Virus record (IMG/VR): IMGVR_UViG_3300045988_145460
DNA from: a virus
Direction: 5' to 3' (one strand)
Length of the DNA stretch: 33,977 nucleotides
Shown here: piece after piece, positions 1 to 33,977 of the stretch
How positions within the stretch are numbered: the first letter of the stretch is position 1
Layout: every line of letters starts with the position of its first letter
The notes under the pieces: generated by a model
Database searches by the model: none
What the model saw: the letters and a program-made list of their open reading frames with translations, nothing else
What the model was told of the DNA's origin: nothing
Translations under genes and position numbers: made by a program

Positions 1-33
1 AAACAAGTTTCTGTTTACCCAATCGCAAAATAA
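1..33 (+). repeat. attL core (33-bp direct repeat AAACAAGTTTCTGTTTACCCAATCGCAAAATAA)
   Basis: Exact copy of 33945-33977. Lies next to the integrase end of the element. Frame 1 reads KQVSVYPIAK-stop. Confidence 0.85.
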
Positions 34-55
34 TTGCTTTAGATAGCATAAAATA

Positions 56-90
56 AGGCTCTCCGAATATAACGGAGAGCCTGTTTTTTT
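56..90 (+). terminator. Strong rho-independent terminator just inside attL
   Basis: 10-bp GC-rich stem AGGCTCTCCG / CGGAGAGCCT with a 7-nt loop, followed by G plus T7. It also lies downstream of int on the minus strand, where only a weaker U-tract (TATTTTAT) follows. Confidence 0.8.
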
Positions 91-94
91 GTTT

Positions 95-115
95 TGATAC
101 CCACGGTGATACCCA
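95..115 (+). repeat. Tandem TGATACCCA x2 (12-bp period), putative integrase arm-type sites
   Basis: TGATACCCA at 95-103 and 107-115. The same pair, with the same spacing and orientation, recurs at 33822-33842 near attR. Confidence 0.55.
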
Positions 116-119
116 TATT

Positions 120-1223
120 CTAAAAACCAATGTAGGAAGCAAATTTGTCAGCAACTTCATTTTTTGCTTTTTGGGTGACGTGAGCATATATGTCCATCGT
201 AGTTTGTATATTTTCATGCCCTAGTCGTTCCTGGACCTCTTTGATCGTTGCTCCAGCCTCAAACAGTAGGGAGCAATGTGTATGTCTGAATCCGTGAGGA
301 GTGATACGCTTGAAATCAGGGTACCTTCTCCAAACTCGATTCAGCAAATTATTGACATGCACAATACTTTTAGGGCTACCTGATTCATTTTTAAATAATA
401 AGCCTTTTGTACTGTATTTGTGCCAATCTTTCAAAATTTCAATAGTTTTTGGATCCAGCGATATTGTTCGCTGGCTTTTTTTCGTTTTTGGAGTCTGAAA
501 TATGATTTTATTGTTTTCTCCCTTGGCTAGTGTTTGATTAACTTTAAGTTGTCCGCTCTCTAAATCAATATCAGTCCATCTTAATGCGCCTACTTCGTTC
601 TTCCTCATTCCTGTGAAAGCCAATAAACGGAAGAAAGTGAGCATTTCTATATCATCAAGTTCTTGGACCATTTCAAAAAAAGTTTTCAGTTCTTCTTTAT
701 TATAGAATTGTTCAAGCTCTTCCTTATCTTTCTTTTTTCTTTTTGGTTTTAGAGTTTTTCTCATTGGATTGCTATCAATCAATTCCATAGATATTGCATA
801 ATCAAATATCTGATTAGCAATGCTGATGATCCCAAAAAATCTCTTATAGTCTTCAGCCCATTTATTGACCTGAGATTGGCACATTGATAGAGTAATTTTA
901 TTTATGAGTTTATCTCCAAAATGAGGGATAATAAGTCTATCTGCTTTGTCAATTTGACTAACATAGGTTGATTCTTTAACTGTATTTCTATAATGCTCTT
1001 TCCAAGTTTCATATACCTGTTTGAAAGTAGTAGTTGTATTTCTGGTTCTAAAGGTTTTCTTCTCATAATCAGCTAAACACTTAGCTTCAGCAAGTCTAGC
1101 TTCACGTTCGGTTTTAAAACCACGCCTAAGAGTTACAATTTTCTTTCCCGTTAAAGGATCAATTCCATGATAGGCTTTAAAATAGTAGGCAAAACCATCA
1201 CCTTTTTTATATTTTTTGATCAT
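120..1223 (-). CDS. int: Tyrosine-type site-specific integrase
   Basis: 367-aa ORF with catalytic motifs TGMRKNE (Arg), HGFRHTH (His-x-x-Arg) and GHENIQTTMDIYAHV (His...Tyr). GAGGT RBS. Adjacent to attL. Confidence 0.95.
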   Translation of the reverse strand: MIKKYKKGDGFAYYFKAYHGIDPLTGKKIVTLRRGFKTEREARLAEAKCLADYEKKTFRTRNTTTTFKQVYETWKEHYRNTVKESTYVSQIDKADRLIIPHFGDKLINKITLSMCQSQVNKWAEDYKRFFGIISIANQIFDYAISMELIDSNPMRKTLKPKRKKKDKEELEQFYNKEELKTFFEMVQELDDIEMLTFFRLLAFTGMRKNEVGALRWTDIDLESGQLKVNQTLAKGENNKIIFQTPKTKKSQRTISLDPKTIEILKDWHKYSTKGLLFKNESGSPKSIVHVNNLLNRVWRRYPDFKRITPHGFRHTHCSLLFEAGATIKEVQERLGHENIQTTMDIYAHVTQKAKNEVADKFASYIGF

Positions 1224-1299
1224 TGATTTTTACCTCATTTCTTGTTAAAATGGGTATAGTAAAGAGGGCTTTTTAACGCCTATTTTTACTATACAGTAT

Positions 1300-1341
1300 A
1301 TCCTCACAATTTGCTTTGGTCGGCGGTGTGAGGATTTTTTA
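1300..1341. terminator. Hairpin abutting the abi stop codon, with its T-tract on the plus strand
   Basis: 9-bp stem ATCCTCACA / TGTGAGGAT (1300-1308 / 1327-1335) with an 18-nt loop, then TTTTT on the plus strand. No U-tract in the minus-strand sense. Confidence 0.45.
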
Positions 1342-2397
1342 TAAAAATTTTATTTTGTAAATTTCAGCTATCCTGTTTAAAAAGTCTTCTGGTATATTTA
1401 GCGTTGCATATATATCTCCTCTTGGAGAATAGTTGATTTTAGGATTGAATTCATCATTTGTAAATAAAGCACCAAAATCATATAAATACTGCCTGAATAC
1501 AATAGGGTCATTAATTAACACGGCAATAGAAATCATTACAGCAAACAAATCTTTTTTCCCGATTCCACTAAGATATTCTTCTTCAGTTAGAATTTCTTTT
1601 GAAAGTGCCGAAAGAAGAAGGACTTTGGTTAATTCATTTGTCACATTCGATAAAAAAGTTCTATTACCGTGTGCTATATTATTTCTATATTCTTGTAATA
1701 AAGATAACATAGAGAGAAGTAGCTCCTTTGCGTTTTCTCCATCTAATTCGGAATATTCGAAGAATTGGTTTGCTATATCAATTTTTATATCTTCTCTACA
1801 AATTTTGTACCAATTAATTGTGGTTCCAAAATAAATACCACCAGTTGCTACCCATGGAGGAATATCGCCATGCTTTATCCTGTAATGCTGAATCGAAGCA
1901 CTGTTCTTATTATTATCAATTTGATTTTTTATATTACTAATTTCTGATTTTCGATCAAGCTCGCCATTGGATTTATACTTTTCAAAATCTAAATATTCCA
2001 ACATAGAAACTCCAATTTTTTGAGCAATTTTGTAGGATAGTTTAGTTTTTAAGGATTTTTCAATATATATTATATATTTGAACAATAAATTGTTTAGCGC
2101 TTGATCTATCAGAAAAATTCGATGCAATGAAGCAAATGAAACGGGCTCATTAAATTGTTCGATGTTTAATTCATCATTAAAAAAAGTCCCGAATATATCT
2201 TTATAGCCATTCACAATTCCATAATAAGAAATACTTTGAAGAACTTCTTTTGTGAAAATCTCATTTTCAATAACGATTCCCTTATTTCTCATTAATGCAA
2301 TTTGTTGATTGTATGTTAGAAAAGGTTTATTAGTAGACAAAAAAGAAAACCTCCTATCTGGAAGATAGAAGGTATTCCTAGCCACATCCGTAGCCAT
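1339..2397 (-). CDS. Abi_2 (AbiD/AbiF-like) abortive-infection family protein
   Basis: 352-aa ORF. The N-terminal KPFLTYNQQIALMRNKGIVIE...ISYYGIVNGY and the central YRNNIAHGNR motif resemble the Abi_2 family. Sits in the lysogeny-module cargo position. Confidence 0.75.
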   Translation of the reverse strand: MATDVARNTFYLPDRRFSFLSTNKPFLTYNQQIALMRNKGIVIENEIFTKEVLQSISYYGIVNGYKDIFGTFFNDELNIEQFNEPVSFASLHRIFLIDQALNNLLFKYIIYIEKSLKTKLSYKIAQKIGVSMLEYLDFEKYKSNGELDRKSEISNIKNQIDNNKNSASIQHYRIKHGDIPPWVATGGIYFGTTINWYKICREDIKIDIANQFFEYSELDGENAKELLLSMLSLLQEYRNNIAHGNRTFLSNVTNELTKVLLLSALSKEILTEEEYLSGIGKKDLFAVMISIAVLINDPIVFRQYLYDFGALFTNDEFNPKINYSPRGDIYATLNIPEDFLNRIAEIYKIKFL

Positions 2398-2443
2398 TTA
2401 ATTCTCTTCTATCTTATCACTATTTTATGATCGCGTCAAGTCA

Positions 2444-2818
2444 TTATAATTTCAATTTAACTAAATCTCCAACTTGAATCTTAGGATTTTTTGCTTTTAG
2501 TGGATTAATGTCTTTTTCATTCACATCAAGAGCACTCTTTACCGTCTGTTTCCCACCATTCAAAAAACTGGATACAGAGAACGTAGTATCCTCCTTTATG
2601 CTTTGAGCAATTGAAAATTTAGGATAGACTTCAGTGATAATTAATTCCCCTTTTAAAAAATCATATCTACCAAGAGAATTACCGTCTATATCTGTAATCT
2701 CAGGTCCGGGTTCATAAATGCTTATTTTTGTATCCACATGAATTGATTTAGATTCATATCCTTTATCTATCATAATTGTATATTGATCTAAAATACGGAT
2801 AACTTTTGCAATAGCCAT
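2444..2818 (-). CDS. Hypothetical protein (124 aa), upstream partner of the abi gene
   Basis: Strong RBS AAGGAGAAAAATA-ATG. Only 46 nt separate it from abi, with no hairpin, so co-transcription is likely. No family recognised by eye. Confidence 0.7.
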   Translation of the reverse strand: MAIAKVIRILDQYTIMIDKGYESKSIHVDTKISIYEPGPEITDIDGNSLGRYDFLKGELIITEVYPKFSIAQSIKEDTTFSVSSFLNGGKQTVKSALDVNEKDINPLKAKNPKIQVGDLVKLKL

Positions 2819-2837
2819 TATTTTTCTCCTTTTTTAT

Positions 2838-2888
2838 AACTAGTGAATCAAACTCGTCTTTGACCATTGTTTCATTAGCGATAGTTAG
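2838..2888 (-). pseudogene. Relic of the 3' end of a second ImmA-like gene
   Basis: The minus strand reads LTIANETMVKDEFDSLV, against KTIANETMVIDEYRSLI at the C-terminus of the intact ImmA (3260-3640). About 22/29 nt are identical in the core. A stop lies just upstream and no start is present. Confidence 0.7.
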
Positions 2889-2973
2889 TCCTTTTATTTA
2901 AGTAACTTTATAAAATTATTTCTTTCATATTTTCTCCAATATCTTTTGTGAAGGTGATAGTAAAAAAATCTAA

Positions 2974-3243
2974 CTAAATAATTTTCTCAAACACCATTGT
3001 AGCCTGGATGCGATCTCCTCCACCTAGGCCCTTGCTGCCACCGTTAGCTGTGCTAATAGTATGAAGTCTGTATCCTTTGGCAGCTTGTTTGTTAATCACA
3101 TCTTCAAGTTCAGTGAGGTTTCCAGATCCAGTACCAAATAACTTTTCTTTCAGTGTTACTTGAAGCACAACATAGTTCAATCCAGTTACTCCTGAAGCTC
3201 CAGAAAAAGAACTTTCTTGTTTAACATTATCAAAAAATCCCAT
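2974..3243 (-). CDS. Small cytoplasmic protein (89 aa), DUF4177-like guess
   Basis: The start is set at the internal ATG (MGFFDN...), which has a perfect AAGGAG RBS. The pattern YVVLQV...LEDVINKQAAKGYRLHTIS resembles DUF4177. It is the last gene of the repressor operon. Confidence 0.6.
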   Translation of the reverse strand: MGFFDNVKQESSFSGASGVTGLNYVVLQVTLKEKLFGTGSGNLTELEDVINKQAAKGYRLHTISTANGGSKGLGGGDRIQATMVFEKII

Positions 3244-3259
3244 AATAATTTCTCCTTTT

Positions 3260-3640
3260 TTAATCAATTAAAGATCTATATTCATCAATCACCATCGTTT
3301 CGTTAGCGATGGTTTTTAAATTATACCGTTCCATAAAATGGATATAATTAAATTCTGACACATCATCCATAGTTTTTAATTCTTCTTCTAATAGATGATG
3401 AATCATGCTACGATCAGCTTGAAGTTCACACAACTCCCTATTAATCTCATACTGGACTGGAGTATGTTCTTTATGGCCCAATTCATGTAGGGCAACTTGC
3501 TTTTGATCTTGCTCTGATAGATTAATATCAATTGCAAGAACATTCAATGCTGGATTAAAGAAGCCTGGACTATGCCATTCGCTCCCATCAAAGTAGCATA
3601 AGCTTACACCCTCAAGGGCACAAAGCTCTTTTACAGTCAT
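3260..3640 (-). CDS. ImmA/IrrE-family zinc metallopeptidase (anti-repressor protease)
   Basis: HELGH zinc motif, size 126 aa, and position immediately downstream of the XRE-type repressor. Confidence 0.85.
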   Translation of the reverse strand: MTVKELCALEGVSLCYFDGSEWHSPGFFNPALNVLAIDINLSEQDQKQVALHELGHKEHTPVQYEINRELCELQADRSMIHHLLEEELKTMDDVSEFNYIHFMERYNLKTIANETMVIDEYRSLID

Positions 3641-3652
3641 ATAAATGCACCT

Positions 3653-4000
3653 CTATTTATTTTTTAAGTGTGCCTCCAAGACTGCTGTAATAAAATCAAT
3701 ATCTTCTTCAGTAAGTGGTTTACCATCGAACAACATAGATTGCGCAGCAATGTCTCGAAGGTCAAGCGGTGCAGAAGCATCACCGTCTGTTGCAATTTTT
3801 GGATTATCAGTGCGTCCTAATAAGTAGTCGATAGACACATTAAAATAATCAGCAATTTTTTGGAGATTATCAGCTTTCGGATTTCCCTTTTTCATACTAT
3901 AAAGATAATTTGTACTAAAATTTAGTTTTTCTTCTAATTGGTTAAGCGAAATTCCTTGCTTTTGGCAAAGTTCTTTAATTTTATCGAACGTCGAAAACAT
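3653..4000 (-). CDS. CI-like XRE-family HTH repressor
   Basis: HTH segment QGISLNQLEEKLNFSTNYLYSMKKG. The start is set at the internal ATG 4000 (MFSTFDK...), preceded by AAAGG. The ORF-track N-terminal extension would run into the operator/promoter region. Confidence 0.85.
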   Translation of the reverse strand: MFSTFDKIKELCQKQGISLNQLEEKLNFSTNYLYSMKKGNPKADNLQKIADYFNVSIDYLLGRTDNPKIATDGDASAPLDLRDIAAQSMLFDGKPLTEEDIDFITAVLEAHLKNK

Positions 4001-4036
4001 TGATATATCAACCTTTCTAAGATACGACAAAAAATA

Positions 4037-4055
4037 TTTAAAATTAATTCTAAAA
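4037..4055. promoter_or_regulatory. Operator copy O1 (TTTAAAATTAATTCTAAAA)
   Basis: Exact reverse complement of 4213-4231. Lies between the repressor start and the early promoter. Confidence 0.65.
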
Positions 4056-4059
4056 ACTA

Positions 4060-4088
4060 TTGACAAAAATTAGAATTAGTTTTAAAAT
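4060..4088 (+). promoter_or_regulatory. Early (lytic-direction) sigma-A type promoter
   Basis: TTGACA (4060-4065), a 17-nt spacer, then TAAAAT (4083-4088). Operator copy O2 occupies the spacer. Confidence 0.7.
4070..4086. promoter_or_regulatory. Operator copy O2
   Basis: TTAGAATTAGTTTTAAA matches 4215-4231 at 16/17 positions in the same orientation. It overlaps the promoter spacer and the -10 element. Confidence 0.6.
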
Positions 4089-4212
4089 AGTTTTTGTAAA
4101 GTAAAAGAGTTAGCAAAACAACATATAAAAACTTTTTCAAAAAATGACAGCTTTGGCGAGCGAGAATCATTAAAGATAAAAGGTTTTAAGATGTCTTTTA
4201 ACTATGCCTTCA

Positions 4213-4231
4213 TTTTAGAATTAATTTTAAA
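4213..4231. promoter_or_regulatory. Operator copy O3 (TTTTAGAATTAATTTTAAA) in the cro leader
   Basis: Perfect 19-bp inverted copy of O1, 157 bp away, lying downstream of the early promoter. Confidence 0.6.
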
Positions 4232-4305
4232 AAATGTCAAGGAATTTTATAAAGTTTTTGACTAATTCTTTTACTGTTTTACAAAAAAAGCAGAAAGGGG
4301 CCTAT

Positions 4306-4518
4306 ATGATGAGCCAACAACATAAACGATGGAATTCATTAGTAGAGGAAGCTCTCGAAAAAAGAGGGTGGTCACGATCAGACTTAGCGACTGTCGTCGG
4401 TGTAAGTCCAGCTACAATAACTCAACTTTTCAAAGAAGGAAAAGGTAGTGATGATCTGAAACTACGAATTAACAAAAAGTTACGGATTAACGAATCATGG
4501 GAAAAATTCGAGGATTAA
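4306..4518 (+). CDS. Cro-like HTH regulator (70 aa)
   Basis: HTH segment WSRSDLATVVGVSPATITQLFKEG. The start is set at ATG 4306, with RBS GAAAGGGG 5 nt upstream. Divergent from the repressor. Confidence 0.75.
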   Translation: MMSQQHKRWNSLVEEALEKRGWSRSDLATVVGVSPATITQLFKEGKGSDDLKLRINKKLRINESWEKFED

Positions 4519-4599
4519 GAAATATAAAAAAGGCACCTAACGAGGTTAGGCGCACTAGAAAAGAAACTACTAATAGTATAACACAAATTGGAGATGACA

Positions 4600-4866
4600 A
4601 TGAATATTCTAAGTGAAGAATTTAAAAACGGAATAAGATCAGTGGTTCGAATTCAATTTAAAGAATCTTTCACTGAATTCTTAGACCAAGAGACATCAGA
4701 GAAACGATGGTTGTCACTAGAAAGTGCAGCGCACTATGCAGATTGCAGTTCAAACACCATCAGAAAATGGATCAAGATGGGATTGAATCTTTATCAAATT
4801 GATGGAACCAAAAGAATTGACAAGAATGAATTAGATAAATTCATTCAACGTAATATCGTTATTTAG
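4600..4866 (+). CDS. Excisionase-like / MerR-type HTH_17 DNA-binding protein
   Basis: WLSLESAAHYADCSSNTIRKWIKMG...ELDKFI is typical of phage Xis/AlpA-like HTH proteins. A GGAG RBS lies 6 nt before ATG 4600. Confidence 0.55.
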   Translation: MNILSEEFKNGIRSVVRIQFKESFTEFLDQETSEKRWLSLESAAHYADCSSNTIRKWIKMGLNLYQIDGTKRIDKNELDKFIQRNIVI

Positions 4867-4884
4867 ATAACAAAGGAGATAAAG

Positions 4885-5238
4885 ATGGCAGTTTCTAGAG
4901 AAATGACTCTAATAGAAACACAAGTGCTAAACACAATCTTACAAAATGCATCATTTGAATTACCAATTCAAGCCAAAGAGCTACAAAGGCGATTTAATTT
5001 AGATAAACGCAAATTAGAACTCATTATTGAGAGCCTTAAAGTAAATTTTGGACATCCTGTTGTTGCAAAAAAAGAAAAAACAAATGGGTATTTCTTGCCA
5101 AAAACAAAGGAAGAACGAGATGCAGGTTTGGCACCCTACAAAAGGCAAATACTAACTGAACAAAAGAATTTGGCAGCAGTATTAGCAATTGATTTAGATG
5201 AATATAACAAGAAATGGAGATCAGAAAATGTTAAATGA
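4885..5238 (+). CDS. Hypothetical early protein, possible winged-helix
   Basis: 117-aa ORF with an AAGGAG RBS. No family recognised with confidence. Confidence 0.6.
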   Translation: MAVSREMTLIETQVLNTILQNASFELPIQAKELQRRFNLDKRKLELIIESLKVNFGHPVVAKKEKTNGYFLPKTKEERDAGLAPYKRQILTEQKNLAAVLAIDLDEYNKKWRSENVK

Positions 5239-5404
5239 AATTATTATTGGTGTATTGGTAATTGTTGTGTTGTTTGAGGCTATCATGGTAAGTGCAATTA
5301 GCCAACGCTGTAAAGAGTCAAAACGGGAATTAAAAAAGTTGATCATGGAAAAACAAAAAATCGAAGAAGCTCGACAAGCTATGCGCTTTGGATATCGTAG
5401 ATAA
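5228..5404 (+). CDS. Small single-pass membrane protein (58 aa)
   Basis: GGAG RBS before ATG 5228. Hydrophobic helix IIIGVLVIVVLFEAIMVSAI followed by a charged tail. Confidence 0.5.
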   Translation: MLNEIIIGVLVIVVLFEAIMVSAISQRCKESKRELKKLIMEKQKIEEARQAMRFGYRR

Positions 5405-5415
5405 GGAGCGATAAA

Positions 5416-6744
5416 ATGGCAGAAAAGACAAATATCCTGCCTCACGACATACTAGCTGAACAGGCGGTACTTGGATCAATTTTCGTTGACCCAGAAAAAA
5501 TCTTTATCGCATCAGAATTTCTTACACAGGAAAGTTTTTATAAGTTATCTCACGGTATTATCTTCAATATTATGGAAGATTTGGCAGATAAGGGGGAACC
5601 AATTGACCCTGTATCTGTAAAATCAGCACTTGACTCTATTGGAGAGTTTGAGCGTATTGGCGGAATGGCTTTTCTTGCTAGTTTGATCAATTCAGTTCCT
5701 ACTAGTGCTCACATTGAACATTATGCAAAGATTGTGGCCGAAAAAGCTAAAGCAAGAGAGGTCATCAATGATCTAGGTAAAGCTCTTGAAACAGTATATC
5801 AGGATCACCAAGATTTGGATGATGTCATAGTAAGACTTGAAAATACACTGACATCTGTAAGTGCTAATCAAAACTCAGGTTTTAGAAACATCATGGACGT
5901 ATTGGATTCCACTAATATCAGAATCGATGAACGATCTAAGCACGTTGGGGATGTTACTGGCCTTGCTACAGGTTTTACCGATTTTGACAAAATAACAACA
6001 GGACTACACGAAGATAACTTAATTATTTTGGCTGCCAGACCTGCCATGGGGAAAACAGCATTTGCTCTGAATATTGCACAGAATGTCGCAATACGAGCAG
6101 GTAAACCAGTAGCTATCTTCTCACTTGAAATGGGGGCTGAGAGTCTAGTAGAACGCATGCTATCCGCTGAAGGAGTGATTTCAGCCTATCACATTCGGAC
6201 AGGGAAGTTATCTGACAGTGAGTGGAGGCGAATGCTCTTAGCACAGGAACAGTTATCAAAGGCTCAACTCTATATTGATGATACCGCTGGCATCAGAATT
6301 TCTGACATCCGAGCACGATCAAAGAAATTAGCTCAAACAACAGGAGAGTTAGGTTTGATTGTTATTGATTATTTACAGTTGATTACTGGCAGAGGTAAAG
6401 AAAATAGACAGCAAGAAGTATCTGAGATCTCTAGACAATTAAAGATTTTAGCTAAGGAATTAAAAGTTCCAGTAATCGCACTAAGTCAACTTTCTCGTGG
6501 AGTAGAACAACGGAATGACAAACGGCCTGTTCTATCAGATCTTCGTGAATCAGGGTCAATTGAACAAGATGCTGACATTGTAGCATTTCTTTACCGAGAT
6601 TCTTACTACCGTCGTGAGGGGCAAGAGGAAGATGATAATGTGACAGAAGTAATCTTTGAAAAGAACCGTCATGGAGGGTTGGGTACCGTCAAATTATTCT
6701 TCCACAAAGAATTTACAAAATTTACAAATATGGAGGTACACTAA
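5416..6744 (+). CDS. dnaB: Replicative DNA helicase, DnaB family
   Basis: 442 aa with the N-terminal DnaB domain (PHDILAEQAVLGS), Walker A ARPAMGKTAF, and the IDYLQL, SQLSR and RESGSIEQDAD motifs. Confidence 0.95.
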   Translation: MAEKTNILPHDILAEQAVLGSIFVDPEKIFIASEFLTQESFYKLSHGIIFNIMEDLADKGEPIDPVSVKSALDSIGEFERIGGMAFLASLINSVPTSAHIEHYAKIVAEKAKAREVINDLGKALETVYQDHQDLDDVIVRLENTLTSVSANQNSGFRNIMDVLDSTNIRIDERSKHVGDVTGLATGFTDFDKITTGLHEDNLIILAARPAMGKTAFALNIAQNVAIRAGKPVAIFSLEMGAESLVERMLSAEGVISAYHIRTGKLSDSEWRRMLLAQEQLSKAQLYIDDTAGIRISDIRARSKKLAQTTGELGLIVIDYLQLITGRGKENRQQEVSEISRQLKILAKELKVPVIALSQLSRGVEQRNDKRPVLSDLRESGSIEQDADIVAFLYRDSYYRREGQEEDDNVTEVIFEKNRHGGLGTVKLFFHKEFTKFTNMEVH

Positions 6745-7503
6745 ATGATTAAAAAATCTGAAGTAGCAGGCTTTCTAGCTTTCTTTAAATTTCCTAAACC
6801 ATTTATTTATGACGAAAAATATAAAAAACTTAGCAACAATGCAAAATTAATGTATATGTTACTGTTTGGTAGGCTTGAACTATCGATAAAGAATGGCTGG
6901 CATGACAGAAAGGGAAATGTTTTTCAATATTATACAAATGAGCAATTAATGATTGATTTAAATAGCAGTGAAAAAACAATCATTAAAGTGAAGAAAGAAT
7001 TAAGAGAGGTGGGCTTACTGGAAGAGATTCGACAAGGAAATAATCTACCAAATAGAATTTATATCAGTCAAGTTGATGGAGCTGTAGAAAATACAGTTCT
7101 TGAACTGGAAAAAGTACAGCATGGAGCTGTAGAAAATACAGTTCTTGAACTGGAAAAAGTACAGACAAACAAGATAGATATTAACGATACTGATAATAAC
7201 AATATTAAGTTGATTTGTCAGGAAGTTATTACTTATCTCAATCAGGTTACAAATAAGAACTTCAACAAAAATACAGCTGGCCATCATAAATACATTAAGG
7301 CACGCTTGAAGGAAGGTTATGAATTAAAAGACTTTAAACATGTGATCAATGTTATGGCAGCTACATGGATGGGAACAGATTATGAACGATATCTACAACC
7401 TCAAACGCTTTTTGGGAATAAGTTTGATAGTTATCTTAATCGTAGTATGCCAAACAATGTCAGATCATTTGCTTCAGCAGTTGATGAAAGGCTAGGATTC
7501 TAA
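6745..7503 (+). CDS. Replication initiator / replisome organiser (RepA_N-like N-terminus, DnaD/Phg_2220_C-like C-terminus)
   Basis: N-terminal FFKFPKPFIYDEKYKKLSNNAKLMYMLL...EKTIIKVKKELREVGLL. C-terminal ITYLNQVTNKNF...PQTLFGNKFDSYLN. Sits between the helicase and the loader. Confidence 0.8.
   Translation: MIKKSEVAGFLAFFKFPKPFIYDEKYKKLSNNAKLMYMLLFGRLELSIKNGWHDRKGNVFQYYTNEQLMIDLNSSEKTIIKVKKELREVGLLEEIRQGNNLPNRIYISQVDGAVENTVLELEKVQHGAVENTVLELEKVQTNKIDINDTDNNNIKLICQEVITYLNQVTNKNFNKNTAGHHKYIKARLKEGYELKDFKHVINVMAATWMGTDYERYLQPQTLFGNKFDSYLNRSMPNNVRSFASAVDERLGF
7078..7164 (+). repeat. Two exact 42-bp tandem copies (45-bp period), putative origin iterons inside the initiator gene
   Basis: 7078-7119 equals 7123-7164 (GGAGCTGTAGAAAATACAGTTCTTGAACTGGAAAAAGTACAG). 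This encodes GAVENTVLELEKVQ twice. An AT-rich stretch follows. Confidence 0.6.
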
Positions 7504-8315
7504 TGGATGTTCTAAAAGATATTGAAAGAAAAAAGCTACTAGATAAAATCTGTGAAGTGCACTCTTGCCAATTATGGGAGAGTCCGGTAGTTATTGCTGG
7601 AAAATTGAAATATTTGCAGGTATGCCCTGAGTGTGAAAAAGAAGAAATCAAACAAATTGAGCACAAGTTAAATAATAAGGCAGCAATCAATTCGAAATTA
7701 GCTAAAACATTTGAAGTATTCAATCGCTTCAGCTTATTTCCTGCTGAGTTGATTGGGAAAAATCTAGATAACTTTAGCACTGATAATCAGAGTGCAGAGC
7801 AAGGTTTAAATTTTTCAAAAAGGATGCTAAGAGACTATGTGAAGGGAGAAACAGGAAATGTGATTATCACTGGGCCTCCTGGAGTCGGTAAGAGTCATCT
7901 ATCAATTGCTTTAGCTTCTGCTCTGAACAATAAATTCAAGGACATAGGTACTCCTAAAAGTATTATTTTCGTATCGGTAACTAGACTGTTTACTGAGATA
8001 GAAAATAGCTTTGGTGGAAAAGGCGACTTTACAGAAAGTCATGCTGTAGAAATGTTTAGCAATGTAGATTATCTCTTTCTCGATGATCTGGGGAAAGAGA
8101 GTAGCATGAGTGATACTCTCAAACAAGCAAATGAATGGAGACAAAGGGTTCTATTCAAGATCTTGGACAATCGACAGACGACTTTTATAAATACTAACTT
8201 ATCTAGTAGCGATATCAAAAAAATTTATAATCCAGCACTTGCAGATAGAATTTTCAAAGGTGCGAGTAAACATATTTTTAAATTCCCTGATGGGATGGAA
8301 AGCAGAAGGTATTAA
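7503..8315 (+). CDS. DnaC/IstB-like AAA+ helicase loader
   Basis: Walker A GPPGVGKSH and Walker B LFLDDLG. N-terminal Cys pairs (CEVHSC...CPEC). ATG overlaps the upstream stop. Confidence 0.85.
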   Translation: MDVLKDIERKKLLDKICEVHSCQLWESPVVIAGKLKYLQVCPECEKEEIKQIEHKLNNKAAINSKLAKTFEVFNRFSLFPAELIGKNLDNFSTDNQSAEQGLNFSKRMLRDYVKGETGNVIITGPPGVGKSHLSIALASALNNKFKDIGTPKSIIFVSVTRLFTEIENSFGGKGDFTESHAVEMFSNVDYLFLDDLGKESSMSDTLKQANEWRQRVLFKILDNRQTTFINTNLSSSDIKKIYNPALADRIFKGASKHIFKFPDGMESRRY

Positions 8316-8806
8316 TGGAAAACAAGAGATTAATTGAGTTAATTAAGAAAACTCAAAAATGGTTTTATGATCGTAATTTACAGACTCAGAATCCTGATAA
8401 ACAATTTTTAAAATTGTTTGAGGAAATTGGGGAATTAGCTAGTGGGCTAGCAAAAAAACAAGATGACGTTATAAAAGATAGCATCGGAGACATTGCTGTA
8501 GTGTTAATTGGCCTTACTCTACAATTGGGAATTGATACGAAAGAAGTATTTCCACATACAGAATCAGTTCCTTCTACGAATTCTAACAAGGAAGAAGATC
8601 ATTTTATTTTATTGCTAGATCAATCAGTTGCTGCTTACTTTAGTCGCCAAAATTATCAATTAAAAAATGTAGCATTTGAATTGATTCGAGTATCTAAGTT
8701 TTTGAATATCGATTTTACAGAGTGTTTAGGTTTGGCATACGAAGAGATCAAAGATCGAACAGGGCGCTTAGTTGACGGTGTTTGGGTGAAAGAAGAGGAT
8801 TTGTGA
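8315..8806 (+). CDS. MazG-like nucleotide pyrophosphohydrolase
   Basis: Acidic helix motifs LFEEIGELASG and DSIGDIAVVLIGL are typical of the MazG all-alpha NTP-PPase fold. Confidence 0.65.
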   Translation: MENKRLIELIKKTQKWFYDRNLQTQNPDKQFLKLFEEIGELASGLAKKQDDVIKDSIGDIAVVLIGLTLQLGIDTKEVFPHTESVPSTNSNKEEDHFILLLDQSVAAYFSRQNYQLKNVAFELIRVSKFLNIDFTECLGLAYEEIKDRTGRLVDGVWVKEEDL

Positions 8807-9123
8807 TGGGCGAAAACAAAGTGAAACAGTATGATACTATCAACAACCCCAGTCATTATCATGGGAAAAATGGGATGGAAGCAATTGATGTGATAGAAAA
8901 CTTCATAGGTGATTTAGCAGGAAAGGCAGGATGGGCCTGGGGCAATTCAATGAAATACCTCTTACGATTCCAAAAGAAGAACGGCATAGAGGATGTAAAA
9001 AAAGCCTTCCGGAATTTGGTATGGGTTCTTGAGGAAATCGCAGGTAAAAAAGAATCTTTAGCCTTCCTCAGTTCTTTAGTGAAGGAGTTAGAGAATGAGC
9101 AAGTACACAAAGAATCAGATTGA
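8806..9123 (+). CDS. DUF3310-family phage protein
   Basis: NPSHYHGKNGMEAIDVIE...GNSMKYLLRF pattern. ATG 8806 overlaps the upstream TGA (TGATG). Confidence 0.65.
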   Translation: MGENKVKQYDTINNPSHYHGKNGMEAIDVIENFIGDLAGKAGWAWGNSMKYLLRFQKKNGIEDVKKAFRNLVWVLEEIAGKKESLAFLSSLVKELENEQVHKESD

Positions 9124-9490
9124 ACATGCTAAACAACAAGTGCAATTACTCCTAGCAAGTCGAGGTATGACTAGGAAACAATTATCCTTTGAATTAGGAT
9201 ATGGGAGTGATGCAGTTACTTCATGGTTAAATGGTAGAGTGCAATTAGGAGAGTTTCAAGTTCAATGTCTTTGTGATTATTTTGGTGTGACAGAGAGTTC
9301 CATAGTTGGGGATCCTGAAGAGTTAGCAGATTACAAATTGTATAAAGATGGCAGGTACATCTGTCGAGGACCACTTAAAGAATTGAGTCACATTAGTGGC
9401 AAAGATGCAGGTATGCTTAAGTATTATGCAGAATTGCATGCTCAAGGCAAAAAAACAGGAAATCTAACTGTGGTTAGAAGTGAGGAATAA
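9095..9490 (+). CDS. XRE-like HTH domain protein (131 aa)
   Basis: MTRKQLSFELGYGSDAVTSWLNGR helix-turn-helix pattern, with a GGAG RBS. Confidence 0.55.
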   Translation: MSKYTKNQIEHAKQQVQLLLASRGMTRKQLSFELGYGSDAVTSWLNGRVQLGEFQVQCLCDYFGVTESSIVGDPEELADYKLYKDGRYICRGPLKELSHISGKDAGMLKYYAELHAQGKKTGNLTVVRSEE

Positions 9491-9492
9491 TA

Positions 9493-10011
9493 ATGAATAT
9501 AGAAGATTTAATTCAAAAATATGAAAATCTTGAGGGTGTATGGAACGCAAATGGGGCAGAAATAGCTCGTCAATGCTTTTTAAGAGACTTGAAACAATTG
9601 AATAAAATAGATACGAAAAAAGTCACAGTCCCTCAGTATGTTGCGGATTGGTACGAAGAAAACAAAGATGATTTTGAAGGAAATTTGTTTCGATGTGTCT
9701 ATGAACTTTCCAAAAAACGAAATGATAATGAACTAACAAAATTTGAAGAATGGATTATTGATAGTGAAACCGAATCGTTTCTAACCCTTGTCAACATGCA
9801 CCAATTTGGCTACGAGGTCGAGAAAGAGAAGCGGTACACGGTAAAGATGAGAGCGACAAAACAACCGCTATTTTATAATAATATGTACGAGAAAATATTT
9901 TTTTCTTTGGGGGAATTAGCTACTCGATTTACACGTAAAGAACTAGAAGGAGCTGGACTCGGTTGGGTGTTTGATTGCCCAGGTGTTGAAGTAGAAGAGG
10001 TGGAAGGATGA
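9493..10011 (+). CDS. DUF1642-family phage protein (paralog 1)
   Basis: Shares KVTVPQYVADWY, GYEVEKEKRY and ELEGAGLGWVFDCPGVEVEEV blocks with the next ORF. Confidence 0.65.
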   Translation: MNIEDLIQKYENLEGVWNANGAEIARQCFLRDLKQLNKIDTKKVTVPQYVADWYEENKDDFEGNLFRCVYELSKKRNDNELTKFEEWIIDSETESFLTLVNMHQFGYEVEKEKRYTVKMRATKQPLFYNNMYEKIFFSLGELATRFTRKELEGAGLGWVFDCPGVEVEEVEG

Positions 10012-10535
10012 ATAAAAAAGAGCTGATTGAGAGTATTTCTCATTTACCTTCAGATTGCAGCGGACCAAGACCGATGATTGATAAATTAACAGCGTTGGAA
10101 TTGATTAAGTTGCTAGACGAACCGCAGAAAGTCACAGTACCGCAGTTTGTGGCGGATTATATTAAATATGCCATAGAGAATGATTGGGATTTTCAAGATT
10201 TATTTAAGTGTATAGAAGATGAAGAAGATGAAGAACTTCTGAGATGGGTTTATCACGAACGTAATCAAGAAACGCTTGCTGCCGCTTGGATCAATGGCTA
10301 CACAGTCGAGAAAGAGAAGCAGTATTATGTAAGATTTAAAGGGATGGAAAGTGATGATTTTAATTACTTAAACTTTATCAAATTTCAACACGCTTGGGTG
10401 TTATCGTCGTTAAAAATTGACAAGAAATTTCGTACAGAACACACTCGCAAAGAGCTTGAAGATGCTGGTTTTGGTTGGGTGTTTGATTGTGATGGTATAG
10501 AAGTTGAGGAGGTGCAAGATGATTCCAAGATTTAG
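10008..10535 (+). CDS. DUF1642-family phage protein (paralog 2)
   Basis: KVTVPQFVADYI, GYTVEKEKQY and ELEDAGFGWVFDCDGIEVEEV. The start overlaps the upstream stop (ATGA). Confidence 0.65.
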   Translation: MNKKELIESISHLPSDCSGPRPMIDKLTALELIKLLDEPQKVTVPQFVADYIKYAIENDWDFQDLFKCIEDEEDEELLRWVYHERNQETLAAAWINGYTVEKEKQYYVRFKGMESDDFNYLNFIKFQHAWVLSSLKIDKKFRTEHTRKELEDAGFGWVFDCDGIEVEEVQDDSKI

Positions 10536-10944
10536 AGGGTTATCCATTGACGAAAACAGCAAAGGTAAAATGCAATATGGTTATCTGATTGCAGATGGTG
10601 AACAAGCTTTTATTATCAATGAAGTAGTAGAAGCCAATGAGCAATACATCACTATAGGCTCTTGGTGTCCTGTAGATCCAAAAACAATTGGACAATCCAC
10701 AGGCCCATTCGATAAGAATGGGAAGGAGATCTTCGAGGGGGATGTTATCGCTATAGAAGTGGACGACACTGGGACGCCAATAAATGCAAGAGTTTTCCAA
10801 AATAGCAAGATAGGCGTTTTGATGTTCCATGTTTTTGAAGACAACGAAGATGTCCCGATGGTAGAGTTGCTAGAAGATAATTCGGTGGCGTTCGAAATCA
10901 TCGGCAACATTTACGAAAATCCAGAATTGCTGGAGGAAAAATGA
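10519..10944 (+). CDS. YopX-family phage protein
   Basis: MIPRFRG..., GKEIFEGDVI and FEIIGNIYENPELLE are hallmark YopX motifs. The start is set at the internal ATG 10519. Confidence 0.8.
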   Translation: MIPRFRGLSIDENSKGKMQYGYLIADGEQAFIINEVVEANEQYITIGSWCPVDPKTIGQSTGPFDKNGKEIFEGDVIAIEVDDTGTPINARVFQNSKIGVLMFHVFEDNEDVPMVELLEDNSVAFEIIGNIYENPELLEEK

Positions 10945-11075
10945 TGAACTTACAAAACTTTATCTATTTACTATTCGGTCTAGTCTGGCTATCTGGTTTG
11001 ATTTGGGCCATTTTGGTTGCTGTTCTATCAAATATAGAGGATGATAAAAAAGATGAAATTAGAGACATTAGTTAA
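10941..11075 (+). CDS. Unlisted 44-aa small membrane protein
   Basis: ATG 10941 overlaps the YopX stop (ATGA). It encodes MMNLQNFIYLLFGLVWLSGLIWAILVAVLSNIEDDKKDEIRDIS, one hydrophobic helix plus a charged tail. Below the ORF-track length cutoff. Confidence 0.45.
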   Translation: MMNLQNFIYLLFGLVWLSGLIWAILVAVLSNIEDDKKDEIRDIS

Positions 11076-11247
11076 AACAAGAAATGCCTATCAAAAAAGA
11101 CTAGAAGATGAGAAATTGTTCATATCTTTATGTAATCAAATAGGAAAACAAAATGCCACAGCGAACAAAGAATGGATGAAACGTAAAGTCAGAGATTTAG
11201 ACAAGGAGATTGAAGAGTATGAACAAAAATCAATTACTGATTGTTAA
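11053..11247 (+). CDS. Hypothetical coiled-coil protein
   Basis: ORF in the operon orientation. The start is uncertain: ATG 11041 has no usable SD spacing, and 11053 lies 12 nt after GAGG. Confidence 0.4.
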   Translation: MKLETLVKTRNAYQKRLEDEKLFISLCNQIGKQNATANKEWMKRKVRDLDKEIEEYEQKSITDC

Positions 11248-11500
11248 TATTGCAGCTCTATTCTTAATATTCTTTCTATCAAGCATAAATCTAAACACAC
11301 GAATAAGAAAACTTGAGCAAGAAAATAGGGATTTGCAATGGGAAGTAGAAGAGCACGAATTAAGTATCCAACGAATGGCTGAAAAAAATACAATGCAGGA
11401 TACTATTCTAAATAAATTAAATCGTGAATATCAAATGCGTGAGCATGAACGAGCTCAGAAGCTGAAAGAAATTGCCGAACAGAACGGAGTAGGAGGATAA
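11219..11500 (+). CDS. Membrane-anchored coiled-coil protein (93 aa)
   Basis: AAGGAG lies 10 nt before ATG 11219. N-terminal helix [18 protein letters not shown], then a heptad-like charged region. Confidence 0.55.
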
Positions 11501-11505
11501 GAATA

Positions 11506-11920
11506 ATGATTAATAACGTAACTTTGATCGGAAGATTAACAAAGGATGTGGAGTTGAAACGTACTCCTTCAGATATTGCTACCGCACAATTTACAATAGC
11601 TTGCAACCGGAATTTTAAAAACGCCAATGGTGAATACGATGCAGATTTTGTAAATTGCGTGATGTGGCGTGAACAAGCTGAACGCTTTGCAAGCTGGACC
11701 AAGAAAGGGTACCTTGTAGCAATTGTTGGGCGTATCCAAACAAGAAACTATGAAGGAACAGATGGTAGACGTATATATGTTACAGAGGTTGTAGCAGAGA
11801 ATTTTCAAATTCTAGAAAAAACGTGATAATTCCAGCAATCAAAATTCGATGATGGAACAAATGCCACCTTCCCATGCTTCAAATCCAATGGATATCAGCG
11901 ACGATGATTTACCATTTTAG
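11506..11920 (+). pseudogene. ssb: Single-stranded DNA-binding protein split by a frameshift at an A6 tract
   Basis: The OB-fold N-terminus ([21 protein letters not shown]...) stops at TGA 11824. The +1 frame from 11822 encodes [32 protein letters not shown]-stop, the canonical acidic SSB tail. The junction is GAAAAAAC at 11815-11822. Confidence 0.85.
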
Positions 11921-11929
11921 GAGGTATAT

Positions 11930-12124
11930 ATGATTATATTTGATGATTTCTATCGTGAAGAAGTTCGACGATGCTACAAAGAGATTGAAGCTCTAAAGAT
12001 AGAAAACGAAAGTCTAAAAGAAAGAATAAATCACTTTATACGCTGCTCATGTGATAGCGAATGGAAAAAGATCGTTAAAGATTTTAAGATTAAGAAACAA
12101 AATCGGAAGTGGAAAGCAAGATAG
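11930..12124 (+). CDS. Hypothetical small protein (64 aa)
   Basis: Strong RBS TAGGAGGT 8 nt upstream. Coiled-coil-like, with a basic tail. Confidence 0.6.
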   Translation: MIIFDDFYREEVRRCYKEIEALKIENESLKERINHFIRCSCDSEWKKIVKDFKIKKQNRKWKAR

Positions 12125-12162
12125 AATAAGTGATGTAGCGATTCAGGAAACGGAGGTGAAGA

Positions 12163-12612
12163 ATGCAGCTTTTTGATGATATCGATGAAAAAGAAACAAT
12201 AAGGAGAGCTAAGAAAAAGCTCTCAGAATATCCACGCTGGAGAGAAATAGCATGTGATGACCCAATTCAAAAAGTAACGCAGGAATTCACATTTCAACCC
12301 AGGGGAGGAGCAGGACCTAATAAAGCTGTCGAAAAATTAGCAGTTCGACGTGTTGATGCAATGATTGAGTTAGAAGAAATTGAACAAGCGGTAAGCAGGC
12401 TATTCAATCCTACTTATCGGTATATACTATTTTCCAAGTTTCTTAAAAATCAAAAAGATCTAAACTACGAAATTTACAACTATCTAGGTATAGAGAGGAC
12501 TAAATTTCAGGAACTGTACAACAATGCTTTATTAGCGTTTGCAGAGCAGTATCGAGATGCTGTGCTAGTATGTAATAAAAAAAACGGTATTTTTGCGGCA
12601 AAAATACGGTAA
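12163..12612 (+). CDS. ArpU-family late transcriptional regulator
   Basis: KKKLSEYPRWREIA...VDAMIELEEIEQAVSRL...YRYILFSKFL pattern. Position is the last early gene before the packaging genes. Confidence 0.75.
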   Translation: MQLFDDIDEKETIRRAKKKLSEYPRWREIACDDPIQKVTQEFTFQPRGGAGPNKAVEKLAVRRVDAMIELEEIEQAVSRLFNPTYRYILFSKFLKNQKDLNYEIYNYLGIERTKFQELYNNALLAFAEQYRDAVLVCNKKNGIFAAKIR

Positions 12613-12627
12613 ACATAACACAAAATA

Positions 12628-12639
12628 TGACTTAAAATA
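12628..12639. repeat. Left arm of a perfect 12-bp inverted repeat (TGACTTAAAATA)
   Basis: Exact reverse complement of 12761-12772. The arms are 121 nt apart. Confidence 0.8.
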
Positions 12640-12705
12640 GTATTATCAGAAAATGAAGGCGGTGGCCTGGTAGTTTTTTGTAGATCTCCTAATAGTATTT
12701 TTGGT

Positions 12706-12760
12706 TAGCTGTTCACCAGAGAAATTCGGGGTGGCATGGGTTCGAATCCCATACAGCTAA
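12706..12760 (+). ncRNA. tRNA-like minihelix (acceptor stem plus T-arm only), not a canonical tRNA
   Basis: TAGCTGT (12706-12712) pairs 7/7 with ACAGCTA (12753-12759). T-arm ATGGG-TTCGAAT-CCCAT at 12736-12752. Only 23 nt lie where the D and anticodon arms would be. Confidence 0.35.
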
Positions 12761-12772
12761 TATTTTAAGTCA
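12761..12772. repeat. Right arm of the 12-bp inverted repeat (TATTTTAAGTCA)
   Basis: Reverse complement of 12628-12639. Overlaps the 5' arm of the terminator hairpin. Confidence 0.8.
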
Positions 12773-12799
12773 GTTCTATTGGACTGACTATTTTTATTT
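12768..12799 (+). terminator. Intrinsic terminator directly upstream of the recombinase RBS
   Basis: Stem AGTCAGT / ACTGACT (12768-12774 / 12783-12789) with an 8-nt loop, followed by ATTTTTATTT. Confidence 0.6.
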
Positions 12800-12814
12800 G
12801 AAAGGAGTAGGTAA

Positions 12815-13381
12815 ATGCGTAAAGTAGAACCGATTCGGGATACAGATGATATTGAACGCATGAAGGATTACTTAAAGAGTAAGAATGAACGAGACTATGT
12901 AATGATGGTTACAGGGCTGTATTCAGGAATGCGAGTTAGTGATATCCTGCCCTTGAAAGTAAGAAGTGTTAAAGGAACTCACATTGAAGTGACGGAACGA
13001 AAGACTGGTAAAACAAAGAGATTCGCTATTAACCCAGCTCTAAGAAAAGCCCTGGATCATTATATAAAAGAAAATGAATTAAAGGATTATGATTACTTGT
13101 TCCCTTCGAGAAAGAAGGTTAACAATGAAGGACTTAGAATAACACATATTGGTAGAGTGGCAGCATATCAGATCTTGAGGGATGCAGGAGAGCATATTGG
13201 TTTAACAAATATCGGAACACACTCTATGAGGAAAACGTTTGGATACCATCACTACAGAAAGAATCAAAATGTTGGAATATTGATGGAGTTATTTAATCAT
13301 TCTTCACCAGATATCACACTGGGTTATATAGGGTTTAAGCAGGATGAGCTAGATAATAGCATGCTGAATTTTGCTTATTAA
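12815..13381 (+). CDS. Catalytic-core-only tyrosine recombinase (188 aa), a second recombinase in the element
   Basis: Intact catalytic set: SGMRVSD (Arg), KTGKTKRF (Lys), HSMRKTF (His-x-x-Arg), NHSSPDITLGYIG (His...Tyr). No N-terminal arm-binding or core-binding domain. AAGGAG RBS. Confidence 0.8.
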   Translation: MRKVEPIRDTDDIERMKDYLKSKNERDYVMMVTGLYSGMRVSDILPLKVRSVKGTHIEVTERKTGKTKRFAINPALRKALDHYIKENELKDYDYLFPSRKKVNNEGLRITHIGRVAAYQILRDAGEHIGLTNIGTHSMRKTFGYHHYRKNQNVGILMELFNHSSPDITLGYIGFKQDELDNSMLNFAY

Positions 13382-13510
13382 GGCTATGTATTTAACAAAA
13401 TGAGATAAAGTAAATTCATTTATTGATGATGGCTCACTTATATATGAGAGAGTAAGGTAGAAAGGCTCATGCTTCAAATTAACAGAATATAAGATATGTT
13501 AAATTCAAAG

Positions 13511-13558
13511 ACCCTCCCCCTCTAATAAAATAACACCCATCAACTTAAAAATACCAGG
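13511..13558 (+). repeat. C-rich imperfect direct repeat, unit A
   Basis: ACCCTCCCCCTCTAAT...AAAATAACACCC...AATACCAGG. Each sub-block has a counterpart in unit B. Confidence 0.6.
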
Positions 13559-13570
13559 CCTAATTATTAC

Positions 13571-13636
13571 ACCCTCCCTCATTAATTTACTCCCCCCTAT
13601 CTAACAAAATAATACCCCCCACTATTCAATACCAGG
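13571..13636 (+). repeat. C-rich imperfect direct repeat, unit B
   Basis: ACCCTCCCTCATTAAT...AAAATAATACCCCCC...AATACCAGG. Confidence 0.6.
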
Positions 13637-13670
13637 GGATTGATACCGAATAAGGGAACGAGGGTAAGGT

Positions 13671-14051
13671 GTGCAGGATGATATAAAACAGAGAAGACAA
13701 TCGAGGTATACAATGAAAGAACTACGGGCAGACCGTAATGGACCACATCGAGTAGCATTTGAAAAGAATAAGAAGATACTACTCAAGACTCAGAATACCT
13801 GTGGGATCTGTGGTCAACCTGTAGATAAATCACTCAGGTATCCCCACCCACTATCCCCAGTGATAGACCACATCATTCCAGTGAATAGGAATGGACATCC
13901 ATCAGACATCAAGAACTTACAGCTTGCGCATTGGCAATGCAATAGACAAAAGTCTGATAAGTTATATGCTGAACAAAATTTTGAAAAAAATGCAATTGTT
14001 GGAAATCGCAATTTGCCACAATCAACCAATTGGCTGAAATACCACAGTTGA
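13671..14051 (+). CDS. HNH endonuclease
   Basis: CGICGQ...DHIIPVNRNGHPSDIKNLQLAHWQCNRQKSDK (HNH/His-Me finger with Cys pairs). GTG start with GAGGG 6 nt upstream. Confidence 0.85.
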   Translation: MQDDIKQRRQSRYTMKELRADRNGPHRVAFEKNKKILLKTQNTCGICGQPVDKSLRYPHPLSPVIDHIIPVNRNGHPSDIKNLQLAHWQCNRQKSDKLYAEQNFEKNAIVGNRNLPQSTNWLKYHS

Positions 14052-14052
14052 C

Positions 14053-14099
14053 CCAGAACTGATAGGGGGGGTTACCCCCTCCCCTCGGTTCTGGCCGAG
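14053..14099. repeat. GC-rich nested palindromic element (candidate cos/packaging site or terminator)
   Basis: CCAGAAC / GTTCTGG (14053-14059 / 14088-14094) encloses G7-TTA-C5 and ACCCCCTCCCCTC. An overlapping hairpin CTCGG-TTCTGG-CCGAG lies at 14084-14099. The composition is strikingly GC-rich for this AT-rich element. Confidence 0.5.
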
Positions 14100-14152
14100 C
14101 TTCACGCCGTCACTGTACATATTTTCTCACGCCAAAACGAAAGGATAAGAAA

Positions 14153-15421
14153 TTGGAACTAAGAGGAATTGAATATCTCAGAAGAAAATTAGACTCTTGC
14201 AGGCCTAGGGTTAATTTGCGGTACAAGCACTATGCTATGCAAAATAATGACACTCCTATAGGAATCACTATCCCTCCAAACGTCCGTGCTCAATACAAAT
14301 CAACGTTGGGGTGGACTGCTAAGGGGGTTGATAGCCTTGCAGATCGTCTAGTATTTAGGAAGTTCGAAAATGATGATTTTGAAGTTACTGAGATTTTTGA
14401 ACAAAATAACCCGGATATCTTTTTTGATAGTGCAATCTTATCCGCTTTGATTGGATCGTGTAGTTTTATCTACCTTTCGAAAGGGGATAATGAAGAAGTG
14501 CGATTGCAGGTGATTGAATCAAGCAATGCAACAGGAGTTATTGATCCGATCACTGGACTGTTAAATGAAGGGTATGCAGTATTAGCTCGTGATGATTACG
14601 GTCGACCAACTTTGGAAGCATATTTTGAGTCGAATGCCACTCACTTCATTCCAAAAGGTGAAGAGCCTTATTCAGTCAAGAATCCTGCTAATATTCCTTT
14701 ATTGGTCCCTGTTATTCACAGACCAGATGCGGTTCGTCCTTTTGGTCGTTCACGGATTACTAGGGCAGGGATGTATTATCAAAAATACGCTAAACGGACT
14801 CTAGAACGTGCTGATATTACTGCTGAATTTTACTCATGGCCACAAAAATATATCATTGGTTTAGATCCCGATGCAGAACCTTTGGAAAAATGGAAAGCAA
14901 CAGTTTCTAGTCTACTAACTATTTCAGCAAGTGATACTGGAGAAAAGCCTAGCATCGGACAGTTTACAACTGCCAGTATGGCACCATTTACTGAGCAATT
15001 GAGGACAGCAGCAGCTGGATTTGCTGGAGAAATGGGCTTGACCTTGGATGATTTGGGATTCGTTTCAGATAACCCATCATCTGTAGAAGCGATTAAAGCT
15101 AGTCACGAGAACTTGCGCTTAGCAGGGCGAAAGGCCCAAAGGTCATTAGGTGCTGGTTTCCTAAATGTGGCTTATGTAGCTGCTTGTTTGCGTGATGAAT
15201 TTCATTACGCAAGAAGCCAATTCGTGAAAACAACTGTGAAATGGGAACCGTTATTTGAAGCAGATGCTAATATGATGACTATGATCGGTGATGGCGCTCT
15301 TAAATTGAATCAGGCCTTGCCTGGCTATATCAATGCTGAAACAGTTCGAGATCTTACAGGTATTGCTGGTGATATGTCTGCTGTTCCTGTGACAAATGAA
15401 GGAGAACCAGATGGAACATGA
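14153..15421 (+). CDS. Portal protein (SPP1 Gp6-like)
   Basis: 422 aa. TTG start with AGGA 7 nt upstream. Its size, the immediately following MuF gene, and an acidic C-terminus all fit. Family call is by eye. Confidence 0.7.
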   Translation: MELRGIEYLRRKLDSCRPRVNLRYKHYAMQNNDTPIGITIPPNVRAQYKSTLGWTAKGVDSLADRLVFRKFENDDFEVTEIFEQNNPDIFFDSAILSALIGSCSFIYLSKGDNEEVRLQVIESSNATGVIDPITGLLNEGYAVLARDDYGRPTLEAYFESNATHFIPKGEEPYSVKNPANIPLLVPVIHRPDAVRPFGRSRITRAGMYYQKYAKRTLERADITAEFYSWPQKYIIGLDPDAEPLEKWKATVSSLLTISASDTGEKPSIGQFTTASMAPFTEQLRTAAAGFAGEMGLTLDDLGFVSDNPSSVEAIKASHENLRLAGRKAQRSLGAGFLNVAYVAACLRDEFHYARSQFVKTTVKWEPLFEADANMMTMIGDGALKLNQALPGYINAETVRDLTGIAGDMSAVPVTNEGEPDGT

Positions 15422-16802
15422 TGTATTGCCTGGTCTTCTAAAAGAAGTACAGAGTCGTTTTGAAAGCGAATATGGGAAGAGCGAGGTTGTCAGTCGAGCT
15501 TTTGCAGAACTACAGGCCAAAAAAGCAACTTACAAGACAGCAAATGAGTTTGCTATCGAAGTTGGAGAAATTCTCTCTAAGGCTCTGGAAGCTTCTCTAA
15601 GCGCTGATAAATTACCAGATGGTAAAATGTATTACAATATTGCTCAACGTTTGTTATCGGACGTACTGGGACGTAATTATGAGATAATAAGTGGTTATAC
15701 TAGAGATGTTCAGAAAAAACTAAATGCAGATGCAAAAATCAGTTTGAAAGTACAAGTTCCTGAATTGAATCAGGATAGAGTTGCTGGAATAGTCAATCGA
15801 TTGGCATCTGAGGAAAATTTTGAAGATGTTAGTTGGTTATTTGGTGAGCCAATCGTTAATTTTTCTCAGTCTATCATAGATGATAGTATTCAAAAAAATG
15901 CTGAGTTTCATCATAAATCTGGATTACAACCCGAAATTATTAGAAAATCTTATCTCCATTGCTGTGATTGGTGTCAAGAGGTTCAAGGTAGCTATAAATA
16001 TCCAAAAGTTCCAAAGAATGTTTATAGAAGACATCAACATTGTCGTTGTACTGTTGACTATGATCCAAAAAGCGGGAAAGTTAAAGACATTTGGAGTAAA
16101 ATTTGGAGAAAAACAGATGAAAGTGATAAGATAGAAGCAAGGAAAGATATCAATGGGAAATCTCAAATGAGCGAAGTGAGAAAACTTGCGCTTCAAGAAG
16201 GAATTACCTCGAATCCTATCAAAAAAAGTCCTAAAAAACTAACTGAGAAGCAAATCATTGATGCCGTTGGCGGTGGAGATAAAACAAAAGGATCATGTTC
16301 ATCCGCAGCTTTTGCTTACATAGGTAATAAAGGTGGTTATACCGTTTTAGATTTTCGAGGAGGGGAAAGCTGTGACTTTTTTGCTAGAAACAGTAGAATC
16401 CAAATGATAGGAAATCTTCCTGGTGTTAAAATGCATGTTGTTAAACATACAAATGACTTTACTGCTGTCAGAGAATTGTTGGAAAAGGTAGAATCTGGGA
16501 ATGAATATTATTTAGCGGCAGGTAGACATGCGGCTATCATAAGAAAAAATGAAGGCCGTTTCGAATATTTGGAATTACAATCCAGAATATCAAACGGGTT
16601 TAAACCATTAGATAACATTGTTTTGAAAGAAAGATTCAAGTGTAAAAAAACGCATAGTACCAGACACGGCAAATATGAGGTGGAAAGTTGTATTATTGAT
16701 TCGGATTCATTGAAAGATAATCCTGAGTTCCATAATATATTGAGTTTCATTAACACAGCAGGTTCTAAACAAATGAAAGGAATTGAAGGCCATGAAAGAT
16801 GA
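15411..16802 (+). CDS. MuF / SPP1 gp7-family minor head protein with a roughly 220-aa C-terminal extension
   Basis: MuF hallmark CCDWCQEVQG...RRHQHCRCTV at ORF-track residues 189-220. Extra domain at residues 250-468, containing GSCSSAAFAYIG and AAGRHAAII. The start is set at ATG 15411, with GAAGGAG 6 nt upstream. Confidence 0.8.
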   Translation: MEHDVLPGLLKEVQSRFESEYGKSEVVSRAFAELQAKKATYKTANEFAIEVGEILSKALEASLSADKLPDGKMYYNIAQRLLSDVLGRNYEIISGYTRDVQKKLNADAKISLKVQVPELNQDRVAGIVNRLASEENFEDVSWLFGEPIVNFSQSIIDDSIQKNAEFHHKSGLQPEIIRKSYLHCCDWCQEVQGSYKYPKVPKNVYRRHQHCRCTVDYDPKSGKVKDIWSKIWRKTDESDKIEARKDINGKSQMSEVRKLALQEGITSNPIKKSPKKLTEKQIIDAVGGGDKTKGSCSSAAFAYIGNKGGYTVLDFRGGESCDFFARNSRIQMIGNLPGVKMHVVKHTNDFTAVRELLEKVESGNEYYLAAGRHAAIIRKNEGRFEYLELQSRISNGFKPLDNIVLKERFKCKKTHSTRHGKYEVESCIIDSDSLKDNPEFHNILSFINTAGSKQMKGIEGHER

Positions 16803-17019
16803 TCATGAAGAAATAAACTGGTCTGAATATTGCTATAAAGAAAATCATGATGACAAAATTTGGTGGGTTGATACGTCATTGTTTGCTAGAGGGTTGATGT
16901 TATTTACGTTTGATAAGGAAAAGTTCTATAACCTTTTTGAAGATTACCCTCAAAACATGACTTCAGAAGAGGTTGAAATCTTTGATAAAGAAAATCCATA
17001 TTGGGCTGAATTTTTTTAG
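16792..17019 (+). CDS. Small acidic protein (75 aa), candidate immunity/partner of the MuF extension
   Basis: Overlaps the MuF stop by 11 nt. Rich in D/E and W/F/Y. A terminator follows directly. Confidence 0.55.
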   Translation: MKDDHEEINWSEYCYKENHDDKIWWVDTSLFARGLMLFTFDKEKFYNLFEDYPQNMTSEEVEIFDKENPYWAEFF

Positions 17020-17039
17020 ACCGAAAATAAGAATACTGA

Positions 17040-17060
17040 AGCACTCGAAAGGGTGCTTTT
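17040..17060 (+). terminator. Intrinsic terminator inside the morphogenesis gene block
   Basis: Stem AGCACTC / GGGTGCT with a GAAA tetraloop, followed by TTTTATT. Confidence 0.7.
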
Positions 17061-17075
17061 ATTGTGGTTTTAATT

Positions 17076-17087
17076 AGGAGGTGATCC
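17076..17087 (+). promoter_or_regulatory. Orphan 12-nt Shine-Dalgarno-like element AGGAGGTGATCC
   Basis: Perfect complement to the conserved 16S rRNA 3' end. No canonical start codon lies at SD spacing, and the nearest in-frame ATG (17113) is 25 nt away. Confidence 0.45.
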
Positions 17088-17139
17088 GATATCTCCCAGC
17101 GATAGGGTTATCATGCGATTACGATTGAAAGGTTATAGT

Positions 17140-18552
17140 ATGGCTAGGAAGAAACTTGGCAATCAGAATCCTACTCAATCGGTGATTTTAAAATACGTCA
17201 AGAAAAATTCATTAGCAAATGAAGCGATTGATCTTTACGAAAAAACTGGTCTTTCTTGCTATTCTTGGCAAAAAAACCTTCTACTACCTATGATGGCTGT
17301 TGATAAAAATGGCTTATGGGTGCATCAGAAATTTGGATACTCTATTCCTCGACGAAACGGGAAGTCAGAGCTTCTTTACATTTTGGAGATTTGGGGGCTG
17401 CATAAAGGACTAAACATCCTTCACACAGCTCATCGTATTTCCACTTCCCATGCCTCATTTGAAAAGGTTAAACGTTACCTGGAGAAAATGGGATATGTGG
17501 ATGGTGAAGATTTCAACTCTATCCGTGCCAAAGGACAGGAACGGATAGAATTGTATAAAACTGGTGGTGTGGTCCAATTCCGTACCAGGACATCAAATGG
17601 GGGTCTTGGTGAAGGATTCGATATGCTTATCATTGATGAGGCACAGGAATACACAACAGAGCAGGAATCTGCTTTGAAATACACTGTAACCGATAGTGCT
17701 AATCCAATGACTGTCATGTGTGGGACTCCTCCTACTCCAGTTTCCAGTGGTACAGTCTTTACTAAGTATCGAGAAACGTGCTTATTCGGTAAAGGGAAAT
17801 ACTCTGGTTGGGCTGAATGGTCTGTGTCTGAAGAAAAAGAGATTGACGATGTGGATGCCTGGTATCATTCAAATCCTTCAATGGGTTATCACTTGAATGA
17901 ACGAAAAGTAGAAGCTGAGCTAGGTGAAGATAAACTAGATCATAATGTTCAACGTCTAGGTTTCTGGCCTACTTACAATCAGAAGTCTGCTATATCTGAA
18001 ACAGAATGGAACGAATTAAAAGTATCTGATATTCCTGAGCTTGTCGGACAATTATTTGTTGGGATTAAGTATGGACAAGATGGTACAAACGTTGCCATGA
18101 GCGTAGCAGTGCGGACGAAAGATGGACGTTTTTTTGTCGAAGTTATAGATTGTCAATCAGTGCGCAATGGGAATGACTGGCTAGTGGCTTTTCTGCGTAG
18201 TGCAGATGTGGCGCAAATCGTTATTGACGGTGCAAGTGGTCAAAAGATTCTAGATGAAGAATTGAAGGACTACAAAATTAAGAATGTCATCTTACCAACC
18301 GTTAAAGAGATCATAGTGGCAAATGCTCTTTGGGAGCAAGGTATTTATCAAAAAAATATCTGCCATGCTGGACAACCATCTCTATCAAAAGTGGCTACTA
18401 ACTGCGATAAGCGCAATATTGGTTCAAATGGTGGTTTTGGTTATCGCTCTCATTTTGACGATATGGATATTTCTTTGATGGACAGCGCTTTGCTTGCGCA
18501 TTGGGCTTGTGTAACCACTAAGCCTAAGAAAAAGCAAAAAATCAGTTATTAA
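17140..18552 (+). CDS. terL: Terminase large subunit
   Basis: Walker A PRRNGKSE and Walker B MLIIDEAQE, with a C-terminal nuclease-type region. Start at ATG 17140 (GAAAGG RBS), with ATG 17113 as an alternative. Confidence 0.85.
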   Translation: MARKKLGNQNPTQSVILKYVKKNSLANEAIDLYEKTGLSCYSWQKNLLLPMMAVDKNGLWVHQKFGYSIPRRNGKSELLYILEIWGLHKGLNILHTAHRISTSHASFEKVKRYLEKMGYVDGEDFNSIRAKGQERIELYKTGGVVQFRTRTSNGGLGEGFDMLIIDEAQEYTTEQESALKYTVTDSANPMTVMCGTPPTPVSSGTVFTKYRETCLFGKGKYSGWAEWSVSEEKEIDDVDAWYHSNPSMGYHLNERKVEAELGEDKLDHNVQRLGFWPTYNQKSAISETEWNELKVSDIPELVGQLFVGIKYGQDGTNVAMSVAVRTKDGRFFVEVIDCQSVRNGNDWLVAFLRSADVAQIVIDGASGQKILDEELKDYKIKNVILPTVKEIIVANALWEQGIYQKNICHAGQPSLSKVATNCDKRNIGSNGGFGYRSHFDDMDISLMDSALLAHWACVTTKPKKKQKISY

Positions 18553-18558
18553 AAAGTT

Positions 18559-18581
18559 GCAGTCTAAGAACTGCTTTTTTT
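18559..18581 (+). terminator. Weak terminator-like hairpin after terL
   Basis: 5-bp stem GCAGT / ACTGC with a 6-nt loop, followed by T7. Confidence 0.4.
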
Positions 18582-18626
18582 GATGATAAAATTACCGAAC
18601 TGCCGGGAAAGCAGGAGAAAGGAGAC

Positions 18627-19097
18627 ATGAGAATGTCAGAATTTAAGGTTATTGAAACGCAAGAGGAACTTGATGCAATCATCAAGAATCGTTTAGAACG
18701 AGTTAAAGAAAAATACTCGGATTACGATGATATAAAAGCTCTTGTTGCTCAAGTACAGGATGAAAATAGCAGTCTAAAATCTGCATTAGAAGCTTCTAAG
18801 CAAGAGACAGAAAGTTCTAACAAGCAAATTGCTGATCTTGAGGCTAAAATTTCCGGTTATGAAACGGAAAACTTACGGACTCGAATTGCATTACAGAATG
18901 GTTTGCCATTCGACTTAGCTGATCGCTTGCAAGGTACCGATGAAGAAAGTCTAAAAGCAGATGCAGAACGCTTAGCATCTTTTATCAAACCTGTCGAACC
19001 TGTTGCACCAATGCGTGTTGTAGAACCACAAATTGGAGACAATAAAACATCGCAAATGAAGTCAATGCTTCGAGAATTAAATAACACAGGAGAATAA
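18627..19097 (+). CDS. Capsid scaffolding protein (DUF4355-like)
   Basis: Acidic coiled-coil protein beginning EFKVIETQEELDAIIKNRLERVKEKY, immediately upstream of the major capsid gene. Confidence 0.7.
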   Translation: MRMSEFKVIETQEELDAIIKNRLERVKEKYSDYDDIKALVAQVQDENSSLKSALEASKQETESSNKQIADLEAKISGYETENLRTRIALQNGLPFDLADRLQGTDEESLKADAERLASFIKPVEPVAPMRVVEPQIGDNKTSQMKSMLRELNNTGE

Positions 19098-19103
19098 TGT
19101 AAT

Positions 19104-20000
19104 ATGACAGATAATTCATTAAAACAAGGAACGCTTTTTAAACCAGAATTGGTTAAAGAACTCATTTCAAAAGTACAAGGACGTTCTGTTCTTGCTAAAC
19201 TCTCATCTCAAACACCAATTCCATTTAATGGAGTTGAGCAATTTATCTTTAATCTTGAAGGGAATGCTCAAATTGTTGGTGAAGGACAACAAAAAGGTGC
19301 TGGTAAAGCAATCATTGAACCAAAGGTAATCAAACCGCTTAAATTTGTATACCAAGCACGTATCACAGATGAATTTAAGTATGCTTCTGAAGAAAAACAA
19401 CTTGAATACCTTTCACAATTTGCTGATGGATTCGCTAAGAAAATCGCAGATGCTTTTGATATCGCTGCTATCCACGGTTTAGAGCCAAAAGGGCTTACAG
19501 ATGCAACCTTCCGTGATACTAACTCATTTGATGGTTTGATCACTGGGAATATCGTAACTTATGCAGAAGATAAATTTGACGATAACATTGATGCTGCTGT
19601 CCAACAAATCGTAGCTAAGGGCGGAGAAGTTACTGGTGTGGCTATCTCTCCAGTAGGTGGTCAATCACTTGCTAAGTTGAAAGTAAATGGTGTGGCTCAA
19701 TATCCAGAATTCCGCTTTGGTCAAAATCCTGACTCGTTCTACGGAATGAAATCAGACGTAAACAAAAACTTGACTGTTACAGGTGGAACTGCTCAAACAG
19801 ACCATGCAATCGTTGGTGACTTTGAGAATCGTTTCAAGTGGGGTTATGCTGAAAATATCCCAATGGAAATCATTGAATATGGTGATCCAGATGGAGCTGG
19901 TCGTGATTTGAAAGCCTACAATGAAATCTTGCTGCGTGCTGAAGCGTTTATCGGATGGGGTATTCTTGATGCTGATGCATTTGCTCGTGTTAAAGTGTAA
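19104..20000 (+). CDS. Major capsid protein (HK97-fold type)
   Basis: 298 aa. Position after the scaffold, highly expressed-looking codon usage, and typical N-terminal LFKPELVKELISKVQG. Confidence 0.75.
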   Translation: MTDNSLKQGTLFKPELVKELISKVQGRSVLAKLSSQTPIPFNGVEQFIFNLEGNAQIVGEGQQKGAGKAIIEPKVIKPLKFVYQARITDEFKYASEEKQLEYLSQFADGFAKKIADAFDIAAIHGLEPKGLTDATFRDTNSFDGLITGNIVTYAEDKFDDNIDAAVQQIVAKGGEVTGVAISPVGGQSLAKLKVNGVAQYPEFRFGQNPDSFYGMKSDVNKNLTVTGGTAQTDHAIVGDFENRFKWGYAENIPMEIIEYGDPDGAGRDLKAYNEILLRAEAFIGWGILDADAFARVKV

Positions 20001-20011
20001 GGTGATTTGAA

Positions 20012-20227
20012 ATGATTTACGTTAATAAAGTATCAGGAGAAATAATCACCACTGATTCAGTGCTGGGAGGCGATTGGATCGCTGGTAGTGAATATAAAAA
20101 CGGGACAGAAGTTTCAGAAATGAAAGTGGCAGATATTCGCTCTAAACTAGATAGTTTAGGAATCGAATACGACAAAGGAGCTAAGAAGGCTGACTTGCTT
20201 GCTCTTTTAGAACAGCATGAAGGATAG
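20012..20227 (+). CDS. Small protein with a C-terminal HeH/SAP-like motif
   Basis: KVADIRSKLDSLGIEYDKGAKKADLLALL resembles a HeH/Rho-N helix-extension-helix motif. Confidence 0.5.
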   Translation: MIYVNKVSGEIITTDSVLGGDWIAGSEYKNGTEVSEMKVADIRSKLDSLGIEYDKGAKKADLLALLEQHEG

Positions 20228-20232
20228 TTAAA

Positions 20233-20628
20233 ATGACAACATTTGCAACAGTAGAAGACCTTGAAACTTTGTGGCGTTTTTTAAAATTCGATGAACGGAA
20301 GAGAGCAGAGGCGCTGTTGAAAATAGTGTCAGATTCTCTTCGTGAAGAAGCTAAGAAAGTCAGCAAAGATTTAGATAAGATGGTGCTTGACAGCCCTTCT
20401 TATCAAAGTGTTGTGAAATCTGTTACCGTGGATGTGGTTGCTCGTACATTAATGACATCAACCGATCAGGAGCCAATGACACAAATGGCTGAGTCTGCTA
20501 TGGGATATTCCTTTAGTGGCTCTTATTTGGTTCCTGGTGGTGGCTTGTTTATCAAAGAATCTGAACTGAAAAGGTTAGGCTTCAAAAAGCAAAGATATGG
20601 GGTGATTGATCTTTATGGGACGAATTAA
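20233..20628 (+). CDS. Head-tail connector (Gp15/Gp19/Gp42-like adaptor)
   Basis: N-terminal ATVEDLETLWRFLKFDERKRAEALLKIVSDSL pattern, and its position after the capsid gene. Confidence 0.6.
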   Translation: MTTFATVEDLETLWRFLKFDERKRAEALLKIVSDSLREEAKKVSKDLDKMVLDSPSYQSVVKSVTVDVVARTLMTSTDQEPMTQMAESAMGYSFSGSYLVPGGGLFIKESELKRLGFKKQRYGVIDLYGTN

Positions 20629-20953
20629 AGGTATTACGATCACTCTTATAGAAACCGTTGAGAAAGGAAGGGATGACTTTGGTCATCCCATTTTTGAGGA
20701 AGTTGAAACTTTGGTGGATAATGTCCTTATATCTCCATCTTCAACGGATGATATCACAACCCAGATGAATCTAACTGGACGGAAAGCAGAGTATACTCTA
20801 GCAATACCAAAAGGTGATCTTCATGATTGGAAAGATAAAGAAGTTTTATTTTTCGGTAAGAGATGGAAAACTTTTGGAATTCCTCTTGAAGGTATTGAGG
20901 AGATGCTTCCTTTAGTTTGGAATAAGAAGGTGATGGTAGAATGCTATGAGTGA
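20615..20953 (+). CDS. Head-closure / head-tail joining protein
   Basis: Synteny (second neck gene), overlapping neighbours. Family not recognised with certainty. Confidence 0.5.
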   Translation: MGRIKGITITLIETVEKGRDDFGHPIFEEVETLVDNVLISPSSTDDITTQMNLTGRKAEYTLAIPKGDLHDWKDKEVLFFGKRWKTFGIPLEGIEEMLPLVWNKKVMVECYE

Positions 20954-21182
20954 TATTAAGTTTAAGCTCAATCGTGCAGGAGTGGCTGAATTAATGAAAT
21001 CTGCCCCTATGCAGAGTATCCTTTCTCAATATGCATCTGATATTCAAGCTAGATGCGGTGATGGATATGTAAAAGATATTCATGTAGGTAAAAATCGTGC
21101 TAATGCAATGGTTAGTGCAAAGACCTATAAAGCTAAGAAGGACAATATGAAAAACAATACTCTTTTGAAGGCGGTGAATTAA
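20946..21182 (+). CDS. Neck/tail-completion region small protein
   Basis: Synteny only. 78 aa, with translationally coupled overlaps. Confidence 0.45.
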   Translation: MSDIKFKLNRAGVAELMKSAPMQSILSQYASDIQARCGDGYVKDIHVGKNRANAMVSAKTYKAKKDNMKNNTLLKAVN

Positions 21183-21518
21183 ATGATTGAAATTGTTATC
21201 AAGAAATATCTTGACGGTCATTTATCAGTACCGTCTTTTTTTGAGCATGAAATTAACATGCCAAAAGAGTTTGTAATCCTTGAAAAGACTAGGGGAGCAA
21301 AGAAGAACCACGCTAAGACTGCAACTTTTGCTTTTCAGAGTTATTCAACAAGCATGCAGAAAGCTGCTGAATTGAATGAGAAACTAAAACAAGTTATCGA
21401 AAACATGGTTGAACTGAATGAGATCAGTGGAATCCATCTAAACAGTGATTACAATTTCACAGACACAGAAACTAAAAAATATCGTTATCAAGCGGTATTT
21501 GATATAAATTATTTTTAA
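21183..21518 (+). CDS. Tail terminator / tail completion protein
   Basis: Synteny: the last gene before the major tail protein. ATG overlaps the upstream stop. Confidence 0.5.
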   Translation: MIEIVIKKYLDGHLSVPSFFEHEINMPKEFVILEKTRGAKKNHAKTATFAFQSYSTSMQKAAELNEKLKQVIENMVELNEISGIHLNSDYNFTDTETKKYRYQAVFDINYF

Positions 21519-21521
21519 GAA

Positions 21522-22112
21522 ATGGAGAATGGAATGGGATCAGAAGCTCAAACTACTCAAACAACATCGTCATCATTAGTGACGACAGCAAAACCTAAAA
21601 TTGGGGGTGCAATCTATTCAGCACCTACTGGTACTCCTCTACCAACAGATGCTACAACCGCCTTAAATGCTAAATTTTTATCTCTAGGATATATCTCAGA
21701 GGATGGCTTGGAAAACGAAAATAGCCCTGAATCTGAGAACGTCAAGGCATGGGGTGGTGATATCGTACACTCCTCACAAACAGAAAAACCCGATACATTC
21801 ACTTATACATTAATCGAGGCATTGAACGTCAATGTTCTTAAGGAAGTGTACGGTGCGGATAATGTGACTGGGGATCTTAAAACAGGTATCACTATCAAGG
21901 CTAATTCAAAAGAATTAACTAGCCATTGCGTTGTGGTAGATATGGTATTGAAAGATGGTACTCTGAAACGTATTGTTATTCCTCAAGGGAAAGTAACGGG
22001 TATCGGAACTATCTCTTACAAAGATGCTGAGACAGTCGGATACCAAACAACTCTTACAGCATTTCCAGATGGCGAAAGCAATACTCACTACGAATACATC
22101 AAAGGAGCTTAA
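21522..22112 (+). CDS. Major tail protein (phi13-family-like)
   Basis: [37 protein letters not shown] pattern, and its position upstream of the chaperone pair and the tape measure. Confidence 0.75.
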
Positions 22113-22115
22113 TAC

Positions 22116-22385
22116 ATGTCAGAAACTAAATCATTTAAAGGGACTACTAAAACAGGTTTTCCATTCGATATCAGTATGGAACGGATGGAGAACTATGAGG
22201 TAGTAGAAACTATTGCTGAAATCGATGAAAACCCTCTTGTGCTACCTAGGTTGCTTAAATTGTTGCTTGGTGATCAAGTGGCAGCGTTGAAAGATCACGT
22301 CCGTGGTGAAGATGGAATGGTACCCACTCAGAAGTTGATGGATGAAGTACGGGACATCTTCGAGTCACAGAATGTAAAAAAATAG
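22116..22385 (+). CDS. Tail assembly chaperone G
   Basis: 89-aa acidic protein directly upstream of the tape measure. Ends at a slippery A-run. Confidence 0.75.
   Translation: MSETKSFKGTTKTGFPFDISMERMENYEVVETIAEIDENPLVLPRLLKLLLGDQVAALKDHVRGEDGMVPTQKLMDEVRDIFESQNVKK
22376..22382 (+). promoter_or_regulatory. Programmed -1 ribosomal frameshift site A AAA AAA (G/GT)
   Basis: X XXY YYZ heptamer in the G frame, 1 nt before the TAG stop. The -1 frame is open from 22382 into ORF 22400-22774. Confidence 0.7.
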
Positions 22386-22774
22386 TAACCCTTTCCAGAA
22401 TGATCAAAACTGATGAAGATGCTTTGATTTGTGATTTAGCTGAGACGTATCGCATTTATGATTACAGACAGCTACCTGCATATCAGGTAGCTGTTTTTTC
22501 ATTTGGTCTGCGTGATGATTCAAGGATAAAAGTTGCAATGTCAGGGCAGAATGTACCAACTGATCTATTAATCCAGGCAAGTATGTTGGATCGACTATCT
22601 ATGCTTGTATGGATGAAAACAAAAGATGGACAACAGGGTAAAAACCGTCCAGCTTCAATGGTTGATAGTCTTCTCAAGGTTGAGAAAGAAAAGGAACAGA
22701 TGGTATTTACATCTGGAGAGGAATTTGAAGAATACAGAAGTAAATTGTTAGAAAAGATTGGAGGTGGTAATTAA
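22382..22774 (+). CDS. T extension of the tail assembly chaperone (expressed as a G-T fusion)
   Basis: The frame is continuous with the -1 frame of the slippery site. No convincing RBS of its own. Its stop overlaps the TMP start. Confidence 0.65.
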   Translation: MVTLSRMIKTDEDALICDLAETYRIYDYRQLPAYQVAVFSFGLRDDSRIKVAMSGQNVPTDLLIQASMLDRLSMLVWMKTKDGQQGKNRPASMVDSLLKVEKEKEQMVFTSGEEFEEYRSKLLEKIGGGN

Positions 22775-25722
22775 TGGCGACAGAATTAGGTCAAGCATAT
22801 ATCCAAATTATGCCATCAGCTCGTGGAATCAAGGATATGATTAAGAAAGAGCTTGGCTCTGAAATACCACAAGCAGGGCAGGAAGCAGGGGAATCTTTGA
22901 GTTCTAAGATGCTAAGTGTCGCAAAAAAAGCAATAGCAGCCGCCGGAATAGGTAAATTCTTTTCTGCATCATTGACAGAAGGGGCCAATCTTCAACAGTC
23001 ATTAGGAGGGATTGAAACTTTATTTAAAGGTTCTGCCGATACGGTTAAAAAGTATGCTAATGAGGCATATAAAACAACAGGGTTATCAGCCAATGCCTAC
23101 ATGGAGAATGTAACAGGCTTTAGTGCCAGCCTGCTTCAATCGTTAGGTGGTGATACTCGGAAGGCGGCAGATGTTGCTAACATGGCTATGGTCGATATGG
23201 CAGACAATAGCAATAAGATGGGGACATCTATGGATCGTATTCAAGATGCCTACCAAGGATTCGCAAAGCAAAACTATACAATGCTGGACAACCTTAAGCT
23301 AGGATACGGTGGTACAAAAACAGAAATGCAACGCTTATTAGCTGATGCGCAAAAACTGACAGGTGTTAAGTATGACATCAATAACCTGTCAGACGTGTAC
23401 CAAGCAATCCATGCGATTCAAGAGAATTTAGATATTACCGGGACGACTGCTAAAGAGGCAGCGACTACTTTTAGTGGATCGTTCGCATCCATGAAAGCAG
23501 CAGCTCAAAACGTCTTAGGGAAATTAGCTCTTGGTGAAGATATTATGCCTTCATTACATCAACTTTTTGAAACCGTTAAAACCTTCCTTGTAGGTAATCT
23601 TATTCCAATGGTATGGAATGTGTTAAAAGGAATCCCCCAGGTTTTAGCTGCTGCACTCGGTGAGCTTATGCACACGCTTTTCGGAGACTACATTGGAGAA
23701 AGCATTATGAACGATCTTTATGATGTTTTCGATAAAGTAGGAGGAGTGGTTAGCACTATCTATGATATGATTTTCGGATCATTGAGTAAGAAAGACAATA
23801 TAGACTTTTTAAAGAAGCTAGGAATCAATGAGAAAACAGCTAGTAGCATTGTTAACATTGGCGATAATATCAGGACCGTGTTTGAAAATATTGGTGCTGT
23901 TATTAGTAATGTTGCTGGAATTGTCGGAGAATTCATTAGTGATCTTTTTGGACTTGCTAAAAGTAAAGATAGTGTTGGAGGAGTAGCTTCAGCTTTTGAA
24001 GCCATTACTAAAGTTTTAGCTGATGCATCAGGTAAAGTAAAAGATTTTACAAAGTGGATGCGTGAGAATAAAACAGTTATGGATATTGTTAAATCTGCCC
24101 TAGCAGGAGCCTTAGCAGGTTTTTTGGCCTTTAAAGCAATTACAACTATTCAATCTATTATCATAGGTTTCAAATCAGCACTTTTAGCAGTTAAAGGCGC
24201 AGTTTTAGCTTTTAACGCTGCAATTGCTGCAAACCCACTCGGAGCATTAGTAGTCGCTATTGCTGCTGTAGTTGGTGCATTAGTTTGGTTCTTCACCCAA
24301 ACAGAGACGGGTAAGCAGATTTGGAGTGCTTTCGTTGATTTTGTAGTAGGCTTGTGGAATGGTCTTGTAGAGTTCTTTTCAGGTTTATGGACAACCATCT
24401 CAGAAGGAGCAATAAACCTTTGGAATGGGGCTGTAGAAGTCTGGAATGGTGTTATCGAAGGAATAAAAAATGCTTGGAATGGAATAGTAGAATTCTTTGT
24501 TGCTTTGTGGGAAGGTATTTCTAGTACCGCTACAGCTGCATGGACTACAATTACAGAAACAGTAATGGCCATTGTCCAGCCTTTTATTGATGTTTTTATG
24601 TCAATTTGGAATGGAATGAAAGATGGTCTAGGTCAGATTTTCGAAGGCATTAAAACAATTTTCAGCGGGGCCTGGGAATTAATAAAGAGCATTGTAATGG
24701 GTGCGGTACTATTTATCATTGATTTGGTAACTTTAGACTTTACAAAAATGGGTGAAGATCTAGGATTGATTTGGGAAAGTATCAAATCTGCCGTGTCAAT
24801 GATTTGGGATGGTATCTGTACTTATTTTAGTGGGATTATTTCTACAATCATAGGATACTTCACTGGTGCTTTCGAAGGGCTTAAGACATTTTTGTCTGGA
24901 ATCTGGGATTCTATAAAGGAAACAGCAGTAGCCATGTGGAATGCAATATGTCAAGCTATTCTTGGCATTATAGATGCCTTCGTAGCTAGCGCAAAAGCCC
25001 TTTGGGAAGGTTTCAAATCTTTCATGTCAGGATTATGGGAAGGTATCAAATCTACAGCAATCGGCATGTGGGAAGGTATCAAATCTGGTCTTGGTAGTAT
25101 TTTCGATGGAATTGTCACTGGTGCACAAAAAGCATGGGATACCATGAAAAACGGAGTTAAAGACCTTTGTTCAGGTATTAAAGGATTTTTCTCTGGCCTA
25201 GCAAATATCAATCTTTGGGATGCTGGTAAAGCTATTCTTGATGGCTTCTTAGGGGGATTGAAAAGTGCGTATAATGGTGTTAAGAATTTTATCGGTGGTA
25301 TTGCAGACTGGATCCGTAAACACAAAGGTCCTATTTCTTATGACCGCAAGTTATTAATACCTGCTGGTAAAGCTATCATGGGAGGATTTGATGCTTCTTT
25401 ACAAAATAGTTTTAAAGATGTGCAAAGAACTGTTGGTGGAGTAGCTGGATGGATTTCAAATGCATTTACAGGTGATGATTTTGATTTTGGATCAGGAGCA
25501 GCTTTCAGTAAAGATATCACATCCACTTTGCAGATGCCTAACGCTAAATATGACACAACTGAGTCTAGAATGGTGTCTGAGATGATGATTCTGAGATCAA
25601 GTTTAGATACTTGGCTTGAGAAGATATCAAACAAAGACTCTAATACTTACTTAGATGGAGAAAAATTAGCCATCAATGCCTATCAACGTCAAGGACGAAT
25701 CATGGCTAGAGAGGGGATCTAA
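22774..25722 (+). CDS. Tape measure protein
   Basis: 982 aa with a hydrophobic central segment and a long array of periodic W-x-G-hydrophobic repeats (LWNG, AWNG, LWEG, MWEG). Canonical position. Confidence 0.9.
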   Translation: MATELGQAYIQIMPSARGIKDMIKKELGSEIPQAGQEAGESLSSKMLSVAKKAIAAAGIGKFFSASLTEGANLQQSLGGIETLFKGSADTVKKYANEAYKTTGLSANAYMENVTGFSASLLQSLGGDTRKAADVANMAMVDMADNSNKMGTSMDRIQDAYQGFAKQNYTMLDNLKLGYGGTKTEMQRLLADAQKLTGVKYDINNLSDVYQAIHAIQENLDITGTTAKEAATTFSGSFASMKAAAQNVLGKLALGEDIMPSLHQLFETVKTFLVGNLIPMVWNVLKGIPQVLAAALGELMHTLFGDYIGESIMNDLYDVFDKVGGVVSTIYDMIFGSLSKKDNIDFLKKLGINEKTASSIVNIGDNIRTVFENIGAVISNVAGIVGEFISDLFGLAKSKDSVGGVASAFEAITKVLADASGKVKDFTKWMRENKTVMDIVKSALAGALAGFLAFKAITTIQSIIIGFKSALLAVKGAVLAFNAAIAANPLGALVVAIAAVVGALVWFFTQTETGKQIWSAFVDFVVGLWNGLVEFFSGLWTTISEGAINLWNGAVEVWNGVIEGIKNAWNGIVEFFVALWEGISSTATAAWTTITETVMAIVQPFIDVFMSIWNGMKDGLGQIFEGIKTIFSGAWELIKSIVMGAVLFIIDLVTLDFTKMGEDLGLIWESIKSAVSMIWDGICTYFSGIISTIIGYFTGAFEGLKTFLSGIWDSIKETAVAMWNAICQAILGIIDAFVASAKALWEGFKSFMSGLWEGIKSTAIGMWEGIKSGLGSIFDGIVTGAQKAWDTMKNGVKDLCSGIKGFFSGLANINLWDAGKAILDGFLGGLKSAYNGVKNFIGGIADWIRKHKGPISYDRKLLIPAGKAIMGGFDASLQNSFKDVQRTVGGVAGWISNAFTGDDFDFGSGAAFSKDITSTLQMPNAKYDTTESRMVSEMMILRSSLDTWLEKISNKDSNTYLDGEKLAINAYQRQGRIMAREGI

Positions 25723-26426
25723 TGGCAGTAAATTATCTGATTATCAATACTTTTAACACAAACACTATATCAGATAGTGTGGTGACTGATTTTGGAGATA
25801 TTAAAGGTGCTATCCCTCGATATGATGAGCAGAAAAAACTATTTGGAATGAATGGCCAGTATAACATTGAAGATGGTGCTTATGATGGATATGAGCGAAC
25901 TTTGAAGTTGTTTGTTAAGCGATATGAAGATGCTCAAGCTATTATTAACGCATTCCAGAAGCAAGACAATGTATTGGAATTTAGTTATCAGCCTGGTAGC
26001 ATTTACTATGCTGATTTACTTGAATCAGAAATCTCACTTCATGGCCAAAATAACTGGATTGTAAGTGTCAAGGTGTACCAACATCCTTTTAGATATTTAA
26101 AAAATGTCCAAGAGGTTGTGCTATCAGGACGTGGGACAATCACTAACCCAGGTACAATTTACTCGGAACCAGTTATTACAGTTGAAGGGCAAGGAGAAGT
26201 AACTCTAACGATTGGCAACCAGACAATGGGATTAAACCTATCAGGTGGTGCTAAAATTGATTGTAGACAGCGGAAACAAAACGTTTATACATTGAATGGG
26301 CAGCTTAAGAACACCTTGCGAACAAGAGGGCCGTTTTTTGAACTGCCTAAAGGAGTTATAGGTGTAACTACATCTGGTAATGTTTCCAAAATCAAAATTC
26401 AAGGAAATTGGAGGTATATCATTTGA
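25722..26426 (+). CDS. Distal tail protein (Dit)
   Basis: 234 aa immediately after the TMP, with overlapping start/stop codons. Confidence 0.7.
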   Translation: MAVNYLIINTFNTNTISDSVVTDFGDIKGAIPRYDEQKKLFGMNGQYNIEDGAYDGYERTLKLFVKRYEDAQAIINAFQKQDNVLEFSYQPGSIYYADLLESEISLHGQNNWIVSVKVYQHPFRYLKNVQEVVLSGRGTITNPGTIYSEPVITVEGQGEVTLTIGNQTMGLNLSGGAKIDCRQRKQNVYTLNGQLKNTLRTRGPFFELPKGVIGVTTSGNVSKIKIQGNWRYII

Positions 26427-29400
26427 TTTATTTAAAAGAGGGTAATATTCCTCTTAATTTGTGTACGGATGATGACATCAGCCAGCAAGAAAATAATACT
26501 TATCAGCTTACCTTCAAGTATCCTGTTAGTGATGAAAAATGGAGCCTGTTACAAAACGAAGTGCATTTGTTAGCAGATGATTTGTCAGGAGAACAAGAAT
26601 TTGTAATCATTGACATCCAAAAGGAGCACGGATATATCACGGTATATGCCAATCAAGTAGCAACGTTGCTAAATGGATATAGTATCCGCAAGATCAATGT
26701 AGATCGGGCGAATGGTTTTACTGTGATGAACAAGCTAGTAGAAGGGCTAAAGAGAGAATGCCCTTTTACTTTCTTTTCTGATATCTCTGAATTACACACT
26801 TTAAACATAGAGAATGTATCAGTAATTGATGTACTTCTAAAAGGTCAGCACTCAATTATTGGTCAGTGGGGTGGTGATTTAGTCAGAGATAAATACTCAG
26901 TTAGATTGTTAAAAAATGGAGGGGTTGAGAATCAATCTCTTTTTATGTATAAGAAAAATCTTTCTGAGTACAAAGAATCCACAACTACTAAATCTCTTAA
27001 GACAAGAATCCATTTTCGTAAGGTCATTACTGCATCTGGAGAGGGAGAGAAGGACAAAATCCTTGAGGCTACTGTAGATAGTCCACTTGTAGATAAATAT
27101 AAACATATTTACGAGTATGACATGGAGGTCCAGGATCAAGATGTTAAGACCGTTGAGGATTTAAAAGAGTATGGTAAGAAATACTTTCAGTCAAGTCTTT
27201 GCGACTTGCCTGACGAGAGCTTAGAGATTGATGTATTGGGTCATGCTGATCAACCAGTAAAAATATTTGATACAGCATCAATTTTTTATGAACTCTATAA
27301 TGTTGATATTCGCAAAAAAATTACCAGCTATAACTACAGTCCAATGTCTAAGAAATTGAAGAAGATTGGATTTGGTAAAATCTCACGTTCGCTAGGTGGT
27401 GCGATTGGCAAAATCGTTGACGATGTAGTCAAAGAGAAAATCGCTAGTCACGATGCTGAATACGAGGCTAAGGTTCAAAAATTAGTTGATAATGCCAATG
27501 CTGAATATGAGAAACGAGCTAAGGAAATTGAAAATAAGGTCACAGATGGCATTGAGGAAGCCAAGGCTAAAGCTGAAGTAGTCAAGGAGGAAATCTCAGC
27601 ACAAGTCACTGAAAAGATAGCAGTAGCAAACCAAGCCAATAAAAATGAAATTGTAGAAGAATTCAAGGCTCAATACAATGGCATTGAAGTTAAGATGGAA
27701 GGCCTGGAAGCTACTACTGATCAATTAAAGACCAGTGATGCCGATATCAAAAAACTGATCAACGATTTCAAAGATCAGACACAGAGCCAATTTGTAGGGG
27801 TTCAAGGGGCACAATCCAGATTTGAACAGACCACAGAGAAAGCCATCTCTGACCTGACCAATGTGGCCAGCGGAAAGGCTGATCGGTCTTATGTTGAACA
27901 GACGGTGGCAGGAGTCAAAGAAGAGTTCACTTCAATGGGCGCTGGTGGTGGCCCCAACATGCTCAGGAACTCAAGAGCAGACGATGGCCTAAAATATTGG
28001 ACAGAAGCTAATAACAGATTAGCATTTACAGCGCATCAATTCTACTTCAATGGCCAAAAACGAATGTTTGAATTGCGTCCTGGCGCAGTCGTTAAAAGCC
28101 CACGCTTTATTGTGAAGCAAAATGCAGATTATACATTGAATTTTTTAGGATTTGACAACAATTCGAAAATATTCAAAGTTTACTTCTGTAAGCGAAGAAA
28201 AGGCTCAATCTCTGACTTTGAAGAAAAACAGCTAATCTATGATGGCAAAACAAGATGGACAGATGGCCCCATCTTGGATGGAAATAGAGCAATCAAAAAA
28301 TCATTTCAATTTAATGTTGGAAATTTTGATGACGGTTACCTTCAATTTGAGTACGAAAGAAACAATCCAAATAAATGGGGCGGTTTGTTTTTAACCGAAC
28401 TTGATTTTTATGAGGGAGCAAATGAACGCAAGTGGCAACCTGCTCCAGAAGATCAAAATTATTTGGTAGAGCAAGCGCAAGCAACATTTGAAAAGACCGT
28501 TCAAGGTCTATCTACTCAATTAACGAAATTAGAGACTAAGACTGGTCCAACCGGTGAACTTGAACAGCGCATGCTGACCTACTCTGAAAAAGCTGCTGTT
28601 GATGCTCTAAAAGCAACAAGGCAGATTTTAGAACAAGGTTATGTTGCCAAATCTCAATACACTGAAGATGTTGCTGGAATCACAAGAAGATTTGATGAAA
28701 TCGTACAAGCAGGAGAGAACCTGCTTAAAAACAGCGGTAATCCTCAAAATGTTGAGGGGTGGGGGTATTATGATCCCGGATTGAGTCCAGTAGTAACGGT
28801 CTCAACTAATCCAATCTACTACAATGAATCAAGAAAACTCTTCAAACTTGATAATTCAACTGATAGTGGCAAGGTGGCAGCATCCCAACGCTTCAACATC
28901 AAGAGGAATACCACATACACTATTTCATTTGATGCGATTGGTTCAGACAATCTAAAGAATGCCACATTCTATTTTTTGGCACGAAAAAAAGGCGAGACGG
29001 GAACTTTCTCAAAAGTATTCACGCTTGCTGACAAGATCACTGTGCCACAGGATAGAATCACACGCTACTATTTCACAGTCAATTCTGAGGAATATGATGA
29101 AGCATTCTTGCGATTTGACAATAATGGATCATCTAACGGGCAACCAGCAAGACTCTACTTTGGTGACATTGATGTGTATGAAGGATCTATCAAGAGAACC
29201 TACCAACCGTCAACAGATAACGGTTCATCCGTGATTGAAGCTAAACTTGCTGAATTTAAACAAGGAATTGATGGGCAGTTCACGACATTTTCCACAGAGT
29301 TTGGAATGAGGCTGTCCAGTCAAAATTCTGTCATTAATGACAAGTTAGACGATTTCAAAGACAGCATCAACGGGCGATTTGCCAACTATCAGCAATCAAT

Positions 29401-30457
29401 TAACGGTCAAGTTACAACAATTGTAAGTCAGCTCGATGGAGTCCTGAAGAAAACAGACATCAACATCACGGATGGCCAAATCTCTTTCGGTACTGGAAAA
29501 ACCATCAACGGAAGAACCATCAGCTCATTACTTGTGCAAGAGCCGGAATCTATTGCATTGATTGCGAAATTAATCAAGGTAAAAGGGGATATGGTAATTG
29601 ATGGATCAATTACTAACCGTCATCTTGCCTCTGAAAGTGTTGATACAGGTCACATGAGAGCTGGATCAGTCACTACTCAGATTTTGGCCAGTAACGCAGT
29701 AACCGCTGACAAGTTACAAGTTGACTATGCTTTGATCCAGAAATTGCTTGCTAATCAAGCATTTATTAGAGAACTGATTTCACAAAAAGCATTTATTACT
29801 GAGCTGAATTCAATCAAGATTGCTGCTGAAAGAGTTCAAGGTGGACGATTAAGTGCAAATAACGGTTCAACTGTCTTTGATTTAGACAATGGTACACTAA
29901 ATCTATTTTCAAATACTGGTACAATTCGAAGAATTGATGATACAAGTTCATCTCAATTTATCAAATTTAACCAAGTTGGTCTTGTTGGTGAGTATCTAAG
30001 AGACAATAAGGCTGCCAGAATCGTCATAGGAACAAATCAAGACAAAACTGAAAATACAGAAAATGGAACATTTGCTGGGATGCGCTTGTGGTCAGGAGCG
30101 AAGAATGATGTAAAAGAATCTTTGTACGAACTTGTTGGTGATCGAATCATATTCTATGCAAATGGTCAGTATAGAAGTCCTTGGATTATTCACAATAATA
30201 CTAAAGATGGAAATAGCTATTTGATTCCAATGAATGAAAAAGGCGTTAAGCATAATTTAGGGCGTGGCGATAAACATTTTAGCAGAGCTTATATAGATGA
30301 TCTATTTATTGGAAAAGGATCACAAAATGTAGGAGGCTATCTATGGGATATCTTAACTTGTTTTGGTATTCTCGCTCGTTATGGTTGGGACCTAAAAAAT
30401 GGAGCTGTTCAAAATCATATAAAATCAAATCTCATCAATAAATATGGCTTTAAATAG
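26423..30457 (+). CDS. Tail-associated lysin-like / receptor-binding tail fibre protein (Tal) with duplicated CBM-like modules
   Basis: TTG 26423 overlaps the Dit stop, with GGAGG 8 nt upstream. N-terminal prophage-tail-endopeptidase-like region, coiled coils, two homologous roughly 165-aa modules, and a C-terminal gp58-like fibre region. Confidence 0.8.
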   Translation: MIYLKEGNIPLNLCTDDDISQQENNTYQLTFKYPVSDEKWSLLQNEVHLLADDLSGEQEFVIIDIQKEHGYITVYANQVATLLNGYSIRKINVDRANGFTVMNKLVEGLKRECPFTFFSDISELHTLNIENVSVIDVLLKGQHSIIGQWGGDLVRDKYSVRLLKNGGVENQSLFMYKKNLSEYKESTTTKSLKTRIHFRKVITASGEGEKDKILEATVDSPLVDKYKHIYEYDMEVQDQDVKTVEDLKEYGKKYFQSSLCDLPDESLEIDVLGHADQPVKIFDTASIFYELYNVDIRKKITSYNYSPMSKKLKKIGFGKISRSLGGAIGKIVDDVVKEKIASHDAEYEAKVQKLVDNANAEYEKRAKEIENKVTDGIEEAKAKAEVVKEEISAQVTEKIAVANQANKNEIVEEFKAQYNGIEVKMEGLEATTDQLKTSDADIKKLINDFKDQTQSQFVGVQGAQSRFEQTTEKAISDLTNVASGKADRSYVEQTVAGVKEEFTSMGAGGGPNMLRNSRADDGLKYWTEANNRLAFTAHQFYFNGQKRMFELRPGAVVKSPRFIVKQNADYTLNFLGFDNNSKIFKVYFCKRRKGSISDFEEKQLIYDGKTRWTDGPILDGNRAIKKSFQFNVGNFDDGYLQFEYERNNPNKWGGLFLTELDFYEGANERKWQPAPEDQNYLVEQAQATFEKTVQGLSTQLTKLETKTGPTGELEQRMLTYSEKAAVDALKATRQILEQGYVAKSQYTEDVAGITRRFDEIVQAGENLLKNSGNPQNVEGWGYYDPGLSPVVTVSTNPIYYNESRKLFKLDNSTDSGKVAASQRFNIKRNTTYTISFDAIGSDNLKNATFYFLARKKGETGTFSKVFTLADKITVPQDRITRYYFTVNSEEYDEAFLRFDNNGSSNGQPARLYFGDIDVYEGSIKRTYQPSTDNGSSVIEAKLAEFKQGIDGQFTTFSTEFGMRLSSQNSVINDKLDDFKDSINGRFANYQQSINGQVTTIVSQLDGVLKKTDINITDGQISFGTGKTINGRTISSLLVQEPESIALIAKLIKVKGDMVIDGSITNRHLASESVDTGHMRAGSVTTQILASNAVTADKLQVDYALIQKLLANQAFIRELISQKAFITELNSIKIAAERVQGGRLSANNGSTVFDLDNGTLNLFSNTGTIRRIDDTSSSQFIKFNQVGLVGEYLRDNKAARIVIGTNQDKTENTENGTFAGMRLWSGAKNDVKESLYELVGDRIIFYANGQYRSPWIIHNNTKDGNSYLIPMNEKGVKHNLGRGDKHFSRAYIDDLFIGKGSQNVGGYLWDILTCFGILARYGWDLKNGAVQNHIKSNLINKYGFK

Positions 30458-30470
30458 AAAGGAAAATAAC

Positions 30471-30692
30471 ATGAACGAAAATATCTTACTTGCTATGATT
30501 GCAGAACTCAACAAACAGTTGGGTGACAAAACACTCGGAGAGATTGAGTTTAAGGCTCGATGTACTTACCTACAAGAAAAACTAGATCAGAACACACAAG
30601 AGCTAGAAATCTATCGCTCTGTCCTCGAATCAGATAAAGATTTGATGGACCTTTTCAACGAAATCAAAAATAAAAATGAGGTGACAAACTAA
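30471..30692 (+). CDS. Hypothetical coiled-coil protein (73 aa)
   Basis: AAAGGA RBS before ATG 30471. Lies between the tail and lysis modules. Confidence 0.55.
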   Translation: MNENILLAMIAELNKQLGDKTLGEIEFKARCTYLQEKLDQNTQELEIYRSVLESDKDLMDLFNEIKNKNEVTN

Positions 30693-31363
30693 TGGATTAT
30701 AAATTACAATTTAAATCATTTGACCCTGTTGTGAATGCTACTAAAGTAGCAATTAAACAAAATCATCCTTATCGGGTATTCGAAGAAGTTTTACCAAACA
30801 ACCGAATGGCAGAGGAAGATTCTACACTAGTCGAAGCGGTGTTAAACATTGTACGGATGGAATTGGACCCATCTGGTGCTATTGTGGCACTGAAAAAAGA
30901 GCTTGATAAGTCTGTTGAGGCTAACAAGGTAGCTATTCAAAAAATTCAAGAACTTACTCTTGAAAATGAGAAGAAAGACACTCAAATCCAAAACAACAAA
31001 GCTCTTGCGGATTGGTCTGTCCTCGTGGCCGTGACCAACCAAGACAACCCACTTGATCCAACACTCTACAAGCGAGCGCTTGAGCTTGTTGAAACTGCCC
31101 AAGTAGGTAAAACATACAAACCGCATGACATCTTCACCCTCGTAGATCCTGATCATACCGAACGATTTAGCGAAGGGAAACAGGTACTTGTGCAAGTAAA
31201 TTATGATTTTACTTACAACGGCGAATCCATCAAAGACCTCAAAGGTCCTCTTCTTCAAAACGGAAAACTTGCAATCTATAATTGGGAGGTACCAAAAGAA
31301 GAGAAGCAGGCAAAACCATCTAAGGATCTTGAAACTCAACCAGTAGCACAGCCTGAATCTTAA
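30692..31363 (+). CDS. Hypothetical protein (223 aa)
   Basis: ATG overlaps the upstream TAA. In operon orientation. No family recognised. Confidence 0.6.
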   Translation: MDYKLQFKSFDPVVNATKVAIKQNHPYRVFEEVLPNNRMAEEDSTLVEAVLNIVRMELDPSGAIVALKKELDKSVEANKVAIQKIQELTLENEKKDTQIQNNKALADWSVLVAVTNQDNPLDPTLYKRALELVETAQVGKTYKPHDIFTLVDPDHTERFSEGKQVLVQVNYDFTYNGESIKDLKGPLLQNGKLAIYNWEVPKEEKQAKPSKDLETQPVAQPES

Positions 31364-31380
31364 TGATAGGAGCGTGATTG

Positions 31381-31833
31381 ATGTATCAAGAAGAAGCAGA
31401 TGGTATTTTTGGGATTATCGAGGTAGTTCGTGATTTTTACGATCACGGAATTGACGAGCATATAATTGTTTTTCTCTTGATGGCCATCGTTGCTCTAGAT
31501 ATCATTCTGGGGGTATCTAGAGCATGGGCTTATCATGAATTTTCCAGCAGAAAATGGAGGAAGGGCCTGGTTAGTCATACAGCTATGATCTTAATTGTGG
31601 CAATTGGCTATCCCTTCACGTTATATATGAATCTAGCACCCGTTATTGATGCATTCATCATTTCGATGATGGCAGCTTACGGTTCTAGTATTCTTGCTAG
31701 TCTATCAGCATTAGGGGTAGAAATTCCCTTTATCGATCAATATATCCAGAGAAATGTTGATCGTGAAAAATTTCAATTAAAAGAAGGTTTGGAAGAACCT
31801 AAGAAGTTAAAAAAAGGAGCAAAGAAAAAATGA
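31381..31833 (+). CDS. Holin (three predicted TM helices, phage_holin_4-like)
   Basis: Three hydrophobic segments and a lysine-rich C-terminal tail KKLKKGAKKK. GGAG lies 9 nt before ATG 31381. Confidence 0.75.
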   Translation: MYQEEADGIFGIIEVVRDFYDHGIDEHIIVFLLMAIVALDIILGVSRAWAYHEFSSRKWRKGLVSHTAMILIVAIGYPFTLYMNLAPVIDAFIISMMAAYGSSILASLSALGVEIPFIDQYIQRNVDREKFQLKEGLEEPKKLKKGAKKK

Positions 31834-32159
31834 ATCAAATCACAGGAATCGTAGTTAATTCACTAATGGCTATTTTTGTCGCTTTCGTCGGAATCGCCGT
31901 TAAATCACTCAAAGAGTATCTTCTTACTCGTGGTGGCAAAAAGGCATTGGAAGTAGTAGAAATCCTGGCAAAAAATGCGGTAAATGCTACTGAACAAGTG
32001 GCAGGTACATTAGGAATTCATGGAGCTGAGAAACTAGAGCATGCTAAAGGCTGCTTGATTAATGGGCTAGAATCTCAAAATATTTATCTGACAAACGAAG
32101 AACTTAATACTTTTATTGAGGCAGCTGTGAAAAAAGCTAACGAAGAGTGGAAAAAGTGA
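31830..32159 (+). CDS. LL-H-type holin-like protein
   Basis: Single N-terminal TM segment IVVNSLMAIFVAFVGIAV, then an amphipathic alpha-helical region. ATGA overlap with the previous gene. Confidence 0.6.
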   Translation: MNQITGIVVNSLMAIFVAFVGIAVKSLKEYLLTRGGKKALEVVEILAKNAVNATEQVAGTLGIHGAEKLEHAKGCLINGLESQNIYLTNEELNTFIEAAVKKANEEWKK

Positions 32160-32168
32160 GGTATTATT

Positions 32169-32915
32169 ATGGCAACAAGACAAGAAATTATTCAATTTAT
32201 TATTGATTTAGCAAATTCTGGTATGGGTGTAGATAAGGATGGCTTTGCAGGGACTCAATGCGCTGATCTGCTTACATATCCTGCAAAGATTTTCTTTGGT
32301 ATTGATCTATGGGGGAATGCTTCAGAGTTACTTGATTCAGCAGAACAAGCAGGATTAGAAGTGCATCGTATGCCTACAGATAAAAATCCTAAAGCTGGTG
32401 CATTCTTTACAATGGATGCTTGGTTTGGTGGTGTAAACTTTGGACATTGTGGAGCGGTAATCGAAGATTCAGACGGTTACAGTATGAGAACTGTTGAGCA
32501 AAATATCGATGGCAATCTTGATGCTCTTATTGTTGGCGGGCCTGCCCGTTTTAATAGTCGTGGATTCGAAAATGTGCAGGGATGGTTCTATCTTCCATAC
32601 TCAGATACTCCGTTAAGCGAAAACTTCCAACCGCTTAGCGAAACCCCTAAAAATGATGAAATGGAACTTATCCCAGAGAATGGGACATTTATTGTTGGTG
32701 ATGCTGCCATCAATGTTCGCCGTGGACCAAGTCTTAATAGTGAGATTGTGGCTGTTTATGATGCTAATGAAAAAGTCCATTATGACTATAAAGGATCAGC
32801 AAATGGCTATCGATGGATCTCTTACATCGGTGAGTCAGGTAACCGTAATTACATGGCAATCGGTCAGACAGATGAAGAAGGTAACCGTATCAGCTTGTGG
32901 GGGGATTTAGAATAA
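32169..32915 (+). CDS. Endolysin: N-terminal CHAP amidase/peptidase plus C-terminal SH3b cell-wall-binding domain
   Basis: CHAP Cys/His motifs GTQCADL and FGHCGAV. C-terminal GYRWISYIGESGNRNYMAIG is SH3_5-like. Confidence 0.85.
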   Translation: MATRQEIIQFIIDLANSGMGVDKDGFAGTQCADLLTYPAKIFFGIDLWGNASELLDSAEQAGLEVHRMPTDKNPKAGAFFTMDAWFGGVNFGHCGAVIEDSDGYSMRTVEQNIDGNLDALIVGGPARFNSRGFENVQGWFYLPYSDTPLSENFQPLSETPKNDEMELIPENGTFIVGDAAINVRRGPSLNSEIVAVYDANEKVHYDYKGSANGYRWISYIGESGNRNYMAIGQTDEEGNRISLWGDLE

Positions 32916-32926
32916 GGAGGATTTGA

Positions 32927-33721
32927 ATGATTAGATCAAATTCAACTAATCTTAATCGGATAAAAGGTGGAGAAGTAGTTAAACAGGGGGACTTCTCCTC
33001 CACTTTTGAATATGAGCTACTTGACTATAAGTATAATAAAATCGATAATCTAGATGGCCAAAATGCTACAATTAAGCTAGCGAACCAAAAAGGTAAGTTA
33101 GTAATCAATGCAACCGTAGAAAATTCAAAGGTTAATTTTAAGATTGGAAAAATCTTACCTGCCGGTATTTACCTGGTAGAAGTACAATGTGGAGAGTATG
33201 TGTTTCCTAGTGATCAATCTGTAAGATTGGAAGTCACACAATCAACAGAACATTTCAATAACTTAGAAGATATCGAAATGACGCAGCTTGACATCAAAAA
33301 AGCTGTTGAAGACTATCTAAAGCGTATTAATTTTGTTGCCTATGATGACAGCACTATAAAGCGTGAAATTAGAGAATTAAAGGATAAGACACAAGGCCAG
33401 ATTATTGATATTGCCCCTCTTGAAAGCAGAATTGCTAGCCTTGAGAGTAGGACACAAACAGAGACTATAGATCTCGTTCCTTACCTAAAAACAGAAACAG
33501 CCTACACATTGTTTCCAACTTACGCAACCCTTCAAGCACAAATGACCTCTAACATCAAGACAAAGCACCTTGAATTGGGTCTTGACTCGTTAATTGAGAC
33601 TAAATTAAAAAATGGGGATGATCCATATATTACAAACCATCATATTGAAACCTGGTATACAACTAAGGCTGAATTCAACGCTCTGGTATCAAGAGTACAG
33701 GCTTTAGAAAATAAAGAGTAA
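32927..33721 (+). CDS. Post-lysin protein with a BppU_N-like Ig domain and a coiled-coil region
   Basis: AAGGAGG RBS. N-terminal QGDFSSTFEYELLD...LPAGIYLVEVQCGEYVFPSDQSVRLEV resembles a baseplate-upper-protein Ig-like domain. Tandem IAPLESRIASLESR heptads. Confidence 0.6.
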   Translation: MIRSNSTNLNRIKGGEVVKQGDFSSTFEYELLDYKYNKIDNLDGQNATIKLANQKGKLVINATVENSKVNFKIGKILPAGIYLVEVQCGEYVFPSDQSVRLEVTQSTEHFNNLEDIEMTQLDIKKAVEDYLKRINFVAYDDSTIKREIRELKDKTQGQIIDIAPLESRIASLESRTQTETIDLVPYLKTETAYTLFPTYATLQAQMTSNIKTKHLELGLDSLIETKLKNGDDPYITNHHIETWYTTKAEFNALVSRVQALENKE

Positions 33722-33777
33722 TCTACTAAAACTATAAAGTGGTTTGGTATTTCCATTACAATAGACATTTTTTAAAA

Positions 33778-33795
33778 TGTCTGTTATAACAGACA
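33778..33795. repeat. Perfect 18-bp palindrome TGTCTGTTATAACAGACA in the attR-proximal arm
   Basis: Self-complementary by direct reading. Overlaps the hairpin AGACATTT / AAATGTCT (33763-33782). A further TGTCTG lies at 33810-33815. Confidence 0.7.
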
Positions 33796-33821
33796 ACATG
33801 TTATCGTTTTGTCTGAGTAAT

Positions 33822-33842
33822 TGATACCCAAAATGATACCCA
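33822..33842 (+). repeat. Tandem TGATACCCA x2 (12-bp period), putative integrase arm-type sites
   Basis: TGATACCCA at 33822-33830 and 33834-33842. Same sequence, spacing and orientation as 95-115. Confidence 0.55.
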
Positions 33843-33928
33843 GATTTTATAAACATTACATTTTTTTATAACTATTTCATCATGAAAACCTTGAATTAAT
33901 AAGGCTTTTAATCCTATTTCTAAAAATG

Positions 33929-33937
33929 TGGTATAGT
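33929..33937 (+). promoter_or_regulatory. Extended -10 promoter-like element TGgTATAGT facing outward across attR
   Basis: TG-N-TATAGT, with TTAATC 18 nt upstream. The predicted start is about 33944-33946, at the first bases of the att core. Confidence 0.4.
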
Positions 33938-33944
33938 GTTCATT

Positions 33945-33977
33945 AAACAAGTTTCTGTTTACCCAATCGCAAAATAA
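33945..33977 (+). repeat. attR core (33-bp direct repeat)
   Basis: Exact copy of 1-33. Confidence 0.85.

Follow-up and report, generated by a model that had tools for sequence, protein, structure and literature searches.

The window analysed here (33,977 nucleotides of viral DNA) carries, at the head of its late region, a gene for a small tyrosine recombinase, hereafter rec, which is followed by two short dyad sites and by packaging genes (Table 1). The element is a prophage. The open reading frame is real, begins with ATG, and is preceded by the ribosome-binding site GAAAGGAG. Its immediate upstream neighbour is the gene of an ArpU-family activator, and a candidate activator-dependent late promoter can be read at the end of that gene: the boxes ACGGTATTTTT, GCGGCAAAAAT, and ACGGTAAACAT succeed each other with an 11-bp phase (12584-12616), and a -10-like TAAAAT follows (12633-12638). 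Comparable phased boxes, differing by activator type, were seen 5' of rec in phages of the SM1, L023, and SpSL1 types.

The spacer between activator and recombinase contains the remnant of a tRNA gene. ARAGORN found no tRNA in the window, and an Rfam search of the window and 17 related loci at gathering thresholds returned nothing within the window; at permissive thresholds, the window yielded only the sub-threshold tRNA match and a weak resemblance to SpF41. Intact genes for tRNA-Ile(tat) and tRNA-Lys(ttt) occupy the same position between activator and rec in two relatives (L099 and L108). A terminator-like hairpin within 110 nt upstream of rec is present at 120 of 211 loci, compared with 5 and 2 in the control windows. 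Downstream, a G/C palindrome (I2, 14053-14094) precedes the cos site, and this region is kept in many Streptococcus phages and satellites.

Table 1. Features of the rec locus (positions in the window).
Feature	Position	Strand	Basis and remarks
ArpU-family late-gene activator	12163..12612	+	NCBIfam TIGR01637, 95.6 bits (cutoff 43.1); PHROG 248 'transcriptional activator'
Candidate activator-dependent late promoter	12584..12638	+	Read from sequence; promoter-like match
Inverted repeat, left arm	12664..12685		Not conserved; just 5' of the decayed tRNA
tRNA remnant (acceptor stem and T arm), GGTTCGAATCC	12706..12760	+	Rfam tRNA, 24.5 bits, under the gathering score of 29; E 0.02
Intrinsic terminator-like hairpin with T-run	12768..12797	+	Just 5' of the rec ribosome-binding site
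rec, 188-aa tyrosine recombinase, catalytic domain only (PHROG 216)	12815..13381	+	Profile, residue, fold, and dN/dS evidence
Site A, dyad site TATTTAACAAAATGAGATAAAGTAAATTC	13389..13417	+	Directly after the stop codon; direct-repeat relative of site B (direct repeat D3); core counts
Site B, dif-like core, AAATTAACAGA-ATATAAGA-TATGTTAAATT	13476..13505	+	Conservation, linkage, dyad, dif match
Inverted repeat, right arm	13539..13560		Inside the C-rich repeat region
HNH endonuclease, cos-packaging type	13671..14051	+	Pfam HNH, 1.1e-11; PHROG 338
cos site TTCACGCCGTCAC	14101..14113	+	Same sequence as the annotated SM1 phage cos

The Rec protein and its family

Rec matches the Pfam Phage_integrase family (PF00589) over residues 10-172 (E 4e-20; 72.7 bits against a cutoff of 27.1) and the phrog_216 profile at 4e-67. 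It fits the clade of small 'integrases' in PHROG 216, whose members are about 178-195 aa long, and the N-terminal V-x-P-I-R motif of this clade is evident in the Rec alignment, with V4, P6, and I7 invariant and R8 present in at least 90% of sequences. The motifs singled out by an earlier, sequence-only reading of the locus do hold the catalytic residues, namely R40 (GMRVSD), K63/K66 (KTGKTK), H136 and R139 (HSMRKTF), H162 (NH), and Y171 (LGYIG), all of them invariant in 44 homologs with identity down to 48%.

The AF2 model of Rec has a pLDDT of 92.3 and aligns with no part but the catalytic domain of IntI, XerH, XerA, Cre, and HP1 Int; Foldseek gave each of these a probability of 1.00, including the catalytic domain of HP1 Int (TM 0.73 on target), and the solved structures nearest to Rec include XerA and XerH. 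The catalytic arginine already stands at residue 40, and the N-terminal DNA-binding domain is missing, as that reading had noted along with the Fim-like size of the protein and its place at the head of the late region. Judging by substitution rates, rec is under strong purifying selection: dN/dS amounts to 0.01-0.02, and synonymous sites are saturated at 95% amino-acid identity. Rec is a one-domain tyrosine recombinase with an intact active site, in our reading one of the Xer/Cre kind, a 'mini-Xer'.

The same reading called the gene an orphan, which is incorrect, as the family is very large. Its members were found in phages (221 records), on plasmids (1,931), and in no fewer than 592 species of bacteria; thousands of phages, phage satellites, and plasmids of Gram-positive bacteria carry it. 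The plasmids belong to Firmicutes, and some of them measure 6.9-15 kb. The 'XerD' of pBAS2 is a full-length Xer protein from outside the family. In phages, rec nearly always stands right after a late-gene activator (ArpU, DUF722, Sigma70_r4, or DUF1492) and ahead of the packaging genes, and a recognisable gene of one of these four types lies immediately 5' of it at no fewer than 35 of the 79 species-level loci. In 13 Bacillales loci, rec overlaps arpU by 1-4 nt. The gene order ArpU, Rec, HNH, portal, in one orientation, is common to phage SM1 and 57/57 IMG/VR relatives. Elsewhere the HNH gene may be missing, with none found within 5 kb of rec at 46 of the 79 loci. Satellites retain rec together with sites A and B.

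Members of the family have been named in genome papers, with neither a target site nor a function. SM1 gp32 is 75% identical to Rec and SpSL1_27 about 50%; both of these, and p22 of phIS3501, share the family and the position of rec. In phIS3501, p21 is ArpU and p22 was described as a 'second integrase' whose role is 'not clear' (PMC3335513, 2012), and the SpSL1 homolog cds27 was assigned to the late transcription unit together with an HNH gene (PMC6755750). Our literature search for the function of the family or the sequence of site B retrieved nothing beyond statements of the 'role not clear' sort and matches to primers that have no connection with it.

Conserved and unconserved repeats around rec

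Sites A and B, whose centres differ, repeat each other in direct orientation at a distance of only about 89 bp. The format of site B is the 11-6-11 one of dif, in which inverted arms of roughly 11 bp flank a centre of 6 bp (up to 11 bp in dif-type sites). In our own alignment to verified dif sequences, its right arm shares 10 of 11 positions with the XerD arm of E. coli, and the 28-mer AATTAACAGAA-TATAAG-ATATGTTAAAT (13477-13504) agrees with B. subtilis dif at 19 of 28. It is the best dif-like match in the window and is unique there.

The sites accompany the gene in a fixed arrangement. The 26-mer TTAACAGAATATAAGATATGTTAAAT is identical in phages with a 75%-identical rec and diverged flanks, and the flanks of site B are unconserved. 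In IMG/VR, rec lies 94-214 bp upstream of the site B core, on the same strand, at 72 of 73 loci. Among 211 dereplicated loci, AAGATATG occurs 91-190 nt downstream of rec on the plus strand at 157, on the minus strand at none, and upstream at 2 (background 0.017). The exact core is missing from about a quarter of the dereplicated loci and from 48 of the 77 distant species-level loci. For site A, the core A[TC]A[AT][TC]GA[GA] is found on the plus strand within 80 nt of the stop codon at 117/211 loci and at 26/77 species-level loci, against a background of 0.039 per 80 nt. These motif-anchored counts were used in place of a generic palindrome scan, in which the region downstream of rec was not distinguishable from that upstream (AT-richness of the DNA and high-scoring terminators 5' of the gene blur the difference); a first regular expression, TTWACA...TGTWAA, was too narrow outside Streptococcus.

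Site B has a dyad axis, about which the outer arms covary between clades (TTAACA/TGTTAA, GTAACA/TGTTAC, CAGACA/TGTCT, GTTACAC/GGGTAAC, TTTGACA/TGTCAAA). Rare arm variants are common to sites A and B of one genome; the agreement of A and B arms is 5.9/9 within genomes vs. 5.05/9 between them, an excess kept modest in part by a 1-nt register shift in Lachnospiraceae. In a Macrococcus plasmid, the site GTAACACAA-TGTTAA-TTATGTTAC is situated 126 nt upstream of the rec homolog, and a strict dif model detected no dif-like site near several plasmid homologs. The invariant centre ATATAAGAT of site B contains -10-like hexamers, and the site is often located 30-60 nt before the next gene, with distances ranging from about 30 to more than 500 nt.

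A different pair of repeats had been proposed earlier as bracketing the gene, and it does exist: GGCCTGGTAGTTTT (12664-12677) has a 13/14 inverted copy at 13547-13560, which grows to 18/22, and AATACCAGG is present at 13628-13636. The repeat is unusual within this genome. An inverted 13/14 match between the two intergenic regions arose in 3 of 300 shuffles (about 1%), and for a second copy of this 14-mer, the number expected in the window is 0.01. Its conservation, however, does not follow that of rec. In two relatives with a 99% identical recombinase (L011 and L013), it falls to 10-12/14 with no compensating changes; in two others (L012 and L021), the right arm is replaced; in the groups of 93-95% and 74-77% identity, the best inverted match is at the chance level of 10-12/14. 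The more distant orthologs lack it, and as a feature linked to rec it does not survive the comparison; absence of the bracketing repeats from phages with orthologs is an outcome that the sequence-only reading itself had named as refuting its proposal.

The left arm, like the 12628/12758 pair, lies in or around the decayed tRNA gene and its terminator, and both arms have YGGTAKTTT in common with the boxes at the arpU end, which suggests repeated activator-type boxes instead of inversion arms. A search of the whole window for inverted repeats returned only the operator-like repeats of the lysogeny region, with no other convincing pair and no candidate invertible segment. The inversion of 12664-13560 (or 12628-12772) by Rec, put forward in the sequence-only reading and taken here as a switch of late expression, is thus unsupported, because the repeat decays without compensation, one arm adjoins a decayed tRNA gene, and a single orientation is seen at 58/58 close loci, a count made on assemblies that reflects the majority state and would let a rare inversion escape. 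Genuine as the repeat is, we regard this model as close to refuted. The target of Rec is likely to be the site A/B pair and not the inverted repeat.

Roles considered for Rec and its sites

We favour, with a probability of roughly 0.45, a Xer/Cre-like recombinase-plus-site module that would act between replicating copies of the genome and interconvert multimers and monomers. Recombination of dimers or concatemers was among the roles already suggested for the gene; that part of the suggestion is retained, and the sites are different ones, the dif-like sites A and B. According to the model, expression of rec would be driven by the late, activator-dependent promoter behind arpU, and the cognate DNA of the rec product would be the dyad-site pair immediately 3' of the gene. 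Site B would be a simple recombination core with inverted 11-bp arms and an asymmetric 6-8-bp centre, dif-like with two XerD-type arms, and site A, a degenerate direct copy, could be an accessory site. Rec dimers would bind each site and bring two site B copies into synapsis on phage, satellite, or plasmid DNA that has replicated. Strand exchange would proceed via a 3'-phosphotyrosyl intermediate at Y171, and its outcome would be the passage between monomeric and multimeric genomes, with the rec segment left uninverted.

The family, the fold, the intact active site, the purifying selection, the conserved position, and the tight, oriented, and distance-constrained linkage of A and B to rec are features of the data. 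From them, we infer that Rec binds A and B and recombines DNA there, in a biologically relevant direction that may be either resolution or multimer formation. The layout of a multimer-resolution module, a recombinase gene with an adjacent cis core site on a circular replicon, is present, and the family has its many plasmid members. On the other hand, the step from linked site to substrate is an inferential one throughout, which counts against the module. So do the loci that lack the exact core and the plasmid homologs without a dif-like site, the lack of any obvious need for dimer resolution in a lytic cos phage, and the tandem arrangement of A and B with unlike centres, for which the module does not account. 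The hexamers in the centre of site B and its frequent closeness to the next gene leave room for a role of the site as promoter or operator in place of crossing over. Finally, one sentence of the SpSL1 paper puts a 'recombinase' in the early operon (PMC6755750).

A rival view is that Rec is mainly a DNA-binding regulator. Its dimers at A and B, which overlap -10-like sequences between rec and the packaging genes, would turn transcription of the HNH/portal/terminase operon on or off, or regulate rec itself, and strand exchange would be secondary or absent. We consider it unlikely. It accords with the place of phage rec behind the late activator, whatever the activator family, with the overlap of the two genes in Bacillales, with the CATAAT- and TATAAG/TAAGAT-like hexamers in the centres of A and B, with the short distance at many loci from B to the next start codon, and with the promoter-proximal terminator ahead of rec, which suggests a tightly staged cascade. 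Yet a pure DNA binder would have no need of an invariant full catalytic hexad at a dN/dS of about 0.01; the same family is found on small plasmids without late genes, in phages of the SpSL1 type, a promoter of the activator type stands separately behind site B, and the spacing from B to the next gene is highly variable. It is less probable again that A and B are not Rec sites at all, being instead hairpins of the intercistronic rec-HNH RNA, with a part in its processing, stability, or antitermination, or else sites of a host factor, with the target of Rec elsewhere. Covarying arms around an invariant centre are a stem-loop signature too, and the elements are strand-specific. The non-complementary arm positions, however, are mostly non-wobble (84 vs. 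14 G-T), and mixed half-sites such as GTCACA...TGTTAA allow only about three pairs, so protein half-sites fit better than an RNA stem; besides, the Macrococcus plasmid has its dif-like site upstream of the gene, and this reading leaves the 11-6-11 geometry and the XerD-arm similarity unexplained.

The action of Rec in trans, as a Fim/RecV-like invertase of switches in the host chromosome or other mobile elements, seems decidedly improbable. FimB and FimE are likewise one-domain proteins, which speaks for it. The same architecture is known from RecV (PMC12282940), and Rec has a weak match to a 'tyrosine-type DNA invertase' model (E 1.2e-7). Nevertheless, that match reaches 31.5 bits against a cutoff of 222 and ranks below the XerA match of 61.7 bits; the RecV 13-bp motif, AWAGTWNCCNTTW-N6-inverted copy, has 0 matches in the window at up to three mismatches; the phage offers no candidate invertible segment; and a host-specific switch would not explain identical cis-linked sites across many genera. 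As for Rec standing in for a missing small terminase subunit in cos recognition, another role suggested earlier, the idea is hardly tenable. In its favour, the window has no recognisable small terminase, the sole candidate being a 78-aa ORF with no assigned function before terL, and rec lies about 700 bp from cos. But the family also occurs in phages such as 315.1 and Javan6, which have an ORF of small-terminase size (judged by size) before the large terminase gene, in satellites, and on about 1,900 plasmids, and many loci have no HNH gene nearby. A decayed integration module or an excisable cassette was rejected as an account of rec and its sites in view of the strong purifying selection and of the location of both sites on one side of the gene.

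The analysis shows the 'second integrase' of earlier annotations to be a strongly conserved, catalytically intact mini-recombinase, of a family common to about 1,900 plasmids and to satellites, that travels with a defined dif-like site. A vague annotation is thereby turned into a concrete experiment with Rec and a 30-bp site. If the pairing of Rec with its sites holds, it would be a very small (about 180 aa) recombinase/site system with a Cre/lox-like layout, and would be relevant to the way in which cos phages and satellites come by DNA that can be packaged, as well as to the reason why mosaic boundaries of phages fall between regulatory and packaging modules. A bolder version of the module, to which we attach a rather low probability, is that Rec together with site B would be a 'crossover currency' common to Gram-positive temperate phages, satellites, and plasmids, the invariant centre of site B enabling any two carriers to recombine at the boundary of early and late modules. 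Monomer circles would then fuse to multimers packageable by cos terminases, satellites of 10-12 kb (about one third of the helper size) could be packaged as trimers, and late modules would be swapped wholesale between phages; Rec would be a dedicated late-expressed maker of packaging substrates and agent of module exchange, not a resolvase.

Comparison with known recombinases

The best curated matches of Rec are Xer families, all of them under the cutoff: XerA (61.7 vs. 220 bits), XerS (40.2 vs. 267), XerD (39 vs. 330), and XerC (38.9 vs. 335). The resemblance to Xer/dif extends to the nearest structures and to the geometry of site B. Rec differs in lacking the N-terminal core-binding domain, in its scores far under the Xer cutoffs, and in being encoded by phages, satellites, and plasmids, not at the chromosome terminus; site B has XerD-type arms on both sides, the sites come as a tandem pair, and there is no sign of FtsK control. 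The linkage of rec to sites A and B has a parallel in XerS/difSL, where the gene is linked to its site (PMC2731167).

RecV of Clostridioides difficile is a catalytic-domain-only tyrosine recombinase that works on 13-6-13 sites (PMC12282940). It resembles Rec in its Firmicute origin, its single domain, and the arms flanking a 6-bp spacer, whereas RecV is encoded on the chromosome and acts as the invertase of several switches at scattered places. Starting from a homolog on a C. difficile plasmid, a search brought up no obvious cluster of chromosomal C. difficile sequences. FimB and FimE, at about 200 aa, have the same spacing of catalytic residues as Rec. A weak colinear match of Rec to PRK09871 (31.5 vs. 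222 bits) points the same way, while PRK09870 is unmatched, and the locus shows neither conserved inverted repeats flanking a segment nor two orientations.

The general layout is that of Cre/loxP of P1, ResD/rfsF of F, and TnpI/IRS of Tn4430, in which a simple tyrosine recombinase borne by a phage or plasmid is combined with one adjacent palindromic core site. These are two-domain enzymes with no sequence affinity to Rec beyond the superfamily, and none of them is known to be placed behind a late-gene activator. The fold of Rec nevertheless matches that of Cre, and the TnpI site has accessory direct repeats beside its core, which recall the arrangement of site A and site B.

The recombinase gene and its surroundings

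The product of rec matches the Pfam family Phage_integrase over residues 10–172 (E 4e-20) and the "integrase" family PHROG 216 (4e-67). Across 44 aligned homologs, the most distant at 48% identity, residues R40, K63/K66, H136, R139, H162, and Y171 are invariant, as are V4, P6, and I7 in the motif V-E-P-I-R near the N terminus, whose R8 is retained in at least 90%. The AlphaFold2 model (pLDDT 92.3, pTM 0.87) matches solved recombinases, i.e., IntI (2a3v), XerH (5jjv), XerA (5hxy), and Cre, over the catalytic domains only, and the isolated catalytic domain of HP1 integrase with TM 0.73 on the target. Neither a core-binding nor an arm-binding domain was found in the 188-aa sequence or by comparison of the model. 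Hence, the sequence-only reading correctly described a catalytic-core recombinase lacking N-terminal domains, and the motifs it quoted are indeed the catalytic residues, invariant in all 44 homologs. The gene is under strong purifying selection, with dN/dS of 0.01–0.02 against relatives at dS ~0.22; since the DNA is only 81% identical at 95% amino-acid identity, synonymous sites are saturated.

The description of this gene as an orphan fails. By tblastn, the Rec family is present in 221 phage records (including Streptococcus, 131; Clostridium/Clostridioides, 37; Bacillus, 30; Listeria, 4; Staphylococcus, 3); a protein search yielded 1,595 clusters of homologs at 90% identity, and a species-level genome scan at least 592 confirmed matches, those listed including a Streptococcus parasanguinis DD19 prophage 99% identical to the window. 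Full-length one-domain homologs (30–48% identity; plasmid loci L267–L275) are carried by 1,931 Firmicutes plasmids (Enterococcus, 600; Bacillus, 342; Lactiplantibacillus, 272; and others), some as small as 6.9–15 kb. Some of these plasmids are tiny, of the RepB or cadmium-resistance type, and in one E. faecium plasmid the homolog adjoins a plasmid-borne xerS. Outside Firmicutes, homologs of 44–48% identity occur in Gastranaerophilales/Melainabacteria MAGs (L134, L138, L141, L143, L144). In PICI-like Streptococcus satellites, a rec homolog follows the primase gene (Javan297, L059, 11.7 kb; Javan555, L060, 10.0 kb). These are about one-third the size of the 30–35 kb phages with the same rec module, and in Javan297 both sites, A and B, accompany the gene.

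Downstream of rec are genes for an HNH endonuclease, then cos, portal, minor head protein, and large terminase. Phage SM1 shares this arrangement (gp31-gp32-gp33-cos-gp34), down to the annotated 13-nt cos, whose sequence recurs unchanged at window positions 14101–14113; gene order and orientation are the same in SM1 and 57/57 IMG/VR relatives. The position of rec after the late activator persists in distant phages despite changes of activator family: DUF722 in 315.1, Javan6, and SpSL1, Sigma70_r4 in phiCD38-2 and others, and, by a weak match, DUF1492. In Bacillus phages ArpU directly precedes rec, the two genes overlapping by 1–4 nt in 13 species-level loci. The pair was listed for phIS3501 in 2012 as "p21 ArpU, p22 second integrase," its role being called not clear (PMC3335513). 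For SpSL1, figure legends place the Rec homolog cds27 in the late transcription unit with the HNH gene, one sentence of the text being ambiguous on this placement (PMC6755750). The order HNH, cos, portal, MuF-like head protein, 78-aa ORF, terL is itself unusual. In the early/replication region, a 96-aa ORF just before the SSB gene (11210–11500), with a hydrophobic N-terminal stretch and a coiled-coil-like remainder, weakly matches an Rz-like spanin PHROG (E 1e-5); this would be an odd location for a lysis gene, and the match is probably spurious.

Features of the rec region in the window and in related loci
Feature	Locus	Coordinates	Remarks
ArpU-family late activator	window	12163–12612	upstream of rec
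ACGGTA/GCGGCA boxes	window	12584–12616	11-bp spacing
rec ORF	window	12815–13381 (+)	188 aa; ATG start; GAAAGGAG just 5' of start
Site A	window	13389–13417	just 3' of rec stop; direct-repeat relative of site B
Site B	window	13476–13505	
78-aa ORF	window	16783–17019	sole ORF between minor head protein gene and terL; PHROG 6473, unknown function, 2e-38
Intact tRNA gene	L099, S. parasanguinis-group prophage	4861–4935	
Intact tRNA gene	L108, S. parasanguinis-group prophage	4859–4935	
(T/C)GGAGT boxes	L030, SM1-type	about 2860–2930	five times
GGAAAAAAGTTAAAAATA boxes	L099	4750–4815	twice
TTGTCAAAAA/TTGACAAAA boxes	L065, SpSL1-type	about 2395–2450 and about 3200–3260	

Paired dyad sites downstream of rec

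The intergenic DNA 3' of rec contains one sharply bounded conserved block, TTAACAGAATATAAGATATGTTAAAT (13479–13504), on either side of which conservation falls to background. This block of site B is identical in phages with 75%-identical rec and diverged flanks, and is recognizable in 315.1 (51% identity) and the satellite Javan297. Scanning IMG/VR for AACANNATATAAGATATGT yielded 80 loci, 73 of them with enough flank; in 72 of these a same-strand rec homolog precedes the match by 94–214 bp (median 111), and the remaining one, in an unrelated AT-rich phage, matches by chance. Within 260 nt after the rec stop, AAGATATG occurs on the + strand in 157 of the 211 dereplicated loci, as compared to none on the − strand and two upstream. 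At the species level it is found in 29/77 loci at offsets 91–190 (background 0.017 per 260 nt), among them loci of Bacillus, Gemella, Clostridium, and Lachnospiraceae.

Site B is a dyad whose axis separates bases 1 and 2 of TAAGATAT. Its arm positions covary, and whole arms switch together between clades around a fixed centre: TTAACA/TGTTAA in the window, GTAACA/TGTTAC in S. suis, CAGACA/TGTCT in L099, GTTACAC/GGGTAAC in Bacillus, and TTTGACA/TGTCAAA in Lachnospiraceae. Written as a 28-mer, AATTAACAGAA-TATAAG-ATATGTTAAAT, site B has the dif-type 11-6-11 layout; the published dif sites are GGTGCGCATAA-TGTATA-TTATGTTAAAT in E. coli and ACTTCCTAGAA-TATATA-TTATGTAAACT in B. subtilis (PMC3025954). 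In our alignment, 10 of 11 positions of its right arm agree with the E. coli XerD arm, and 19 of 28 positions of the complete site with B. subtilis dif; site B is the top dif-like match in the 34-kb window and unique there. In a Macrococcus plasmid, GTAACACAA-TGTTAA-TTATGTTAC is situated 126 nt upstream of the gene for a Rec homolog (47% identity). A literature search found no report of the site B sequence in the context of rec.

Site A is conserved around a centre of its own (CATAATGAG type), which lies within 80 nt of the rec stop in 117/211 loci (background 0.039), and sites A and B of one genome have rare arm variants in common. Since arm mismatches are mostly non-wobble (84 vs. 14 G-T) and mixed half-sites also occur, the arms are better read as putative protein half-sites on DNA; RNA hairpins, the alternative, are disfavored by this mismatch spectrum.

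The upstream leader and the inverted repeat

The "structured leader" (12655–12797) is a decayed tRNA gene followed by an intrinsic terminator. A sub-threshold Rfam tRNA match (12706–12760) covers the acceptor stem and T arm, and in two relatives intact tRNA-Ile(tat) and tRNA-Lys(ttt) genes occupy the same slot after the activator, with a terminator between them and rec. The leader also weakly resembles the Streptococcus sRNA SpF41 (19.6 bits). In 120/211 loci, vs. 5 and 2 in control windows, a terminator-like hairpin (12768–12797 in the window) separates the rec start codon from the activator-dependent promoter. This arrangement resembles lambda PR'-tR', suggesting that ArpU/Ltr "activators" may act by antitermination. 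In SpSL1-type phages, the promoter-plus-terminator unit is repeated before the HNH gene. Phased repeat boxes, candidate late-activator operators, are found at or just beyond the activator gene end, ahead of a -10-like element, and vary with activator family or subtype. C-rich direct repeats (CCTCCCCCTCTAATAAAATAACACCC and two relatives, 13510–13640) separate site B from the HNH gene, and a G7/C-rich palindrome (14053–14094) directly precedes cos. The repeats vary in number and sequence among relatives, and in SM1-type phages include GGAGT boxes of the upstream kind in inverted orientation; they may be bound by terminase or by the activator.

An inverted repeat bracketing rec (12664–12677 and 13547–13560) had been proposed as a possible basis of inversion. 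The repeat does exist: it matches at 13/14 positions, extends to 18/22, and is unusual within the window genome, a 13/14 match being reached in 3/300 shuffles of both intergenic regions. It is, however, not a property of rec and is lost in relatives. The match is only 10/14 in L011, a relative with 99%-identical Rec, and 12/14 with no compensating changes in L013; the right arm is replaced in L012 and L021; and in the 93–95% and SM1-type groups the best inverted match (10–12/14) is at the chance level. The decayed tRNA gene closely follows the left arm, and the 12628/12758 pair, also suggested as invertible, flanks the tRNA remnant and overlaps the terminator. A whole-window search revealed no other convincing inverted pair. 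Given this lack of conservation, the tRNA context, and the absence of another pair, inversion of the rec segment is not supported. Both arms have YGGTAKTTT in common with the phased boxes at the arpU end. This motif occurs four times in the window (12585, 12668, 13548 on the − strand, and 31401; 1.4 expected), with three copies, including those in both arms, within 12585–13556; these may be activator-type boxes.

Possible function and relation to known systems

Rec is an intact one-domain tyrosine recombinase encoded at a fixed spot behind the late activator, and two oriented dyad sites, one of them dif-like, are closely linked to its gene. We infer that Rec dimers bind sites A and B, and that B sites would synapse in pairs, either on separate copies of the genome or on multimeric ones, and exchange strands via Y171. 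RecV of C. difficile, also consisting of a catalytic domain only, recombines sites in which a 6-bp spacer separates 13-bp arms (PMC12282940). The wide spread of the family on small plasmids points to multimer–monomer interconversion as the ancestral job. Lambda-type packaging requires at least two cos sites in cis, hence, speculatively, fusion of monomer circles could provide cos-packaging substrates; if true, this would explain the retention of rec and its sites in satellites of about one-third helper size. Among the roles proposed earlier, recombination of dimers or multimers is the one we favor, at sites A and B and not at those named then.

Alternatively, the sites could be operators or promoters, and Rec the second step of a regulatory cascade. 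Their centres hold -10-like hexamers, and site B often lies 30–60 nt before the next gene, but a role in regulation alone is made less likely by the invariance of the active site and by the homologs on plasmids. An invertase acting in trans has little support, as has the suggestion that Rec substitutes for the small terminase, although none is recognizable in the window.

With multimer recombination at sites A and B, Rec would resemble Xer/dif and Cre/lox in its way of working. It fails each of the curated Xer and Fim families by both score and domain architecture, and is placed in the tyrosine recombinase superfamily and the uncharacterized PHROG 216 clade. Rec is best described as a putative mini-Xer that is encoded, together with tandem dif-like sites of its own, where the early and late regions of temperate phages meet, as part of a module that satellites and plasmids also carry.

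What the first reader, a model, noticed from the sequence alone, without database searches (positions are those of the whole stretch)
16143..17019. MuF protein with an unassigned Cys/His C-terminal domain plus an overlapping small acidic ORF: candidate MuF polymorphic toxin/immunity pair
The MuF/SPP1-gp7 core ends near ORF-track residue 240 (the HCRCTV motif). A further roughly 220 residues follow, with a helix-N-terminal Cys (GSCSSAAFAYIG, codon 16296-16298) and a downstream His (AAGRHAAII, codon 16527-16529). That spacing is reminiscent of papain-like or transglutaminase-like catalytic dyads. The next gene overlaps by 11 nt, encodes a 75-aa acidic, aromatic-rich protein, and is immediately followed by a terminator. 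Temperate Firmicutes phages are known to carry MuF-fused toxin domains followed by cognate immunity genes, described as MuF polymorphic toxins. I cannot match this particular C-terminal domain or its partner to a named toxin or immunity family.
Basis: partly seen in the sequence, partly recalled or inferred. Interest (0 to 1): 0.7.

Follow-up and report, generated by a model that had tools for sequence, protein, structure and literature searches.

The report
Phage head-protein toxin with its antidote
A Streptococcus prophage head protein carries a previously unnamed cysteine-enzyme toxin module at its tail end, always encoded next to one small acidic protein (DUF7675) that is very probably its antidote; this is a new family within an already known class of phage-borne swappable toxins.

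Summary
Gene 15396-16802 encodes a 468-aa minor head protein. Residues 1-245 are about 70% identical to SM1 gp35, the seed of the published "MuF3" family. Residues ~270-468 form a separate domain with no Pfam, NCBIfam or PDB sequence match.

That domain is a large family: 1,051 cluster representatives, always at the extreme C-terminus, with invariant Cys301, His378, Glu393 and Gln395. AlphaFold models it at pLDDT 96. Foldseek returns only weak hits, nearly all papain-fold cysteine enzymes.

- **Polymorphism:** 81 sibling MuF3 loci carry six unrelated C-termini (one is Ntox50). Each pairs 1:1 with its own small downstream ORF, while portal and terminase stay 85-92% identical.
- **Linkage:** DUF7675 is adjacent to the domain in 79 of 79 evaluable species genomes, 61 co-directional and 18 convergent.

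The same domain plus DUF7675 also follows MuF1, MuF2 and unrelated non-phage N-termini. One of these sits beside an FtsK/SpoIIIE ATPase and a nuclease toxin that shares its N-terminus.

Verdict: a new toxin/immunity family within the known MuF polymorphic-toxin class. Toxicity, neutralisation, chemistry and target are untested.

The parts
15396..16802 (+). Gene for the MuF3-family minor head protein with a C-terminal toxin-like domain (468 aa; alternative start at 15411 gives 463 aa)
   Evidence: ORF. Full-length match to phrog_7104. More than 2,500 homologues. Lies directly after the portal gene 14153-15421.
15396..16130 (+). N-terminal MuF3 domain (residues 1-245), including the CCDWC...RRHQHCRC motif at residues 189-220. 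Presumed capsid/portal-targeting module.
   Evidence: 70-71% identical to SM1 gp35 and OlisA2_0027 over 245 aa. SM1 gp35 N-terminus is the MuF3 seed (PMC5576092). phrog_2494 'minor head protein'. hhalign to a MuF1 alignment is weak: Prob 41%, E=2.8e-4, over the C..C..NCRC motif.
16203..16802 (+). C-terminal papain-fold-like Cys-His-Glu domain (residues ~270-468), the candidate toxin/effector
   Evidence: No Pfam, NCBIfam or PDB sequence hit. 1,051 cluster representatives, always C-terminal. AlphaFold pLDDT 96.1. Foldseek neighbours are clan-CA cysteine enzymes and a phage 'Papain fold toxin 1' model.
16296..16298 (+). Codon of Cys301, the predicted catalytic nucleophile (GSCSS)
   Evidence: Invariant in 80 and 85 aligned homologues. 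First residue of helix 52-63 of the model.
16527..16529 (+). Codon of His378, the predicted general base
   Evidence: Invariant. First residue of strand 129-136 of the model.
16572..16580 (+). Codons of Glu393-Leu394-Gln395 (YLELQ), the predicted third triad residue and a neighbouring polar residue
   Evidence: E and Q are invariant. They lie at the end of the strand that follows the His strand. The pattern parallels the NC-H-DxQ signature of Tox-PL1 (PMC3482391).
16749..16799 (+). Conserved C-terminal tail INTxxxxQxKGxxGxx[K/R]-COOH
   Evidence: 115 of 120 and 129 of 130 homologues end in K or R. The tail is kept where the partner gene is convergent and does not overlap, so it is a protein-level constraint. 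pLDDT about 95.
16792..17019 (+). DUF7675 gene (75 aa, pI 4.25), the candidate immunity protein. It overlaps the toxin gene by 11 nt.
   Evidence: PF24723 E=1e-30. phrog_6473. Adjacent to the toxin domain in 79 of 79 genomes and in non-phage loci. AlphaFold pLDDT 89, no PDB neighbour.
17038..17059 (+). Terminator-like hairpin after the cassette
   Evidence: Conserved in IMG/VR relative L019 and in Javan240. Function not tested.

Best explanation
The locus is a polymorphic toxin/immunity cassette grafted onto a phage minor head protein.

**Proposed mechanism**
- The N-terminal MuF3 domain is the carrier. It is inferred to load the protein into the capsid at the portal, as known for SPP1 gp7 and proposed for MuF toxins.
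- Residues ~270-468 are the payload: a compact, basic (pI 9.3) papain-fold-like enzyme. Its predicted catalytic residues are Cys301, His378 and Glu393, with Gln395 nearby. It also has a conserved C-terminal tail ending in Lys or Arg.
- It most likely modifies or cleaves a cytoplasmic protein by thiol chemistry. Peptidase, glutamine deamidase and transglutaminase activities are all possible, and the target is unknown.
- The overlapping 75-aa acidic DUF7675 protein is its cognate inhibitor. It is probably translated together with the toxin and probably binds it 1:1. This would keep it inactive in the producing cell.
- The toxin would then be packaged and delivered with the DNA. In non-phage relatives it would be exported through FtsK/SpoIIIE-associated loci.

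**Shown here**
- Domain boundaries, conservation and a high-confidence fold model.
- Cassette swapping among sibling phages.
- Sharing of the domain between MuF1, MuF2, MuF3 and non-phage carriers.
- Near-absolute adjacency to DUF7675.

**Inferred, not shown**
- Catalysis, toxicity and inhibition by DUF7675.
- Packaging into the virion and delivery.
For: 1. **Cassette swap.** In 81 complete MuF3 loci there are six unrelated C-terminal clusters. Each pairs exclusively with its own downstream small-ORF cluster; this domain pairs with DUF7675 in 48 loci. One alternative C-terminus is the known toxin Ntox50. SM1 gp35 is the published MuF3 toxin (PMC5576092). OlisA2 and SM1 share 85% portal identity and 92% terminase identity with the window. 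Their C-termini and small ORFs show no similarity to the window's.
2. **Shared between trafficking systems.** The domain follows Phage_Mu_F (36 of 85 representatives), Phage_min_cap2 (10 of 85) and VG15 (5 of 85). It also follows unrelated helical N-termini in loci without phage genes. In L014 the neighbouring gene shares the N-terminal 93 aa (32% identity, E=2e-10) but ends in a Colicin-DNase/WHH nuclease. Both genes follow an FtsK_SpoIIIE ATPase.
3. **Position.** The domain is at the extreme C-terminus in all 150 top representatives.
4. **Partner linkage.** DUF7675 is adjacent in 79 of 79 evaluable species genomes across Bacillota, Bacteroidota, Spirochaetia, Fibrobacter and one alphaproteobacterial MAG. 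It is co-directional in 61 and convergent, tail to tail, in 18. An 11-nt overlap recurs in phage and non-phage loci. An orphan DUF7675 in a Bacteroidota genome sits beside a decayed remnant of the toxin domain.
5. **Enzyme-like features.** C, H, E and Q are invariant, along with D295, T297, D319 and R321. The model has pLDDT 96.1, with Cys at a helix N-terminus, His at a strand start and Glu on the next strand. Foldseek neighbours are almost all papain-fold cysteine enzymes. The best named viral neighbour is 'Papain fold toxin 1, glutamine deamidase' (E=1.6e-4, TMq 0.48).
6. **Charge complementarity.** The toxin domain has pI 9.3 and the partner pI 4.25.
7. **Temperate phage.** The window carries an integrase and a repressor module, as expected for MuF toxins (PMC5576092).
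Against: - No experiment exists. Toxicity, catalysis, binding and packaging are all inferred.
- Structural similarity to any solved papain-fold enzyme is weak: best PDB E=1.2e-3 and TM no higher than 0.36. There is no sequence-profile link to Tox-PL1 or any Pfam family.
- I could not inspect model coordinates, so the spatial proximity of Cys, His and Glu is not verified.
- DUF7675 has no structural relative. Its inhibitor role rests on gene linkage alone.
- The genes lie in a late structural operon, so immunity may not be expressed in lysogens. That fits an injected effector as well as a competition toxin.
- The non-phage N-terminal domains have no significant family match. Calling those loci type VII-like is therefore an inference.
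Confidence: 0.75

Rival explanations
1. The domain is a virion assembly, maturation or releasing protease. It would cleave head proteins, or free itself or other cargo, as Zhang et al. 2012 suggested for some MuF-Tox-PL1 fusions. DUF7675 would act as a trans-acting pro-peptide or chaperone.
For: - The domain is mostly found on minor head proteins: 51 of 85 long representatives carry a MuF-type N-terminus.
- BFVD neighbour number 3 is annotated 'capsid maturation protease'.
- The window has no separate prohead protease between portal and capsid genes.
- PMC3482391 raises this possibility.
Against: - Sibling phages with 85-92% identical portal and terminase lack the domain. They carry Ntox50 or other unrelated C-termini instead. 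It therefore cannot be essential for assembly of this head type.
- The domain also occurs in loci with no phage genes, beside nuclease toxins that share its N-terminus.
- It is always the last domain, which is the payload position, not upstream of a cargo.
Confidence: 0.08
2. The domain is a capsid-delivered host-takeover or anti-defence effector rather than a growth-inhibiting toxin. It would mildly modify one host protein on entry to favour infection or the lysis-lysogeny decision. DUF7675 would only silence it during assembly.
For: - It is encoded in the late packaging operon right after the cos site and portal gene, so immunity is not obviously expressed in lysogens.
- Jamet et al. discuss this option for peptidase-type MuF toxins (PMC5576092).
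- Bxa, a characterised MuF toxin, also has a host-colonisation role (PMC11699363).
Against: - The same domain plus DUF7675 sits in non-phage loci next to bona fide nuclease toxins. That is hard to explain for a phage-infection helper.
- Orphan DUF7675 genes are kept next to decayed toxin remnants. Partner genes are convergent in 18 genomes. Both fit a protective immunity gene that is selected independently.
- A strict 1:1 inhibitor is typical of harmful enzymes.
Confidence: 0.15
3. The two ORFs are an ordinary structural extension and an unrelated small phage gene. The Cys/His spacing is coincidental.
For: No database family names the domain. Small ORFs are common after head genes.
Against: - Cys, His, Glu and Gln are invariant across 80 and 85 diverse homologues.
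- Adjacency to DUF7675 holds in 79 of 79 genomes.
- Toxin and partner clusters co-vary 1:1.
- The domain recurs on unrelated carriers.
Confidence: 0.02

Closest known systems
MuF polymorphic toxins, MuF3 family (prototype: Streptococcus mitis phage SM1 gp35/gp36; Jamet et al. 2017, PMC5576092)
   Same: - Same N-terminal domain, about 70% identical over 245 aa.
- Same position after the portal gene in an SM1-like temperate Streptococcus siphophage.
- Same architecture: a variable C-terminus followed by a small overlapping ORF.
   Different: The C-terminal domain and the partner are unrelated to those of SM1. SM1 has a putative nuclease paired with a Cys_rich_CPCC protein. Here the pair is a papain-fold-like domain with no family name and DUF7675.
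Tox-PL1 / Pfam PF15644 Gln_amidase, including its MuF fusions (Zhang et al. 2012, PMC3482391); OspI is a solved member
   Same: - Papain-like fold toxin domain at the extreme C-terminus of polymorphic toxins.
- Found on MuF and on other carriers.
- Analogous signature: [N/S]C ... H ... [D/E]xQ.
- A phage Tox-PL1 model is the best named structural neighbour (E=1.6e-4, TMq 0.48).
   Different: - No PF15644 hit for the window domain or for any of 25 family members, even at E<=10.
- OspI is not among the top 50 PDB hits listed.
- The acid residue is Glu rather than Asp.
- The partner is DUF7675, not Imm35.
- The family has an extra conserved C-terminal tail ending in K/R.
Experimentally characterised MuF toxins: Apk2 (p)ppApp synthetases and Bxa ADP-ribosyltransferase (PMC12226406, PMC11699363)
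   Same: A MuF carrier, a C-terminal toxic enzyme, an adjacent small non-enzymatic immunity protein, and a prophage head-morphogenesis location.
   Different: The enzyme class is different, and this family has not been characterised experimentally. There is no enzymatic (hydrolase-type) second immunity gene here.
LXG/WXG-type polymorphic toxins exported by FtsK/SpoIIIE (EssC-like) ATPases
   Same: Non-phage relatives of the domain sit after helical N-terminal domains. They lie next to FtsK_SpoIIIE ATPases, small helical proteins and alternative nuclease toxins.
   Different: Those N-termini give no significant LXG or WXG100 match; the best is E about 0.03 on a neighbouring 87-aa protein. The window protein itself uses a phage carrier.

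Membership tests
MuF polymorphic toxin family (Jamet 2017) | N-terminal MuF-superfamily domain (MuF1-4) | tested here: met
   69.6% identity over 245 aa to SM1 gp35, whose first 250 aa seeded the MuF3 profile (PMC5576092). Pfam PF04233 and PF06152 do not hit. My own hhalign to a MuF1 alignment is only weak (Prob 41%, E=2.8e-4), though it covers the diagnostic C..C..NCRC motif.
MuF polymorphic toxin family (Jamet 2017) | Gene immediately downstream of the portal gene in the packaging module of a temperate tailed phage | tested here: met
   Portal 14153-15421, MuF 15396-16802, terminase 17113-18552, scaffold and capsid genes follow. Integrase, repressor and ImmA-like genes are at 120-4066. Close relatives are prophages in Streptococcus genomes.
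MuF polymorphic toxin family (Jamet 2017) | Variable C-terminal domains on a conserved N-terminus | tested here: met
   Six C-terminal clusters in 81 MuF3 loci, including Ntox50.
MuF polymorphic toxin family (Jamet 2017) | C-terminal domain shared with other polymorphic-toxin families | tested here: met
   The domain occurs on MuF1, MuF2, VG15 and non-phage N-termini next to FtsK_SpoIIIE or DUF87 ATPases. In one locus a nuclease toxin shares the same N-terminus.
MuF polymorphic toxin family (Jamet 2017) | Small (<150 aa) downstream ORF specific to the toxin type | tested here: met
   1:1 pairing of C-terminal clusters and downstream-ORF clusters. DUF7675 adjacent in 79 of 79 genomes.
MuF polymorphic toxin family (Jamet 2017) | Toxic activity neutralised by the partner protein | not testable with these tools
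   Needs expression assays with and without DUF7675.
Tox-PL1 / PF15644 Gln_amidase | Match to the family profile | tested here: not met
   No hit at E<=10 for the domain or for 25 family members.
Tox-PL1 / PF15644 Gln_amidase | NC-H-DxQ catalytic signature on a papain-like fold | tested here: inconclusive
   The family has SC-H-ExQ in the same order. A phage Tox-PL1 model is a structural neighbour at TMq 0.48. No profile-profile comparison with PF15644 was possible.
Tox-PL1 / PF15644 Gln_amidase | Association with Imm35 immunity proteins | tested here: not met
   The partner is DUF7675 in every locus examined.
Papain-like (clan CA) cysteine enzyme fold | Nucleophile Cys at the N-terminus of a helix, His at the start of a beta-strand, and an acidic or amide residue on the following strand | tested here: met
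   DSSP of the pLDDT-96 model places C52 at the start of helix 52-63, H129 at the start of strand 129-136 and E144 at the end of strand 139-144 (domain numbering). All three are invariant. The 3-D distances between them could not be checked.
Papain-like (clan CA) cysteine enzyme fold | Significant structural similarity to solved members | tested here: inconclusive
   Most of the top 30 PDB hits are papain-fold enzymes (UfSP, Josephin, staphopain, CtaG, M48 USP, MINDY, vasohibin). The scores are weak: E no better than 1.2e-3 and TM no higher than 0.36.
Pfam DUF7675 (PF24723) | Profile match above the gathering threshold | tested here: met
   105.8 bits against a cut-off of 27, E=1.1e-30.
Prohead/capsid maturation protease | Conserved and required in phages with the same head module | tested here: not met
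   SM1, OlisA2 and 31 IMG/VR siblings have the same module but lack the domain.

The most novel reading that the evidence does not exclude
The domain may be a new branch of papain-fold enzymes with an unusual built-in feature. Its invariant C-terminal tail (QxKGxxGxx[K/R]-COOH) might occupy its own substrate cleft, much as a ubiquitin-like tail does in the deubiquitinase-type enzymes that are its nearest structural neighbours. That would give a self-gated effector with a new protein-modifying activity. The same effector would be delivered by two unrelated routes, phage capsids and FtsK/SpoIIIE-type export. In this reading DUF7675 is a new inhibitor fold. Where it is encoded convergently or kept as an orphan, it would be expressed independently and protect lysogens and bystanders against incoming phage-borne toxin.
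Probability: 0.2. Interest if true: 0.7.

Novelty: new member of a known kind. Interest (0 to 1): 0.5.

Why it matters
- **Scale.** The domain is a large, unnamed enzyme family: at least 1,051 clusters at 50% identity. It is common in prophages of oral and gut Streptococcus, Clostridia, Bacteroidota and Spirochaetia.
- **A function for a DUF.** The work gives Pfam DUF7675 a concrete, testable role as the cognate immunity protein or inhibitor of this domain.
- **Gap in the MuF toxin field.** MuF toxins are abundant in the human microbiome, but only two enzyme types (Apk2 and Bxa) have been characterised. A cysteine-enzyme member with a clean two-gene cassette is an easy next experimental target.
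- **Mechanistic questions it could address.** Are such toxins packaged and injected with the phage DNA, and what bacterial protein do they hit?
- **Further leads.** The same survey exposes at least three more unnamed MuF3 toxin/partner pairs.

Tried and rejected
**Searches on the toxin domain that gave nothing**
- Pfam, NCBIfam and PADLOC scans of the full protein, both halves and 25 family members found nothing for the domain.
- phmmer and a profile search against PDB sequences returned only noise.
- Foldseek against PDB gave no strong neighbour, only a consistent weak papain-fold signal.

**Searches on the partner and the non-phage carriers that gave nothing**
- Foldseek of the DUF7675 model gave nothing (E>3).
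- The literature search for DUF7675 returned no papers.
- The non-phage N-terminal domains could not be assigned to LXG/WXG100; only sub-threshold hits appeared.

**Technical limits**
- My first regex-based survey of MuF3 loci missed 43 loci. I replaced it with a phmmer-based survey.

**Ideas considered and rejected**
- Tail conservation is only a by-product of the overlapping partner gene. Rejected, because the tail is equally conserved where the partner is convergent.
- The domain is a maturation protease. Rejected, because sibling phages replace it.
Full report
**1. What is in the window**

The window is a complete temperate Streptococcus siphophage.
- An integrase, an Abi_2 gene, an ImmA-like peptidase and an HTH repressor lie on the minus strand at 120-4066. 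A DnaB helicase and a CHAP-SH3 lysin are also present.
- The region of interest is about 89% identical in DNA to Streptococcus phage Javan240.
- The C-terminal domain is 97-98% identical to prophages of S. parasanguinis and Streptococcus sp. HMSC072G04.
- The local gene order is: short tyrosine recombinase (12815-13381), HNH (13671-14051), portal (14153-15421), the 468-aa protein (15396-16802), a 75-aa ORF (16792-17019), large terminase (17113-18552), scaffold and major capsid.
- SM1, OlisA2, Javan278 and Javan240 have the same order.

**2. Check of the observation**

- Cys301 is codon 16296-16298 and His378 is codon 16527-16529.
- The small ORF overlaps the stop codon of the long gene by 11 nt.
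- It encodes an acidic (pI 4.25), aromatic-rich protein with 17 aromatic residues out of 75.
- A terminator-like hairpin follows at 17038-17059.
- The only correction is that HCRCTV is at residues 215-220, not about 240. Conservation with sibling phages does end near residue 245.

**3. The N-terminal half**

Pfam does not recognise it: there is no hit at E<=10. PHROGs labels the best annotated match to its N-terminal region (phrog_2494) 'minor head protein'. It is 70-71% identical over 245 residues to SM1 gp35 and OlisA2_0027.

Jamet et al. 2017 built their MuF3 profile from the first 250 residues of SM1 gp35. They reported profile-profile homology to PF04233 and PF06152 (PMC5576092). My own hhalign against a MuF1 alignment is only weakly positive (Prob 41%, E=2.8e-4). 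It does align the diagnostic C..C..G..P..H.CRC motif. The protein is therefore a MuF3-family minor head protein.

**4. The C-terminal domain**

*No named relative.* Residues ~270-468 have no match in Pfam, NCBIfam, PADLOC or PDB sequences.

*A large family.*
- A profile of 25 domain-only sequences finds 1,051 cluster representatives at 50% identity, 806 of them below 1e-30.
- The domain ends at or within one residue of the C-terminus in nearly all of the 150 best hits.

*Strong conservation.*
- Invariant residues in 80 and 85 diverse sequences include GGDxTxGSC (Cys301), D319, R321, His378 and E393-x-Q395.
- The family has a conserved tail, INTxxxxQxKGxxGxx, that ends in Lys or Arg in 115 of 120 and 129 of 130 sequences.
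- The tail is equally conserved in 18 genomes where the partner gene is convergent and cannot constrain it. It is therefore a feature of the protein itself.

*Fold.*
- AlphaFold2 with this alignment gives pLDDT 96.1.
- Cys is the first residue of a helix, His the first residue of a strand, and Glu sits at the end of the next strand. That is the papain-fold layout.
- Foldseek against PDB gives only weak hits (best E=1.2e-3, TM no higher than 0.36). Nearly all are papain-fold cysteine enzymes: UfSP, Josephin, staphopain, CtaG, herpesvirus M48, MINDY and vasohibin.
- In BFVD, the first hit is a family member. The next is a phage 'Papain fold toxin 1, glutamine deamidase' model (E=1.6e-4, TMq 0.48).

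Zhang et al. 2012 described Tox-PL1 with an NC-H-DxQ signature and noted fusions to MuF (PMC3482391). This family has SC-H-ExQ but is not detected by PF15644. I read it as an unnamed papain-fold family, possibly a distant sister of Tox-PL1.

**5. Polymorphism test**

I fetched 80 IMG/VR loci through the N-terminal domain and added four GenBank phages. Of these, 81 were complete.
- Their C-termini fall into six unrelated clusters.
- Each cluster is followed by its own cluster of small ORFs, with no cross-pairing.
- This domain pairs with DUF7675 in 48 loci. Two further loci with this C-terminus had no small downstream ORF recovered by the script. The other clusters hold 11, 10, 5, 4 and 1 loci.
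- One alternative is the known toxin Ntox50 (OlisA2).
- Another is the SM1 type, paired with a Cys_rich_CPCC protein.
- OlisA2 and SM1 share 85% portal identity and 92% terminase identity with the window. Their C-termini and small ORFs give no alignment to the window's.

The cassette is therefore exchanged inside an otherwise conserved packaging module. This argues strongly against an essential assembly role.

**6. The domain on other carriers**

*Phage carriers.* Among 85 long representatives, 36 carry Phage_Mu_F, 10 Phage_min_cap2 and 5 VG15. One carries an additional ADP-ribosyltransferase domain.

*Non-phage carriers.* The domain also follows unrelated helical N-termini in loci without phage genes:
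- next to HSP70, GrpE, FtsK_SpoIIIE and DnaJ;
- next to FtsK_SpoIIIE;
- next to a DUF87 ATPase;
- next to LRR proteins.

In L014 the preceding gene shares the first 93 residues (32% identity, E=2e-10) but ends in a Colicin-DNase/WHH nuclease. One carrier with alternative toxic heads is the defining pattern of polymorphic toxins.

**7. Linkage to DUF7675**

- In each of those four non-phage contexts the next gene is a 64-67-aa DUF7675 that overlaps the stop codon by 11 nt.
- In 80 species-level genomes found through the domain, DUF7675 is adjacent in 79. The remaining locus ends at a contig edge.
- Of the 79, 61 are co-directional and 18 are convergent, tail to tail, within -11 to +42 nt. The convergent cases are mostly Bacteroidota.
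- An orphan DUF7675 in a Bacteroidota genome lies beside a decayed fragment of the toxin domain.
- DUF7675 is well conserved and models at pLDDT 89, but it has no structural neighbour.

**8. Interpretation**

The best-supported reading is a toxin/immunity cassette carried by a capsid-targeted protein. The MuF3 domain would load it into the head. The papain-fold-like domain would be a thiol enzyme acting on a cytoplasmic target. DUF7675 would be its specific inhibitor.

The chemistry (peptidase, deamidase or transglutaminase), the target, toxicity, binding and packaging are all inferred. The main rivals are a maturation or releasing protease and a non-toxic infection effector. The swap data and the non-phage contexts make both less likely, but experiments are needed to exclude them.

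**9. Novelty**

The class is known: MuF polymorphic toxins, including papain-fold versions (PMC3482391, PMC5576092). Two members, Apk2 and Bxa, have been characterised (PMC12226406, PMC11699363).

What appears new:
- the definition of this particular domain family;
- its signature and its C-terminal tail;
- its pairing with DUF7675, for which the paper search found no publication.

I therefore file it as a new member of a known kind, of moderate interest.

Noticed in passing
window 14101-14113: The sequence TTCACGCCGTCAC is identical to the annotated cos site of phage SM1, between the HNH and portal genes. The window is therefore not linearised at cos, and the MuF-toxin/DUF7675 pair are the second and third genes after cos.
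   Followed up: partly
window 17011-17019: The window's DUF7675 stops four residues early (75 aa against 79 aa; it lacks SDRK). The cause is a one-base difference in a T-run relative to L019 and Javan240. The missing residues lie outside the Pfam domain.
   Followed up: yes
window 1339-2397 (-): An Abi_2 (abortive-infection-like) gene (PF07751, E=4.5e-33) sits between the integrase and the repressor module. It is a likely lysogen-expressed defence cargo gene.
   Followed up: no
window 12815-13381 (+): A short (188-aa) tyrosine recombinase, a second one besides the integrase, sits just upstream of HNH/cos. It is conserved at the same place in SM1, OlisA2, Javan278 and Javan240. Its role is unknown.
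   Followed up: no
window 17113-17140: Terminase homologues align only from residue 10 of the ORF. The true start is therefore probably the ATG at 17140, not 17113.
   Followed up: partly
L122, L125, L127, L132, L133, L138, L143, L149, L150, L152, L155, L162, L164, L167, L169, L173, L174, L177: In 18 genomes, mostly Bacteroidota, DUF7675 is encoded convergently, tail to tail, with the toxin gene instead of overlapping it co-directionally. This implies independent transcription of the partner.
   Followed up: partly
L008-L013 (DUF7675 at 5001-5270 in L008; remnant at 5276-5410, minus strand): An orphan DUF7675 lies in a Bacteroidota chromosome, in a SusC/SusD neighbourhood, next to a decayed fragment of the toxin domain. 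It looks like a retained immunity gene after toxin loss.
   Followed up: partly
L014 2668-8186: A non-phage locus has an FtsK_SpoIIIE ATPase followed by two tandem toxins sharing an N-terminal 'MAKYAI...' domain. One ends in Colicin-DNase/WHH and the other in this domain plus DUF7675. TerD, TerY and ATP-grasp genes lie beside them. The N-terminal domain has no family name.
   Followed up: partly
L060 3486-4975; L059 1314-3207; L096 2158-3550: Three further MuF3 C-terminal types have no Pfam match; one contains an HENGH metallopeptidase-like motif. Each has its own private small downstream ORF, so these are further unnamed candidate toxin/immunity pairs.
   Followed up: partly
alignment A5 (representatives P0362-P0457): One representative combines an ADP-ribosyltransferase domain (PF03496) with this C-terminal domain. 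One carries a Peptidase_S78_2 domain. Two MuF proteins contain inteins.
   Followed up: no
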